NCBI GenBank assembly: GCA_963749915.1
Contig: CAVVOP010000032.1
Coordinates: forward strand, 96,001-160,000
Source of the DNA: an uncultured cyanobacterium
GTDB taxonomy: Bacteria > Cyanobacteriota > Cyanobacteriia > Cyanobacteriales > Cyanobacteriaceae
Length of the DNA stretch: 64,000 bases
Reading direction: 5' to 3'
Part shown: one piece after another, positions 1 to 64,000 of the stretch
Layout of the letters: each line of letters opens with the position of its first letter
How positions within the stretch are numbered: the stretch's first letter is position 1
The notes under the pieces: model-generated
Told to the model about the DNA's origin: nothing
Seen by the model: only the letters and a program-made list of their open reading frames with translations
Database searches by the model: none
Position numbers and translations under genes: made by a program

Positions 1-1
1 C

Positions 2-1561
2 CCTGGTGCCAGTGTGGGAGAAACGGTTGCGGCAGTCCTGGTCGATCAGTTCAGTCGCTTACGGGCAGGCGATCGCTTCTACTACGAAAATCACTTCTCT
101 CCCAATGAAATCGCCGCCCTAGAAACCATCAAACTCTCAGACATTATCTTAAGGAACACCGATACTCAGGATATTCAAGGCAATGTCTTCCATTCTGGCG
201 ATATTGAATTGGAGACATTCATCACTCTGCTACCACCTCGTTCCACCTTGGATCTGACCGAGACTATGGATAAGCCTCAGACTTTGACTTTTACCTATAC
301 CGGGGGGAATCTTCTCCTCACTTCCCAGAAAGAAGACAAAGCCAACCTTTGGGGTACTCCAGATGATGATCCTTTCGCCTACGTCATTGTGGCAGATAAG
401 GGGAAACCTGAGAAAATCCTAGAGGGTAAGGCTAGCACATACTTTTCTGGGGAGGTAGCTTGGGGAGAACAATTAATTGCCGATGCAGCGATGGCGGAAA
501 AGAAAAAGTTTAAGTCTGAGACGTTCCTTTTGCTATACGAGGATGAAGCTGCCTATTTGCGGGGGGACAAACCCTTGCAGGTTGCCGAGTATCACACTTC
601 AGGTTCTCAGCCCATGAGTTTGGGTGATGTTGTGGGCGGCTTTACCCTATCAGGTTATGGTGACAAAAACGGAAAAGAAATAGGCTTACCTGCACCTGTA
701 ACAGCTACAGCCAATACCGAGGACGACCTTGAGCTTATGGCTGAAAGTCCTCTGCTAGTAACTTATCAGGTGACCAACCCTGGTCAACTTGTCCTAAAAG
801 CAATTGAGTTATATCCTCAATGGGGAAGCATTCCCCATTGGCTGGGGGGCGATGTCAATGGTAATAATTTACTTGATTCTGGCGAGACTTGGGAATACAT
901 GGCTCTGGCAACGGCATTGCCAGGACAACAGGAAATCAAGATGGAGGTACAGGCGATCGCTACTAATGATACTGGTATTCCTTTGGGGTTACCCAGCCTC
1001 AAAACCAGTGACTCACTCCATTATACGGGTATGCAGGTGGCTCCTACAGGGGAGATGAGTCAAGTCTTGGGAGAGCTCAAAGCTCTTACCTTTCAATATG
1101 TGGCAACTGATACGGTATTAACAGGAGGAAAGGATAATAACCAAGACGGCAAAGCTAAGATTGAAAGCGGTGAACCTGATGACGATTCCAGTGCCTACAT
1201 TGTGGTTTCCCAGAGCAATAATGTGGAGGACATTAAGAAAGGGGACAAGCCATTGTACTTTGCTGGTACCGTGGAGGTTGGTCAATCTTTCACCGCTAGT
1301 TTAGACTTTGCCAATGAAGACAAGTTCGAGAAAGATACACGGATCTTAGTCTTCGAGGATGAAGCAGCCTTCATTGCTGGTGCTGAGCCACTCCAAGTAT
1401 CTAAATATAAGACCGATGGCTCTCAACCGATGACTATCGGTGATGTCATCGGTGCAGTTCAACTAAGGGAATACCAAGGCACGAATGGGGGATACGATGA
1501 TCCTGAACTTGATCCCCTCACTGGTCAAATTGGCACTGGTTTCTCCGTAATTGGTCTTTGA
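2..1561 (+). CDS. C-terminal part (5' end outside window) of an animal-type heme peroxidase family surface protein with two C-terminal repeated domains
   Basis: Frame open from base 2; VGETVAAVLVDQFSRLRAGDRFYYEN...IKLSDIILRNT matches the peroxidase C-terminus; two ~130-aa repeats ending HTSGSQPMSLGD / KTDGSQPMTIGD flank a VTYQVTNPG...GDVNGNNLLDSGETWEY Ig-like domain. Confidence 0.8.
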   Translation, partial: PGASVGETVAAVLVDQFSRLRAGDRFYYENHFSPNEIAALETIKLSDIILRNTDTQDIQGNVFHSGDIELETFITLLPPRSTLDLTETMDKPQTLTFTYTGGNLLLTSQKEDKANLWGTPDDDPFAYVIVADKGKPEKILEGKASTYFSGEVAWGEQLIADAAMAEKKKFKSETFLLLYEDEAAYLRGDKPLQVAEYHTSGSQPMSLGDVVGGFTLSGYGDKNGKEIGLPAPVTATANTEDDLELMAESPLLVTYQVTNPGQLVLKAIELYPQWGSIPHWLGGDVNGNNLLDSGETWEYMALATALPGQQEIKMEVQAIATNDTGIPLGLPSLKTSDSLHYTGMQVAPTGEMSQVLGELKALTFQYVATDTVLTGGKDNNQDGKAKIESGEPDDDSSAYIVVSQSNNVEDIKKGDKPLYFAGTVEVGQSFTASLDFANEDKFEKDTRILVFEDEAAFIAGAEPLQVSKYKTDGSQPMTIGDVIGAVQLREYQGTNGGYDDPELDPLTGQIGTGFSVIGL

Positions 1562-1674
1562 CACTCTCACCGTTAACCCTACGGGTGTAACGGGAGATTC
1601 TTGGCTCACAGACTCTTAACTAGATTAAACAAGTTTAGTTGCTTAACCCCCGTCAGACCGTCTCCACACACGGT
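1558..1674 (-). mobile_element. IS200/IS605-family remnant: tnpB 3' tail, omegaRNA region and right-end hairpin
   Basis: Minus strand 1674-1606 reads TVCGDGLTGVKQLNLFNLVKSL* (resembles cyanobacterial TnpB tails), then AAGAATCTCCCGTTACACCCGTAGGGTTAACGGTGAGAGTGTCAA, a right-end-type hairpin ending TCAA. Confidence 0.75.
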
Positions 1675-1700
1675 TTGGAAAGTTATGAAAATTTCTGGTG

Positions 1701-1784
1701 GGAAGGCAGAGGGCAGAAGGTAATAAATTCGTGAAAATTTTCCTTCTGAATTCTAAATTCTAAATTCTAAATTCTAAATTTCCC
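1701..1784. repeat. STRR-type heptamer repeat element (GGCAGAR units and AATTCTA x4)
   Basis: Tandem heptamers visible; 26-bp AGAGGGCAGAAGGTAATAAATTCGTG at 1708-1733 recurs exactly at 8987-9012. Confidence 0.7.
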
Positions 1785-2361
1785 TAACAATGCCGTTTTC
1801 GGCACTAACCGAGCAGTATTGGTAAGGGTTTCTGTTTTCGTTTTCTCCTTTAAAAGGAGCGGTTAGCCAACTAAATGGACAGAAATCAGAGGATTCCTCC
1901 TTTGTGAAACAATATTGCCTGGGAAGTTTTTCACGGTTTCTAAGGAAAACTTGAACATCGAGTATAAAGTTTCTGTAAAGACTTTATATAAAGATTGTGT
2001 AAAATTCTAGCATTTTTAAAGATTCCGTAAAATACCGGAAAAAACTAGATGTTAAAAAAAAAAGCCTTATACTCAAAAACGAAAATAGGAATTACTTAGA
2101 AAAACTACTTAGGCAGATTACTTACGACAGATCCAAATAAAATTTTTATTTGTGCCATTTGAATGCGATCGCAGCTAATAGTTCAGGTCCTGCGTTGTAG
2201 GCTAATAATGTTGGCTGGAACCTTGTTCAAAGCTTCTAGGGAAACTTGAACATCGAGACAGTCAAGAAAAATGTGTACTCATAACGTATAGTTAACTTTA
2301 AGTAAGTACACTTAACTTTAAGTACGTAAAAAAATTTACTGAATAAGGAATGAAATAGAAG

Positions 2362-5300
2362 ATGGTAAAGATTGGAGGTATTAACCTCGGCAAACTCACG
2401 GAATTTTCGATTTTCGTCTCTGACGGTAGCTCCAAAGCCAAAATTCAATCTTCTTCGCCGGGTTACTCTGGTGATTGGGCGGTCAACGGACTCGTCGCTG
2501 AAGAGGACACTTCTGGCAACTTGGCCTATGGCGGAAACATCTACACGAATGCGACTGGGCCTTCAGCATTCGGGAAATGGCAAGACATCCTGGATAATAA
2601 TGTTGGCCAAGCCTTTGGTGTAACGGGTCAGACAGACCTGATCAATGGCCTCAAATCAACCCTCAATCAGGCGTTCCTGGATATCAATGCGCTACCCGTA
2701 TCTGCTGGATTCAACGGAGTATCAGCTAATTCCCTTAATGGGCTAAATACTACCAATAAGATATCCGAAACTTTTGTTGTTAACATAACCAACTTCAGTG
2801 TCAGTAGTCCGATCAGGATTACGGGCGATCCTGACGATGTCTTCATCTTTCGTTGGGATACGGATGCCAATTTCAGCAATGGTTACGATGGTGAGGTTAA
2901 ATTTTCAGGGGGCAACGGTTTCGTCCCCTTAGGTGGTTTATCTCCCGCTAATTTCATCCACGTTGCCGGGGATATTAACACCTCCGGTGGTGGCAAGCCC
3001 CCCACCGACTTCAATTTTCCCCAGGGTCCCCGCCTCGGCAATGGGCAGGGTGATCTGGTAAGCGGTTCTGAAGATTGGCCTGACAGCCAGGGTGGAGGTT
3101 TCTTTACTGGCTACTGGCTGACCACCGGCAAACCGGACAACGCTCCCGATGCCAACCACTCGGTTTACTGGGGAAAGACTTCAAGCCAGAGCAACGGTCG
3201 AATCGTCGGCGGCTGGTATACCATCACCAATGATTTCACCCTAACATCCGGCACCGCAGCAGTGTATGTTGGTCCCGTCGATTATGGTGATTTACCTCAA
3301 CCCAAGTACAAAACCACTCGGAGCAATAATGGACCAGGCCACGTCATCACCGATACCTTATTCCTGGGCACTAACTTTGACATGGATATTGACCCAGAAG
3401 GGGACGGACAGCCCAATGCTACCGCTACGGGGGATAATCTCGCCAATCTCGACGACGAGACGGCCGTAACCATTCCCACCCTGCTTGCCGGACAGAATGC
3501 AACCTTCAACGTTGAAGTCACGAACAAGACTGGGAAAAATGCCACCCTCTATGGGTTCATTGATTGGAACATGGATGGGGATTTCGCTGACACGGGCGAG
3601 ACGGCAACGAAGATCGTGGCCAATAACACGATGGGGAACGTCACCCTCCCATTCAATGTGCCTGCGAATGCCGTTCTGGGCATGGACTTAGGTGCTCGCT
3701 TCCGCCTCAGTACGGCTACTGGACTGGGACCCACCGATCCGCAAGGAGCCAACGGACCCATCCCCGCACCAGATGGGGAAGTGGAAGACTACCTCGTAAA
3801 GGTACAACAACCTACCGCCAAACTGGGCGACTTCGTCTGGGAAGACCTCAACGCCAACGGCCTGCAAGAAGCGGATGAACCCGGCATCAACGGCGTCACG
3901 GTCAAACTGCTCGACGCCAGCGGTGCAACCCTCCAGACCACCACAACTGGTGCCGGCACCAATGACCCCAACACCCCGGGTGACGAAAGCAACGGCTATT
4001 ACGAATTCAGCGGTCTGACTCCTGGTGTGGGCTACACCGTGATGTTCGTCAATCCAGACGACGAGGGCCCTGATGCCTACATGTTCAGCGAGCCCTTCGC
4101 TCCCACTGGTATGACACCGGCTCAGAACCCAACGACTGACAGCAACGTCATCGATACGATCAATGGCACCACCACTCCGGTGTTCCTCATTCCGGACGAG
4201 TTCGACCGCACCATCGATGCCGGTCTGTTCCGCAAGGGCTCGATCGGGGATTTCGTCTGGAACGACCTCAACGCCAACGGTATCCAGAATGCAGGGGAAC
4301 CCGGCATCAACGGCGTCACGGTCAAACTGCTCGACGCCACCACCGGTGCAACCCTCCAGACCACCACAACTGGTGCCGGCACCAATGACCCCAACACCCC
4401 GGGCGACGAACGCAACGGCTATTACGAATTCACCGGCCTGACTCCCGGTGTGAACTACAAGGTGATGTTCACCCAGCCCGCCGGCTTCAATTCAGTCAGT
4501 CCCTTCCAGGCGGGGAATAATCCCGCCATCGATTCCGATGCCAATCCAGATGATGGCCTGATGTCGGATGTAGTGGTGCTCGAATCGGGGGAATTCAACC
4601 GCACCATCGATGCGGGCTTCTACAACACTGCCAAACTAGGGGATTTCATCTGGGAAGACCTCAACGCCAACGGCCTGCAAGAAGCGGGTGAACCCGGCAT
4701 TAACGGCGTCACGGTCAAACTGCTCGACGCCACCACCGGTGCAATCCTCCAGACCACCACAACTGGTGCCGGCACCAATGACCCCACCACCCCGGGTGAC
4801 GAACGCAACGGCTATTACGAATTCACCGGTCTGACTCCCGGTGTGGGCTACACCGTGATGTTCGTCAATCCAGACGACGAGGGCCCTGATGCCTACATGT
4901 TCAGCAAGCCCTTCGCTCCCACTGGTATGACACCGGCTCAGAACCCAACGACTGACAGCAACGTCATCGATCCGATCAATGGTACCACCACTCCGGTGTT
5001 CCTCACTTCGGGCGAGTTCGACCGCACCATCGATGCCGGTCTGTTCCGCAAGGGCTCGATCGGGGATTTCGTCTGGAACGACCTCAACGCCAACGGCCTG
5101 CAAGAAGCGGATGAACCCGGCATTAACGGCGTCACAGTCAAACTGCTCGACGCCACCACCGGTGCAACCCTCCAGACCACCACAACTGGTGCCGGCACCA
5201 ATGACCCCACCACCCCGGGTGACGAACGCAACGGCTATTACCAATTCACCGGCCTGACTCCCGGTGTGAACTACAAGGTGATGTTCACCCAGCCCGCCGG

Positions 5301-7221
5301 CTTCAATTCAGTCAGTCCCTTCCAGGCGGGGAATAATCCCGCCATCGATTCCGATGCCAATCCAGATGATGGCCTGATGTCGGATGTAGTGGTGCTCGAA
5401 TCGGGGGAATTCAACCGCACCATCGATGCGGGCTTCTACAACACTGCCAAACTGGGGGATTTCGTCTGGCTGGATAAGAACGCCAACGGTATCCAGAATG
5501 CAGGGGAACCCGGCATCAACGGCGTCACGGTCAAACTGCTCGACGCCACCACCGGTGCAATCCTCCAGACCACCACAACTGGTGCCGGCACCAATGACCC
5601 CACCACCCCGGGTGACGAACGCAACGGCTATTACGAATTCACCGGTCTGACTCCCGGTGTGGAGTACAAGGTGATGTTCGTCAATCCAGACGATGAGGGC
5701 CCTGATGCCTATATGTTCAGTCCCCAGTATGCACCCACTGGTGTCGCACCGGGTCAAAACCCAACCATCGACAGCAACGCCGATCCCGAAAATGGCATGA
5801 CAGACATCGTCACCCTTACTTCTGGGGAATTCAACCGCACCATCGATGCCGGTCTGTTCCGCAAGGGTTCGATCCACGCCTTCGGCTTCCTCGATGAGAA
5901 CGGCGACGGCAAATTGAATCACAACGAAGGTGCTTTCCCCGATGATCCGGGCAAGACCCTGGTCCTCCAAGGAGACGTGAACGGCGACGGCATCTCCGAG
6001 ACAGTCACCCAAAAGACTGTGGATGGCATGGCCTCATTCGAAGGGCTGACCCCCGGAACCTATACCCTGAGGGAGTTCCCCATTCCCAACGGCTACACAC
6101 TGACGACGACACCCAACAGACGCACCTTCACCGTGCTCAGCGGCCAGGAACTCGTCTACGCTAATGGAGCGGCGAACCTGCCACCAGGAGATCAGCGCAC
6201 GGAAATCAATATAGGCCGCCGACTACAGTGGGGTAACGCCCCAGAAACAGGGGACCTGGAGATTATCAAGACGGCTAATCGCTACCAAATATCTCCTGGA
6301 GAAAACATAACCTATACTATCACAGTTAGTAACACTGGACAACTCACCGCCACCAATGCTCAGGTGGTAGATATGTTCTCCACCGCCCTGACCAACGTAA
6401 CCTGGACTAGCGAAGCTTTTGACGGAGCCACAAATAATGAGGCCAATGGAAGTGGCGATATTGACGACTTGGTGACCCTGCCATCGGGCAGCCGCATCAC
6501 CTATACAGTCGTGGGTACGTTAGCTCCAGTCAACGAGCTATCTGAATTTAGCCTGTTCGACACAGGGGTTAACGGTACCAACCTAGGTCAGAGCATTACT
6601 ACTCTTAACGGCGTTACAGCTGACGCTTTCTACTACAATGGCCCTGCTGATTATCAGGCCACCAACAATGTCACAGACACTGTCCTCTGGCAACGGAATC
6701 AAAGAAACGATCGCGGACTTGGGGTTATTTCTGATGGCGAGACCTTACCTACAAATAACGGCGATGTCAACGAGATCAGCAACCAGCTAAACAAAGACGT
6801 TCTCCGACTGGCTAAAGCCGATGAAGACCAATGGCGTGCCCTTTGGGTCTCTTCTCTCGATCAAAACGGTACTGGAGGCGCTGAAAAAGGAAGGGTTTAC
6901 TGGTCTAACGATCCTACTCCCAACCTAGATACACTAATAAATGGCGGACAATCATTTGCCTTTGAGTATGGCGACTTCGGCACTAGCGTAGAAGGCAATA
7001 TCCTTACCCTAACCCAGGCATCGGGATTTGATTTGGACGCTGAGTATGTATTCTTCACTGCTGGATTGGGCACAACCGATACTGGTACTAATAACGATTA
7101 CCTTGTCTGGCAAGCAACAACAACATTGACTAACACGGCAATGGTAACACCACCCCCTGGTTTCACCGACAATAACCCTAACAATAACATGAGTACAGTT
7201 ATGACTGAGATTGTCTTCTAA
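2362..7221 (+). CDS. Large GC-rich surface/adhesin protein: DUF3494-like N-terminus, GEVED domain, five SdrD B-like domains, DUF11-like domain
   Basis: DYGDLP...DGEVEDY (GEVED); five LGDFVWxDxNANG...IDAG units; GDLEIIKT...ITYTITVSNTG...DNNPNNN (DUF11-like). Confidence 0.85.
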   Translation: MVKIGGINLGKLTEFSIFVSDGSSKAKIQSSSPGYSGDWAVNGLVAEEDTSGNLAYGGNIYTNATGPSAFGKWQDILDNNVGQAFGVTGQTDLINGLKSTLNQAFLDINALPVSAGFNGVSANSLNGLNTTNKISETFVVNITNFSVSSPIRITGDPDDVFIFRWDTDANFSNGYDGEVKFSGGNGFVPLGGLSPANFIHVAGDINTSGGGKPPTDFNFPQGPRLGNGQGDLVSGSEDWPDSQGGGFFTGYWLTTGKPDNAPDANHSVYWGKTSSQSNGRIVGGWYTITNDFTLTSGTAAVYVGPVDYGDLPQPKYKTTRSNNGPGHVITDTLFLGTNFDMDIDPEGDGQPNATATGDNLANLDDETAVTIPTLLAGQNATFNVEVTNKTGKNATLYGFIDWNMDGDFADTGETATKIVANNTMGNVTLPFNVPANAVLGMDLGARFRLSTATGLGPTDPQGANGPIPAPDGEVEDYLVKVQQPTAKLGDFVWEDLNANGLQEADEPGINGVTVKLLDASGATLQTTTTGAGTNDPNTPGDESNGYYEFSGLTPGVGYTVMFVNPDDEGPDAYMFSEPFAPTGMTPAQNPTTDSNVIDTINGTTTPVFLIPDEFDRTIDAGLFRKGSIGDFVWNDLNANGIQNAGEPGINGVTVKLLDATTGATLQTTTTGAGTNDPNTPGDERNGYYEFTGLTPGVNYKVMFTQPAGFNSVSPFQAGNNPAIDSDANPDDGLMSDVVVLESGEFNRTIDAGFYNTAKLGDFIWEDLNANGLQEAGEPGINGVTVKLLDATTGAILQTTTTGAGTNDPTTPGDERNGYYEFTGLTPGVGYTVMFVNPDDEGPDAYMFSKPFAPTGMTPAQNPTTDSNVIDPINGTTTPVFLTSGEFDRTIDAGLFRKGSIGDFVWNDLNANGLQEADEPGINGVTVKLLDATTGATLQTTTTGAGTNDPTTPGDERNGYYQFTGLTPGVNYKVMFTQPAGFNSVSPFQAGNNPAIDSDANPDDGLMSDVVVLESGEFNRTIDAGFYNTAKLGDFVWLDKNANGIQNAGEPGINGVTVKLLDATTGAILQTTTTGAGTNDPTTPGDERNGYYEFTGLTPGVEYKVMFVNPDDEGPDAYMFSPQYAPTGVAPGQNPTIDSNADPENGMTDIVTLTSGEFNRTIDAGLFRKGSIHAFGFLDENGDGKLNHNEGAFPDDPGKTLVLQGDVNGDGISETVTQKTVDGMASFEGLTPGTYTLREFPIPNGYTLTTTPNRRTFTVLSGQELVYANGAANLPPGDQRTEINIGRRLQWGNAPETGDLEIIKTANRYQISPGENITYTITVSNTGQLTATNAQVVDMFSTALTNVTWTSEAFDGATNNEANGSGDIDDLVTLPSGSRITYTVVGTLAPVNELSEFSLFDTGVNGTNLGQSITTLNGVTADAFYYNGPADYQATNNVTDTVLWQRNQRNDRGLGVISDGETLPTNNGDVNEISNQLNKDVLRLAKADEDQWRALWVSSLDQNGTGGAEKGRVYWSNDPTPNLDTLINGGQSFAFEYGDFGTSVEGNILTLTQASGFDLDAEYVFFTAGLGTTDTGTNNDYLVWQATTTLTNTAMVTPPPGFTDNNPNNNMSTVMTEIVF
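3817..5874 (+). repeat. Intragenic tandem duplication with 813-816 bp period (A-B-A-B-A' SdrD-B units)
   Basis: GCCAAACT unit starts at 3817, 4630 and 5446; DNA of corresponding units is near-identical. Confidence 0.95.
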
Positions 7222-7264
7222 CAATCATTTAGTTTGTTATTGGCAATATCTTAGGGAGTCTTTT

Positions 7265-7291
7265 AAAGGCCAGCTGCCATAGCTGGCTTTT
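7265..7291 (+). terminator. Intrinsic terminator after the adhesin gene
   Basis: AAAGGCCAGCT-GCCAT-AGCTGGCTTTT hairpin between convergent genes. Confidence 0.65.
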
Positions 7292-7400
7292 GATAATCGG
7301 TGGTGCAATACTGCTCAGTTAAGGCTAGAATTTATGTTGCGAGGCAATTTTAGAATTTAGCCCCTCAGGGAATCTCTCTGCCTTTCAACTCCTGCCTTCT

Positions 7401-8822
7401 TTAACTTGCCCGTTTATAGGCCTCGTCTAATACTTCCGAGAGGGTGGGATGAGCGTGAATATTAAAGGCTAGGTTATGCACAGATTCACGGTTGGCGATC
7501 GCATTTGCCGCTTCTTGAATTAAATCTGAAGCATGAATCCCGATAATATGGACACCTAGTAACTCTCCTGTCTCTTTACGGTAAATAATCTTAGCCATTC
7601 CGTCGGTTTCTCCTTCGGCTAAGGCCTTAGAATTGCCTTTAAAATAAGTTTTAGCCGTTGCCACCTCAAATTTTTCATTTTTACCTAATTCTTTAGCTTG
7701 AGGCTCATTTAAACCGACATAGCTAATTTCAGGATGAGTGAATGCCGCCGCAGGAATACTGCGATAATCAATGGTTTTTTTGTTACCGCACATATTCTCC
7801 ACAGCCACGATACCTTGCCCTGAAGCCGCATGGGCCAACATCATTTTACCGTTAGCATCCCCCACCGCCCAAAGATGAGGAACGACTTCACCGTCCTTTA
7901 ATACCTGCATTTTATCGTTAACGGGAATAAAGCCTCTTTCTGTTTCCACTCCCACGTTTTCTAAACCTAGATTTTTTGTTGCTGGAATGCGCCCGGTAGC
8001 CACTAAACAAGCATCGACTTCTAATACTTCTACTACTTCCTTAGTTTTGGCGTCGGTTAACTCGATGGTAACGGGAGTGCCGGGGGTGATTTTTGTGGCA
8101 AAGACTCCAGTATAGGTTTCGATGTCACGACTATTGATTAAAACTCGCTCTGCAATTTTAGCAATATCGGGGTCAAAAGTGGGCATTAATTGATCTAAGG
8201 CTTCAATCATGGTAATTTCACAACCCAAAGCGGTATAAACATCAGCAAATTCTAGGCCAATGTAACCACTACCGATAATTGCCACCCACGGAGGTAAAGA
8301 TTCCAATTTCACCGCTTGATCGCTAGTATAAACGGTCTTACCGTCAATTTCGACACCCCTAGGCACGAAAGGAGTCGACCCTGGACATAACATAATCTCT
8401 TTAGCGGTAATTACTTTTTCACCGGTGTCGGTAATTACGCCGACTTTTTGCGATGCCAAAATTTTACCCCAACCTCTAATAATATCTACCTTTAAACGAG
8501 TTAAACTGTTGGTTAAATCTGATTGAATTTTGCTCACTAAATTATTAGCATGATCTGCAATGACTTGGCGATCGAAACTAACACCCCCAACATTCACCCC
8601 CATAGTCTGTAAATGCTCATTATGGGACAATTCTCTAACTTTACCCGATGCAGCTAATAAGGCTTTAGAAGGGATACAACCACGATTAACACAGGTGCCG
8701 CCCATATCTCCAGCCTCGATGATAGCAGTTTGCAAACCCATTTTAACAGCATGAAGTGCTGCACCATGACCACCAACACCAGCACCGATAATAATTAAAT
8801 CATAATCAAACTTTTTACTCAT
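7401..8822 (-). CDS. lpdA: Dihydrolipoamide dehydrogenase
   Basis: GAGVGG FAD motif, [13 protein letters not shown] redox disulfide, C-terminal HAHPTLSE. Confidence 0.97.
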
Positions 8823-9098
8823 AACACTGAATACTTTAAAATTTTTTGATCAATCAATATAACCTTTCTATTTTAAAGTCGATGTGATGTTTCAGGCAAA
8901 ATAATTAGACTTTGTTTTCAGGTTGAGTAAACAGAGTTACGATTATAAGTAACAGGAATTTTTCAAATCCCCCGCAGTATTGAGAGAGAGGGCAGAAGGT
9001 AATAAATTCGTGTCACTTACCTGTTTTTTTTGTCGTGTTTACGGCGTGGGGCTTCTTTTGACATTTAAGCTAAATTTTGCCGAAATTTTTGAGTTAAA

Positions 9099-9112
9099 CA
9101 ACAAAATTGTTG
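9099..9112. promoter_or_regulatory. SufR-type operator CAAC-N6-GTTG
   Basis: CAACAAAATTGTTG about 90 bp upstream of sufC matches the known cyanobacterial SufR inverted repeat. Confidence 0.75.
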
Positions 9113-9200
9113 CTAAAGTAGCCTAAAATAGATCCTACAGAAAATAAATTTTAATGTAACTTCTATATCCGTTAGTAAAAAAACTGACACTATATTTATT

Positions 9201-9974
9201 ATGAATCAAACTATATTATCAGTGCGTAACTTAACCGCCAGTGTCGATGGCACTCCCATTCTTACAGGGGTAAACTTAGAAATAAAAGCAGGTGAAATAC
9301 ACGCTATTATGGGGCGTAACGGTTCAGGAAAAAGCACTTTTTCTAAAGTATTAAGTGGACATCCTGAGTATGAAGTAACCGGAGGTGAGATAATCTATCT
9401 AGGTGAAAATTTGCTAGAAAAAGAGCCTGAAGAAAGGGCATTAGCAGGTATTTTCTTAGCGTTTCAATATCCTTTAGAAATACCGGGAGTTAGTAACCTC
9501 GACTTTTTAAGAGTGGCATATAACGCCCGTTGCAGACATTTAGGATTAGAAGAATTAGACGCTTTCGACTTTGAAGATTTAGTGGAGCAAAAGTTAGAAG
9601 TAGTAAGAATGAACTCGGCTTTCTTGGCTAGAAGTCTAAATGAAGGGTTTTCCGGCGGCGAAAAAAAACGTAACGAAATTCTGCAAATGGCTTTACTTGA
9701 ACCAACTTTAGGCATTTTAGACGAGATAGATTCAGGTTTAGATATTGATGCTTTGCGCATTGTGTCGGAAGGAGTTAATCAATTACGCACCCCCGATAAT
9801 GCCTTTTTATTAATTACTCATTATCAACGATTACTTGATTATATTACCCCTGATTTTGTTCATGTAATGTATGGGGGCAAAATTGTCATGAGTGGTGATA
9901 AAAATTTGGCTTTAGAGTTAGAGGCAAAAGGTTACGATTTCTTGGAAGAAGAACAATTAGCCCTAAGCAATTAA
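9201..9974 (+). CDS. sufC: Fe-S cluster assembly ATPase SufC
   Basis: [38 protein letters not shown]. Confidence 0.97.
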
Positions 9975-10031
9975 TAATTAAATAACATAAACTATTGCCT
10001 ATTCCCTATTCCCTTACTTATTACTTAAATT

Positions 10032-11408
10032 ATGACTGATGCTATTGCAATGTTAAAACCAGATACCTTTAAGGTTATGGAAGATGCTTACTTGGGAAGT
10101 TTATTACAACTTAGTGAAAATCAACCTCTCAATTTTAATGGTGATTTGGCTAATTTTGTTCGAGAAACTCGTCAACAAGGTGCGAATAAAGTTGTTAAAT
10201 TACATATTCCCACAGACAAAGATGAAGATTGGCGTTTTACTGATTTATCGGATTTACAAAAGCAAGACTGGCGTTTAGCCACTAAAAATGAGTTGAATTC
10301 TTCTGTGATGGAGGGATTTATTTTACAAGAAGCCTCTCATTCTTGTTTAGTTTTTGTTAACGGTTTTTATGCTCCTCATTTATCAGATATTTCGGCGTTA
10401 TCTGATGATAATATTTATGTGGGAAATTTAAGTAATTTAGATAGTAATAAAATCGCTAAAATTAGTGAATATTTAAGTAAAAATGAGCCTGAAAATGAAG
10501 TTTTTACTGCTTTAAATTCCGCGGGAATTACCGATGCTTTTGTGATTTGGGTAAAGGCTAACACGAAAATTACTACCCCTATTCATCTTCTGCACCTCAC
10601 CGCTAGAGGTAATTTTCCTAGTTTTACCCAACCTCGTATTTTGGTTGTAGCCGAGGCAAATTCTAACTTTAATTTTATCGAGTATTATGGTGCAATTGCT
10701 TCTGGATGTTCTGATTCGGCAAAACAACAATATTATTTGACCAATGTGGTCACAGAAATTCATCTCCAAGATAACGCCCAAGTTGGTCATACTCGCATTC
10801 AGCGTGAATCAGGAGATGGTTTTCATATCGCCAAAACTAATGTATTTCAAGCTCAAAATAGCCGTTACAACATCAATGAAGTGAGTTTAGGTGGTAAATT
10901 ATATCGTCATAATCTTCATATACAACAAGAAGGAGAACAAACAGAGACCTATCTTAACGGTTTAACTATGTTACAGGGTAAGCAAATAGGCGATACCCAT
11001 AGCGAAGTTAGTCTAAGTAAACCCCATGGCATTATTAACCAACTTCATAAATTCATTATTGACGATTCCGGGCGCGGTGTTTTTAACGGTAAAATTCACG
11101 TACCCAAATTAGCACAATTAACCAATGCAGTTCAACTCAATCGTAATTTATTATTGTCATCAAAGGCACGGATTAACACCAAACCAGAGTTACAAATCAC
11201 CGCCGATAATGTTAAATGTGCACATGGTGCAACAGTAAGCCAATTAGAAGCCGATGAGATTTTTTATCTGCGCAGTCGTGGGTTAAATGAATATGATGCC
11301 AGACATTTATTAATGGATGCTTTTGCCGCAGAAATTATCGATAAAATCCCTTTCAATTCCCTCAAACAAAGATTAACTCAATGTGTCGCTTGTCGCACTT
11401 TCGATTAG
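10032..11408 (+). CDS. sufD: Fe-S cluster assembly protein SufD
   Basis: DEDWRFTDL, KPELQITADNVKCAHGATV, FYLRSRG; follows sufC. Confidence 0.95.
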   Translation: MTDAIAMLKPDTFKVMEDAYLGSLLQLSENQPLNFNGDLANFVRETRQQGANKVVKLHIPTDKDEDWRFTDLSDLQKQDWRLATKNELNSSVMEGFILQEASHSCLVFVNGFYAPHLSDISALSDDNIYVGNLSNLDSNKIAKISEYLSKNEPENEVFTALNSAGITDAFVIWVKANTKITTPIHLLHLTARGNFPSFTQPRILVVAEANSNFNFIEYYGAIASGCSDSAKQQYYLTNVVTEIHLQDNAQVGHTRIQRESGDGFHIAKTNVFQAQNSRYNINEVSLGGKLYRHNLHIQQEGEQTETYLNGLTMLQGKQIGDTHSEVSLSKPHGIINQLHKFIIDDSGRGVFNGKIHVPKLAQLTNAVQLNRNLLLSSKARINTKPELQITADNVKCAHGATVSQLEADEIFYLRSRGLNEYDARHLLMDAFAAEIIDKIPFNSLKQRLTQCVACRTFD

Positions 11409-11623
11409 ATTGGATTAGTGGGGAAAAAAATCGCAAAAAGTCGCAAAAATTGGGGATTTAGGAGCATAATCAATGAAAAATCCCCATAATCGACAGAAGG
11501 AATAATATAAGGAATAATATAAGGAAATGTGTACATTTGCCCTGCCTTGTCCTCCTTACCTTATCCACCTCCGCCAGAATCTAATTGTAAAAAACCTACC
11601 CCTGTGAGGGACTTCTCCCTGCA

Positions 11624-12421
11624 TTAAATTATTTCCTCCTCTTCTTGCCAATCTTCTTCACTCCAATCAATGGCTTGAGGTTCATGTTCTCCATTATTAT
11701 TAGATGAATTATCTTCTTCTAACCATTCTTGCCAATCGTCACTCACTTCTAAACTAGGAGAATCATCTTCGCCGTCAGAATTTATCACCACTTCTTCTTT
11801 TGTGACTATTTCTTCTTTTTCTGGCATTTCATCCATAAAATCATCCCAGTTTTCTTCCTTATCTTCAATGTCTTCTTTATTTTCATCGGTGAAGATTTCT
11901 TCTTCTGACACCATTTCTAAATCTAATGATGTATCCTCAAAATTTTCTGATTTTGGACTTTGATTCTCGGATTCCGGTGTTTCGTTTTCTATGTCATCAA
12001 TCCAATTTTCCTCATCATCATCTCGTATCGTTTCTTCATATTCTTGATTTTCCTTATAGTTTAATCTATTTTGCGGGGAGGAATTTAATTCAAAATCAGT
12101 GAAATCATCCTCAGAATTTCCGGCAATTATTTGTAAAACTTTAACCAAAGTTTCTCTATTTTTCTCCCAAATTTCATACACATTTGCTACTTGTTTTTGA
12201 TGAAATTTTAGGACATTATTATTAGAAAGTAAACTTTGATCACTTATTTTAGTGGTTAATCCCTTTAATAAGTTAATTTCAGTCTCGATATTAGATATTT
12301 TATCTTTCCCTTTATAAGTACTAGTTAACGTAAGTTTTAAACTGTTACTTAAGGCAATAAAAAAAATCTGTTGTAACTTTTTTTTCTCTAATAATTCTTT
12401 AATATCTTCATTATTAACCAT
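11624..12421 (-). CDS. Hypothetical protein with a long acidic, Trp-punctuated C-terminal tail
   Basis: 265-aa ORF; N-terminal ~100 aa resemble the upstream 104-aa protein; tail is D/E-rich. Confidence 0.8.
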   Translation of the reverse strand: MVNNEDIKELLEKKKLQQIFFIALSNSLKLTLTSTYKGKDKISNIETEINLLKGLTTKISDQSLLSNNNVLKFHQKQVANVYEIWEKNRETLVKVLQIIAGNSEDDFTDFELNSSPQNRLNYKENQEYEETIRDDDEENWIDDIENETPESENQSPKSENFEDTSLDLEMVSEEEIFTDENKEDIEDKEENWDDFMDEMPEKEEIVTKEEVVINSDGEDDSPSLEVSDDWQEWLEEDNSSNNNGEHEPQAIDWSEEDWQEEEEII

Positions 12422-12484
12422 TATTTTTACTCCATAATTAAATATATATCTTAGACGTTTTAGAATTTTAAATAATTAAAATAT

Positions 12485-12799
12485 TTAACTAAATTCGTCT
12501 AAATTTTGTTGTAAAATATTAAATATTTTTTGTAAGCTTTGAGCATTTTGTAAAATTTTCTCGTGAGCTTTTTCTACTTCTTGAAAGTGTAAATTTTCAA
12601 TGTGAGGATCCCCTAGCTCGTGATCGATTTCATTCTGTAATAAGTCTATAAAAGTACGAGAAGACGTAGAAGGGGAGTTATCTTGATCACTAGTAGTGGT
12701 GACTATTTCTATTTTCATGGCCTCCGACATTGCGATCGCCATAGCTTCTTCGATTTCTCCGTTTCTAATTTTCGCTTTTACTTCTTCAATTTTGCTCAT
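12485..12799 (-). CDS. Hypothetical protein
   Basis: 104-aa ORF co-oriented in the psbP-maf run. Confidence 0.8.
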   Translation of the reverse strand: MSKIEEVKAKIRNGEIEEAMAIAMSEAMKIEIVTTTSDQDNSPSTSSRTFIDLLQNEIDHELGDPHIENLHFQEVEKAHEKILQNAQSLQKIFNILQQNLDEFS

Positions 12800-12859
12800 G
12801 ATTTAGATTACCTTAAATTTCTTCTTTCAATTAGCTTAACTCAAATTGTCTGTAACAAC

Positions 12860-13444
12860 TTACCAAAAATCTGTTACCCGAAAGCTTAAATTTGCTAACA
12901 TTATGCGTAATAACGGCAGGCTTAAGCCAATTACATTACTATGACAGCCGATAATTTTATCAATAAAAACTCCTCCTTTACCCTCTAAAGCAAAACTACC
13001 AGCGCATTTCAATGGTTCTTCTGTGGCTACATAAGCTTTAATAACAGAATCATCAATATCAGCAAAATATACCTCTGTGATGCCACACTGAATCGTTTTT
13101 TCTTGGGTGTCAGTGTTAATTAAAGCATGGCCTGTATATAATTTGCCTATTTTTCCCCTCATTTTTTGCCAACGTGCGATGGCAATTTCGGCATTGTCAG
13201 GCTTACCATAAATTTCCCCCTCCATTTGTAACACAGAATCGCAACCTAAAACTAAGGCAGAAGGGAAAAAACTAGCGACGGTTTTAGCTTTTTTCCATGC
13301 CAAAGTATTGACTAAATCTGTGACGTCGGTTAAATTAAGTTGAGATTCGTCGTAATTGCTACTATGAACAATGGGTTCAATGCCAATCATTTTCAGCAGT
13401 TTTAAACGGGCGGGAGAAGCAGAAGCAAGAACAAATTTAGGCAT
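12860..13444 (-). CDS. maf: Maf family nucleoside triphosphate pyrophosphatase
   Basis: [25 protein letters not shown]. Confidence 0.95.
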
Positions 13445-13560
13445 AAAATCAGTTGGTAAGCAATTTTTTTGTTTTGGATCAGGTAAGGAAGGTTAATGAT
13501 TATAGAGGTTTTCTCTGGCAAAGGCACAAACAAGAATCTCAAAGGAAATTTAAGTGTTGT

Positions 13561-14112
13561 TTAAGAGAGGCTAAAAGATTTAGCTACGGTTTTAAACAAG
13601 TCCTCTACATTTTGCCAACGAGATTCTGTGGTAGAGATGTTAAAAGTGTACAATTTACCGTTTTTAGTGGCAACACTGGCTAAGTTATGACGATATTGAT
13701 TATTGGATAATTTGACTTTATATTCTAGTAAATAATAATCTTGAAGATTTTGTTCTCTTTTTTCGGCAGAGATTAATTCGGCTTCCCTTTCATTGCTAGT
13801 ATTTTGATTAACCATTTGCATAAAGCGATAACCGACCTCTGCGGGGGTACCTAAATCTGCTAAATTTTTTTTTCGATCAACTTCACTGACAATAACACTT
13901 AAATTTTCACTAGGTTCAAGAAAATCTTTATAAACCACATCCACCCCTTCACTTGCATTTTTTACATCCACCGACATCCAACCATTAGGATATAAAAATT
14001 GATAAGCTTCCGTAGGATCAACGTATCCTTGTAAACCACTAAGTGCAGATGAACAAGAAGTCAAAGTAATGGTAAAAAGAATAAGTATCACCGAGATCAA
14101 AGATTTTAACAT
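13561..14112 (-). CDS. psbP: Photosystem II PsbP-like lipoprotein (CyanoP)
   Basis: Lipobox LTSC, YQFLYPNGW, ENLSV, LYTFNIST..RW. Confidence 0.92.
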   Translation of the reverse strand: MLKSLISVILILFTITLTSCSSALSGLQGYVDPTEAYQFLYPNGWMSVDVKNASEGVDVVYKDFLEPSENLSVIVSEVDRKKNLADLGTPAEVGYRFMQMVNQNTSNEREAELISAEKREQNLQDYYLLEYKVKLSNNQYRHNLASVATKNGKLYTFNISTTESRWQNVEDLFKTVAKSFSLS

Positions 14113-14465
14113 AATAAATAGTTTAAAAGTAGTTTACCGACTCATTATCTCATGAACTGAGATTTTGTACTCTTTCCCACACACTTTTAAAATTTAGCCC
14201 TTATCATTAAGACAATTTGATAAAGACAACAATTACCCCCCTTTGCGTCTTTGCAAGAGATATGGTAATTCTTTGATTAAGCATCAATACACAAGGAATA
14301 AAAAATAAAATTTTGACTGATAAATAAATAAAGCAAACAATTAAATTAAATTATGAACAGTTAACAATTAACTTTTATTTATAATCTTACTTATGGTATC
14401 TTGTTTGTATCTTTCACTTTTGATAATATCCTATAATCACTTATTTAAAATTAACTAATAAATTA

Positions 14466-17400
14466 ATGAACAATAAATACTCTCTCATTATTAGTAATGG
14501 TTTAAGAAAGAAAATAAACTTACTTAATTCTTCAAATCAAGAGATAATTTTAACAAATTTAGAAAGCATTATTCATCATCATTTATTAACTTCAGAAGTC
14601 AAAAAAAGAGAACAAGGCAAGGTTATTTATCGCCTTAACTATAACTATAAATTAGAGATATTTATTACCAATATTCCTGTAAATAAAGAAAATAGAGTTA
14701 AAATTTTAAATATTTTTGATAAAAATAAGCTTAAAAGAGTCATTGTATTTAAGGAAGGGATTTCAGCAAAAGTAGTTGACATTGATATTAATATTAATCG
14801 GGAAGATAACTCTATTAGTAGCCAAATTATTAATAACTTTAAAAGCAAAGAAAATTTAAAAATACAAAGCGAAGACTTTGAAAGTAACTTTAATGATTTC
14901 TTTTATTATACTTTACAAGATTTAAAAATATCCCATATCAACGACCATAAATGTCTCATCTCCTTAGAAGAAATTAATAATATTAAACAACCTTTACCGT
15001 TACTTTTACAGGGATTTAACAACACAGGAAAAACAACGGTATCTTTGATAAAGGCTATTCAAACAAGTAAAAGAAATCAGGAAGAAAAAATTCTTTATCT
15101 TAGCGATAGTTTAAGCAATAAACATCACACAAAATATCTGTTTCAAGAATTATCGAAAGGAGAAAAAGTTGATAACTTAATTATAGATGAATACATCAGT
15201 TTTTGTTGTAAATTTGCTCAAGATAACCATATTTTACCAAGCAATAGTTTTCTTAGAAGCCAAGAAATTAACTATGACAAATTTAAGCACAAGTTTTTAA
15301 ATAATCAAGAAATAGAAGAGCTAGAATCATGGTATCTTTGGCAAGAAATCTATTATTTAATTAAAGGAAATAGTATTTGTCCCAAGAATGATTATAACTT
15401 AATTTCGGTAGAAGATTATCAACAACAAACTCAAAAATACAGTTTTTTACCTCAAGATGTTAACCCGAAGCAAATTTATCAATTAGCTGTTCAATATCAA
15501 CAATGGTTAACTAAGAATAACTATTGGGATGAGATCGATTTAAGCAATTATATTTTACAACATCTTTCTGAACCTTTTATCGGTATTTATTCTCAAGTTT
15601 ACTGCGATAACGTTCATAAATTAAATGATATAGCTTTAAAATTAATTATAACTCTGACGAAAAAAGATCCCGATAAAAATTTAGCTCCTAACTTTTGTTT
15701 TACCTATGATAGTGAAAAATCTATTTATGACTCAGAAACTTTTATCAATAAAATTGAAAAATTTGTTTCCCCCCAAGAAAATGAGCTGACGATTAACCAG
15801 GGAAAATTAACCTTTAACTTGATTGCCAATGAAGACTTAATCAATTTTAGTCAAGGATTATTAAATTTAGAGTCAACGAAAAAATCTCCCAGCAAGGATA
15901 TTCTCAAAAATAACCGTATTCTCCAAGAAAATAGTAATTGTTTATGGATTATTGCCCCAGAATCGAAACTATTGAGTTTGGGAAAAAACTTTGCCTTGGA
16001 TAAATGTATCGTAGTTACTAACAATCAAGAAAAAGAAAAATTACTTACTATTTTTAAAACCAGTCAAGAGGTTTCTTGCAGTCGGATTCTCACTATTAAT
16101 GAAATAGACGGTTTAAAATTCGACGAAATTATCCTTTGGAACTTTTTTAGCTACTTTAACAAAATTAAATACAATAGTTTGACAACAGATTTATTGAAAA
16201 AATATTTATACCTTTGTTTGGGGTGTGTGAAAGAGAAAATTTACTGTTATGAAAGTAATTTTAACCTTGGGGACAACTATCCTAATTTAGAAGGTTACTT
16301 GACTAAAGGGAATACTGAAAATTTAGAAGACTTTTTTACCATTTCCCTTGAGGATAATGTTGAAAATATTGCTCAAGTTTATCATCATCAAGGTGCATGG
16401 AAACAGGCTTATGAATGTTATTGGCAGATAAAAAAGTATAAAAATGCAAAACTGATTCAACCTTATATCGCCGAAAATGAAGGTAACTGGGGAAAAGCGG
16501 GAGATTTGTGGAATATTTTAGGAAAATGGCAACAAGCCGTTAACTGTTGGCAGGAAATTGATGAAAATTTATGGTTAAAAAAATGGGAAAACTTAACACC
16601 TTTACAGTGGCAGGAAAAAGGCAGATATTTTCAAAAAAATCATCATTATAATTTGGCTATTATTTGTTTTGAAAAAGCCAATGATAGTGAAAATTATTTA
16701 CGGTGTTTAAAACTTAGTCAACAATGGGAAAAAACAGGAGATGAATATAAAAAACAAGGTAATGAAGAAGAAGCGAAAAAATGTTATTTAACAGCAGAAA
16801 AAGTTTATCGTCAAAGGAGTGATTTATCCCGCTGTGCTTTGATGTGGGAAAAACAAGAAGCATGGGAAAAAACTGCCTTAATTAGAGAGGAGGAAAATCA
16901 ATGGGAAAAAGCCGCCTTACAGTGGGAAAAAATTGAAAAATGGGAAAAAGCCGCTATTTGTTACCAAAAAAATTCTCAGTGGGAAAAAGCCGAAATTTGT
17001 TGGCGAAAATTAAAGGATTGGCACAAAATAGCCTTATGTTGTGAAGCACAAGAAAAATGGCAAGAATCAGCAAAGATTTGGGAAAAATTACAACAATGGC
17101 AAAAAGCGGCGGAAAACTACCTAAAAATTCCGCAACTTCGCCAAGCCGCGGAAAGTTATCAACGGGGAATGTATTGGCAAGAAGCAGAAAACTGTTGGCG
17201 CAAACTTAACCATCAACCGAATATCGCTTTGTGTTGCGAGTCTCAACATAAATGGCAGTCTGCCGCACAAATTTGGCAACAATTAGAAAATTGGCAAAAG
17301 GCAGGTTACGCATGGGAAATGGTAAAAGACCCCAAAAAAGCAGGTTTATGTTATGAAAAAGCCCAACTTTGGTCAAACGCTGAGACTTGTTGGCTAAAAT

Positions 17401-19763
17401 TAAGAAATTGGGGAAAACTTGCCCTTATTTATCAGAAACAAGGAGAATGGCAAAAAGCCGCCGAGGCATGGTTACAAATTGGTGAAAAAAAATCCGCCGC
17501 TAAATGTTACTCTCAGGGAAAGTTATGGAATTTAGCCGAAAATTTATGGCGGGAATTGGAAAATTGGCAAGAAGTCGCTTTTTGTTGTTATCACCAGAAG
17601 GATTATCAATCTGCCGCTAATCTCTGGCAAAAATTACAACGGTTTTCCGAAGCCGGAAAGGCATGGCAACAATTAGAAGAATATTCTCAAGCGGCTTGGT
17701 GTTATGAAAAAGTCAAGGCATGGAAAGAAGCAGAATTTTGTTGGCGTCAACTCGAGGACTGGGAAAAAGTAGCCACAGTTTGTCAAAAACAACATCATTG
17801 GCAAAAGTCAGCGGATATTTGGTTACAGTTAGGGGAGTTATCTCAGGCTTCCCTTGATTATGAGTTGGCTAAAAATTGGCCAAAAGCTGAAGACTGTTGG
17901 CGACAACTGCAACAATGGGTTAACGTAGCGGTGATGTGTGAAAGACAGGAAAAATGGTTAGAAGCGGCACAAACATGGCAAAAAGTTAAACCAGAGGAAA
18001 AAGCCGCCTTTTGTTATGAAAAAGTAGAGGCATGGCAATCAGCAGAAGAATGTTGGCGTAAACTAGAAAATTGGCAAAAAGTCGCTATTCTTTGCGAAAA
18101 ACAAGAAAAATGGCAAGATTCCGCTACTATCTGGCAACAATTAGCAAAATGGAAAAAAGCCGCTACCTCGTGGGAAAAAATTAATCACCTAGACTCGGCG
18201 GGTATTTGTTATGAAAATGCAGAAAATTGGCAAAAGGCCGAAGAGTGTTGGCTTAAACTTGAAAATTGGCCGAAATTAGCAGAAATTTACGAAAAACAAC
18301 ATAAGTGGCAATCTGCCTCCGAGTTATGGGAAAAACAACAGGGGTGGGAAAAAGCCGCTGCTTCTTGGTTAAAAATAGAGGAAATCGAAAAAGCCGGTAA
18401 TTGTTACGAAAAAGGAGAAAATTGGCCAAAAGCAGAAGAATGTTGGCGTCAACTGCAAAATTGGCAAAAAGTCGCCATAGTTTGTGAAAAACAACAGGCA
18501 TGGGAAAAAGCCGCCACTTCTTGGTTAAACATAGAGGAAACCGAAAAAGCTGGTAATTGTTACGAAAAAGAAGAAAATTGGCCAAAAGCAGAAGAATGTT
18601 GGCTTAAACTTGAAAATTGGCCAAAAGTGGCCATCACTTGTGAAAAACAACAGAAGTGGGAAAAAGCCGCTACTTCTTGGCTAAAAATAGGGGAAATCGA
18701 AAAAGCAGGTAATTGTTATGAAAAAGGAGAAAATTGGCCAAAAGTCGAAGAATGTTGGCGTCAACTGCAAAATTGGCAAAAAGTCGCCATCACTTGTGAA
18801 AAACAACGGGCATGGGAAAAGGCCGCCGAGGCATGGTTGGCAGTGGATAACATGGAAAATGCCGCTAGATGTTATGCAGTTATGGAAAACTGGGGAAAAG
18901 CAGAATCTTGTTGGTTAGTTATCGGTAATTGGGAAAAAGCCGCTGTGATGGCTGAAAAACAATCCAAGTGGGAAACCGCCGCCGATATTTGGCAAACACA
19001 ACAACAGTGGGGAAAAGCTGCCTCTGCATGGTTACAAATTTCTCAATTAGCCAAGGCCGCTGTTTGCTATCAACAAGGAGAATTTTGGGATTTAGCACAA
19101 AACCTCTGGCGTCAACTCGAAGACTGGGAAAAAGTCGCCTTCACCTGTGAAAAACAAAACCAGTGGGATCAAGCCGCTTTTGCCTACATTCTTGCCAATA
19201 ACTATAAATTAGGGGCAGAAATTTATGAAAAGATTCAACAATACTCTGAAGCCGAAAACTGTTGGCGACAACTAGAGAATTGGCAACAAGTCGCTCTGGT
19301 TTGTGAAAAACAATCTAAATGGCAATGTGCAGGAGAAGCATGGGAACTGATTTCTGAGTGGGAAAAAGCCGCTTTAGCCTATCAAAATGCCCAATTATGG
19401 CAGAAAAACGCTGATTGTTGGCAAAATTTATCTCGGTACGATATGGTAGCGATGGCCTATCAACAACAAAAACAATGGCAAAAAGCAGCAGAAACATGGT
19501 TACAAAGCGATGTTGAAGACAAAATTATCAAAGCCGCCCTTTGTTATGAACAAGGACGATACTGGCAATTAGCGGAAGAATGTTGGCGTCAAATAACTCA
19601 ATGGGAAAAAGTCGCCTATACTTGTGAACAACAGGGAGAAGGGAAATGGGATTTAGCTGTAGAAGCGTGGAACTTGGCAGGAAATAAACTCAAAGCCGCC
19701 AATTTACTCAGAAAAATGGGCAAATGGAAACAGGCAGCCTTAATGTTAGCTAATCGAATTTAA
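14466..19763 (+). CDS. 1765-aa protein: RelE-like N-terminus, degenerate UvrD/SF1 helicase-like region, long Trp/Cys-rich TPR-like repeat array
   Basis: GFNNTGKTT Walker A; VYCDNVHKL at the Walker B position; DGLKFDEIILWNFF and LYLCLGCVKEK at C-terminal SF1 motif positions; 13-aa WxKAxxCW/Y repeats over ~1100 aa. Confidence 0.8.
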   Translation: MNNKYSLIISNGLRKKINLLNSSNQEIILTNLESIIHHHLLTSEVKKREQGKVIYRLNYNYKLEIFITNIPVNKENRVKILNIFDKNKLKRVIVFKEGISAKVVDIDININREDNSISSQIINNFKSKENLKIQSEDFESNFNDFFYYTLQDLKISHINDHKCLISLEEINNIKQPLPLLLQGFNNTGKTTVSLIKAIQTSKRNQEEKILYLSDSLSNKHHTKYLFQELSKGEKVDNLIIDEYISFCCKFAQDNHILPSNSFLRSQEINYDKFKHKFLNNQEIEELESWYLWQEIYYLIKGNSICPKNDYNLISVEDYQQQTQKYSFLPQDVNPKQIYQLAVQYQQWLTKNNYWDEIDLSNYILQHLSEPFIGIYSQVYCDNVHKLNDIALKLIITLTKKDPDKNLAPNFCFTYDSEKSIYDSETFINKIEKFVSPQENELTINQGKLTFNLIANEDLINFSQGLLNLESTKKSPSKDILKNNRILQENSNCLWIIAPESKLLSLGKNFALDKCIVVTNNQEKEKLLTIFKTSQEVSCSRILTINEIDGLKFDEIILWNFFSYFNKIKYNSLTTDLLKKYLYLCLGCVKEKIYCYESNFNLGDNYPNLEGYLTKGNTENLEDFFTISLEDNVENIAQVYHHQGAWKQAYECYWQIKKYKNAKLIQPYIAENEGNWGKAGDLWNILGKWQQAVNCWQEIDENLWLKKWENLTPLQWQEKGRYFQKNHHYNLAIICFEKANDSENYLRCLKLSQQWEKTGDEYKKQGNEEEAKKCYLTAEKVYRQRSDLSRCALMWEKQEAWEKTALIREEENQWEKAALQWEKIEKWEKAAICYQKNSQWEKAEICWRKLKDWHKIALCCEAQEKWQESAKIWEKLQQWQKAAENYLKIPQLRQAAESYQRGMYWQEAENCWRKLNHQPNIALCCESQHKWQSAAQIWQQLENWQKAGYAWEMVKDPKKAGLCYEKAQLWSNAETCWLKLRNWGKLALIYQKQGEWQKAAEAWLQIGEKKSAAKCYSQGKLWNLAENLWRELENWQEVAFCCYHQKDYQSAANLWQKLQRFSEAGKAWQQLEEYSQAAWCYEKVKAWKEAEFCWRQLEDWEKVATVCQKQHHWQKSADIWLQLGELSQASLDYELAKNWPKAEDCWRQLQQWVNVAVMCERQEKWLEAAQTWQKVKPEEKAAFCYEKVEAWQSAEECWRKLENWQKVAILCEKQEKWQDSATIWQQLAKWKKAATSWEKINHLDSAGICYENAENWQKAEECWLKLENWPKLAEIYEKQHKWQSASELWEKQQGWEKAAASWLKIEEIEKAGNCYEKGENWPKAEECWRQLQNWQKVAIVCEKQQAWEKAATSWLNIEETEKAGNCYEKEENWPKAEECWLKLENWPKVAITCEKQQKWEKAATSWLKIGEIEKAGNCYEKGENWPKVEECWRQLQNWQKVAITCEKQRAWEKAAEAWLAVDNMENAARCYAVMENWGKAESCWLVIGNWEKAAVMAEKQSKWETAADIWQTQQQWGKAASAWLQISQLAKAAVCYQQGEFWDLAQNLWRQLEDWEKVAFTCEKQNQWDQAAFAYILANNYKLGAEIYEKIQQYSEAENCWRQLENWQQVALVCEKQSKWQCAGEAWELISEWEKAALAYQNAQLWQKNADCWQNLSRYDMVAMAYQQQKQWQKAAETWLQSDVEDKIIKAALCYEQGRYWQLAEECWRQITQWEKVAYTCEQQGEGKWDLAVEAWNLAGNKLKAANLLRKMGKWKQAALMLANRI
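18346..18830 (+). repeat. Recent 156-bp (52-aa) intragenic tandem repeat, three copies plus a partial one
   Basis: GGGAAAA(A/G)GCCGC recurs at about 18346, 18502, 18658 and 18814 with near-identical intervening DNA. Confidence 0.9.
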
Positions 19764-19857
19764 TCTCAGAAATGAGTATGGGTTTACCTTGACTTTCGTC
19801 AGGGATTCTTGGCAACAGGATTCTTTTTTTTGTTATAATCTGAAATGCTTGTTATCT

Positions 19858-19942
19858 GGAGAGGTGGCAGAGTGGTCGATCGCGCTCGACTTGAAATCGA
19901 GTGACTAGGAATAGTCCGTGGGTTCAAATCCCACCCTCTCCG
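19858..19942 (+). tRNA. trnS: tRNA-Ser(TGA)
   Basis: GGAGAGG/CCTCTCC acceptor stem, anticodon arm CTCGA-CTTGAAA-TCGAG, long variable arm, GGTTCAAATCC T arm; CCA not encoded. Confidence 0.97.
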
Positions 19943-19971
19943 TACTCTAATGAAGACTCAAGAAAATCTTT

Positions 19972-21471
19972 TTATTTTGATTCATGAAAAGTTTGTATAT
20001 TACCGTTGGGACTTAAAATTAGTCTTATGGTGACTTGATCGACATCGGTAAATGGAGATGTAACTTTTTCCCCTAATAACGGCATTTTTGTACGATCAAG
20101 AAAAATAATTGCTACTTGTCCTATAGGAGTAATTTTAGTTACAGAACCATTCTGATTAAAATTTAGGCGATATTCAATACTTTGTTTGAGGTTTTCTGGT
20201 GGTTGCCACTTATTTTGAAAATATTGTTTCACTTCACCAGAAACGACTTCGGCGGATTTTGTCTCATTAGAAGATGAGTTTAATCTGCTTATCTGTTCCC
20301 TAAAATCAGGCATATTTTCAATAACAGAGGGAGAAATACTGTTTAAAGTATTAATACCAGGTTGAGTCACATTGGAGATATTCTTTGACGGCCTAGGTAA
20401 GGGATTTTGCAGTTTCTCGGAATTACTAGATTGTAATACAGGTAAACTCGAAAGATATGAGGGATATTCGGGGGTTGACGTTCCTGGAGATTGACCAGCT
20501 TGAAAAGAAGGTGTTGCAACAGGGATAGATGGTTTAAGACTAATGATATTTGCGGGATTTGTATCTTCTATCACCACTGGCGGTGGTGGTAAATTGGATA
20601 TGGGTGGTGCTAGGGGTGGTGGTGCAATGATAACTTCCGTCCTTTGACTCTTTCCTTTATTATTATTGACCATATCGTTATTTGCTGTATTTGTTTCCCC
20701 AACTTGTGGTGGTGGGGTAATGGTGGGAGGTGGTGAGAGAGGATTTCTGTTTTTGAGATTTTCTGGCACTTCTGGGGTGATAATCGGCGGTAAGGTTTTA
20801 GGATCCAATGATGAAGGTGGAATTACAGGCTCTATATTAGGTTTAATGGCTTCTTGGTTCAATTCCTCTCCAGTGGGATTGCTGACAGTTTGTTGTTCAT
20901 AACGCCACAAAATACTGCCGCCGATTAAACAGACTAAAGCAGTTATGGTTATCGTTAACCCTAAGTTACTAGAAATAGAATCATCTGGATCTACAGTGAC
21001 TTTTATGGCATCTAAATGATAAGCCCATAAAGCGTTAACAAAATCTAATAATTGAGTGTTCGTTAAAATTACTTCCACAATCTCCCCTTTCGGGAAAAAA
21101 GAATGAAAAAAAAGGCGATGACGATAAGCTGAATCCCTGGTTATGGAGATAAATTCTTCTTGATTTTCTGACGGTAACTCACAGGCTAAACATTCATCCA
21201 AAATACTATTAATTTGTAAATAGTTATTCAGATACTCATCTACTTTTTCTCTTAATTTTTCTAGTAAATTGCGATCGCCAACAATACTACTCCTATCATC
21301 TTGAGGTAAACGAGGATCATCAAAATGTAACTGGAAACTAAAATGTTGCGGAAAGGGTTTCGAACCGAAATTACCCCAAAAGGAATGAGGGTGGTAGATT
21401 TCTAAAGTACAAGTAGGAGGAGTATAACGTCGAAATGAACTAGAAGTATTAATTACCATACTGGATGTCAA
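19972..21471 (-). CDS. DUF4335-like membrane protein with Pro-rich linker
   Basis: RRYTPPTCTLEI N-terminus, one TM helix, C-terminal WQPPENLKQSIEYRL. Confidence 0.8.
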   Translation of the reverse strand: MTSSMVINTSSSFRRYTPPTCTLEIYHPHSFWGNFGSKPFPQHFSFQLHFDDPRLPQDDRSSIVGDRNLLEKLREKVDEYLNNYLQINSILDECLACELPSENQEEFISITRDSAYRHRLFFHSFFPKGEIVEVILTNTQLLDFVNALWAYHLDAIKVTVDPDDSISSNLGLTITITALVCLIGGSILWRYEQQTVSNPTGEELNQEAIKPNIEPVIPPSSLDPKTLPPIITPEVPENLKNRNPLSPPPTITPPPQVGETNTANNDMVNNNKGKSQRTEVIIAPPPLAPPISNLPPPPVVIEDTNPANIISLKPSIPVATPSFQAGQSPGTSTPEYPSYLSSLPVLQSSNSEKLQNPLPRPSKNISNVTQPGINTLNSISPSVIENMPDFREQISRLNSSSNETKSAEVVSGEVKQYFQNKWQPPENLKQSIEYRLNFNQNGSVTKITPIGQVAIIFLDRTKMPLLGEKVTSPFTDVDQVTIRLILSPNGNIQTFHESK

Positions 21472-21640
21472 AATACCGTTTCTAAGTTTAAAAATTATAG
21501 ATTATTTTCAAATAATAAAGCATAAACATTCATTATTGCACGGGAATTTCAAATATTGACCGATCATCTCGCTGCATTTTTTGTGATAATTCCTTAATAT
21601 TAGTATAGAAAACTTAATACTTTAAGAGGGATAAAGCAAA

Positions 21641-21937
21641 ATGCCGACAATCACGTTTATCAATGAAAATCAGGACGTTGTCGCCGCAGATGGTGCAAAT
21701 TTGAGAGAAAAAGCCTTACAAAATGGCATAGATATTTATAAACTTCGGGGTAAACTCATGAATTGTGGCGGTTATGGGCAATGTGCGACTTGTATTGTGG
21801 AAATTGTCTCTGGCATGGAAAACTTATCCCCTAAAACTGACTTTGAAGAACGAAAATTACGCAAAAAACCCAAAAATTATCGTTTAGCCTGTCAAACCCT
21901 CACTAATGGTGACGTCACCGTTAAAACTAAACCTTGA
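21641..21937 (+). CDS. 2Fe-2S ferredoxin
   Basis: [11 protein letters not shown]...RLACQ. Confidence 0.93.
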
Positions 21938-21979
21938 CACTCCCACCGACATAATCAAAGATTATGTCGGTGGATTCTT
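21934..21979 (-). mobile_element. IS200/IS605-family right-end hairpin
   Basis: Minus strand AAGAATCCACCGACATAATCTTTGATTATGTCGGTGGGAGTGTCAA; same AAGAATC...GAGTGTCAA frame as the element at 1558. Confidence 0.7.
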
Positions 21980-22130
21980 ACCTCATCGTGTCATTGCCAG
22001 TGCCACCCACGATCAAGTTATTACCGAGGCCACCCCTTAGGAGATCATTGCCAGCTTGCCCATAAAGGACATCATTGCCATTCCCTCCAAAAAGCACATC
22101 ATTACCGGCTTCACCGTAGAGACGATCATT
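21978..22130 (-). pseudogene. Orphan fragment of RTX (hemolysin-type Ca-binding) nonapeptide repeats
   Basis: Translates [50 protein letters not shown]; preceded in frame by TAA, so no start codon. Confidence 0.8.
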
Positions 22131-22538
22131 TTATATTTTCCAAAGAACCCCAAATTTACAGTCATTTTATTTACAATCATTAAGGATAGTTAAATTTTGT
22201 TAAAGTTTGGAAAAGTTAAACCTGAGTTTGTTTATTATAATTATATGCTTTAGAAAAATATCTAGTTAAGATTTATTGCCAGAAAAATTTATCAACAATC
22301 ACAGACAAAATAAAAAAGAAAAACGGTTAAAAAGATTACTCAATTTGTCAGAATAAAAAAAACAAAATATTACTACGGTTAACTATATCTTCCAGCATAT
22401 TTCTACATTTAACTACGTTTTTTGGTCTGTATTAGTCGGTTAATTATTCAGTCTTCTTTATATTTTGATCAGTTAAATCTGTTAAAATTGAGTATGTTTT
22501 CAGTTGCTATCCATCAAGACTACTTGTTTACGTTTTAA

Positions 22539-22610
22539 TAGATCTCTCCAAAAACCCTTATTTTTTGGGTGATGTAATAAGGCTTTTAGCATAATTGTGG
22601 GAGATGTCTA
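22539..22610. mobile_element. Short MITE-like element
   Basis: Imperfect terminal inverted repeats TAGATCTCTCC / GGAGATGTCTA (9 of 11 match). Confidence 0.45.
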
Positions 22611-22722
22611 ATATACAAAATCGCAATAATTGACTATTGCTCATCGACTACATCATGGGTGGGTGGTGGCTTGGATCCGAAGTTTTATTCATAAAAATTG
22701 ATACCTTTAAGGAGTTAAACCA

Positions 22723-24435
22723 ATGGCTATATCCTCTTTACCTTTTCCCGAAATGGCTGAACAAAAATCCCATATATCTCATCTTATTGATAAACGTTTG
22801 ATGACCCAGGAAACATCCCTTCCCCATGATACGAGTAATTATCCCCCTCATCTCTCTCTTTATGGTTTGGATAAGTTAGGGATTAAAAATCCTACTCATG
22901 TTTACCGTAATTTGTCCGTGCCTAAATTAATTGAACATTCTTTGGCTAAAGGAGAGGGAATTCTAGCTGACAATGGAGCTTTATGTGTGAAAACGGGGAA
23001 ATATACAGGGCGATCGCCTAAAGATAAGTTTATTGTAGATGAACCAACCTCAAGGGAAGAAATTCACTGGAATGAGTTAAATGTGGCGATTTCCGAGGAA
23101 AATTTTAATTTGTTATACCGCAGAGTTATTTCTTATTGTCAAAAACGAGATCTCTATATTTTTGACGGTTATGTAGGTGCAGATCCCCGTTATCGCATGA
23201 GTGTGAGAATCATTAACGAGTTGGCATGGCAGAATTTATTTGCACATCAGATGTTTATTCGTCCTACCTCAGAAGAATTAGCCACTCACCAAGCAGATTT
23301 TACTGTAATTTGTGTTCCCGGATTACATAGTGATCCTGACTTTGATGACGGTGTTAACTCGGAAGCATTTATCGTAGCGAACTTTGCCAAAAAATTAATT
23401 ATCATCGGCGGCTCAAAATATGCCGGAGAAGCGAAAAAAGCGGTTTTTTCTTTGATGAATTATTTTATGACCTTAAAAGATGTTCTACCGATGCACTGTT
23501 CTGCTAATATTGGTCACGACGGGAATACAGCCCTCTTTTTTGGTTTGTCGGGTACTGGTAAGACTACTCTTAGTGCTGACCCTCAAAGATTTTTAATCGG
23601 TGATGATGAGCATGGTTGGTCTCAAGATGGTATCTTTAATTTTGAAGGAGGTTGCTATGCAAAAACTATCAGTCTATCCTATGACAATGAGCCTCAAATT
23701 TGGTCTGCGATTCGTTTTGGTGCCATCGCCGAAAATGTAGTCTTAGACCCCTTTAATCGTCATCCTGACTATGATGATGCCCGTTGGACAGAAAACACCA
23801 GAGTCGCCTATCCCATTAGTCATATCCCTGACTGTGTTATCCCCGGTATAGGGGGTCATCCAAAAACCGTAATTTTCCTCACCGCCGATGCTTTTGGAGT
23901 GCTACCGCCTATCTCCCTCTTAACCAAAGAACAAGCCATGTACCATTTTATGTCAGGTTACACCAGTAAGGTAGCGGGGACGGAAAGAGGCATAACTGAA
24001 CCACAAGCCACATTTTCAGCCTGTTTTGGTAAACCCTTCTTACCTCTGTCGGCGGTAGTCTATGGCAAGATGTTAGGGGAAAGACTGGAAAAATATAATT
24101 CTAAAGTATATCTCATTAACACAGGATGGACTGGGGGAAGTTATGGTGTCGGTAGTCGTATCTCCATCAAAGATACACGGGCAATGGTTTCCGCCGCCTT
24201 AAACGGTGATTTAGATAATGTCAAATTCTCTCCTCATCCTATTTTTAAGGTATTAGTGCCTGAAAGTGTCCCTAACGTCTCCCCTAATATTTTAAACCCG
24301 GAACATACATGGAGTAATCCAAATGCTTACTATAAGCAAGCCAATAAATTAGCACAATTATTCCAAGAAAACTTCTGTCGATACCACATCCAAGACGAGG
24401 AGATGTTAAAAGCACAACCGCAACCGATAAATTAA
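22723..24435 (+). CDS. pckA: Phosphoenolpyruvate carboxykinase (ATP)
   Basis: TGRSPKDKFIV, FFGLSGTGKTTLS, LIGDDEHGW, NFEGGCYAK. Confidence 0.97.
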   Translation: MAISSLPFPEMAEQKSHISHLIDKRLMTQETSLPHDTSNYPPHLSLYGLDKLGIKNPTHVYRNLSVPKLIEHSLAKGEGILADNGALCVKTGKYTGRSPKDKFIVDEPTSREEIHWNELNVAISEENFNLLYRRVISYCQKRDLYIFDGYVGADPRYRMSVRIINELAWQNLFAHQMFIRPTSEELATHQADFTVICVPGLHSDPDFDDGVNSEAFIVANFAKKLIIIGGSKYAGEAKKAVFSLMNYFMTLKDVLPMHCSANIGHDGNTALFFGLSGTGKTTLSADPQRFLIGDDEHGWSQDGIFNFEGGCYAKTISLSYDNEPQIWSAIRFGAIAENVVLDPFNRHPDYDDARWTENTRVAYPISHIPDCVIPGIGGHPKTVIFLTADAFGVLPPISLLTKEQAMYHFMSGYTSKVAGTERGITEPQATFSACFGKPFLPLSAVVYGKMLGERLEKYNSKVYLINTGWTGGSYGVGSRISIKDTRAMVSAALNGDLDNVKFSPHPIFKVLVPESVPNVSPNILNPEHTWSNPNAYYKQANKLAQLFQENFCRYHIQDEEMLKAQPQPIN

Positions 24436-24583
24436 TTCTTCGTGTTGGCATTGCTTGCTTTTCCCATGGGCAATTAACGCTCTTTCTTCTGGAACTTTCG
24501 GAAAACTTTTGCTAAATCTAGATTCTGCAACCTTTATTTTATCAGTGCTGCCGTAGGCAATCGCTCTGCGAGACCGCTTTCTG

Positions 24584-25774
24584 TTAGTTAGCGATCCCGC
24601 AATAGTTCAAGGTTTTATTACTTACCCTCGGAAGACGCCCCTTGAAACGGCATAATATTTCCCATGAAATTGTCCCAATCGCATTCGCCCAATCATCAGC
24701 AGTAATTTCCAAATCTTCTTCTCGACCTAATAAAGTTACAATTTCTCCTACTTCTAAGTCAGGAAAATCTGTGATATTTAACATTAATTGATCCATGGTA
24801 ATATTACCAATTTGAGGTGCAAATCTACCCTGAATTATTACCTTCATTTTATTTGATAATAAACGAGGAATCCCGTCAGCGTAACCAATTCCCACTACGG
24901 CCATCTTGATAGGGCGATCGCATTTAAAGGTATGACTATAGCTGACACCTGTATGAGGCGGTAAAGTTTTAATTTGCGTAATACGAGCTTTAACTTCTAA
25001 TGCTGGTTGTAGTTTAACCTTATCTTTTAAGTGAGGTGCAGGATAAATACCATATAAACTTAAACCGACTCTTACCATATCATAATGTAAATTGCGATCC
25101 CTTAAAGTACCGGCAGAATTGGCTAAATGTAAACGAGGGATATTGATACCACTGGCTTTTAATGCCGAAATCGCCTCTTCAAAACGAGAATGTTGTACTT
25201 TCATCATAGTTGAGTCAACATCATCGGCAGTGGCTAAATGGGAATAAATACTCGATAGATGTAACTGAGGGAATTGTTGGATATATTCAACGAAATCTAC
25301 CGCAAGATGCCAATGAGTACCAAGTCTTGACATTCCCGTGTCTAACTTGAGATGTACGGGTAAAGTTGCCTTAAGACACTCTAAAGTTTCCGCAAAAATC
25401 AAAGCCTGTGAAGGGGTGCATAAAGTGGGCTCTAAGTCATATTTTACAATGTCTTTGACCTCATCTGCCGTGTTAATCGCTCCTAAAATGAGTATTGGTG
25501 CTGTAATACCTGCTTCCCTTAACTCCATGCCTTCAGATAAGGTAGCAATGGCTAAAGAATCCACCCCTGATTGCAAGATAGTTTCGGCTACTTTTACCGC
25601 ACCATGACCATAAGCATCGGCTTTGATGACTGCCATTAACTGAGTGTGAGGGTTTAAAAATTTCTTGAGTTCTTGTACATTGTTAGTCAAGGCTTGATGG
25701 TTAATATTAATCCATGCCCTTTGTTGTTGATATTGATGTTCAGAATAAGAATGATTCACGGTGACAATTGTCAT
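24584..25774 (-). CDS. alr: Alanine racemase
   Basis: AVIKADAYGHG PLP lysine, KLDTGMSRLG, GYADG; ATG at 25774 preferred to TTG at 25792. Confidence 0.96.
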   Translation of the reverse strand: MTIVTVNHSYSEHQYQQQRAWININHQALTNNVQELKKFLNPHTQLMAVIKADAYGHGAVKVAETILQSGVDSLAIATLSEGMELREAGITAPILILGAINTADEVKDIVKYDLEPTLCTPSQALIFAETLECLKATLPVHLKLDTGMSRLGTHWHLAVDFVEYIQQFPQLHLSSIYSHLATADDVDSTMMKVQHSRFEEAISALKASGINIPRLHLANSAGTLRDRNLHYDMVRVGLSLYGIYPAPHLKDKVKLQPALEVKARITQIKTLPPHTGVSYSHTFKCDRPIKMAVVGIGYADGIPRLLSNKMKVIIQGRFAPQIGNITMDQLMLNITDFPDLEVGEIVTLLGREEDLEITADDWANAIGTISWEILCRFKGRLPRVSNKTLNYCGIAN

Positions 25775-25848
25775 TGAGTGCTTAAATATCAAATTAATAT
25801 TTATGTTAAGGTAACAGGTAAGTTTTTCGAGACAAAATTTTAATATTT

Positions 25849-26415
25849 ATGATTGCCGGTAACCCTATTAAAAAAAAGTTAAGTTTAGAGGATTTTCTGA
25901 AGTTCCCTGATACTAAACCCGCATCAGAATTTATTAACGGTGAAATTATACAAAAACCGATGCCTCAAGGAAAACATAGTTTAATACAAGGAGAATTAAG
26001 CTCTTTTATTAATCAGATTGCTCGAAAAGACAAAATTGCCTATGCTTTACCTGAAATTCGTTGCATAGTTAATAACCGTGTCATTGTGCCTGATATTGGG
26101 GTTTTCCTATGGAAAAACTTACCGAAAACAGACACTGGAGAAATTGCTAATAAATTTACTATTACCCCTGATTGGATTATCGAAATTTTATCACCTGAGC
26201 AATCAACAAATAAAGTTATTGACAAAATATTATTCTGTTTAAATCATGGCTCAAAATTAGGTTGGTTAATCGATTGTGACGATCAATCTGTGATGATTTT
26301 ACAACCTAATCAATTACCAGAAATTAAATCTCAAGAAGAAATTTTAACGACATTAGATATATTTCTAAACTGGCAATTAACAGCAAAAATGATGTTTGAT
26401 TGGCTCAAAATTTAG
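25849..26415 (+). CDS. Uma2 family (PD-(D/E)XK) endonuclease-like protein
   Basis: KPASEFING...PQGKHS, VPDI, PDWIIEILSP, LGWLID. Confidence 0.92.
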   Translation: MIAGNPIKKKLSLEDFLKFPDTKPASEFINGEIIQKPMPQGKHSLIQGELSSFINQIARKDKIAYALPEIRCIVNNRVIVPDIGVFLWKNLPKTDTGEIANKFTITPDWIIEILSPEQSTNKVIDKILFCLNHGSKLGWLIDCDDQSVMILQPNQLPEIKSQEEILTTLDIFLNWQLTAKMMFDWLKI

Positions 26416-26487
26416 TTTTTCAATTATTTTCCTAATAAAATACTCAAAGAGAAACAAGAAAAATTTCTCACTCTCTGAGCATTTATT

Positions 26488-27366
26488 TTAAAATTGTACT
26501 ACTTTATATACTGTTGAACCGTTTTGGTAGAAAGTTTCATAATAAATACCTGCACAGTCATAGTATTGAACACCACCTTGTTGAACTACATTACATCCGT
26601 CGGGAAGATAGTTAACGACAACACCAACGGGAGGAGAAGTGATTATATAAGAGCCGTCGCTAGGTTGCATATAAACTCCATCAGAATATATATAAGAACT
26701 TGAACCAACGTAAACAGTATCGTAATAAGGTGGTGGTGTGGCAACAGTAGCTCCAAGTACAAGTCCTGCTGTTAATCCTGCTGCCGCAGCCCAAGCACCC
26801 CATCCCGGTGGTGCATAATAACCGCCACCATACCAACCGCCACCATTCCAATTATCATTAACAAAGTCTTGGCGGTTATTCTGACGATTACCAGCATTTT
26901 CCTGACGGTTATCTTGGCGATTACCGGTATTTTCTTGACGATTACTCTGATTAGTTTGACGGTTATCTTGACGATTAGTTTGAGCATCACTGCGGTTAGT
27001 TTGTCGATTACTTTGAGACTCGCTTCGATTAGTTTGACGAGCTCCTTGATTTTGTTGACGACTACCTTGAGCTTCGCTTCTAGTATTTTGGCGACTTCCT
27101 TGACGACTTTGAGATGAATTACTGAAATTACCTCGATTTTGTAAACTGGAACTACTACCTATTCGTTGAGATGCTCCACCACCTCTATTCGCAGATCTTG
27201 AACCACTAGATCTAGCACCGCCTGATCTTTGTACACTGCTAGTTCTAGCACCACCTCCTCTGCCGCCACCACCTCGCCCGGCATAGACAGCATCAGAAAA
27301 GATAATAAGAGTTGTTAACAAAAGGGTAAAGGTAAAAATAAAAGGTTTATGGGATAAATTTTTCAT
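26488..27366 (-). CDS. Exported low-complexity protein with DUF6515-like C-terminus
   Basis: Signal peptide, G/R-rich then RQxN repeats, hydrophobic segment, Tyr-rich tail ending YKVV. Confidence 0.8.
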   Translation of the reverse strand: MKNLSHKPFIFTFTLLLTTLIIFSDAVYAGRGGGGRGGGARTSSVQRSGGARSSGSRSANRGGGASQRIGSSSSLQNRGNFSNSSQSRQGSRQNTRSEAQGSRQQNQGARQTNRSESQSNRQTNRSDAQTNRQDNRQTNQSNRQENTGNRQDNRQENAGNRQNNRQDFVNDNWNGGGWYGGGYYAPPGWGAWAAAAGLTAGLVLGATVATPPPYYDTVYVGSSSYIYSDGVYMQPSDGSYIITSPPVGVVVNYLPDGCNVVQQGGVQYYDCAGIYYETFYQNGSTVYKVVQF

Positions 27367-27424
27367 GGGATTAACTCCTTAACAATACTGATGTAAAAAT
27401 TATTTATTTTGAAATACAAGTTAT

Positions 27425-28201
27425 TTAGGGGGATGGAGGTAACATTTCAATTTGAACATCATCTTCAGAAGGTTTAAATTCAAAAATATCTGGAGAAATT
27501 GAAGGGTTAAAATTCCAATTAGAAAATAACACTGTATATTGGGGAAAATTAGGTAGTTTTTTGTAGGTGAGAATTACCTTTTTAATTAAAGGAGGTGTTT
27601 CTTGACTTATCCACAATTGCCCATCCCAATCATCGGTGACAATGAGTAAATGATCCGTTTCGACTCGATTAACGAAATCACTACCAATATATAATGGTTC
27701 TTCTGTGGCTTTCTCAATTGCACTACAAGGATTATTAACAAATAAATTAGACATGGGAATTGTAAAACCATACTTTTCCTCAATGACATTAACCAATTCA
27801 TCAAGAGTTGCCGGTGCTTCTTTCGTAGAAAAAACATTACGATCAGGAGAAGATAAAGTAAAAAATTTGCCGTTATAATAAAAACTCCTTTCCGCTTCGT
27901 CTCCCACAAAATTAGTTCTTAACATATTCGGTTTTTGTACCGAAACCTGATTATAAGCACTATATTGAACCTTTGAGCCTGATTCTAGTGTATTGTCATA
28001 TGTAATATCCATATCCACGGTAAAGGATTGTTTACTTTTGAGAAAATCACATACTTGGTTTAGCAATTCATCGGTAGTCAGGGATGGCGTTTCGGCGGCA
28101 GTAGCAGGATTAGCGTTATTTTGAGCCTGTATTTTTTCTACTAGGGTAAAAGTAGTAGTTAGGCTAAAGATAAACGCAAACAAGATACGAAAATGAATCA
28201 T
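27425..28201 (-). CDS. DUF2092 family periplasmic protein
   Basis: Signal peptide, VQKPNMLR, FYYNGK.FTL, DWDGQLWI, PQY...FSNWNF. Confidence 0.85.
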   Translation of the reverse strand: MIHFRILFAFIFSLTTTFTLVEKIQAQNNANPATAAETPSLTTDELLNQVCDFLKSKQSFTVDMDITYDNTLESGSKVQYSAYNQVSVQKPNMLRTNFVGDEAERSFYYNGKFFTLSSPDRNVFSTKEAPATLDELVNVIEEKYGFTIPMSNLFVNNPCSAIEKATEEPLYIGSDFVNRVETDHLLIVTDDWDGQLWISQETPPLIKKVILTYKKLPNFPQYTVLFSNWNFNPSISPDIFEFKPSEDDVQIEMLPPSP

Positions 28202-28305
28202 AAATGTATTGATAAATTTAATTTTATTATTAATTTAATTATCAGCCATACTTAAAGATTATATATAACTAAATTTGTCGGTTAGTTGCTCAAATTATTT
28301 TGTCT

Positions 28306-28380
28306 GCCCCCTAAATCCCCCAATCCTGGTGGACTTTCACGAATTTAGCTACCCCAAAGTTGGAGTAGCGGGGGACTTAA
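28306..28380. repeat. Cyanobacterial intergenic palindromic repeat (CCCCCTAAATCCCCC...GGGGGACTT type)
   Basis: C-rich and G-rich arms forming an imperfect hairpin. Confidence 0.5.
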
Positions 28381-28472
28381 ACAAGCAGTATTGTAATCCA
28401 ACCTACTTTCCCATCGGCTAAGAAAGTGTCACAATAAAAGTTAATAATTCTTAATATTTTTTAGCAATCCGA

Positions 28473-29966
28473 ATGTCAGATAAAAGGAAAATCGTTGTAA
28501 TTGGTGCGGGATGGGCAGGTTTAGGTGCTACTCATCACCTGGTGAAGCAAGGTTATGATGTTACCCTATTAGAAGCCTCACCCCATGCTGGGGGACTGGT
28601 GGCAGGATGGAAAACCCCTCAAGGAAGAAGTGTGGAAGCGGGAATACACGGTTTTTGGTATCCTTATCAAAATATTTTCCGTCTAGTCAGGGAATTAAAG
28701 TTGCATCCCTTTACCCCGTTTACACGCTCAAATCAGTACTCTCCTTTTGGCTTAGAAACTCAATCCCCCCTTTTCCAAGAAAAACCCCCCTTACCCTCTC
28801 CTTTAGGCACTTTTATCTACCCCGAATTTTACCGTTTGCCTTTGCTCGATCGCCTTTCTGCCTTACCATTAATGTATGCTTTGGTGGATTTTGACAACTC
28901 TCACGAAGCATGGCAAAGGTACGATAAAGTAACGGCAAGGGAATTGTTCAGACAATACGGGGTATCAGAAAGACTATATCGAGAATCCTTTGAGCCGATG
29001 TTATTAGTAGGTTTATTTGCCCCCGGAGAACAATGCAGTGCCGCCGCCGCATTAGGGATGTTATACTATTTTATTCTCGCCCATCAACCGAATTTCGATG
29101 TGGTCTGGTGTCGTGGTACGGTCGGAGAAAAAATATTTCAGCCTTGGATTGACAAAATTACCGAATTAGGAGGCAAAGTTTTAACCAATAAAAGAGTGAC
29201 TGATATTCTCATCGACCAGAAAGGAAAAGCCACTGGGGTTGTTTGCGGCGAGGAAACTTTCGAGACTGAAGCGGTGATTTCGGGAGTAAGCGTTACAGGA
29301 ATCAAAAAAATCATCAATAATAGCCAAAATTTGAGCAGATATCGAGAATTTCGCCACTTAAATAATTTAGGGGCGATCGATATTTTAGCGGTAAGATTAT
29401 GGTTTGATAGACTGGTCAATATTCCCTTACCTTCTAACGCCTGTTTTGGATTTGATGCAACGACGGGATGGACATTTTTCGATCTTAATACCCTTCATGA
29501 TCAATATGAGGGGGAAAAAGGAAGCGTTGTCGAAGTTGACTTTTACCATGCCAATCAACTATTACCCATGAGTGATGAAGCGATTGTCAAAAAAGTGCAT
29601 CAAGATTTGACTACTTGTATTGCCGATTTTGCCAATGCCGAGATTATTGATTATAGCGTGGTGCGAGTGCCTCAAGGCGTAACTCATTTTGCCCCCGGCA
29701 GTTATCAGCATTTATTAAGGGTAAATACTAGTATTCCTAACTTATTCATGAGTGGTGATTGGATTATAACAAATCATGGTTCATGGTCTCAAGAAAAAGC
29801 TTATGTCACGGGTTTAGAGGCGGCAAATCAGACCATTAATTACTTTAAGGAAGGTAAAAGTGCTAATATTATTCCCGTAGAAAAAGATGAACCCCATATC
29901 GAAATTGCTCGAATAATTAATCAAAATATCCGTACTTTTACTAACGGCCTATCAATTTTGAAATGA
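28473..29966 (+). CDS. FAD-dependent oxidoreductase (amine oxidase / carotenoid desaturase-like family)
   Basis: GAGWAG, EAGIHGFW, SGDW...SQEKA. Confidence 0.9.
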   Translation: MSDKRKIVVIGAGWAGLGATHHLVKQGYDVTLLEASPHAGGLVAGWKTPQGRSVEAGIHGFWYPYQNIFRLVRELKLHPFTPFTRSNQYSPFGLETQSPLFQEKPPLPSPLGTFIYPEFYRLPLLDRLSALPLMYALVDFDNSHEAWQRYDKVTARELFRQYGVSERLYRESFEPMLLVGLFAPGEQCSAAAALGMLYYFILAHQPNFDVVWCRGTVGEKIFQPWIDKITELGGKVLTNKRVTDILIDQKGKATGVVCGEETFETEAVISGVSVTGIKKIINNSQNLSRYREFRHLNNLGAIDILAVRLWFDRLVNIPLPSNACFGFDATTGWTFFDLNTLHDQYEGEKGSVVEVDFYHANQLLPMSDEAIVKKVHQDLTTCIADFANAEIIDYSVVRVPQGVTHFAPGSYQHLLRVNTSIPNLFMSGDWIITNHGSWSQEKAYVTGLEAANQTINYFKEGKSANIIPVEKDEPHIEIARIINQNIRTFTNGLSILK

Positions 29967-30145
29967 GGGAGAGGACAATTCTCGAAAATCTAAAACTTGT
30001 AATGCTTATCCAGAGGGAAGTCGAAGGGCGACTGAAGCATCTAAAATTACCTCAGTAGTTCCCCAAAATTCTCTTGACAGACCACTAAAGGTTTTTTATC
30101 AGATTCTTAGGTAATATTATAATTATTGAAAAATTTAATTGAATT

Positions 30146-30472
30146 ATGTTTAGTAAAAATAACCCAGATAAACAAACAAATAATCCCAAAGTTGAAGATT
30201 TAATTATTAATAATAGTTCCGAATCTTTAACATCAGAATCAGCCGAAATTGGTCAACAGCCTACGGTAAAATTGGTAGAGAAAATTAGCGGTATTTTATC
30301 CCCTTATTTTATCGTCATTGTCGGCCTATATTTATATGATGATAACTTTTTCTTTGGCACAATTTTAATATTAGTAGGTATTCTTTCTCTACTAAAAATT
30401 TCCTATGAAGATATTTGGCAATGGATAGAAAAAATTAAGCACCTTTTTAATCAAGATAATAAAATCGGATAA
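30146..30472 (+). CDS. Small membrane protein of unknown function
   Basis: 108 aa with two hydrophobic helices. Confidence 0.75.
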   Translation: MFSKNNPDKQTNNPKVEDLIINNSSESLTSESAEIGQQPTVKLVEKISGILSPYFIVIVGLYLYDDNFFFGTILILVGILSLLKISYEDIWQWIEKIKHLFNQDNKIG

Positions 30473-30571
30473 ATCCTGTTGGGGAACCTCCACATTGTTT
30501 ATCATATATATACTCCCAATGGAGTAAAATAGTAACTGACACCGTAGCAGAATAGAAAAAAACAACTAACT

Positions 30572-30913
30572 ATGACTGAAGTCAGCAATAATAAAACCCT
30601 CGAGGCAATGAAAAACTTTGCGGAGCAATACGCTAAGCGTACAGATACTTACTTCTGTGTAGATCCCTCCGTTACGGCGGTAGTGATTCAAGGTTTAGCC
30701 AGTCATAAAGAGCAATTAGGCTCTCCTCTTTGCCCCTGCCGGCACTACGAGGATAAAGAAGCCGAAGTAAAAAATACTTTTTGGAATTGTCCTTGTGTGC
30801 CGATGAGAGAAAGAAAAGAATGTCATTGTATGTTATTTATTACCCCAGATAATGAATTTTCAGGGAAAGAACAACAAATTTCTTGGGAAGACTTACAGGC
30901 TGTCGAATTTTAG
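30572..30913 (+). CDS. ftrC: Ferredoxin-thioredoxin reductase catalytic subunit
   Basis: LCPCRHY, WNCPCVPMRERKECHCMLF. Confidence 0.97.
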   Translation: MTEVSNNKTLEAMKNFAEQYAKRTDTYFCVDPSVTAVVIQGLASHKEQLGSPLCPCRHYEDKEAEVKNTFWNCPCVPMRERKECHCMLFITPDNEFSGKEQQISWEDLQAVEF

Positions 30914-31004
30914 ATTTTTTTAGTTTAATTAACCATTATTGACAATTATTGTGTTTTAAATTGTGGGCTGAGAATAAAATTAATTGCCAATTGCTAATTG
31001 GTAT

Positions 31005-31136
31005 TTAGTCTTCGTGATCCTCAAAAGGATCGCTTAATTCCGTAGAAGGAGGCCCAAAAGCGGTATAGATAGCGAATCCTGTAAAAGCGATTAACACAGC
31101 GCCAATACTAAATCCAATAATTGTTGCAGTTTCCAT
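31005..31136 (-). CDS. psbN: Photosystem II assembly protein PsbN (not in ORF track)
   Basis: [43 protein letters not shown], divergent from psbH. Confidence 0.96.
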
Positions 31137-31224
31137 AAGTGCTATTTGTTTGTTAAATAAGAGTCTTCTTACTCTATAATATTACGACAGATAAGAAAAA
31201 TAATTGTAATATCTAAGGTTAAAT

Positions 31225-31428
31225 ATGTCACAACGCACTCGTTTAGGCGATATTCTCAAGCCTCTTAATTCAGAATATGGTAAAGTCGCTCCCGGATGGA
31301 GTACTACTCCTTTAATGGGAGTATTTATGCTCTTATTTTTGGTTTTTTTATTGATCATTTTACAAATTTATAACTCCTCTCTCTTACTTGAAGGGGTAAA
31401 TGTTGACTGGAGTAGTCTTGGTCAATAA
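31225..31428 (+). CDS. psbH: Photosystem II protein H
   Basis: [22 protein letters not shown]. Confidence 0.97.
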
Positions 31429-31480
31429 ACGGAGAACTGTTGATTGTTGATCGTTAATTTTTTATTAGAATTTAATTATA

Positions 31481-31744
31481 ATGAATGTTTTTGGTATCGG
31501 ACTTCCAGAAATGATTTTGATTTTCGTGGTAGCTTTATTGATTTTTGGTCCTAAAAAATTACCCGAAATCGGCAAAAGTTTAGGTAAAACTATCAAGGGT
31601 TTTCAAGAGGCTTCGAGAGAGTTTCAAGAGGAGTTTAAAAAAGAAGCTCAACAAATGGAAGAGACTGTCTCTATGAATGCCAAATTAGAACCAAGTAATG
31701 AAACAGAAAAAAATGTATCTACTTCAGGGGAAAAAGTTAATTAA
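31481..31744 (+). CDS. tatA: Tat translocase subunit TatA
   Basis: FGIGLPEM...[15 protein letters not shown]. Confidence 0.95.
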
Positions 31745-31785
31745 ATTGATTAACTGTCAACTTTCAACTTTCAACTGTTAAAATT

Positions 31786-32769
31786 ATGTTGATTTCCCGC
31801 GCACCCGTTAGGATTAGCTTTTTTGGGGGAGGCACTGATTATCCTGAGCATTTTTTACGTCATGGTGGTGCGGTTTTAGCCACTGCCATTGATAAATTCT
31901 GTTATCTTACCGCTAGTCCATTTCCTAGTCATTTATTCGACTATACTATGCGTTTGTCTTATCGTCAGGTAGAATTAGTCAAAAACCTAGCAGATATTGA
32001 ACACAATGTCTATCGCGAATGTTTAAAGTTTTGTGGTTTGGAGCGAGATATTGAGTTACATAATGTAGCTGATTTACCAGCTTTTACGGGATTGGGATCT
32101 TCTTCGACTTTTACCGTTGCACTACTTCACGCCCTCCACAGTTTTAAAGGGGAGTTTGTGCGCCCGTTAGATTTGGCTTATGAGGCGATTTATGTTGAAA
32201 GACAGTTATTACAAGATCAAGTTGGTTGTCAGGATCAATTAATGGCGGCGGTGGGCGGTTTTAATTTGGTAGAATTTCGTACAGAAACTGATATTATTAT
32301 CCATCGTCTGCCGATTTCCTCCCAAAGGTTAGCCGAGTTTGAGCAACATCTTTTCGTGCTATTTACAGGCATTAAAAGACGTGCGGCACAAGTAGTAGCC
32401 CATCAGTTAGAAAAAGTAGTTGATAATACAAACACTTTAAAAGATATGCGGACAATGGTTGATGATGGTTGGAATATTCTTACTAGCAATCATCAGTGTT
32501 TTTCGGCTTTCGGGAACCTGTTACATCAGGCATGGATGGCGAAACGCAGTTTATCTTCGGTGATTTCTAGTCCTGAAATTGATCAACTTTATCAACAAGG
32601 CATGGATGCTGGTGCATGGGGGGGAAAGTTGTTGGGTGCTGGTGCTGGGGGTTTTATTCTCTTTTTTGCACCTCCAGAGGCGCATCCTCGTTTAAAATCG
32701 GTTTTTAGGGATCGTCAAGTCTTGCAAGTGAAAGTTAACGCACCGGGTTCGGAAATAATTTTCTCATAA
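31786..32769 (+). CDS. GHMP kinase, heptose-7-phosphate kinase (HddA)-like
   Basis: RAPVRISFFGGGTD, PAFTGLGSSS, GCQDQ, KLLGAGAGGF. Confidence 0.88.
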   Translation: MLISRAPVRISFFGGGTDYPEHFLRHGGAVLATAIDKFCYLTASPFPSHLFDYTMRLSYRQVELVKNLADIEHNVYRECLKFCGLERDIELHNVADLPAFTGLGSSSTFTVALLHALHSFKGEFVRPLDLAYEAIYVERQLLQDQVGCQDQLMAAVGGFNLVEFRTETDIIIHRLPISSQRLAEFEQHLFVLFTGIKRRAAQVVAHQLEKVVDNTNTLKDMRTMVDDGWNILTSNHQCFSAFGNLLHQAWMAKRSLSSVISSPEIDQLYQQGMDAGAWGGKLLGAGAGGFILFFAPPEAHPRLKSVFRDRQVLQVKVNAPGSEIIFS

Positions 32770-32901
32770 TTATTAAATAAATACCAATAAATTAAAATGT
32801 AACTATAAAAAAAGGGGCTATACTTAACCCCAATTTTTGTTTTCCCAGTGGAGGCTTTAGCCCTCATTTATAAACCTTAAAGGGCTAACTAAGAACTTAA
32901 T

Positions 32902-33900
32902 TTAGCTAGCGACAATATATTCCTTAACAGTACTACGTTTTTTCCGTAGATGTGCTAAGGCTTGTTGTTCTAATTGGCGCACTCTTTCTCGGCTAATGCA
33001 CATTCTCTGGCCAATTTTGGCCAAAGATAATTCTTTACCGTCCTCCAAGCCGAATCTTAGTTTAACGACCTGTTGTTGTTGAGGTGTTAATTCTCCCAAC
33101 AATTTTTGTAAGTCTTGACGCATTAACTCTTGAGTAATATAGTTTTCAGGGGAAATACCGTTATCCTCCAATAATTCTGATAATTCGGTATCTTGATTAT
33201 CCCCTACTTTCACATCTAGAGAGATGGGTTGACGGGCGATACTGAAATATTCGCGAATTTGAGCAGGTTCTAATTCTAAGGCTAGGGCAATTTCATTAGG
33301 AGAAGGACTTCTACCCAGTTTTTGAGACAATTCCCTCTGGGTTTTTTTGATTTTATTTAGTTTTTCTGTTATGTGAATGGGTAGGCGGATAGTTCTAGCT
33401 TGTTGGGCGATCGCTCTTGTAATAGCTTGACGAATCCACCAGTAAGCATAGGTGGAAAACTTAAAGCCTTTGGTCGGATCAAACTTTTCGACTCCTCTTT
33501 CTAAACCCAAACTTCCTTCTTGAATTAAATCCAAAAACTCCATGTTTCTCTTTTGATATTTTTTGGCGATGGCCACCACCAGACGTAAATTCGCCTCAAT
33601 CATTTTTTGTTTGGCACGTTTACCTTGATGAACAATTTTTTTAATTTCATTAGGACTTTTATCTAAGGCATTAGCCCATTCTTCCACAGTGGGTTCACGA
33701 TCTAATTGTTCCGCTAATTTTTCCTGTACATGGTACAAAGCCATCATTTGTTGTACTTGCTTTCCAAAAATAATTTCCTGTTCATGACTCAACAAGGGAA
33801 CCTTGCCGATTTCTTGCAGATAGGTACGCACCATATCTACTGTGCTGACTTTGCGTTTATCAATGTCATTTATTTTGGCGGTAACTTTGGCAGTGGACAT
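32902..33900 (-). CDS. sigB: Group 2 sigma-70 factor, SigB-like
   Basis: DMVRTYLQEIGKVPLL, ANLRLVVAIAKKYQKRNMEFLDLIQEG, KFSTYAYWWIRQ; no region 1.1. Confidence 0.85.
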   Translation of the reverse strand: MSTAKVTAKINDIDKRKVSTVDMVRTYLQEIGKVPLLSHEQEIIFGKQVQQMMALYHVQEKLAEQLDREPTVEEWANALDKSPNEIKKIVHQGKRAKQKMIEANLRLVVAIAKKYQKRNMEFLDLIQEGSLGLERGVEKFDPTKGFKFSTYAYWWIRQAITRAIAQQARTIRLPIHITEKLNKIKKTQRELSQKLGRSPSPNEIALALELEPAQIREYFSIARQPISLDVKVGDNQDTELSELLEDNGISPENYITQELMRQDLQKLLGELTPQQQQVVKLRFGLEDGKELSLAKIGQRMCISRERVRQLEQQALAHLRKKRSTVKEYIVAS

Positions 33901-34318
33901 AGGGCTTATATTCTCCTAACTTCAAGATCGATATTATTTTCAGAAACAAGATTGTTTGTACAAGCAACCTTGGTATTGATTCCATAGAAGTCGTAAATGA
34001 CTTGTACTAAGTGTTACTAGTTATTTTATTCCTTCTTTAGACGTTAATTTGTTAATAAAAGTTCATTTTTGAGATTTTTTTTGTGGTAGCCTATTAATTT
34101 GAGTCAATGATAAACTAAGCGTTTTGTAAATTTTCGTTACAACCTACTTATATGATGACGAATTTAAAATATAATTGTTACCCTAGTTAGTGAGTGATCA
34201 CCGAACCTGACATGAAATTGGACTAAGGAACATCCGAAGAATTTGGAGATCCCCATAGTGTTAGCATACCCAAAAATTCCTCGATAACTATCTTTCTTAA
34301 GGGAAATATCAGTAATTT

Positions 34319-35215
34319 TTAAACAATATTTACATTACATTTTTCACCAAAACCAAAACTGGTCGTTTTTTTTGTTTTCAATTGGTCGCCGATCTCCACA
34401 ATTCCATCATCTATAGCAATGAGATTTTGTCCAAACATAATTCCTTCGGATGTATTGCGAAAACTACTTAAAGTTAATAACGGTTCTTTTAGAGGGTTAA
34501 TCTTGCCGGTTTTTTGATCAGTGGTAATTACTATACAACGACTGCAAGGTTTAACGACCTCAAATTTAACTTTACCTATTTTAATCATCTTCCATGTATC
34601 TTCGATAAAAGGCTCTGAGGTTTCAACAACTATATTAGGACGAAAACGATCCATCGTAATCTGCAATTTTTCTTGGGGATATTTGTTCTCTAAACGTTGG
34701 TTTAATTCCTGCAAAGAAGCCGTATTTGTCAACAAAAAAGGAAAACCATCGGCAAAACTTACGGATTGGTTTTCTTGAGTACTATAGTTTGGATTAATTG
34801 CTCTGATATGATGGTCTGATTGTTGTACTAAACGACAAAAAATATCTATTTTTAAAGTATTTTTAAACCAATTTGCCACTTCATCTCCCTGATCAATAGC
34901 TATAGTATGATCATGCCAAACATTAACTTTCATGGAGTTTTTATGGGTAGAAGGGATTAATTCAAAGGGTGATATACCACCATTTTTACTGCTTAAATAT
35001 AGCTTAGATCCTTCTATTTTTACTCTAATAGTTGCCAGTTGTGGATATTGCCTTTGAGTTAAAAATTTGCCCTTTTCATCTACTAGCATAAATTGGCGAT
35101 CATAAAAAGTAGGTTGAAAAATATCTCGTAAACCTTTAGGGGTAATTTCTGCTTTAGTTAAACTAATTGCTTGGCAAGATTTAATGGGATAAAGAAAAAT
35201 ACTGATGACCTTCAT
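34319..35215 (-). CDS. MOSC domain protein
   Basis: YPIKSC, DRQFM, FADGFP, RFRPN, KPCSRC, FGQN. Confidence 0.93.
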   Translation of the reverse strand: MKVISIFLYPIKSCQAISLTKAEITPKGLRDIFQPTFYDRQFMLVDEKGKFLTQRQYPQLATIRVKIEGSKLYLSSKNGGISPFELIPSTHKNSMKVNVWHDHTIAIDQGDEVANWFKNTLKIDIFCRLVQQSDHHIRAINPNYSTQENQSVSFADGFPFLLTNTASLQELNQRLENKYPQEKLQITMDRFRPNIVVETSEPFIEDTWKMIKIGKVKFEVVKPCSRCIVITTDQKTGKINPLKEPLLTLSSFRNTSEGIMFGQNLIAIDDGIVEIGDQLKTKKTTSFGFGEKCNVNIV

Positions 35216-35255
35216 AAGCTATTGTTTTTCTTTTATAATTAGCGTAAATAATAAG

Positions 35256-35909
35256 CTAACCTTGTTGTTTTTGTCCAAAGTCCAGTCCAATACGAGGTTC
35301 TGTCCCTGCCATAATTCGCTCAATATTACTACGATGTCTGATAATTACATATATGGCGGCAACGATCACAAAACTGATATAAGGTGTTGAAGGATTAAAA
35401 ATCCACATTAATATATTAACAGCGATGGCGGCACTGATGGAACTAAGGGAGACAATCTTGGAGACACCTAAAACCATTAAAAATACAGCCAGAGTGCCTA
35501 ACCCCACAAAAGGATTCATCATCAGCAAAATACCTAAACTAATGGCGGCGGATTTACCTCCAGAAAAGTTTAACCAAACAGATTTACTATGACCGATAAC
35601 CGCTAATAATGCACAAATAGCTACTAACCATCCCTGCCACTGAGAAGGTAATAAATTTGAGTAGTTGTACAATAATTTAACTAAAAATACGGCTAATGCT
35701 CCTTTCAACATATCGATCAATAATACTGCGATGGCCGCCCCTTTGCCAACGGTTCTCAGTACATTAGTCGCCCCCGTAGAACCTGAGCCATGTTGACGAA
35801 TATCAATACCTTTTAGCATACGTGCCAACATATAACCCGTAGGAATAGAACCGAGTAGATAAGCTAATAAAATTAAGCTGAAACTAATTAAAATAGGAGA
35901 AGTCATCAT
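35256..35909 (-). CDS. plsY: Glycerol-3-phosphate acyltransferase
   Basis: YLLGSIP, GSGSTGATN, GGKS, RHRSNI. Confidence 0.96.
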   Translation of the reverse strand: MMTSPILISFSLILLAYLLGSIPTGYMLARMLKGIDIRQHGSGSTGATNVLRTVGKGAAIAVLLIDMLKGALAVFLVKLLYNYSNLLPSQWQGWLVAICALLAVIGHSKSVWLNFSGGKSAAISLGILLMMNPFVGLGTLAVFLMVLGVSKIVSLSSISAAIAVNILMWIFNPSTPYISFVIVAAIYVIIRHRSNIERIMAGTEPRIGLDFGQKQQG

Positions 35910-36036
35910 AAAGCCAAATACGATCTCAATCTATTGTTAAGAATAATTGTAACTGCCTAGGTCATTAAATTTTTTGTGTTCCCCTCGGCAGTTAGGAGAT
36001 GAGGAGAAAATAAAATATATCTTCTTTCATGACAAG

Positions 36037-38055
36037 TTATTTAACTAGATCAACAAGGGGTGAACTAGCTGAAGCATAAGTTTTTACAGGGATACGTCCG
36101 GCTTCATAGGCGAGTCTTCCTGCTTGGGTGGCTAATCCGATGGCTTTTGCCATTTTAACAGGATTGCCCGCTAAGGCGATGGCACTATTAATTAATAAGG
36201 CATCTGCACCCAATTCCATGCCCAAAGCTGCTTCGCTAGGTGTGCCAATTCCCGCATCAATTACCACAGGAATTGTGCTTTGTTCGATAATAATTTTAAT
36301 ATTAGCTAAATTTTGAATACCCTGTCCTGAACCGATGGGCGATCCTAAAGGCATAACGGTAGCACAGCCAACCTCTTCTAATCTTTTGCAAAGGAGAGGA
36401 TCTGCATTTATATAGGGTAACACCGCAAAACCTTCTTTTACCAACTGTTCTGCCGCTTGTAGCGTACCGACGGGATCTGGTAGTAAATATTTAGCATCGG
36501 GAATAACCTCCAATTTGATGAAATTATTGTCTTCCTGCCCCAGTAATTTCGCCATTTCTCTACCTAAACGAGCTACCCTCATTGCCTCTTCGGCATTGGT
36601 GCATCCTGCTGTATTGGGCAACATCCAGATTTTATTCCAATCGAGGGCTTCTGCTAACCCTTCATGACCCGGGGCGTTGGTTTGTACTCTACGCACGGCA
36701 ACGGTTACGATTTCGCAACCACTGGCGATAACGCTTTGTTGCATAGATTCGATACTGGGATATTTTCCTGTACCTGTCATCAAGCGAGACTTAAATTTAC
36801 GTCCGGCAATGATTAAACTATCATCATCAGTATTACCGTTAAATATTTCCGCAGAATTAGAGGTTAGGAGATTATTATTTGCATTTTTAGGGGAAAAATA
36901 ATCTGAATCGGCTTTGGTTGGGCTTAAATTGCTTCCATTATTGCTCAACTTGCCATTTGGGGGATTACTGGCAGTAGGATAAGTCATAATTTGTGGCTGA
37001 GATTTGTTGAATCGTTGATAACTAAAATGTTTTAATAAAGGATCACTATGTTGATCAACTACTAAGTTACTTATTAATTTAGCGGTAATGGGTGCAAGTA
37101 GGATACCATTACGATGATGTCCTGTGGCGAAAACCAAGTTATCAGCGTCACCATGGCCTAAAATGGGCATTTCATCGGCTGTAGCGGGGCGAAAACCATA
37201 CCAAATTTCGTCTAATTGCCATTGGGAAACAGGAGGATATAAACGAATGGCCCGATTTAGCAGTGTGCTTATGCCTTCAGCAGTGTTGCCTTCCATCCAA
37301 CCTATATCTTCAGAAGTTGCACCCACAATTAAACGCCCGTCTTTTTTTGGCACTAAGTAAGTGTTTTCGCCAAAAATGACTCTTTCTAAGGGGTTTTCTG
37401 AGGCTATCTTTAAACTTAGCATTTGCCCTTTTAAGGGTCGCACAGGGAGAGGAAATAGTTTACTTGACCATGCCCCACTAGCCAATATATAGGTATCGGC
37501 GGAAAATATACCAGACTTAGTGAGAATATTCTTGATTCTACATTGATGACGAGTAAAAGCGATGGCCTCTACACCTTCTTTGATATCGACTCCCAATGAT
37601 TGGGCTACATTTAATAATACCCTACCCACACGACGAGGATCGACTTGTCCTTCTTCGGGGTACCAGTAACCCCCCAAAACCTCTTCTCCGAGGTGAGGTT
37701 GATATAGTTGAATGGTGTCTTTATCTAACCAGTTATCATTAATAGTTGAGGGTTCCTGGTAAACGGGGGCGATGATACCACAAGGATTATAGTCTATATC
37801 TTCTCCGCTTAACTGCTCTAATTTTCCTGCCCATTCGGGATACAGGGCAAGGGATAAATCAGCTAAATCTACCATAGCACCTTGGGGTAACTGTTCGGCT
37901 CTTGGTGCTAACATTCCTGCGGCGGCGTTGGTGGCGGCTTGGGGGAAATTTTTACTTAAGACTGTCACCCCTAATCCTTTTAATTTTAACTCGAGGGCGA
38001 TGGCAAGTCCAATAATACCGCCGCCAATAATAATAATTTCGTTGCTAGTTTTCAT
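36037..38055 (-). CDS. thiG: ThiO (glycine oxidase)-ThiG (thiazole synthase) fusion
   Basis: N-terminal [24 protein letters not shown]-terminal [27 protein letters not shown]. Confidence 0.95.
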
Positions 38056-38173
38056 AATCGATAATTAACATATACTCGATATCTTAACATTGCCCCCGCA
38101 CTGTATTAAAGTAGGAGAGGAAGAGTAAATATCTTGATCAATGTGAGTTAAATGCGTCTTAGCTTAATAATTT

Positions 38174-38488
38174 CTAGTCCCAATCAAACAGAGGATCTTT
38201 TTCTTCATCAAAATCCCTATTAAGCTGTTTATTTTTTCTCTTATTTTGATTATATTTGGGAGTTTTTTTCTGATATTTATTTCCACCAAACAATAAAGGA
38301 ATAATTGCCCCAATTATAAAGCCTAAAGTTAAAGCAAAAGCAAATAAAACACCTATAGGAATTTTAATAGATTCTAACCAGAAAAATTTTAGACTAACTA
38401 ATGTTATATTCTGAATAGAAAATACAGCTATTAAATTAATCCAAAATCCCACTATCAAGCTAATAATAATTTGTTTTATTCTATTCAT
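38174..38488 (-). CDS. LapA/DUF1049-like small membrane protein
   Basis: Two TM helices with FSIQN...VSLKF...PIG. Confidence 0.75.
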   Translation of the reverse strand: MNRIKQIIISLIVGFWINLIAVFSIQNITLVSLKFFWLESIKIPIGVLFAFALTLGFIIGAIIPLLFGGNKYQKKTPKYNQNKRKNKQLNRDFDEEKDPLFDWD

Positions 38489-38518
38489 TGTCTCTAGCTT
38501 AATTCTTTTTGTAAAAAA

Positions 38519-38549
38519 AGGTTGGGTTCGCGACAGTGTAACCCAACCT
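38519..38549. repeat. REP-like palindrome
   Basis: AGGTTGGGTT / AACCCAACCT perfect 10-bp inverted repeat just downstream of pgi. Confidence 0.6.
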
Positions 38550-38553
38550 AAGG

Positions 38554-40146
38554 TTAACTGCGTGTTACTCGCAAACTATTGGGTAAAGTACGATCGCCTG
38601 TTAGAATAATTCCTCGATCATTTGCTGATAAATGTCGTAAAATCTTGTAAATTGACTCTATATCTTCTAATTTACCTAAATTTATGGCAATATCCCTGAT
38701 AGTAACAGCATTAGTGGTGTTTTTGACTAAATTTAATATCTCCGTTTGTAAACTTAAAATCGAGGCAGCGGCTTTTTTCCCTGCCTCCACACCTGGTTGA
38801 TGATAGGCATTAATGTTAACAAGATAAGCATAAATACCTACTGCTCTTTCATAAAGGGCAATCAACGCACCCACAATGCGAGGGGTTACTTGATTAACTG
38901 TGACGGTAATGGAATCCCTACCGTTATCATATAAGGCTTTGCGGGTGCCTTGCAATAAACCAGAGAGATAGTCACCGCTAGTAATATGCGTTTCTAATTC
39001 GAAGGATTTTCCGTCTCTATCCTTTAATACTTCAATAAAGGTGACAAAAAAGTTAGCTATGCCTTCCCGTAATTGTTGAACATAGGCGTGTTGATCTGTT
39101 GATCCTTTGTTACCATAAACAGCGAGACCTTGAAAAACTGTGTTACCGTCTAAGTCTTTTTCTTTGCCGAGGGATTCCATGACCAATTGTTGTAAATAAC
39201 GGCTAAACAGCAAGAGACTGTCCTTATAAGGCAATATTACCATGTCTTTTTCTCCCTTGCCTTTTCCAGCATAATACCAAGCCAAAGCGAGTAAGGCGGC
39301 AGGATTTTTTTTGACATCTGTTTCCCTGGTGGCAATATCCATTTCTTTTGCACCTTCTAACATCTCGTCAATGTCAATGCCTTCTAACACTGCAGGTAAT
39401 AAACCAACGGCGGATAATTCAGAAGTGCGCCCTCCTACCCAGTCAAACATGGGGATGCAAGCCAACCAATTTTCCTCTTTGACAACGTGATAAAGTTTGC
39501 TACTGTTGTCCATCATGGTGATGGCTACGGCATGACGAGAAAAGTCTAATCCCTTTTGAGAGTAGGCATTTTTCACCTCTAACATTCCGTTGCGGGTTTC
39601 GGGTGTGCCTCCGGATTTGCTAATGACTAATACTAAGGTACTTTTTAATTTATTTCCTAATTTAGCTAAAACTCGATCGATTCCCGTCGGATCTGTGTTA
39701 TCTATAAAATGGATGTTTAAACTGGGGTTAATGGGTGCTAAAGCCTGAGAAACGAATTGGGGACCTAAAGCCGAACCTCCGATACCTATGGAGAGTAAAT
39801 CGGTGAATTTTTCTCCTTGAGGCGTGGTTATCGTGCCTGAATGGATTTTTTTTGCAAATTGCTTGATTTCTACCAAACCGTTAATGATTTCTTCCTTAAT
39901 TTTTTGAGTAGGGGCAATGTCAGGATTTCTTAACCAATAATGCCCTACCATGCGTTTTTCATCAGGATTGGCGATCGCACCCTGTTCTAGTTTAGCCATA
40001 GAATCAAAGGCGAAGGCTAATTTGGGTTTCATAGAACTATAAAAATCATCATCAAAACCCATGCGACTGATATCAACATAAATTTCTAAACCTTGATGAT
40101 AATAAAGCCAATCTAGATAGCGTTGCCAAAGTTGTAAATTATCCAT
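38554..40146 (-). CDS. pgi: Glucose-6-phosphate isomerase
   Basis: [33 protein letters not shown]. Confidence 0.97.
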
Positions 40147-40282
40147 AAATAACAGTCATAATATGTTCTCATTCTTTCATTATCATAGACTTTGAATCGT
40201 CAACCATGAACAATTAATAATTAATTAATGTGTATAGTTTAAAAAAAAATAATAGTGTTCTAGGGGAAAGATAAATTAATTG

Positions 40283-40484
40283 TCATACTTGTCTATTAGT
40301 AAATGTATTATGATCAGACTCCCCATTAAACTCAACTAAACTAGACTCCCATTTGACTAAAGTGTTGGCAAATATTTCTTTTAAACGCTTTAATATTTCT
40401 GGGGAGATTGCTTTTCTACGATATTTAGTCCCCAAAACAACATGAGCAGTAAGTTTATAGACAGATCTAAAACCTTTATGATAA
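40283..40484 (-). pseudogene. tnpA: IS200/IS605 tnpA (Y1 HUH transposase) fragment
   Basis: YHKGFRSVYKLTAHVVLGTKYRRK...EFNGESDH, frameshifted at the HUH motif and truncated. Confidence 0.85.
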
Positions 40485-40487
40485 GCG

Positions 40488-40604
40488 AAAGGTAACGGCT
40501 TTCCCAGATTTAAAAAGAAGATGAGAAGCTTTGTTTTTCCCGCCATGGTTAAAAATTGTTTGGGTCAAGGAAAGGTAAAGCTACCACAATTAGGATGGCT
40601 ATAA
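40488..40604 (+). pseudogene. tnpB: IS605 tnpB internal fragment (not in ORF track)
   Basis: KGNGFPRFKKKMRSFVFPAMVKNCLGQGKVKLPQLGWL*, divergent from the tnpA fragment. Confidence 0.8.
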
Positions 40605-40943
40605 TAGAAAGCTAAAAATATTTAAAATCTTGTCAGAACGTTATCGAAATAGAAGAAAAAGGTTTGGTTTAAGATTTAATTGCTGACATTTATAATTATG
40701 AACTCCAAACAAAATCTATTTAACTATCTGAAAGTTTCCGATAATTATTATGGTTAATTTCTGATTTTTTTTCTATTAATAATTATTTTTTCTTGATTTT
40801 TGAGAATAACATAAGTATTTTTTATGCCTTAAGTCCTGATTCAACTAATTTTGACGATTTTTGTTTTTGGCGATCGCTATAAGTCTTGAAAAATAACCAT
40901 TTAACTAAACCTTCCCAGTCTGGTTTTTCCTTTTGCCCATTGA

Positions 40944-40960
40944 TTTCATCCTGATTTCAT
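40944..40960 (+). promoter_or_regulatory. CopR box TTTCAT-N5-TTTCAT
   Basis: TTTCATCCTGATTTCAT upstream of the RND adaptor gene; matches the Synechocystis CopR site. Confidence 0.85.
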
Positions 40961-41024
40961 ATTTGCCAATTATACTAAGGTGTCATTAACCAAAAAATCA
41001 GATCCAAACTTGAAATAGAGAATC

Positions 41025-42665
41025 ATGCGTTTGTTACTGAAAAATATAGGACGAGTTCTTTTTAACCAAAAAACTTTGGGGTTAGGAGTTTTCACTGTCT
41101 TGACAGGAGGAATTCTTCTTGTTAGCGATCAATTCAAGTCGGTATCTTCCACAATGGATCACAGTGGACATAATATGTCTCATGATGAAATGATGGCAGT
41201 AGATGGTTCTTTTAATCCCACTCCTGTTACCGTTGAAGTTGTTAAACCTAAATTATTACAAGCTAGTGTACAGTACACAGGAACTATTGAACCCTATCAA
41301 GTGGTTACGGTTTATCCAAGAGTAGCGGGACAATTAACCGATTATTCTATTTATGTGGGCGATCGCATCACAGCAGGTCAAACCATAGCTAATCTGAGTG
41401 CCAATGAATTATTAACCGAAGTCTCCGAAGCTCAAGCGGAAACCGAGACTATGGGAACTGCTTTAGAAGTAAGTCGGATGGAAGTTTTAGAACAGAAAAA
41501 TGCGATTAAACAAATTGAAGCAGATCTAGCTTATTTAGGGAAAAAATTAGACCGATTTGCCCTGTTAGTTGCAGAAGGGGCGATAGCCCAAGATGATTAT
41601 GATCTGGTGGAAAGTGAAGTTCAATCCAAAAAGGCTAATTTGGCGGAAGCCAAGGTTAAACTCTCCCGTTTAGAAGCAAAAGTGGTGAATGATCAAGCTA
41701 AAATTCAACAAGCTCAGACTAAGGTTGCCACAGCTTCAACCATGTCAAATTACACAGAAATTAAATCTCCCATCACTGGTATTGTCCAGGAAAGAATTAT
41801 GGATCCGGGGATGGTAGTACAACCGGGAATGGGAATTTTGCAGATTGGCGATTATAGTCGTATTCGTTTGCAAGCTAATGTAGCTCAACAAGATGCAGTA
41901 AATATTCGTCTGGGTTCTCCCATTACAGCGAAAATTTTCGGTACTGACCTTACCATCAAAGGGCAAGTTAGTAGTATTTTTCCGCAAACCAATAGTGAAA
42001 CTCGTACCGTTACGGTAGAATCAATCGTTAATAATCCTAGTGGAAAGTTACTTTCAGGGCAATTTATTGACATGGAGATTATTACTCAAAGTCAGCCCTA
42101 TGCTATAACAGTACCTCAGTCGGCAGTAATCACCTTTGAAGATAGCCCTGCGGTTTGGGTAGTAGTAGAAGATACTGCCCGTCGGCAGAAAGTAAAGTTA
42201 GGCATGATTAGTGGCAATCGCATTCAAGTCACTCAAGGTTTACAACGGGGAGATGTCGTAATTACTACAGGACATCATAAATTAATTGAAAACTCCTTGG
42301 TGAAAGTAGTCAATGAAGGGCAAGATGATTTAATTTCCCTGAGGACAAAGGAAAATAAAGATAGTGTTGCTATCAAATTGGTTAGCCCGGCAGAAGTAAA
42401 AATTGGGGATGCAGAGTTTATGTTTAAAATTGTCGATAGCAAAACCCAAAAACCCTTAAAGATTGAAAATCTGGACATAAAAGCAACGATGCCAATGAAA
42501 AATATGGCTCCAATGACAGCCAAAGTAGAAGTTAAACCTGAATCAGAAACAGGGCAATTTCTCGCTGAAACCTTTTTAGGTATGAAAGGAAAGTGGATAA
42601 TTTCTGTAGCCATAAAAGATTCTGATTATCAAGGAAAACAAGATTTTGACATCGAAGTTCGTTAA
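41025..42665 (+). CDS. Heavy-metal RND efflux periplasmic adaptor (Synechocystis CopB/CusB-like) with C-terminal YtkA/FixH-like domain
   Basis: MDHSGHNMSHDEMM metal motif, VYPRVAG / IKSPITG hairpin boundaries, C-terminal TMPMKNMAPM...GMKGKW. Confidence 0.9.
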   Translation: MRLLLKNIGRVLFNQKTLGLGVFTVLTGGILLVSDQFKSVSSTMDHSGHNMSHDEMMAVDGSFNPTPVTVEVVKPKLLQASVQYTGTIEPYQVVTVYPRVAGQLTDYSIYVGDRITAGQTIANLSANELLTEVSEAQAETETMGTALEVSRMEVLEQKNAIKQIEADLAYLGKKLDRFALLVAEGAIAQDDYDLVESEVQSKKANLAEAKVKLSRLEAKVVNDQAKIQQAQTKVATASTMSNYTEIKSPITGIVQERIMDPGMVVQPGMGILQIGDYSRIRLQANVAQQDAVNIRLGSPITAKIFGTDLTIKGQVSSIFPQTNSETRTVTVESIVNNPSGKLLSGQFIDMEIITQSQPYAITVPQSAVITFEDSPAVWVVVEDTARRQKVKLGMISGNRIQVTQGLQRGDVVITTGHHKLIENSLVKVVNEGQDDLISLRTKENKDSVAIKLVSPAEVKIGDAEFMFKIVDSKTQKPLKIENLDIKATMPMKNMAPMTAKVEVKPESETGQFLAETFLGMKGKWIISVAIKDSDYQGKQDFDIEVR

Positions 42666-42707
42666 GTTGAAATAATTGTCAATTGTAATTATTAAAAATA
42701 GTAAATT

Positions 42708-43136
42708 ATGAAAAAATTAATTAGTTTAATCCTACCCCTCAGTTTATTAATGTTCGCTTGCAGTTCACCTTCTAACCAAGCTGAAACCCAGTCACAAGTC
42801 ACCTCTGAAGTTGAAACAACAGAAGAAAAAACTGTCAAAGTTGCTTTAGTCAGTCCTCAAGGAGAAATTCCCATGGGAGATGTGGAATTAATTTTAGAAG
42901 TTCAAGATAGCACTTCAGGAGAAGTTATCGCTGTGGAAAATATTGAGGTGAGTTCAACTATGCCGATGGAAGGAGAAGATGATATGATTTCCAAGGTTGA
43001 AATAGAACCCGCTGACAATCCTGGACAATTTAAAATCAAGACTAATTTTGGCATGGCAGGCACTTGGTACTTAGACAGTAAGATTCAAGATCCCCAATAT
43101 CAAGGAGAAAGCAAAATCACTTTAGAAGTTAAGTAA
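42708..43136 (+). CDS. YtkA/FixH-like lipoprotein (Synechocystis CopC-like)
   Basis: Lipobox MFAC, TMPM...FGMAGTW; similar to the adaptor's C-terminal domain. Confidence 0.85.
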   Translation: MKKLISLILPLSLLMFACSSPSNQAETQSQVTSEVETTEEKTVKVALVSPQGEIPMGDVELILEVQDSTSGEVIAVENIEVSSTMPMEGEDDMISKVEIEPADNPGQFKIKTNFGMAGTWYLDSKIQDPQYQGESKITLEVK

Positions 43137-43404
43137 GTTTAGCATCGCCTATCTCTAAGTTTTTGATTGTTTCAATAAATACGTTAAAACTATGAGATTT
43201 ATTCTTATTTATATCTAAGTTTTTTCCAATTTTACCTGCTTTACTATTTGGTTGATAAGTGGGTACAATTTTCTTTAATTCTTGCTTAGCAGAATTTAGC
43301 TGATCTGGATTTCTGTACTTTTGCTTAGTTTGTAATTTACTCAATTTATTTTGTTTTAAACCTGGAGCTATTTCTACTAAAATAAGGTAATATTGATAAC
43401 TCAT
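43129..43404 (-). pseudogene. Shortened DUF4276-like partner of the ATPase
   Basis: ATG 1 nt after the ATPase stop; keeps C-terminal KYRNPD...NKSHSF but is only 91 aa, with no recognisable acidic catalytic core. Confidence 0.65.
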
Positions 43405-43405
43405 T

Positions 43406-44602
43406 TTAAGGATTAACCCCTCCAAAAAGCCCCTGTTTCCATAAAGCCCCCGGTAAATCACCTTCTTGATATAATTTCTTCAGAATCTCGTTGTCATTGG
43501 CTCTATAAATATTAGTAATACCCTCTTTTTTTTCTAGCCAAAATATATTTTCTAAATCAACGCCATTGAGAAAATCAGGAGAATGAGTAGAAACTAGAAC
43601 CTGTCCACCTAACTCATTATTTTGTAAAGAATAGGCTTTAAATTCCTCTGCTAATTCCATCAAAAGTGAAGGATAAAGTTGATTTTCTGGTTCTTCTATA
43701 CACAATAAAGGATGAGGTTTAGGATCATATAATAAAACTAAATAAGCAAACATTTTTATTGTTCCATCAGAAACATATCTGGCAATAAAAGGGTCTTTAA
43801 AAGCCTCATCTTGAAATTTTAAAATAAGTCTTCCATCTTCGGTAGTCTTTGCTTCTACTTGAGAAATACCCGGCACTCTTTGCTTCATAATTTCTAATAT
43901 TTTTTGAAAAATATCAGAATAATTCTCAGAGATATATTGGGCAACTAATGGTAAATTATCTCCCGTTGTTGATAAATGTTCTGCATATCCTACATCTTTA
44001 CTTCCTCTCGCCGCATTAATATGGAAATCAGAAACGTGCCAATTTTCTATTAACAGTCGAAAAGCACTCGCTGCTTTAAATCGCTGAAATTGTCCTAATC
44101 CTTTGATTGCGAGAATATCTGCACTATCTAAAGTTTGCTCTTCTCTTTTTAGTTCTTCATTGGCTTTGTCGAAATCTTCCTCATTAATAATCGCATAACC
44201 TTGACCATTACTAAACTCTAAAAAATGAAAAGGTTTACCACGATTACCCCTTCTATAACGTAAAATTTCCTTTTTAATTATAGGTGAAAATTTGTCTTGA
44301 CTAATAACCAATATATAAGTAACCGTTCTTTCTTTTTCTAAAATCTTTATTTTGAATTTAATCTCAAATTCTATATCTTCGTTTTCATGTCCTCTAGTAA
44401 TAACTTCTTGAAAACCACCTCTAATTTGTAATGCCTGACGGATATTATTTTTTAAAGCATCTCTTAAGAAACCAAAAACATCAAATAAATTACTCTTTCC
44501 TGTACCATTCGCCCCGACAAAAACACAAAAAGCAGGTAAGTTTTTAAGTTCTATATTCTGTAAACTTCGATAATTTTTAATCTTAATTCCAATAATTTGC
44601 AT
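43406..44602 (-). CDS. ABC-type (AAA_21/AAA_15-like) ATPase of toxin/defence cassettes
   Basis: IKNYRSL, GANGTGKS, SDGT signature, LLCIEEPEN, STHSP. Confidence 0.92.
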   Translation of the reverse strand: MQIIGIKIKNYRSLQNIELKNLPAFCVFVGANGTGKSNLFDVFGFLRDALKNNIRQALQIRGGFQEVITRGHENEDIEFEIKFKIKILEKERTVTYILVISQDKFSPIIKKEILRYRRGNRGKPFHFLEFSNGQGYAIINEEDFDKANEELKREEQTLDSADILAIKGLGQFQRFKAASAFRLLIENWHVSDFHINAARGSKDVGYAEHLSTTGDNLPLVAQYISENYSDIFQKILEIMKQRVPGISQVEAKTTEDGRLILKFQDEAFKDPFIARYVSDGTIKMFAYLVLLYDPKPHPLLCIEEPENQLYPSLLMELAEEFKAYSLQNNELGGQVLVSTHSPDFLNGVDLENIFWLEKKEGITNIYRANDNEILKKLYQEGDLPGALWKQGLFGGVNP

Positions 44603-44637
44603 TTTTATTTAATGAGAATTATGTTTATTATCTATCT

Positions 44638-44762
44638 TAAGGAGACCTCGAAAAAGAGGTTAGTCCTTAAAAATTGCTCGCTAAAACCTTTAAAATATCC
44701 TTGATTATTCTCAATAATACTGCTTCATTCTAAATAATATTGAATTAATCGAGGTGCCCTTA
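44638..44762. mobile_element. ~125-bp MITE-like element
   Basis: Terminal inverted repeats TAAGGAGACCTCGA / TCGAGGTGCCCTTA (12 of 14 match). Confidence 0.6.
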
Positions 44763-44864
44763 AATCTAACAACTGTGATTATTATCTCAAAAGTAAGCTA
44801 TTTGTTACAAGACAGAGGAAAAGCTGAACCAAGAAATAATACATAAAAAAATTTTTTATTGTCG

Positions 44865-44881
44865 TTTCATCCTAATTTCAT
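44865..44881 (+). promoter_or_regulatory. CopR box TTTCAT-N5-TTTCAT
   Basis: TTTCATCCTAATTTCAT upstream of the RND permease. Confidence 0.85.
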
Positions 44882-44938
44882 ATTCATGTGTCACCCTAAT
44901 GATTTAGCACCCAATCTTATTTTAATATCTGTTTATCG

Positions 44939-47900
44939 ATGAAAACTTTTCTTACTTGGTGGTCAATTAAAAATCCCGTTGTCACGATCGCCTTGTATCT
45001 TGGAGTAGTGGTACTTTCTCTACTAACCCTCATTCTCATTCCCGTGAGAATGATGCCCTATGTACAGAGTCCCTTAGTAGCAGTAATTACTATGGCTCCA
45101 GGGCAGTCTCCCACTGAGGTGGAAACCGATATTAGTAAACCTATTGAACAAAGATTGACGGTGCTTGATGGAGTGCGATTTATTAGATCGAGTTCTCAAC
45201 AGGATATGTCTTTGGTGACAGTGCAATTTGCTTGGGGCGGAAATATTGATAACGCCGTCCAGGAAGTACAAAGCGTAATGAAGGCAGCGGAAGGAGATTT
45301 ACCCCTAGACGGTATTAATACTCGTTCTTACTGGGTTTTGCCCATCGATCCTTTAAATCGACCTGTGTTAACCCTTGCCCTGACAGGAGAAGGCTGGGAA
45401 CATTTGCAGTTAAGGGAATTTGCGGATAATACTTTAGTCGATCGCTTAACGCAAGTTACAGATGTACAATCAGTGTCAATCTTTGGGGGCTATCGGCGAC
45501 AATTACAAGTGATTGTCGAGCGTCAAAAACTAGCTGCTTACGGACTTTCTATTTTAGATGTCCGAGATGCCATCGATAAAAATAATGTGAGTCAGGGAGC
45601 AGGAATACTAACCCAAGGAGAGAGGGAAATTTTAGTCAGAACAGATGATCGTGCTTTAAACCCTCAAATGGTGCTCGATTATCCCCTTTATGAGATGGAT
45701 GGTAGAATTGTCTATGTTCGTGATGTGGCTCAAGTCAAGGATACTTATGAAGAGAGACGGAGTAGCTACCGTTATAATGGACAGTCGGCACTAGCTGTTA
45801 ATATTATTCAAAAACCCGATTCTAGTTCCCCGCAAGTCATTGAACAGGTACGCCAAGAATTAGAGAAAATTAAAGCCCAATATCCTGGTCTGGAATTCCA
45901 AGAAGCTTACGATAATGCTTTCTTAGTGGAATTAATTAAGGATAGTACCACAGGAGAACTGTTAATCAGTGTGATTTTGGCGGGAATCGTCATCCTCGTT
46001 TTTTTAGAGGATTTTCGTGCCACAGCCATTGTGATGATCTCTATTCCCATGTCTTTGGCTTTATCGCTCTTGCCCTTTATCCCCATTTCCATGTCCTTAA
46101 ATTCTTCCACCTTAGTGGGGATGATGATGGCCATTGGGAAGTTAGTGGATGATTCAATTATTGTGATTGATTCCATTGATCGGCAATTAAAAGCAGGAAA
46201 GACACCCCGACAAGCAGCGATACAAGGTACAGGGGAAGTATTTTTAGCCAGTGCCGCCGCCAGTTGTGTCATGATTGCTGCCTTATTACCCACAATTTTA
46301 GCCGGAGGATTAACGGGGTTAATGTTTGTGGGCTTAGTCTATCCGATGGTATTTGCTTTTGTTGCTTCCCTTTTAGTTTCAATTACTCTCATTCCCCTGT
46401 TAGCTGCCTTTTTTCTCCAGCCGATTGGTACAACTAAAGGGAAACGTAAAACTTGGTTACAATGGTTGCTCAGTCCCTTTCATTATGGTTTTATCGCCTT
46501 AGAAAAGGGCTATGGTTGGTTATTAGATGTTAGTTTAAAAAATCGAGAAATTACCCTCGCTATAGCGGGAGCATCGATTGTTTTAGCTTTTGCTTTATAT
46601 CCCTTTATTCCCCAGGAAATGATGCCTTTGGGAGATTCGGGACAGTTTATGGCTACCTTGGAATTAGAACCGGGAGCATCCTTTGAACGCACCGATAAAG
46701 CTTCTGCCCAATTTGAGCAGATTTTGTGGGCACAGCCTGAAATTGAAAAGGTATCCGCCGAAATTGGTTTTGAGTTCACCCGCAACAGTACTTATTTTAG
46801 TGCTTACAGTATGGGTGGAGTTAATAGTTCCTCGATGATGGTGACTCTTAAACCTTTAGGAGAGCGTCAACGAGATATTTGGCAAATAATGGATGGTGTG
46901 GAAACCGAAGCCAAGCGGACAATTCCCGGGTTAAGACGGATTGCCATGAAAGAAATGGGGGTAGATGTGATGGCTACTTCCGCCGCTCCCATTCAGCTGG
47001 CAGTTTATGGTGAAGATTTAGGAGTTTTACATGGTTTAGCGAATCAAGTCTTAGGAATTGCCGAAAAGAATCCCGATTTATATCTGACTCATACTAGCTC
47101 TAGTTTGACTCAACCCGAATATCAATTGAAAATAGATCGCCGTCGAGCACAGGAATTAGGATTAACAGTTGAACAAATAACACAACAAGCAAAATACGCT
47201 CTTAGTGGCGGATTTACCCGTAAATTTTACAATCGTCCTAATTTACGACCAAACACTATCTTAGTACGTTATGACCAGAGCGATCGAGGCAATTTTCAAG
47301 ATTTAGCCTCAACCTACATTACCACAACCAGTGGCCAACAAGTTCCTTTAGCAATGGTAGCTAGTTTAGAATCCTCTAGGGGACCAACAATTATTGAAAG
47401 GGTCAATGGGCGCAGAGTCGTCTATGTGAATGGTTTTTATCGAAAAAGTAATCCTGCTTCCATGAATTTGTCCATGGCGATTGCGATGGAAGCGGGAGTA
47501 AAATTAGAGTTTCCCCCTGGTTACGGATTGGATTCCATGGGCGATATGACAGACATGATGATTGAATTCGATCGCCTTCTCAAAGGTTTAATCGTCTCTC
47601 TGGTATTGATTTATTTGATTTTAGTAATTCAATTTGGTTCTTTTATTCAACCGCTAGTGATGATGTTATCAATTCCTTTAGAATTAGTGGGGGTATTTGG
47701 AGGGTTGTTATTAGCCAAACAAACCTTATCCACTGTATCTATTTTAGGAATTATCATCCTCTCAGGAATTGCCGTTTCTTCAGCGATTCTATTGTTAGAA
47801 TTGATTTTAACTAAACGTCAACAAGGTGTCCCCAGAACTCAAGCTATCCGAGAAGCTGGACCTGTTCGTTTAAAAGCAATTTTTATGACGACTTTAACTA

Positions 47901-48136
47901 CAATGATTGTAGTAGTTAGACTAGCTTTTTATCCGGAAACAGGAATGGATGCTTATTCACCTATTGCTACAGTAATTTTAGGTGGCTTAACCGTGTCAAC
48001 TTTATTAACTTTAATTGTCATTCCTGTAGTTTATACTTTTGTCGATGACATTATGACAGGATTAAAAAAATTAGGGAAACCATCAAGATATAAAGGCAAG
48101 CAGATTTTTGAACATCCCTATAGTAGTAAAAAATAA
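44939..48136 (+). CDS. RND efflux permease (CusA / Synechocystis CopA-like)
   Basis: 1065 aa with two large periplasmic loops, GKLVDDSI, VRLKAIFMT, Met-rich; copper-gene context. Confidence 0.93.
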   Translation: MKTFLTWWSIKNPVVTIALYLGVVVLSLLTLILIPVRMMPYVQSPLVAVITMAPGQSPTEVETDISKPIEQRLTVLDGVRFIRSSSQQDMSLVTVQFAWGGNIDNAVQEVQSVMKAAEGDLPLDGINTRSYWVLPIDPLNRPVLTLALTGEGWEHLQLREFADNTLVDRLTQVTDVQSVSIFGGYRRQLQVIVERQKLAAYGLSILDVRDAIDKNNVSQGAGILTQGEREILVRTDDRALNPQMVLDYPLYEMDGRIVYVRDVAQVKDTYEERRSSYRYNGQSALAVNIIQKPDSSSPQVIEQVRQELEKIKAQYPGLEFQEAYDNAFLVELIKDSTTGELLISVILAGIVILVFLEDFRATAIVMISIPMSLALSLLPFIPISMSLNSSTLVGMMMAIGKLVDDSIIVIDSIDRQLKAGKTPRQAAIQGTGEVFLASAAASCVMIAALLPTILAGGLTGLMFVGLVYPMVFAFVASLLVSITLIPLLAAFFLQPIGTTKGKRKTWLQWLLSPFHYGFIALEKGYGWLLDVSLKNREITLAIAGASIVLAFALYPFIPQEMMPLGDSGQFMATLELEPGASFERTDKASAQFEQILWAQPEIEKVSAEIGFEFTRNSTYFSAYSMGGVNSSSMMVTLKPLGERQRDIWQIMDGVETEAKRTIPGLRRIAMKEMGVDVMATSAAPIQLAVYGEDLGVLHGLANQVLGIAEKNPDLYLTHTSSSLTQPEYQLKIDRRRAQELGLTVEQITQQAKYALSGGFTRKFYNRPNLRPNTILVRYDQSDRGNFQDLASTYITTTSGQQVPLAMVASLESSRGPTIIERVNGRRVVYVNGFYRKSNPASMNLSMAIAMEAGVKLEFPPGYGLDSMGDMTDMMIEFDRLLKGLIVSLVLIYLILVIQFGSFIQPLVMMLSIPLELVGVFGGLLLAKQTLSTVSILGIIILSGIAVSSAILLLELILTKRQQGVPRTQAIREAGPVRLKAIFMTTLTTMIVVVRLAFYPETGMDAYSPIATVILGGLTVSTLLTLIVIPVVYTFVDDIMTGLKKLGKPSRYKGKQIFEHPYSSKK

Positions 48137-48236
48137 GCTCAAATTTGCTTAAGATAAATTTTTTGACCGTGCCCCAGATGTAATACCAATTCGCGTTCAT
48201 AAATGTAACTTTGAAACTAACAGACGAAAGTTACTT

Positions 48237-48656
48237 TTAAATCTCATTTTGCAGTGCGGCTTTTGTGATTTCAATCTCGCACTTTAAAACCATACTGCCA
48301 TAACCAGTTCCTTGAAAAGCTATTGAATTGATGTAAAGACAATAAGCACGACGTGCCTTTTGAAAATCTATCAATTGGCTAACATTACTACGATTAAGAC
48401 CTTCTCGTTCTAAGTGTTCCATCCACAAGTCTCTAAACTCTTGAGAAGGTACATCTGCTGCAGTTGCAGGAACGCGATGAAGTAGTGTTTTAAGTTGATC
48501 ATCAAATTTTTTTAACTCATTTTGGTAACATTCATAGGTCTTCCCTGTTGAACCAGCATCTTCACAGCGAACTGATGATGAAACTGGATTAGCCAAGATG
48601 GGGAGACTAGTCCAAGTAACAAATGCAATAAGAGATAGAAGAGGTGAAAATTTCAT
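48237..48656 (-). CDS. Exported LprI/DUF1311-like protein
   Basis: Signal peptide MKFSPLLSLIAF..., C..GST....C, RRAYC, GTGYG...C; start moved from 48782. Confidence 0.65.
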   Translation of the reverse strand: MKFSPLLSLIAFVTWTSLPILANPVSSSVRCEDAGSTGKTYECYQNELKKFDDQLKTLLHRVPATAADVPSQEFRDLWMEHLEREGLNRSNVSQLIDFQKARRAYCLYINSIAFQGTGYGSMVLKCEIEITKAALQNEI

Positions 48657-49056
48657 TATCATTGGAAACTTAGTTAAGCCAGAAAATAATACCTTTTCAT
48701 TATACTGCAAACGGTTTAAAACTGGAGTTTTTAAGATCCCTTCAGATACTTCCGATTTTTTTGTTGTTTGGGTCGCACTCACTAGTCATATTTCTCCTGC
48801 TAAATCTCTGAGTAGGAGAGGAATTTTTTCTCAGATTGGCAAGAAGTATGAGTTCGACCAATAGCTAGACTAATTTTTAATTTAACATTGTCAAGATACA
48901 ATAACGAGAAATATTTACCCTGGCGATTAATGATACAAATGCATTATCTGCATAACACATTTGTTAACAGTATTCTTAACTCATCGTTCGCTTAAATAAA
49001 ATCAGATAACTGACAAAAAAAGGTTAAAATCTGGACTGGATAAAGCATTAAGCAAC

Positions 49057-49981
49057 ATGGAGTCAAAAGATTATTCCACAAATCCAGTCAGAACGAGTAG
49101 ATGATTTACCATTAATTATCTATTGGCTAACACAAATGAATATTGCCGCAATCATCGATGAAAATTTATTGACACCTCATGGTAATCGCAAAGGATTAAG
49201 TTATGGTCAACTAGCTGTATTATTACTCACGTATATTATCAGTGAAGCAGACCATCGCCTTTGTTGTCTAGAAAAATGGGTTAATGACCATCATCACAGT
49301 CTTTCAGCAATAACAGGATGGAAGATAGGGAAAAAGGATGCTACAGATGATCGTTTGGGTACATTAGATCCCTGTGGAATGCCATTAGTGGGTGCGACTT
49401 TAGCTGGTAATGGCACAGACGAGGCTGATTATGTTTCCACTTGGAGACAAATGAAGGAAATTATCGGTAATCCAGATTTCTTATATTTAGCTGATTCCAA
49501 AGCATCAACATGGCACAATCGGGCAAAAATCAATGAAGAGGGAGGAATCTATTGTTTCCCGTTGGCAATGAGTCAACCACGTCCAAAACTACTGTCAGAT
49601 TGGGTAAATAATCCAGTTACAGAAATAATTAAATTTTGGCAACAAGAGGAGAAAGAATCAGAACCAAAAGAAATAGGACTTGGTTTTGAAGTACCCCTTG
49701 GGAGTATATGGGTGGAACCAGAAACGAAAAAAAGCCATCAATGGGAAGAAAGATGGTTAGTAGTAAAATCAAATGCCTTAGCATCTCGTCAAATTAAGGG
49801 TTTACACAGTCGTTTACTCAAAGGGGAAAAAGCTTTAGCTACCTTAGCACAGCGACCTGGAAATGAGGAGCAAGTATTATGTAGGAAAGTAGAAGAGATA
49901 CTAAAAAGCAATCGGATCTCAAAATACATTGAATATTCAATCGAAAAAAAGATGAGTTTGGCTAAAATCCTTATCTATTAA
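49057..49981 (+). pseudogene. IS1634-family transposase, internally deleted and truncated
   Basis: ERVDDLPL...PHGNRKGLSYG...ATDDRLG joined directly to TLDPCGMPL...YLADSK; C-terminus missing. Confidence 0.85.
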
Positions 49982-50114
49982 ACATTTGAAGTTATTTTTC
50001 AAATTTTTACTTTTTCAAATAAGCGAACAATGAGTCTAAACATATCTCTCACACTCATTGCAGCTTCAGGAGCGATGCCAGAGAGTTTGTCCAATACTTG
50101 ATTTTTATTAACAT

Positions 50115-50171
50115 GGTGCGTTCCTGGAAATTTATCGGTGGAGTAGTAGGAGTTGCATTGGGGAACGCACC
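50115..50171. repeat. REP-like palindrome
   Basis: GGTGCGTTCC / GGAACGCACC perfect 10-bp inverted repeat. Confidence 0.55.
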
Positions 50172-50190
50172 CTATAGCGATGGCGATCGC

Positions 50191-50835
50191 ACTGAAATCG
50201 TCGGTAATCCCCTATCCTGAAACTTTTTAACTTTGTCATTTATGTATTCAAACTGGGCATTTCTGTGGGGATGATTTCCTCCCTCTTGAGTTTTTCTATT
50301 TGATTGCAAACTATACCCTAACTCCCATAATAAATCACAGATTTTTCGTTGGCTGATCTCATAGCCCTTGGACATCAATTCATCCCTTAACTTATATGTA
50401 CTTTTGCAAGTCCACCGAAGTGGCGACTCTGGATCACCTCTGGTTAATGGCTCAATCAAACTTTCCAAATCTGCTAATATATTTGGGGCTTTCTCCGTTA
50501 TCTTTTGACGTCCGCCCCCTTTCTTTCTAATCTGTTTTTTATCTAATTTTTCTTCGTTTTCTAGCTCTTTTAATCCTGCATAAATTGTGGGTCGGGAAAT
50601 ATTCGTCGCTTTATGTACAACCATAACACCTCCTTTTCCATAAATTCTATTATAAGCCTTAGCTCTTGCCGCACACCATAAACGAATTCTGCGTTCGTCT
50701 AGTGAATATGAAATATCATTAAATTCATCTTTGAGTGCGTTTATTATATTTGGCGATTTTTTTATGATGATTTTCATTCTATATTAGTACCAGAAATCCT
50801 TTCATCTGTAAAATTTATTTATTCTTAATGCCTTA
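50191..50835 (-). mobile_element. ISAzo13-family element, 5' half with truncated transposase (ORF 50172-50777)
   Basis: LDERRIRLWCA, TRGDPESPLRWTCKS, YSLQSNRKTQEG, breaks at PTISV; putative terminus TAAGGCATTAAGAATAAATAA at 50835. Confidence 0.88.
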
Positions 50836-50849
50836 AACATTGTCATTGG

Positions 50850-51143
50850 ATGAGCAAAGCTTTAGAAATTGCCGAAGAAGCCGGTAAAGTAGGAGATGTA
50901 ACCGTAGGAGCGATTATAACTGATCAAATGTGTAGGGGGGCAATAATTCAAGCTAGAATTGGTTTATTGGTATATGGGGCAGATGATCCTAAAACTGGGA
51001 CGATCCGTACGGTGGCTAATTTACCTGATAGTGCTTGTTCTAATCATCGCCTTGAGGTAATTGCTGGAATTAGGGAATCTGCTTGTAGAGAGCAATTACA
51101 GTCTTGGTTTCAAAACAAAAGACAAGCAGACCAATTATCGTAA
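50850..51143 (+). pseudogene. tadA: tRNA adenosine deaminase (TadA) with internal deletion
   Basis: WMSKAL...VGAII joined to MCRGAIIQARI..LVYGADDPK; the HAE segment and PC of PCxxC are absent. Confidence 0.85.
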
Positions 51144-51173
51144 TTAAAGTGATAAAGACTAAGTAATTTATAA

Positions 51174-51190
51174 TTTCATCCTAATTTCAT
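51174..51190 (+). promoter_or_regulatory. CopR box TTTCAT-N5-TTTCAT
   Basis: TTTCATCCTAATTTCAT upstream of the multicopper oxidase. Confidence 0.85.
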
Positions 51191-51264
51191 TTTCTTTAGT
51201 TATTCTGATAACATCTTAAATTTATAGGAATGTAAAAACAAATCTTCTTTGTTCAATTTTGATT

Positions 51265-53088
51265 ATGACTCAAACTACAAGACGCCATTTTTTACAATTG
51301 ACAGGAGGGATTGCAACTAGCCTTGCCCTACATCAAATTCTACCTGCTTCAGCGAAAAGCAAACCTCCTAAGACTTACCTTGACGGAGATGTCATTGACT
51401 TAAAAGTCGAAAAAATGAAAGTAATGATAGGCGATCGCCAAGGAAAAGGAACTATACTGAATAATAGTTTACCTGCCCCCACTCTTCGATTTAAAGAAGG
51501 GCAAACTGTAACTATCAATGTAACGAATAATCTGAAACAAGATACATCTATTCATTGGCACGGTATCATTTTGCCTCAAAATATGGATGGAGTACCGGGA
51601 GTTAGCTTTAGAGGCATAAAACCGGGAGAAACTTTCACTTATAAATTCCCTATCAATCAAAGTGGTACTTATTGGTATCATAGTCACAGCAATATGCAAG
51701 AACCAATGGGAATGTATGGTGCGATTATTATTGATCCCATTCAACCTGAACCCTTTGAATATGAGCGAGATTATGTAGTTTTACTCTCAGATTGGAGTTT
51801 TGAACATCCTCATGATATTCTTAGCAATCTCAAGAAAATGCCCACCTACTATAACTATCAAAGACGCACGGTGGCAAACTTAGGGGAAGATTGGGATTGG
51901 AAACAAATGCGGATGGATTCATCTGATATTGCCGATGTCACTAGTGCAACTTACACATACTTAATGAATGGTAAGACTAGTGATAAAAATTGGACAGGTA
52001 TATTTAACTCTGGGGAGAAAGTTCGACTACGTTTTATTAATGGCTCGGCTATGACATTTTTTGATGTCAGGATTCCGGGCTTAAAAATGACTGTAGTACA
52101 AGCTGATGGACAAAATGTACAGCCAGTACCAGTAGATGAATTTAGAATTGGGGTAGCGGAAACCTATGATGTGATTGTTGAACCTACAACTGAACAAGCC
52201 TATACTATTTTTGCCGAAACTATGGATCGTAGTGGTTATGCTCGTGGTACATTAGCAGTAAAAGAAGGCTTACAAGCGGCAATTCCACCTCGTAGAGAAC
52301 GCCCTTTACGTACTATGGCAGATATGGGAATGGATCACGGTAGTCATGGTAGTCATGGTAATCATACTAAATCATCAGAGAAAAATAATCACGACAATCA
52401 TAATATGTCGGAGATGAATCAGAACAATTCCCATGACGGTCATAATGTGCAGGATATGAATCAGAATAATCCTCATGACGGTCATAATGTGCAGGATATG
52501 AATCAGAATAATCCTCATGACAATCATGATATGTCGGACATGAACCAGAATGAATTAGACTTTGCTTGGCAACCTCATGGTGATAAAAATCATGGTTTAG
52601 GAAATGCGGCAACGCCAACGATGGTCAAAAATCGCTTAAATGAACCGGGAATAGGTTTAGAAGATGTGGATCATCGAGTCTTAGTTTATACAGATCTCAA
52701 AGGTATAAAACCAATGAATAGACGAAAAGTTGATCGAGAAATTGAGCTACATTTAACAGGTAATATGGAACGTTATATGTGGTCATTTGACGGGAAAAAA
52801 TATTCCGAAGATAAAGAAATTAAATTTTATTACGGAGAGAGATTAAAGCTCACATTTGTCAATGATACGATGATGGAACATCCGATACATCTTCATGGTA
52901 TGTGGATGGAATTGGTTAACGGTAACGGTGAGTATCAACCTCGTAAACACACTATTATTGTGAAACCTGCCGAGAAACTCTCTACTGAAATTGATGTGGA
53001 TGCTAAAGGAAAATGGGCTTTTCACTGCCATTTAATGTATCACATGGATGTGGGTATGTTTCGGACAATTAATGTGGTAAATGCCTGA
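51265..53088 (+). CDS. copA: Copper-resistance multicopper oxidase (CopA/PcoA family), Tat-exported
   Basis: TTRRHFL Tat signal, HWHG, WYHSH, HPIHLHG, HCHLMYHMDVGM. Confidence 0.95.
   Translation: MTQTTRRHFLQLTGGIATSLALHQILPASAKSKPPKTYLDGDVIDLKVEKMKVMIGDRQGKGTILNNSLPAPTLRFKEGQTVTINVTNNLKQDTSIHWHGIILPQNMDGVPGVSFRGIKPGETFTYKFPINQSGTYWYHSHSNMQEPMGMYGAIIIDPIQPEPFEYERDYVVLLSDWSFEHPHDILSNLKKMPTYYNYQRRTVANLGEDWDWKQMRMDSSDIADVTSATYTYLMNGKTSDKNWTGIFNSGEKVRLRFINGSAMTFFDVRIPGLKMTVVQADGQNVQPVPVDEFRIGVAETYDVIVEPTTEQAYTIFAETMDRSGYARGTLAVKEGLQAAIPPRRERPLRTMADMGMDHGSHGSHGNHTKSSEKNNHDNHNMSEMNQNNSHDGHNVQDMNQNNPHDGHNVQDMNQNNPHDNHDMSDMNQNELDFAWQPHGDKNHGLGNAATPTMVKNRLNEPGIGLEDVDHRVLVYTDLKGIKPMNRRKVDREIELHLTGNMERYMWSFDGKKYSEDKEIKFYYGERLKLTFVNDTMMEHPIHLHGMWMELVNGNGEYQPRKHTIIVKPAEKLSTEIDVDAKGKWAFHCHLMYHMDVGMFRTINVVNA
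52390..52551 (+). repeat. 42-bp (14-aa) His/Met-rich tandem repeat x4
   Basis: Units start at 52390, 52432, 52474 and 52516; units 2 and 3 are identical (HDGHNVQDMNQNNP). Confidence 0.95.
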
Positions 53089-53182
53089 GATATTCATGAA
53101 GTAGTGAGTAGGATGGGCATTGTTCACAAGCAGCATCAATTTGTCTGAGTTATTCATTTTTTTACTCGCTAAAATAACATCA

Positions 53183-54109
53183 ATGTTAGGATCAAAAACC
53201 TTAAAAAACTTAGAGATTTTCTGTTTAATTTGCACTTTCAGTTTTATTCCTTTTATTAGTCAGAGTAAGGCAGAAGAAGTTGAGAAGTTTACTCTAAAAA
53301 ATCCTGATAATCTTAACTCTTTTAAACTAGACAATAATTCGGAAGCAAAAGAGCTCTTTTTCCAACAATTTGTTGAACAAAAATCTTTGAGTCAAGAAGA
53401 AACTTTTACTTTTGCTCAGTCTAATTCTACCGAACAAGAAGAAGATTTTGGAGAACCGATCGATGATAGTCAAATTTTCTGGTTTTTATTATTTGATCAA
53501 CTAGAATATCAAGTTAATGAAAACGAAAATATCTTTAACTGGGATATTACTGGTTGGGTTGGTGGTGATTATCAAAAACTATGGATAAAAAGTGAAGGAG
53601 ATGTAAGTCTTGATGATGGTAACGGTAAAGCAGAATTACAACTTTTATACGGCAAACAAATTTCTCCCTACTTTGATTTCCAAGCTGGATTAAGATATGA
53701 CCAATTATACGGTGATGAAGGTAATAGTAGAGGTTTTGCTGTTATCGGAATTCAAGGATTAGCACCCTATTTTTTTGAAATAGACGGTTCACTATTTATC
53801 AGTCACAAAGGAGATGTTTCTGCTCGTTTCAAAGCTGAATATGAACTTTTCTTATCACAAAGAGTCGTTTTACAGCCTAGAGTTGAGACAAATTTAGCTA
53901 TTCAAGAAGTGGAAGAGTTTGGTGTTGGTAGTGGCTTTAACGATTTAGAGTTAGGTTTGCGATTACGCTATGAAATTAGTCGAGAATTTGCTCCTTATAT
54001 CGGCATAAGTTGGGAGAAATTATTTGGGAAAACCGCTGAATTTGCTGAAGAAGAAGGAGAAAGTAGCGATGAGGTGAAATTTGTCACTGGTTTGAGATTA
54101 TTGTTTTAA
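53183..54109 (+). CDS. copB: Copper-resistance outer-membrane protein (CopB/PcoB family)
   Basis: DQLEY, GWVGGDYQKLWIKSEG, QGLAPYFFE, LRLRYEISREFAPYIG, terminal F; start could be 53120. Confidence 0.93.
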   Translation: MLGSKTLKNLEIFCLICTFSFIPFISQSKAEEVEKFTLKNPDNLNSFKLDNNSEAKELFFQQFVEQKSLSQEETFTFAQSNSTEQEEDFGEPIDDSQIFWFLLFDQLEYQVNENENIFNWDITGWVGGDYQKLWIKSEGDVSLDDGNGKAELQLLYGKQISPYFDFQAGLRYDQLYGDEGNSRGFAVIGIQGLAPYFFEIDGSLFISHKGDVSARFKAEYELFLSQRVVLQPRVETNLAIQEVEEFGVGSGFNDLELGLRLRYEISREFAPYIGISWEKLFGKTAEFAEEEGESSDEVKFVTGLRLLF

Positions 54110-54181
54110 ATGGACACAAAAATTAACTATTTGGCGTTGATTATTTGAGCGATGATTTCTTCTTTTCTAATTTAATTGATT

Positions 54182-54883
54182 ATGCGAATTTTGCTAGTAG
54201 AAGATGAACCAGATTTAGGAGTTGCCATTAAACGAACTCTAAATCAACATAACTATATTGTCGATTGGGTTTTTAATGGTGATCAAGCATGGAATTATTT
54301 AGAAGACTCTCATTTAGAATACAGTTTAGCAATCTTCGACTGGTTGTTACCAGGGATATCGGGGATTGAATTACTCCAGCGTTTGAGAAGTCAAAACAAT
54401 CCTTTACCTGTACTCATGCTGACGGCAAAAGATAGCATGGAAGACAAGGTAATAGGTTTAAATGCTGGTGCAGATGACTATTTAGTTAAACCTTTTGGTA
54501 TGGCTGAATTGTTAGCTCGACTTCGTGCCTTACAAAGACGATCTCCTCAACTACAATCCCAACAACTTACAGTGGGTAATCTTGAGCTAGATTATGGTAC
54601 TAATACCGTTAAATGCACAGAGACATCGGGTGAAACAAAAGTTATTCCCCTCACAAGTAAAGAATTTCAATTGTTAGAGTATTTTATGCGACATCCCCAC
54701 CAAATTTTAACCAGAGATCAACTTAAGGAGCGATTATGGGAATTAGGTTCAGAACCGATAAGTAATGTAGTAGCAGCACAAATGCGATTATTACGCAAGA
54801 AATTATCACAGTATGGTTGTGAGCATTTAATTGAAACTGTTTATGGATTAGGTTATCGTTTATTAATCAATGAATCAAAATAG
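54182..54883 (+). CDS. copR: OmpR-family response regulator (CopR/RppA-like)
   Basis: LLVEDE, FDWLLPG, GADDYLVKPF, SNVVAAQMRLLRKKL, IETVYGLGY. Confidence 0.88.
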   Translation: MRILLVEDEPDLGVAIKRTLNQHNYIVDWVFNGDQAWNYLEDSHLEYSLAIFDWLLPGISGIELLQRLRSQNNPLPVLMLTAKDSMEDKVIGLNAGADDYLVKPFGMAELLARLRALQRRSPQLQSQQLTVGNLELDYGTNTVKCTETSGETKVIPLTSKEFQLLEYFMRHPHQILTRDQLKERLWELGSEPISNVVAAQMRLLRKKLSQYGCEHLIETVYGLGYRLLINESK

Positions 54884-56213
54884 ACTATTTGAGCAAACAC
54901 GTTGGCGATTGGCAAGATGGTATGCGGGTATTTTAAGTTTGATTTTAGGTGTATCGGCATTAGCTGTTTATGAAGCGATCGCTCATGCTCATCGAATTAC
55001 CATTAACCAAGAACTAGAAACAGTTGCAGGTACTATTCATGATAGTCTCGAACCTATCTTACAACACCCTGGAAAAATAGAAGAAAGCGTCACTAATCTT
55101 TTACCAGATTTATGTCTAGTGGCAAGGAATTGCACCAAAAATAATCATCACAATCGCCACTTAGACGGAGCAATTCAACAAGATAACTACTATTTACAGT
55201 TTTTTGATTTATCTGGGCGTTTAGTTGCACTAGCAGGAATACAACCAAAAGGTTTATCTATAAGTTATAGTCAGCAACAATGGCAAAATCTAAGGGATAA
55301 TAAGGGCATTCGTTATCGCCAAATTTATCTGGAATTGGATACCCAAGATAATCAACCTTGGGGCTATCTTCAGATAGGCAGAAATCTACAAGCATTTGAT
55401 AATTATGTCGCCAATGTCAAATGGATTCTCTTGTTAGGATTGCCAATTCTTATTGTCTTGGTCATGTTGGCGAGTTGGTGGTTAGCAGGAAAAGCTATGG
55501 AACCGATTTACCAATCCTACCAACAAATTCAACAATTTACTGCTGATGCAGCCCATGAATTAAGGACTCCTTTAGCCGCTATCCGAGCAACTATTGAATC
55601 TTATTTGATGTTGCCAAATTTAACTCCAAAAGATAGCCAAGATGTTTTAAGCACCATTCAAAGGCAGAATCAACGTCTTTCTTCTTTAGTTGCAGATTTA
55701 TTAATGCTTTCTCGAATGGAGCGAAAACTTAGTACAAATCATCAGTTATTAGGTAAACCAGTCAATATCAATGATTTAATCACTGATATTGCTGAGGAAT
55801 TTGCTGCTTTAGCCAAGAGAGAGGAAATTAGTCTGATTCCTAAAATAGAGGTTACTCAACCGTTAAAAGTGATGGGAGATGAAGAACAATTGTATCGTTT
55901 AGTGGCTAATTTAGTGATTAATGCCATTCAACATACCTTAAAGGGAGGGCAAGTAACTTTAGTTTTAAGGCAAGAAAATAATAAAGCTTTAATTGAGGTT
56001 ATTGATGCGGGAATTGGTATTCCCGAAAATGAACAAAAACTTATATTCGATCGCTTTTATCGAGTTAATAAAGCACGTTCAAGGGATAGAGGTGGTTCTG
56101 GTTTGGGTTTAGCCATTGCGAAGGCGATCGCTCTTGCTCATCAAGGTAATATAAAAGTAAAAAGTGAATTAGGAAAGGGAAGTACCTTTACTATTTGTTT
56201 CCCGATTATGTAG
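54870..56213 (+). CDS. copS: Sensor histidine kinase (CopS/RppB-like)
   Basis: Two TM helices, His-containing periplasmic loop, FTADAAHELRTP, GGSGLGL; overlaps copR. Confidence 0.88.
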   Translation: MNQNRLFEQTRWRLARWYAGILSLILGVSALAVYEAIAHAHRITINQELETVAGTIHDSLEPILQHPGKIEESVTNLLPDLCLVARNCTKNNHHNRHLDGAIQQDNYYLQFFDLSGRLVALAGIQPKGLSISYSQQQWQNLRDNKGIRYRQIYLELDTQDNQPWGYLQIGRNLQAFDNYVANVKWILLLGLPILIVLVMLASWWLAGKAMEPIYQSYQQIQQFTADAAHELRTPLAAIRATIESYLMLPNLTPKDSQDVLSTIQRQNQRLSSLVADLLMLSRMERKLSTNHQLLGKPVNINDLITDIAEEFAALAKREEISLIPKIEVTQPLKVMGDEEQLYRLVANLVINAIQHTLKGGQVTLVLRQENNKALIEVIDAGIGIPENEQKLIFDRFYRVNKARSRDRGGSGLGLAIAKAIALAHQGNIKVKSELGKGSTFTICFPIM

Positions 56214-56226
56214 ATACAGTTGAAAA

Positions 56227-56328
56227 TCATTCCTTCAAGACTAAAGGATTGACGGTGTTGAGTGTCTGAAAGCGATTAAAATCCCGATCCGCGGTCCATA
56301 GTTCCGTCACACCGTGTTGTTTGCATAA
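56227..56328 (-). pseudogene. VapC/PIN toxin C-terminal fragment (not in ORF track)
   Basis: LCKQHGVTELWTADRDFNRFQTLNTVNPLVLKE*. Confidence 0.75.
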
Positions 56329-56524
56329 TAATTTTTCTAGCCTAGTTAAGTAAAACAAGCAACTTGAGCAAGACAGTCCTAGGGGTAGTTAGATCTCAAC
56401 CTTGTTGGCGATAATTTTTGGCTAATCTCTCCTTTTTGGGCCGCTTAATTTACCTGCTCATTCAGAAGCGAGCAGAAGAAAAATGATTTTTTCAAAAATA
56501 TTAATTAGCGAATATTATTCGCTA

Positions 56525-57269
56525 ACCTGAGTTCGATGTAAGAAAATAGTCTCAAACTTTTAACTTATATGAGTTTTGGGTTTATACTATTTTCGCTATT
56601 TTACAATTCTTAATGTATTAAAAGTTCTACCCAGATTAATAAGTTAATTTTTCTGAATATTTATTAAATTTCATTGTTAATATCTCCCTTTTTTAAAAAA
56701 TTAATTTCATAATCAATATGTTATTTTTTAAAAATTAATTTTTATGGAATTAGAAACACTTTTCGATGATGTAGATGATTTCTGTTTAATTTTTGAACCA
56801 TCTTTTAATCGTCAAATTTTATCATCTAAACAGAAAAAAAGAATCAAAAATAGTCGATTATCCTTGAGTGAAATTATGACTATTATTATTTATTTTCATC
56901 ATTCTAGTTATCGAAACTTTAAACATTATTATCAAAATCATATTCAGGTTTATCATTTTCAAGATTTTCCTAATTTGGTCAGTTATAATCGTTACAATGG
57001 GTATTCCTATTTGCCACAATAAAAGAGCCAAAAGAAATAAAGTTTTTGATAACTTGGCTCATTGGGGGAAAAGCTCTATAGACTGGTACTTCGGCTTTAA
57101 ACTACATTTAATTATTAATGAATTGGGAGAAATATTGGCATTTCAAATAACAAAAGGTAATGTGGACGATAGAAAAACAGTACCTTATTTAACTTGGGAA
57201 AAATTAATGTTAAGAAAAAGGTCATTAATTGAAACGGTAACAGAGATTGACATTCTTATGCTAAACTAA
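56525..57269 (+). mobile_element. IS982-family element remnant (transposase pieces 56744-57022 and 56997-57269)
   Basis: Putative end ACCTGAGTTCG; LFDDVDDFC, LSEIMTI, LVSYNR, WYFGFKLHLIIN, RKRSLIETV with two internal deletions. Confidence 0.88.
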
Positions 57270-57288
57270 ACAGCCCTAAGGCTGTTTA
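57267..57288 (-). terminator. Hairpin downstream of glpX
   Basis: TAAACAGCC-CTAA-GGCTGTTTA perfect 9-bp stem. Confidence 0.55.
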
Positions 57289-57296
57289 ACGTCTTA

Positions 57297-58337
57297 CTAT
57301 TTTAATTGGATATTTTTGGGTTTATCCCACATATGAACAGTATCAACGAAACGAGCAGTGCTAGACTGACTAGAGATTACCAAACTTTGGGTTCTTGCAC
57401 CACCATGGAAAAAACGTACACCTTCCATTAAAGTACCCGGAGTGATGCCACAGGCCGCAAATAGCACGGTTTCACCTGATGCTAATTCTTCAGCGTTGTA
57501 AACCTTATCAGGATCTGTAATACCCATACTGCGTAAACGCTCAAGATTACTTTCTTTACTTTCACCGATTAAACCGGTTTTTACGATTTCAGGATCATAA
57601 ATTAATTGTCCTTGGAAGTGACCACCTAAGCAACGCATCGCTGCCGCAGAAATAACACCTTCAGGTGCAGCCCCAATACCCATTAAAGCATGAATATTAC
57701 TACCAGAAAAGGCACAGGAAATCGCCGCAGAAACGTCACCATCAGTTATTAAACGTACTCTTGCACCAGCGTCACGGATTTCTTTAACTAAGTCATTATG
57801 ACGTGAACGATCCATGACGACAACGACTAACTCCTCAACACTGCGGTTCATACACTCAGCGATAATTTTGAGGTTTTCTGTCGCCGATTTGCGGATGTCA
57901 ACATGACCTTGTGCCGCAGGAGGTGCCGCTAATTTCTTCATGTAGAAGTCAGGGGCAGCAAATAATCCGCCTTTTTCAGAGATTGCTAATACTGCCATCG
58001 AACCATTTTGACCGTATGCTACAAGGTTAGTACCTTCACAGGGATCTACGGCAATGTCAATCTCGATTAATTCTTCAAGATTACAAAAATTACCAGCATC
58101 AGGGCGAGTACAAATACCTACTTCTTCTCCGATATAAAGCATAGGTGCATCATCTCTTTCGCCTTCACCGATAACGATTCTGCCACGCATTTTAATTTTA
58201 TTCATTCTTTCCCGCATGGCTTCCACTGCTACTTCATCAGCAATGTCTTTTTCGCCTTTTCCCATCCATTTTGAGGATGCGATCGCAGCTTGTTCCACTA
58301 CTTCAATAATCTCTAATCCTAGTGTAGTCTCTAACAT
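57297..58337 (-). CDS. glpX: Fructose-1,6-/sedoheptulose-1,7-bisphosphatase class II
   Basis: [38 protein letters not shown]. Confidence 0.97.
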
Positions 58338-58618
58338 TTATATCCTCCAAAGATATGTAATTAAATTTATTAGTATTTGATTTAATAAAAAGTCGTCAAC
58401 AAAAAGTGTATCAGAGACAGGGATCATTTTTTCAGGTGACTCCTGATTGCAAACTTGAGCAATGGTTTCAAAGTTATCAATAATTTGTTGCGGTAGGCTC
58501 GGATTTTGCCCCTCCAAGGCTGGTTGCGTCAAGATCTTCTGAATGCATTTGAAGTTCATCCATTTTGTGTCAAGATGGAACCGGTTTGACCAAAAAATAA
58601 TTCTATTTGTAATTAAAC

Positions 58619-60241
58619 ATGAGAAAAATAGCTAAATTTTTAAAATATATCGGACTTTCATTTATCTGTTTAGGTTTAATTGTAGCGTGCAATACTAACT
58701 CAAGGGAACAAACTACCCCTCCCTCTACAGTCAATGATAACGGTAGAATAACCATTGGAACTACTCTTAAGGCGAGAACATTAGATCCAGCGGACAGCTA
58801 TGAAATAGCCGGTTTAAATTTAATTTATAATATAGGTGAAAGTCTTTATACTTATAAATTGGGGACAACAGAATTAATACCTTTATTAGCAACGGCGATG
58901 CCAACGGTCAGCGATGATGGTTTGATCTATAGGATACCTTTACGAGAAGGGGTAAAATTTCATGATGACACGGTTTTTAATGCTGAGGCCATGAAGTTTT
59001 CTTTGGATAGGTTTATGAAAAATGGTGGGAAGCCTTCCTTTTTGTTGAGTGATACGGTGAAAGAAATTCAGGCAACGGGAGAGTACGAGTTAACTGTCAT
59101 TCTTGATAAACCTTTTGCAGCTTTTCCTGCCTTACTGGCATTTCCGGGAGTTTGCGCTGTTTCCCCTCAAGGTTATACTATCGGTGAAGGGCAATTTAAA
59201 CCGAATGAGTTAGTCGCTACAGGTCCTTATAAGTTAACTTCTTTTAACACTGATTCCGTCAGTTTAGACGTTTTTGATGGTTATTGGGGGAAAAAACCGA
59301 GTAATAAAGGCATTGATTTGCAAATTTATGGTGGTAACTCCGCCAATCTTTATAATAGTTTCTTAACTGGTGCTGTGGCTGTCGCTTATCAAACTTTTGC
59401 CCCAGAACAAATAACAACTTTATTACAAGATGCTACGGCGGGAAAATTTCAAATGACCCAGGGATCTGGTACGGTTGTTAGTTATATGGTGTTAAATCGG
59501 AATCAAAAACCTTTGGATCAAATTGAAGTGCGACAGGCGATCGCCGCTTTAGTTGATCGTAAGTTAATCGTAGATAGAGTATTACAGGGACAGTCCGAGC
59601 CATTATATAGTTTAATTCCCAATGTTTTTGAGGTTTCCCAACCAGTTTTTCAAACGAAATATGAAGATAGTAATATTGCATTAGCCAAAGAATTATTAAC
59701 CAAAGCAGGTTTTTCTGCAACTAATCCCGCCATTGTTGAGATTTGGTATCCTTCCGCCTCGAAAACTCGTAGTGGTGTTGCCAGTACTTTAAAAGCAATC
59801 GCTGATCAACAATTAGAGGGTATAATCCAATTTATCCCCAATGGGGTGGAAAGTGCCACTGCTTTTAGTAACTTAGGCAAGGGAATTTATGCAAGTTTTT
59901 TAGGTGACTGGTATCCCGATTTTCTCGATGCCGATAACTACATACAGCCTTTTTTACAATGCATAAAAGGTAGTGAAGTTCAAGGGTGTATCGAAGGAGG
60001 GGCGCAAACTCAAGGCTCATTCTTTTATAATGCGAAAGTCAATGAATTGATAGATAAACAACGTCGAGAATTGGACACAGAACTGCGTAAAACTACCCTT
60101 GCCGATATTCAGTCTATTATGGCAGAAGAAGTACCTTATATCCCTCTGTGGCAAAATAAAGACTATGCTTTTGCTCAAAATGGAATCACCGGGGTTACCA
60201 TTAATCCTAGTCAAAATTTCCCTTTTTGGACAATAAAATAA
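58619..60241 (+). CDS. Peptide/nickel ABC transporter substrate-binding lipoprotein (family 5)
   Basis: Lipobox IVAC, TLDPAD, LREGVKFHD, TGPYKL, VRQAI. Confidence 0.92.
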   Translation: MRKIAKFLKYIGLSFICLGLIVACNTNSREQTTPPSTVNDNGRITIGTTLKARTLDPADSYEIAGLNLIYNIGESLYTYKLGTTELIPLLATAMPTVSDDGLIYRIPLREGVKFHDDTVFNAEAMKFSLDRFMKNGGKPSFLLSDTVKEIQATGEYELTVILDKPFAAFPALLAFPGVCAVSPQGYTIGEGQFKPNELVATGPYKLTSFNTDSVSLDVFDGYWGKKPSNKGIDLQIYGGNSANLYNSFLTGAVAVAYQTFAPEQITTLLQDATAGKFQMTQGSGTVVSYMVLNRNQKPLDQIEVRQAIAALVDRKLIVDRVLQGQSEPLYSLIPNVFEVSQPVFQTKYEDSNIALAKELLTKAGFSATNPAIVEIWYPSASKTRSGVASTLKAIADQQLEGIIQFIPNGVESATAFSNLGKGIYASFLGDWYPDFLDADNYIQPFLQCIKGSEVQGCIEGGAQTQGSFFYNAKVNELIDKQRRELDTELRKTTLADIQSIMAEEVPYIPLWQNKDYAFAQNGITGVTINPSQNFPFWTIK

Positions 60242-60326
60242 TAAATAATTAACCCCACTTTTCCCGCATCAAAAGTTAGTGCTATAAAGCGAATTGCAGA
60301 AACTGGGGGATAAGGTTTTATTTGTT

Positions 60327-61226
60327 TTAGGAAAAAGAGAGTAGAGGCAACAGAAGAGTCACGAAATAATAAACCAAGGGTGCAGTGAAAACATAACTAT
60401 CAGTCCGATCTAATATACCACCATGACCGGGTATTAACTCTCCTGAATCTTTAACCCCAGCATCTCGCTTCATCATTGATTCCAATAAGTCACCGAATAA
60501 ACTGACAACACCGATAAGTAAGCCTAATAATAAACCTGTTACTTGCCAATAGGGCCAATCCAAAAACCACGCACCGTATAAACCCACTAGCATACTGCTA
60601 CTAATGCCAAACAAGGAACCCTCGACAGTTTTTTTGGGGCTAATATGGGATAATTTTGTTTTGCCGAAATTTTTGCCGATTAAATAAGCACCAATATCTG
60701 CCGCCCAAATACAAGCCATGGCAATAAAAGTAATTTTCAGGGCATCGGGAAAACTGTGTAAGTCGAAAATATTTGCCGGGAAATAACCATCTAAAGGTAA
60801 ATTATGAATGTTAGGAATAGTTTGTGCATAGGCTTGATCTTGTCCTAAACTTACTCTTAAGCGAATCCAATAACTGGGTAAATATCCAGCATAAAATAAT
60901 CCTAAAATTGATGTAGATATATCGGCGATGGTGGCTAATTTCGGTAAAAATAATAAATAAAAACAAATTAATGCACCTGCTAAAGCGAAAGTAGCATCAG
61001 TTAAACTGGGAACAAATGTGGCGGTAATTAACAAAAATTGTGACACTACCATTGTAGTTTTAACGGCTGGTTCGATTCCCTTGGCTTTCACAAGACGAAA
61101 ATACTCCACTTGGGCAAGAAATACTATTACCCCAAAGCTGATAGTAAAATATAAACCACCTAAGATAATCATTATCAATGCTAAGGCGATCGCAACTATC
61201 GTGCTAATGATCCGAGTATAAGGCAT
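60327..61226 (-). CDS. cdsA: Phosphatidate cytidylyltransferase
   Basis: ISPKKTVEG, ESMMKRDAGVKDSG..IPGHGGILDRTD. Confidence 0.97.
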   Translation of the reverse strand: MPYTRIISTIVAIALALIMIILGGLYFTISFGVIVFLAQVEYFRLVKAKGIEPAVKTTMVVSQFLLITATFVPSLTDATFALAGALICFYLLFLPKLATIADISTSILGLFYAGYLPSYWIRLRVSLGQDQAYAQTIPNIHNLPLDGYFPANIFDLHSFPDALKITFIAMACIWAADIGAYLIGKNFGKTKLSHISPKKTVEGSLFGISSSMLVGLYGAWFLDWPYWQVTGLLLGLLIGVVSLFGDLLESMMKRDAGVKDSGELIPGHGGILDRTDSYVFTAPLVYYFVTLLLPLLSFS

Positions 61227-61373
61227 ATTTTAACAATGAGCAAAATGTTGGAAACTAATCTCCCATTTTATCTTAAAATTTAGGATAAGTAAGCAGTCGT
61301 CGATTAACCTTTAGCTCATACTCTAAGCCAAACAAGATTATATTATAAGAATTATTATTTTCTAATAGCTTAT

Positions 61374-63209
61374 ATGATAAATAATTTTGGACAAATTTGT
61401 AATATTGCTCGTCAGAGTTTCGTCGGAAAAAATCTTCCGAATAATCTTTATGTGCATATTTCTGCACTTATTTGTATGGATAAAATTTTACAAAAATATG
61501 AGCAAGAAGCAAGAAGAATAATTGATAATATTAATGACTTTACGTTAGTTAAGTTTAACCTGGAAGAAGCAAAAATATCTTATCTTTATTATCCTGATTT
61601 TGACAACAATCCCCATCCTACACTCAACAAAAGTATTGTCGTTAATATAGTAGATAAAACTAGTAAAATAATTAGTTATAAAAACTCTAACAACCCACCT
61701 ATTTTACATCGAAAAGAAACTTTTGTTAACGTTGACTATGTTCATTATGATAAGTTTAAACACCTAACAAATGTAGAAGAAAAATTGAGCCTGTTAGATA
61801 ATGTTCGTTATATTGGTACACAAAAAGAATGGCAACAATTGTTAACTGATAATTTCTTAATTTTTATCGATCATAATTTGGCTTGTTATATTAATAGAAA
61901 TAATCATCATCAAGAATTTATTAAAATTGAGCGTCACAGAGCCGCAATTCATCGTAATAGACTTTCTCGCCCTGTTAAATTAGCCTTAGAAGCTGGTTTG
62001 TTTTCTGAAAAAACTACCTTTTTTGATTATGGTTGTGGTCATGGTTTGGATGTGAAAATAATGGCAGAAAATGGTTATAACAGTAGTGGTTGGGATCTTT
62101 ATTATCAACCTAATAATCCTTTAATCAATGCCGATATTGTTAATTTGGGTTATGTTATTAATGTCATTGAAAATGTCGCGGAAAGGCGAGAATCCTTAGT
62201 GAAATCATGGTCATTAACTCAACAAGTTTTAATTGTAGCGGCACAGGTATTAGTTGACGATCGCAAAAAGGGTTTTATGGCGTATGGTGATGGTATAGTA
62301 ACAGAAAGAAACACTTTTCAAAAATACTATGAACAAGAGGAGTTAAAAACTTATATTGAACAGGTATTAAATCAAGAAGCAATTCCAGCAGGACTAGGAA
62401 TTTATTTTGTTTTTAGAGATGAAGAAAAAGCGAATAATTTTCGTGCCTCTCGTTTTCATTCCCGAGTAAAAGCCCCTCGGATTTTATTGCCTGTCAAAAA
62501 ATTTGCTGATTATCAAGAATTGTTAAATCCTTTGATGAATTTTTATACGGAAAGAGGAAGATTACCCCAAAAAGGAGAATTATCTCAGGAGGCGGAAATA
62601 AAAACAGAATTTCGCTCTTTGAGACAAGCATTTAAGGTAATTTTACAGGTAACAAATGAAGCGGAATGGGAGCACATTGCGGATCAACGTCGTCAAGATA
62701 TATTGTTATATTTAGCCTTGAGTCGTTTTGAGCAAAGACCAAGTATTCGTCAATTATCTCCCGTTTTAAAAGCGGATATAAAAAATTTATTTGGTAATTA
62801 TCAAGCCGCTTGTTTTTTAGCAGATGAAATGTTAATTACCCTCAGAAATTTAGATATAATTAAGCAAATTTGTCAAAATGTTAAGGTAGGAAAAATATTT
62901 GAAAAAAGTTTTTTAGTTCATCTTAATACTCTAGATTATTTGCCTACTTTGTTGCGCTTATATGAGGGGTGCGCTAGTCGTACCATTGGTAGAATGGAGG
63001 AGGCAAATTTAATTAGATTTTACTTTAATATTCCTCGGATTAGTTATTTATATGTTCCTAATTTTTCTAGAAAAAAATACCCTATTTTGCGTGCAATTAT
63101 GACTATCGATTTGCAAGATTTAAGAGTACAATATCGCAATTTTACTGAGGATAAAGATGCTCCTATTATTAAAGATAAACACTTATTAATTTTCCCTGAT
63201 AATAGTTGA
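61374..63209 (+). CDS. DNA phosphorothioation-associated putative methyltransferase family protein
   Basis: KIERHRAAI.R..LSRP, FDYGCGHG, VNLGYVINVIE, TFQKYYEQEEL, NPPILHRKE. Confidence 0.85.
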   Translation: MINNFGQICNIARQSFVGKNLPNNLYVHISALICMDKILQKYEQEARRIIDNINDFTLVKFNLEEAKISYLYYPDFDNNPHPTLNKSIVVNIVDKTSKIISYKNSNNPPILHRKETFVNVDYVHYDKFKHLTNVEEKLSLLDNVRYIGTQKEWQQLLTDNFLIFIDHNLACYINRNNHHQEFIKIERHRAAIHRNRLSRPVKLALEAGLFSEKTTFFDYGCGHGLDVKIMAENGYNSSGWDLYYQPNNPLINADIVNLGYVINVIENVAERRESLVKSWSLTQQVLIVAAQVLVDDRKKGFMAYGDGIVTERNTFQKYYEQEELKTYIEQVLNQEAIPAGLGIYFVFRDEEKANNFRASRFHSRVKAPRILLPVKKFADYQELLNPLMNFYTERGRLPQKGELSQEAEIKTEFRSLRQAFKVILQVTNEAEWEHIADQRRQDILLYLALSRFEQRPSIRQLSPVLKADIKNLFGNYQAACFLADEMLITLRNLDIIKQICQNVKVGKIFEKSFLVHLNTLDYLPTLLRLYEGCASRTIGRMEEANLIRFYFNIPRISYLYVPNFSRKKYPILRAIMTIDLQDLRVQYRNFTEDKDAPIIKDKHLLIFPDNS

Positions 63210-63263
63210 CAATGAATAATAAACAATTGACAATAAATAATTAATCAAGTTTATAGTATTATT

Positions 63264-64000
63264 ATGAAAGTTATTGTTGGTGATATTGGTGGTACAAAAA
63301 CTTTATTATGTTTATTAGAAGTAATTAATAATGAACATTATCAGATATTAAAACAATCAAGATATTCTAGTCTTATTTATGATAATTTTGAGTCTATGGT
63401 TAAAGACTTTTTACAGAAAGATTCCGCAGATCAAGGTTGTTTTGCGATCGCAGGTCCAGTAGTTAATAATAGTTGTCATTTAACGAACTTGAATTGGTAT
63501 TTGGAAGGAGAAAATTTAGCTAATCAATTAAAAGTAAAAAAAGTAACTTTATTAAATGATTTTGCTGCCGTTAGCTATGGAATTTTAACGTTAAAAGAAG
63601 AAGAATTATATACTTTACAAATGGGCGAAGACCATAGTAACTCAACCATAGGAGTAATTGGTGCCGGTACGGGATTAGGAGAAAGCTTTTTAGTTAATCA
63701 TGATGGTAAATATCAAGTAATTTCCACAGAAGGAGGGCATACAGATTTTAGTGCTAAAAATGAATTAGAATGGCAACTATTAAATTATTTAAAGAGTAAG
63801 AATAAATGGGATCGAGTTTCGGTTGAAAGGATAGTTTCTGGACAAGGAATAGTAGCGATATATCAATTTTTAAGACATATAAATTTTGCTCAAGAATCTG
63901 CTGAAATTAGCCAACAAATTAAACAATGGGAATCAGGAGATAATTCTATCGATCCCGGTGCTATAATTGGCTTATCGGCCATGAGAAAAGATAATATTTT
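63264..64000 (+). CDS. glk: Glucokinase (3' end outside window)
   Basis: GDIGGTKT, FAIAGPV, LLNDF, GAGTGLG, TEGGH, VERIVSGQG. Confidence 0.95.
   Translation, partial: MKVIVGDIGGTKTLLCLLEVINNEHYQILKQSRYSSLIYDNFESMVKDFLQKDSADQGCFAIAGPVVNNSCHLTNLNWYLEGENLANQLKVKKVTLLNDFAAVSYGILTLKEEELYTLQMGEDHSNSTIGVIGAGTGLGESFLVNHDGKYQVISTEGGHTDFSAKNELEWQLLNYLKSKNKWDRVSVERIVSGQGIVAIYQFLRHINFAQESAEISQQIKQWESGDNSIDPGAIIGLSAMRKDNI

Follow-up and report, generated by a model that had tools for sequence, protein, structure and literature searches.

The gene and its repeat array

In the window, a 64,000-nucleotide stretch of cyanobacterial DNA, positions 14466..19763 (+) form a single open reading frame of 1,765 amino acids. 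It encodes a RelE/YoeB-like head, an SF1 helicase fold and 80 helical repeats of 13 aa that are rich in Trp and Cys. The gene belongs to lineage A, one of two catalytically dead lineages of a RelE-like/SF1 helicase/helical-repeat family. On the same strand, the head (aa 1-91; 14466..14738) is followed by a linker region with some structure in the model (aa 92-160; 14739..14945), the UvrD/Rep-like pseudo-helicase (aa 161-620; 14946..16325), an irregular helical cap C-terminal to the helicase that is common to intact relatives and TRANK1 (aa 625-786; 16338..16823), and the Trp/Cys repeat array (aa 787-1753; 16824..19724).

As a previous reading of the sequence alone had noted, the gene stands alone among housekeeping genes, with psbP upstream (divergent) and a DUF4335 gene downstream (convergent). 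No antitoxin ORF of at least 80 aa, the smallest size listed, is present in the 353-base gap upstream, and a promoter scan found one site where 3.2 were expected. No defence genes were seen near lineage A, and the only neighbour common to different genera is a generic ABC ATPase. A tRNA-Ser gene (TGA anticodon; 19857..19943, +), absent from the earlier account, starts 93 bases past the stop codon. We considered and rejected recent transfer or tRNA integration: a flanking tRNA-Ser was found at 0 of 10 lineage-A orthologue loci, and GC3 of the gene is ordinary (37th percentile among 1,635 long ORFs).

A Pfam scan of the protein matched repeat families only, with no ankyrin match, and an NCBIfam scan gave no real match; none of 14 relatives reached the NCBIfam full-length family cut-off, and no curated model covers the family. 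PADLOC and a PDB sequence search returned no match for the protein, a word-indexed sequence search returned one, and the leads from an Atlas search were all under 0.9. Only ordinary helicases were found in a viral fold library, and eight matches in viral loci were distant helicases with 22-38% identity over parts.

Beyond aa 630, Trp (9.1%) and Cys (4.2%) are as abundant as the sequence-only reading had suggested. Self-identity is maximal at lags 13, 26, 39, 52 and 65 (0.21-0.31), and scanning with a 13-aa profile detects 80 units from aa 645 to 1753, against a mean of 16.9 and a maximum of 25 in 20 shuffles; the register is continuous from aa 787 to 1683. The 13-aa unit reported earlier is thus correct and its count of about 85 slightly high, but the assignment of these units to TPRs is not. 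Canonical TPRs have a 34-aa helix-turn-helix period, and self-identity at lag 34 is 0.044; the repeats are predicted to be single helices of 10 residues with 3-residue turns. Pfam TPR_2 nonetheless scored above cut-off on 23-aa stretches, as did Clathrin (52.8 bits), and Foldseek ranks IFT-A chains highest for the repeat model (TM-scores <0.3, best Z 12.8). These structural scores lie within the range of generic helical repeats and show no kinship to IFT-A or clathrin. The apparent rod shape comes from a model with a pTM of 0.43.

Three near-identical super-repeats of 52 aa (aa 1294-1449; 18345..18812, +; 136-145 of 156 bases alike) mark where two orthologues have deletions of 52 and 104 aa. 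The array gains and loses 52-aa blocks, and the longest lineage-A orthologue reaches 2,173 aa. Both the deletions and this one long copy argue against a strict length ruler, which we rejected. In three pairs, no repeat position was under diversifying or relaxed selection (highest dN/dS 0.36).

Residue losses in the head and the helicase

The proposal that the first ~90 residues resemble a RelE/ParE fold is borne out through the heads of intact relatives, by which the head is transitively homologous to this fold. Lineage-A heads match intact heads (hhalign 89.5%, E 1.9e-6), and intact heads, searched as a profile, hit YoeB structures (E 6e-4) in an alignment that pairs both Arg. A lineage-A head profile found no match among RelE structures, and a structure search with the whole model was filled by helicases. 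In the AlphaFold2 model the head has the order strand-helix-helix-helix-three-strand. Two intact relatives are named RelE or Txe/YoeB fusions in JGI annotation.

R59, R65 and H94 are invariant in intact relatives (28 of 28 rows), and Arg, Arg and His are likewise found in 16 of 16 intact rows aligned with the dead copies. We take their catalytic role from the YoeB alignment and general knowledge of these toxins. In this protein the corresponding residues are Asn58, Glu64 and Lys86; throughout lineage A, Asn and Glu replace both Arg in 12 of 12 rows, and Lys or Arg replaces His. Because these three residues of the intact family are replaced in all 12 lineage-A copies, the earlier suggestion of a functional RelE effector is unsupported. 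Free RelE, YoeB and HigB toxins also differ in that the domain is fused here and adjoins no antitoxin ORF of the size sought.

A dead head could still act by binding. The replaced residues are fixed in lineage A, which has 15 invariant positions within aa 1-95, and with a pI of 10.1 the head is basic; its surface thus remains under selection. A trigger might free such a head to block the ribosome or another target without cutting, making the protein a one-gene sensor-effector with a non-cutting toxin. We consider this improbable, as Glu64 inverts the charge of an invariant Arg, and lineage-B heads are the fastest-changing domain (dN/dS 0.13-0.77), with no common residue at the Arg/Arg/His sites. 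The one-gene sensor-effector design proposed from the sequence fits the intact relatives, and the ancestor, better than it fits this copy, in which the head residues are lost as well as those of the helicase.

The SF1, UvrD-like identity of the helicase region is confirmed. An AlphaFold2 model with this region (pLDDT 86, pTM 0.87) has two RecA-like lobes in SF1 topology. Foldseek matches the modelled helicase to PcrA (E 4.4e-11), and structure comparison matches it to Rep (Z 20.1, rmsd 4.9 over 405 residues), PcrA (18.6) and HelD (17.2). The motifs occur as previously quoted: Walker A at aa 183-190 (15012..15035), CDNV at 380, DGLKF at 548 and LYLCLGCV at 581. Hydrolysis in SF1A helicases involves the Walker B Glu, the motif III Gln, the motif IV Arg and the arginine finger of motif VI. 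Although it shares the fold of UvrD, Rep, PcrA and HelD, this protein has replaced all four, with Asn382 in Walker B (15606..15611), Lys418, Ile453, and Cys587 in motif VI (aa 581-588; 16206..16229).

These losses are general among dead copies. Our alignment (A1) comprised 32 rows, 26 dead and 6 intact, with 10 further intact rows added later. All four positions are present in 6 of 6 intact and 10 of 10 added rows. Of the 26 dead rows, one (a lineage-B copy) retains the Walker B Glu, two retain the motif III Gln, and none keeps either Arg. Gly183, Gly188, Lys189 and Thr/Ser190 of the P-loop and the Mg-binding Asp381 are present in 32 of 32 rows. Both enzyme parts, RelE-like and helicase, are very probably catalytically dead. 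Retention of the P-loop could be structural instead of serving nucleotide binding.

Alternatively, the intact Walker A and Asp381, the one lineage-B copy with Glu and the existence of broken copies could be read as signs of a slow or unconventional ATPase, or of a gene in decay. This is very improbable. This copy has lost the residues at four separate catalytic positions. Lineage A has 11 complete ORFs (1,660-2,173 aa), and its dN/dS is well below 1 in every domain (11 pairs; helicase 0.15-0.31, repeats 0.13-0.18, head 0.13-0.44). Purifying selection acts on every part of lineage A, which contradicts decay; the orthologue comparison suggested with the original reading thus finds the hydrolysis-residue losses fixed under selection. 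In lineage B, repeats have a dN/dS of 0.05-0.17 (9 pairs). Values for psbP and maf in the same pairs as lineage A are 0.08-0.13, slightly below those of the gene.

Dead paralogues and their relation to TRANK1

The two dead paralogue lineages, A and B, occur in one cyanobacterial family, where at least one open dead copy is found in 17 of 20 genomes. Lineage A was not found in seven of the 20 and is truncated in one; lineage B was not found in three, this genome included, and is broken in one. We rejected an obligate A-B pair on the absence of B here and on five genomes that carry B without an open A. The dead copies are inherited by genus, each genus forming a single group in both lineages, and tree support is 100/100 for A, 98/94 for B and 98/98 for A+B. 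With motif columns removed, support for the A+B branch falls to an SH-aLRT of 79; an AU test gives p 0.02 against A+C. A single loss of catalysis before the A/B split is the favoured, though tentative, reading of these trees.

An intact paralogue was found in three of the 20 genomes, and each of these three carries an open dead copy, or more than one, as well. The intact-type paralogue of this genome is a 5'-truncated, frameshifted remnant (G000 C5; 57% to L033). RecC and the AddB N-terminus bind and regulate active partners, and AddB, like this protein, has an intact P-loop and has lost downstream motifs. A dead copy might by this precedent bind and regulate the intact paralogue or another host helicase, and Pfam ADDB_N matches 10 of 32 rows weakly (best E 0.00045). 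We think such a partnership quite unlikely, because 14 of the 17 genomes that carry an open dead copy yielded no intact paralogue, yet selection persists in them. The SF1A helicases, RecC and AddB also differ in architecture: here the core lies between a RelE-like head and a helical array of 1,100 aa, and there is no active partner gene.

The dead copies descend from an intact family, which outside this cyanobacterial family is patchy (32 of 294 genomes). Its members are mostly solitary genes, so a solitary location cannot separate this gene from defence genes. The kinship to TRANK1 suspected from the architecture extends to sequence. A search with the helicase region of an intact bacterial relative recovers TRANK1 (E about 1e-25, at about 30% identity). 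Of 120 eukaryotic hits, 110 match a RelE profile built from bacteria only, at 120-320 aa ahead of Walker A, and 116 of 117 match in the segment that follows the helicase. In a tree that included neither a canonical UvrD/PcrA outgroup nor ArmD, the long bacterial family and eukaryotic TRANK1 lie on one side of a branch with support 100. Judged from sequence, the core of RelE-like domain, SF1 helicase and helical segment shares common descent with TRANK1, and the parent appears to be a large bacterial family of RelE-helicase-repeat proteins, most of them encoded by solitary genes, which groups with TRANK1. The dead protein likely descends from a little-studied bacterial counterpart of animal TRANK1.

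TRANK1 (LBA1), with fungal and plant relatives, has the same order of RelE-like domain, SF1 helicase and helical segment. It carries extra N-terminal TPR/ankyrin parts and measures about 2,000-4,000 aa, whereas this protein begins at the RelE-like domain. Helicase motifs were intact in the 12 eukaryotic proteins compared and are lost here, and the regular 13-aa Trp/Cys array is also unlike TRANK1. RelE/ParE-helicase fusions were reportedly pointed out by Anantharaman and Aravind in Genome Biology in 2003. Our literature searches returned no report of a RelE-like domain in TRANK1 or of a bacterial RelE-helicase-repeat family; ARMADA/Tiamat supplements may list long RelE-helicase forms. The available portion of Gerdes 2025 (PMC11980606) does not contain the terms 'helicase', 'UvrD' or 'TPR'.

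A candidate host scaffold

We tentatively read the protein, with slightly less than even confidence, as a domesticated scaffold with no enzymatic activity, which likely binds ATP or ADP but does not turn it over; on a host scaffold rather than defence as such, our judgement is evenly balanced. Bound nucleotide would fix the two RecA-like lobes as a clamp or work as a slow switch. A conserved host target may be held by the basic dead head together with the cleft of the helicase; RNA or the ribosome is the likeliest candidate because the head derives from RelE. The long repeat rod may recruit or space a conserved host partner. The ancestor would have been an intact one-gene conflict protein in which repeats sensed a trigger and the motor fed single-stranded nucleic acid to its own RNase. 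After duplication of this gene one copy would have lost catalysis, the dead copy would have duplicated again into A and B before the genera of the family split, and dead copies would have been kept while the intact copy is being lost. Several observations count against the scaffold: each lineage is dispensable (A or B is missing from some genomes), psbP and maf have a slightly lower dN/dS when the same pairs are compared, and turnover of 52-aa blocks in the array continues.

The main rival, which we consider somewhat unlikely, is that the protein is still anti-phage, as a defence sensor or decoy. Its repeats could sense a conserved phage structure or decoy phage inhibitors of the intact system, and its nucleotide-bound core could signal to an effector elsewhere. 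Ligand-binding immune repeats gain and lose blocks, as this array does, and the parent family is patchy. A shorter RelE-UvrD fusion has a role in defence: in the part of the report available, ArmD of ARMADA type II is a RelE-like RNase fused to a GajB-like UvrD helicase in a four-gene operon and is needed for defence; a Walker A change abolished protection and a Walker B change only reduced it (10.1101/2025.09.15.676423), so binding mattered more than hydrolysis. ArmD thus shares the joined RelE-like head and UvrD-like helicase, and a similar fusion adjoins type I-K Tiamat. The rest of the type II operon (BrxHII-like helicase, PglX-like methylase and YprA-like helicase) is absent here, where the gene is solitary and dead. 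RelE-helicase look-alikes of about 700 aa lack the long repeat tail, adjoin DruE-like helicases and branch apart from the long family.

Avs and other STAND NLR-like receptors also place effector, NTPase and repeats in one chain, but their NTPase is of the STAND class, whereas that of this protein matches SF1 over 405 residues and it has no PADLOC match. Inheritance by genus, near-fixed presence, the lack of any repeat position under relaxed, diversifying or positive selection, and the absence of defence neighbours near lineage A or a linked effector tell against defence. On balance these observations do not favour the immune sensor proposed from the sequence.

The protein is a candidate for domestication of a conflict protein for host work. 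It has lost two active sites, but every aligned copy, from several genera, retains the nucleotide pocket, which offers a clean natural test of what a RelE-helicase fusion does without catalysis. More broadly, TRANK1 of animals, fungi and plants and the widespread solitary bacterial family may be versions of a single ancient system, in which an SF1 motor supplies an antitoxin-free RelE-like RNase and helical repeats control it. In one cyanobacterial family this system would have been tamed into two doubly dead paralogues, whose locked, nucleotide-bound helicase and 13-aa helical rod would do a new housekeeping job. An immune protein would thereby have become a structural or regulatory scaffold in a bacterium. 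We regard this wider proposal as plausible but doubtful. In the accessible parts of two reports, TRANK1 is tied to bipolar disorder with its function called unknown (10.1101/192815), and it rises upon influenza infection in chicken gut (PMC8517014). With a RelE-like domain in TRANK1 and small one-gene bacterial counterparts, the idea of a regulated RNase-helicase becomes testable in bacteria.

Architecture and setting of the giant gene

We conclude that the giant gene is a real feature. The ORF (14466-19763, + strand) encodes 1,765 aa and ranks ninth in length among the genome's 1,635 ORFs of at least 300 aa, just one of which is richer in Trp. An AlphaFold2 model of aa 1-700, built on a 32-row alignment, has a pLDDT of 86 and a pTM of 0.87, and the middle region resembles SF1 helicases (PcrA, E 4.4e-11; Rep, Z 20.1, rmsd 4.9 over 405 residues). 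By profile comparison, the head (aa 1-91) is RelE/YoeB-like through a two-step link: 12 heads of lineage A, the orthologous group of this gene, match 12 heads of catalytically intact relatives (hhalign 89.5%, E 1.9e-6), and the profile of intact heads matches YoeB structures (E 6e-4), the two conserved Arg falling in register. The lineage-A match weakens when a wider profile of 104 rows is used (72.9%, E 3.1e-5), and the lineage-A head profile alone matched no RelE structure. Among 33 single rows, the head of the gene under study scored E 0.0026 and the best lineage-A head 1.3e-6.

The sequence-only reading had assigned the C-terminus to TPR repeats, and this did not hold. The C-terminal 1,135 residues (9.1% Trp, 4.2% Cys) show periodicity at 13, 26, 39, 52 and 65 but not at 34, and by the tests made the protein is not a canonical TPR protein. 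A self-trained profile finds 80 units of 13 aa (20 shuffles: mean 16.9, maximum 25), in a register that runs without a break from aa 787 to 1683. The C-terminal 595 aa were modelled as 10-residue helices joined by 3-residue turns (pLDDT 91); the pTM of 0.43 means that the model leaves the overall shape of the rod open. Its structural matches are generic helical repeats only, with IFT-A chains at the top.

The gene has ordinary GC3 and lies between a divergent psbP and a convergent DUF4335 gene, with a tRNA-Ser (19857-19943) 93 bases past its stop codon. No tRNA-Ser adjoins the orthologues at 10 loci, and across 12 lineage-A loci one generic ABC ATPase pair is all that different genera have in common as neighbours. 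At 11624-13444, maf is followed by two unnamed genes (104 aa; 265 aa, very acidic); the block is conserved, along with psbP, in the two nearest relatives. A repeat-rich, surface-protein-like ORF of 1,619 aa (2362-7221) has a G+C of 55-58%, against ~37% around it, and was possibly acquired.

Catalytic residues, selection and ancestry

Each helicase-motif variant quoted in the sequence-only reading is present at its position. Alignment A1 joins 11 rows of lineage A, 15 of its paralogue, lineage B, and 6 intact rows. Gly183, Gly188, Lys189, Thr/Ser190 and Asp381 are kept in all 32. Of the 26 dead rows, 1 still has the Walker B Glu and 2 have the motif III Gln, and none has the motif IV or the motif VI Arg; the 6 intact rows and 10/10 further intact sequences have all four. 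We take these residues, and those of the P-loop, to have the roles known from SF1 biochemistry. Intact-family heads have an invariant Arg, Arg and His (28/28). Lineage-A heads carry Asn58 and Glu64 (12/12) with Lys or Arg at 86, and lineage-B heads retain none of the three except for one Arg in 1/15. Judged from these residues, both enzyme parts are very probably dead in lineages A and B, which retain the nucleotide pocket. By the tests made, the gene under study is neither an active SF1 helicase nor a RelE toxin; that its head acts as a toxin without cutting is quite unlikely.

Lineage-A dN/dS is far below 1 throughout (pairwise Nei-Gojobori, 11 pairs): 0.15-0.31 in the helicase, 0.13-0.18 in aa 791-1765 and 0.13-0.44 in the head. 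Nine lineage-B pairs gave 0.07-0.29, 0.05-0.17 and 0.13-0.77 for helicase, repeats and head, and 1.45 for one poorly aligned linker. Among neighbouring genes (2 pairs each), psbP, maf and the 104-aa gene gave 0.08-0.13 and the 265-aa gene 0.21-0.28. The lineage-A values rule out gene decay; a slow ATPase or decay is, taken together, highly improbable. For each position of the 13-aa unit, dN/dS lies between 0.02 and 0.36 (3 pairs), so no diversifying face of the repeat is seen. Orthologous arrays align almost without gaps, and 2/9 orthologues have lost exactly 52 or 104 aa at three near-identical 52-aa super-repeats.

A careful tree supports A (100/100), B (98/94) and A+B (98/98). Each genus forms a single group in A and in B, and the branching order is alike for the three genera present in both. 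When motif columns are removed, support for A+B drops to 79 and A+C, where C is an intact paralogue, is rejected (AU p 0.02, three distant rows omitted). A metagenomic protein, P0006, is placed beside A+B and is half-way: its Walker B Glu, motif III Gln and motif VI Arg are gone, as are the His and one Arg of the head, but it retains the motif IV Arg and second head Arg. We favour, as not proven, a single loss of catalysis followed by duplication into A and B.

A match was found in 18 of 20 genomes of the cyanobacterial family; of the other two, one is 84% complete and one is in 530 contigs. Eleven of the 20 have a complete lineage-A copy (1,660-2,173 aa); in one genome the copy runs off a contig end, in one it is truncated, and in seven none was found. 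Lineage B (~1,310 aa) is whole in 14/20, runs off a contig end in one and is broken in one; a further genome has only unassigned pieces at contig ends, and three, including the window's genome, gave no lineage-B match. Group C occurs in 3/20 (1,108-1,221 aa), with every motif intact and Trp/Cys repeats as in A and B. The window's own genome carries a 5'-truncated, frameshifted remnant of C (G000:C5:372420-373725; 57% to L033). That the dead proteins regulate an active helicase is very unlikely. The records of a paralogue that carry organism names are from Cyanobacterium aponinum and Geminocystis sp., and they place the family. The 2,173-aa lineage-A copy (L036:3590-10111) has a long insertion within its helicase part, an extended array and a reading frame that is still open.

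A possible scaffold

Layout, lost residues, retained pocket, selection, inheritance and ancestry we regard as shown. Beyond these we tentatively propose, at somewhat less than an even chance, a non-enzymatic scaffold that binds nucleotide without turnover, grips a host target and recruits a partner. ATP or ADP would be bound and not turned over, which would make the core a fixed clamp or a slow switch. The head is basic (pI 10.1) and has 15 invariant positions in lineage A; with the helicase cleft it could hold a conserved host target, for which RNA or the ribosome is a first guess given the RelE ancestry. The repeat rod may recruit or space a partner. RecC and AddB are pseudo-enzyme scaffolds, and the gene under study may be likened to them, here built on a RelE-helicase fusion.

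The parent family, defence and TRANK1

The A1 profile matches 979 representatives at E <=1e-30 among 1.84 billion, not every one of which is necessarily a member. Among the best 150 of the 979, the helicase is spanned in 138 and DExQD is kept in 136 of these; the two without it are a lineage-B protein and P0006. In cyanobacteria the family is patchy (39/301 genomes; 32/294 outside the family studied). Long forms among the matches listed come from Acidobacteria, Lentisphaerae, Spirochaetes, Bacteroidota and one Heimdallarchaeote record. A second, more distant cyanobacterial subfamily (~1,360-1,600 aa; L053, L055, L064, L065, L070, L071, L074-L076, L078) keeps its helicase motifs intact and differs at the N-terminus, which is longer.

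We scanned 109 neighbouring ORFs of at least 100 aa from 15 loci, 13 of them long-form. One long-form locus is a clear defence island (L085:1498-13501), where a 993-aa helicase-family member without a clear RelE match is accompanied by an Argonaute-SIR2 pair, part of a type I methylase and a viperin-like gene. Another lies beside a short RelE-helicase, and the others have generic or Uma2-like matches only; the scan thus suggests a mostly solitary long family. Short ARMADA-like RelE-UvrD forms of ~700 aa directly follow DruE-like helicases at 2/2 loci (L139:1-10962, L152:1-5673), the first running on into an Azaca ZacABC operon. A defence role may be inferred for the long parent family. For the gene under study, a defence sensor or decoy seems unlikely; by the tests made it belongs to neither ARMADA nor Avs. 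In ARMADA, a Walker A change in ArmD, its RelE-UvrD fusion, abolished protection and a Walker B change only reduced it (10.1101/2025.09.15.676423); a helicase that binds without hydrolysis could therefore still have a part in defence.

The helicase region of the intact protein P0013, searched against proteins of 1,681-4,800 aa, retrieved mostly TRANK1-named proteins among the best 120 of 308 (birds, mammals, reptiles, corals, fungi, plants; E 4.5e-29 to 2.3e-21). For a RelE profile built with bacterial rows only, the best match in 110 of the 120 (P0174-P0293) is a RelE-like domain, bearing no Pfam label, that lies 120-320 aa ahead of Walker A, in 55 of them at E <1e-3; the best reversed-sequence control reached E 3.4. 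Twenty-two eukaryotic segments match the bacterial RelE profile (hhalign 96.8%, E 2.3e-10). The segment past motif VI matches in 116/117 eukaryotic proteins, where reversed controls reach E 6.7e-4. In a quick tree containing no canonical UvrD, one side (support 100) unites the long bacterial forms with the dead lineages and 11 TRANK1-like proteins, and the short ArmD-like fusions make up the other. TRANK1 and the gene under study share common descent; the N-terminal repeats and activity of TRANK1 are absent from the latter.

RelE-UvrD fusions are already in print. In the open-access literature searched, we found no paper bringing TRANK1 together with RelE, nor any account of the long solitary family, its TRANK1 tie, a RelE-like domain in TRANK1 or the dead lineages. 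The member in the record titled Heimdallarchaeota (1,664 aa; L088:5833-10824), among housekeeping genes, may bear on where TRANK1 came from. A 3,050-aa protein of Effrenium voratum (P0063) has this helicase type in two copies.
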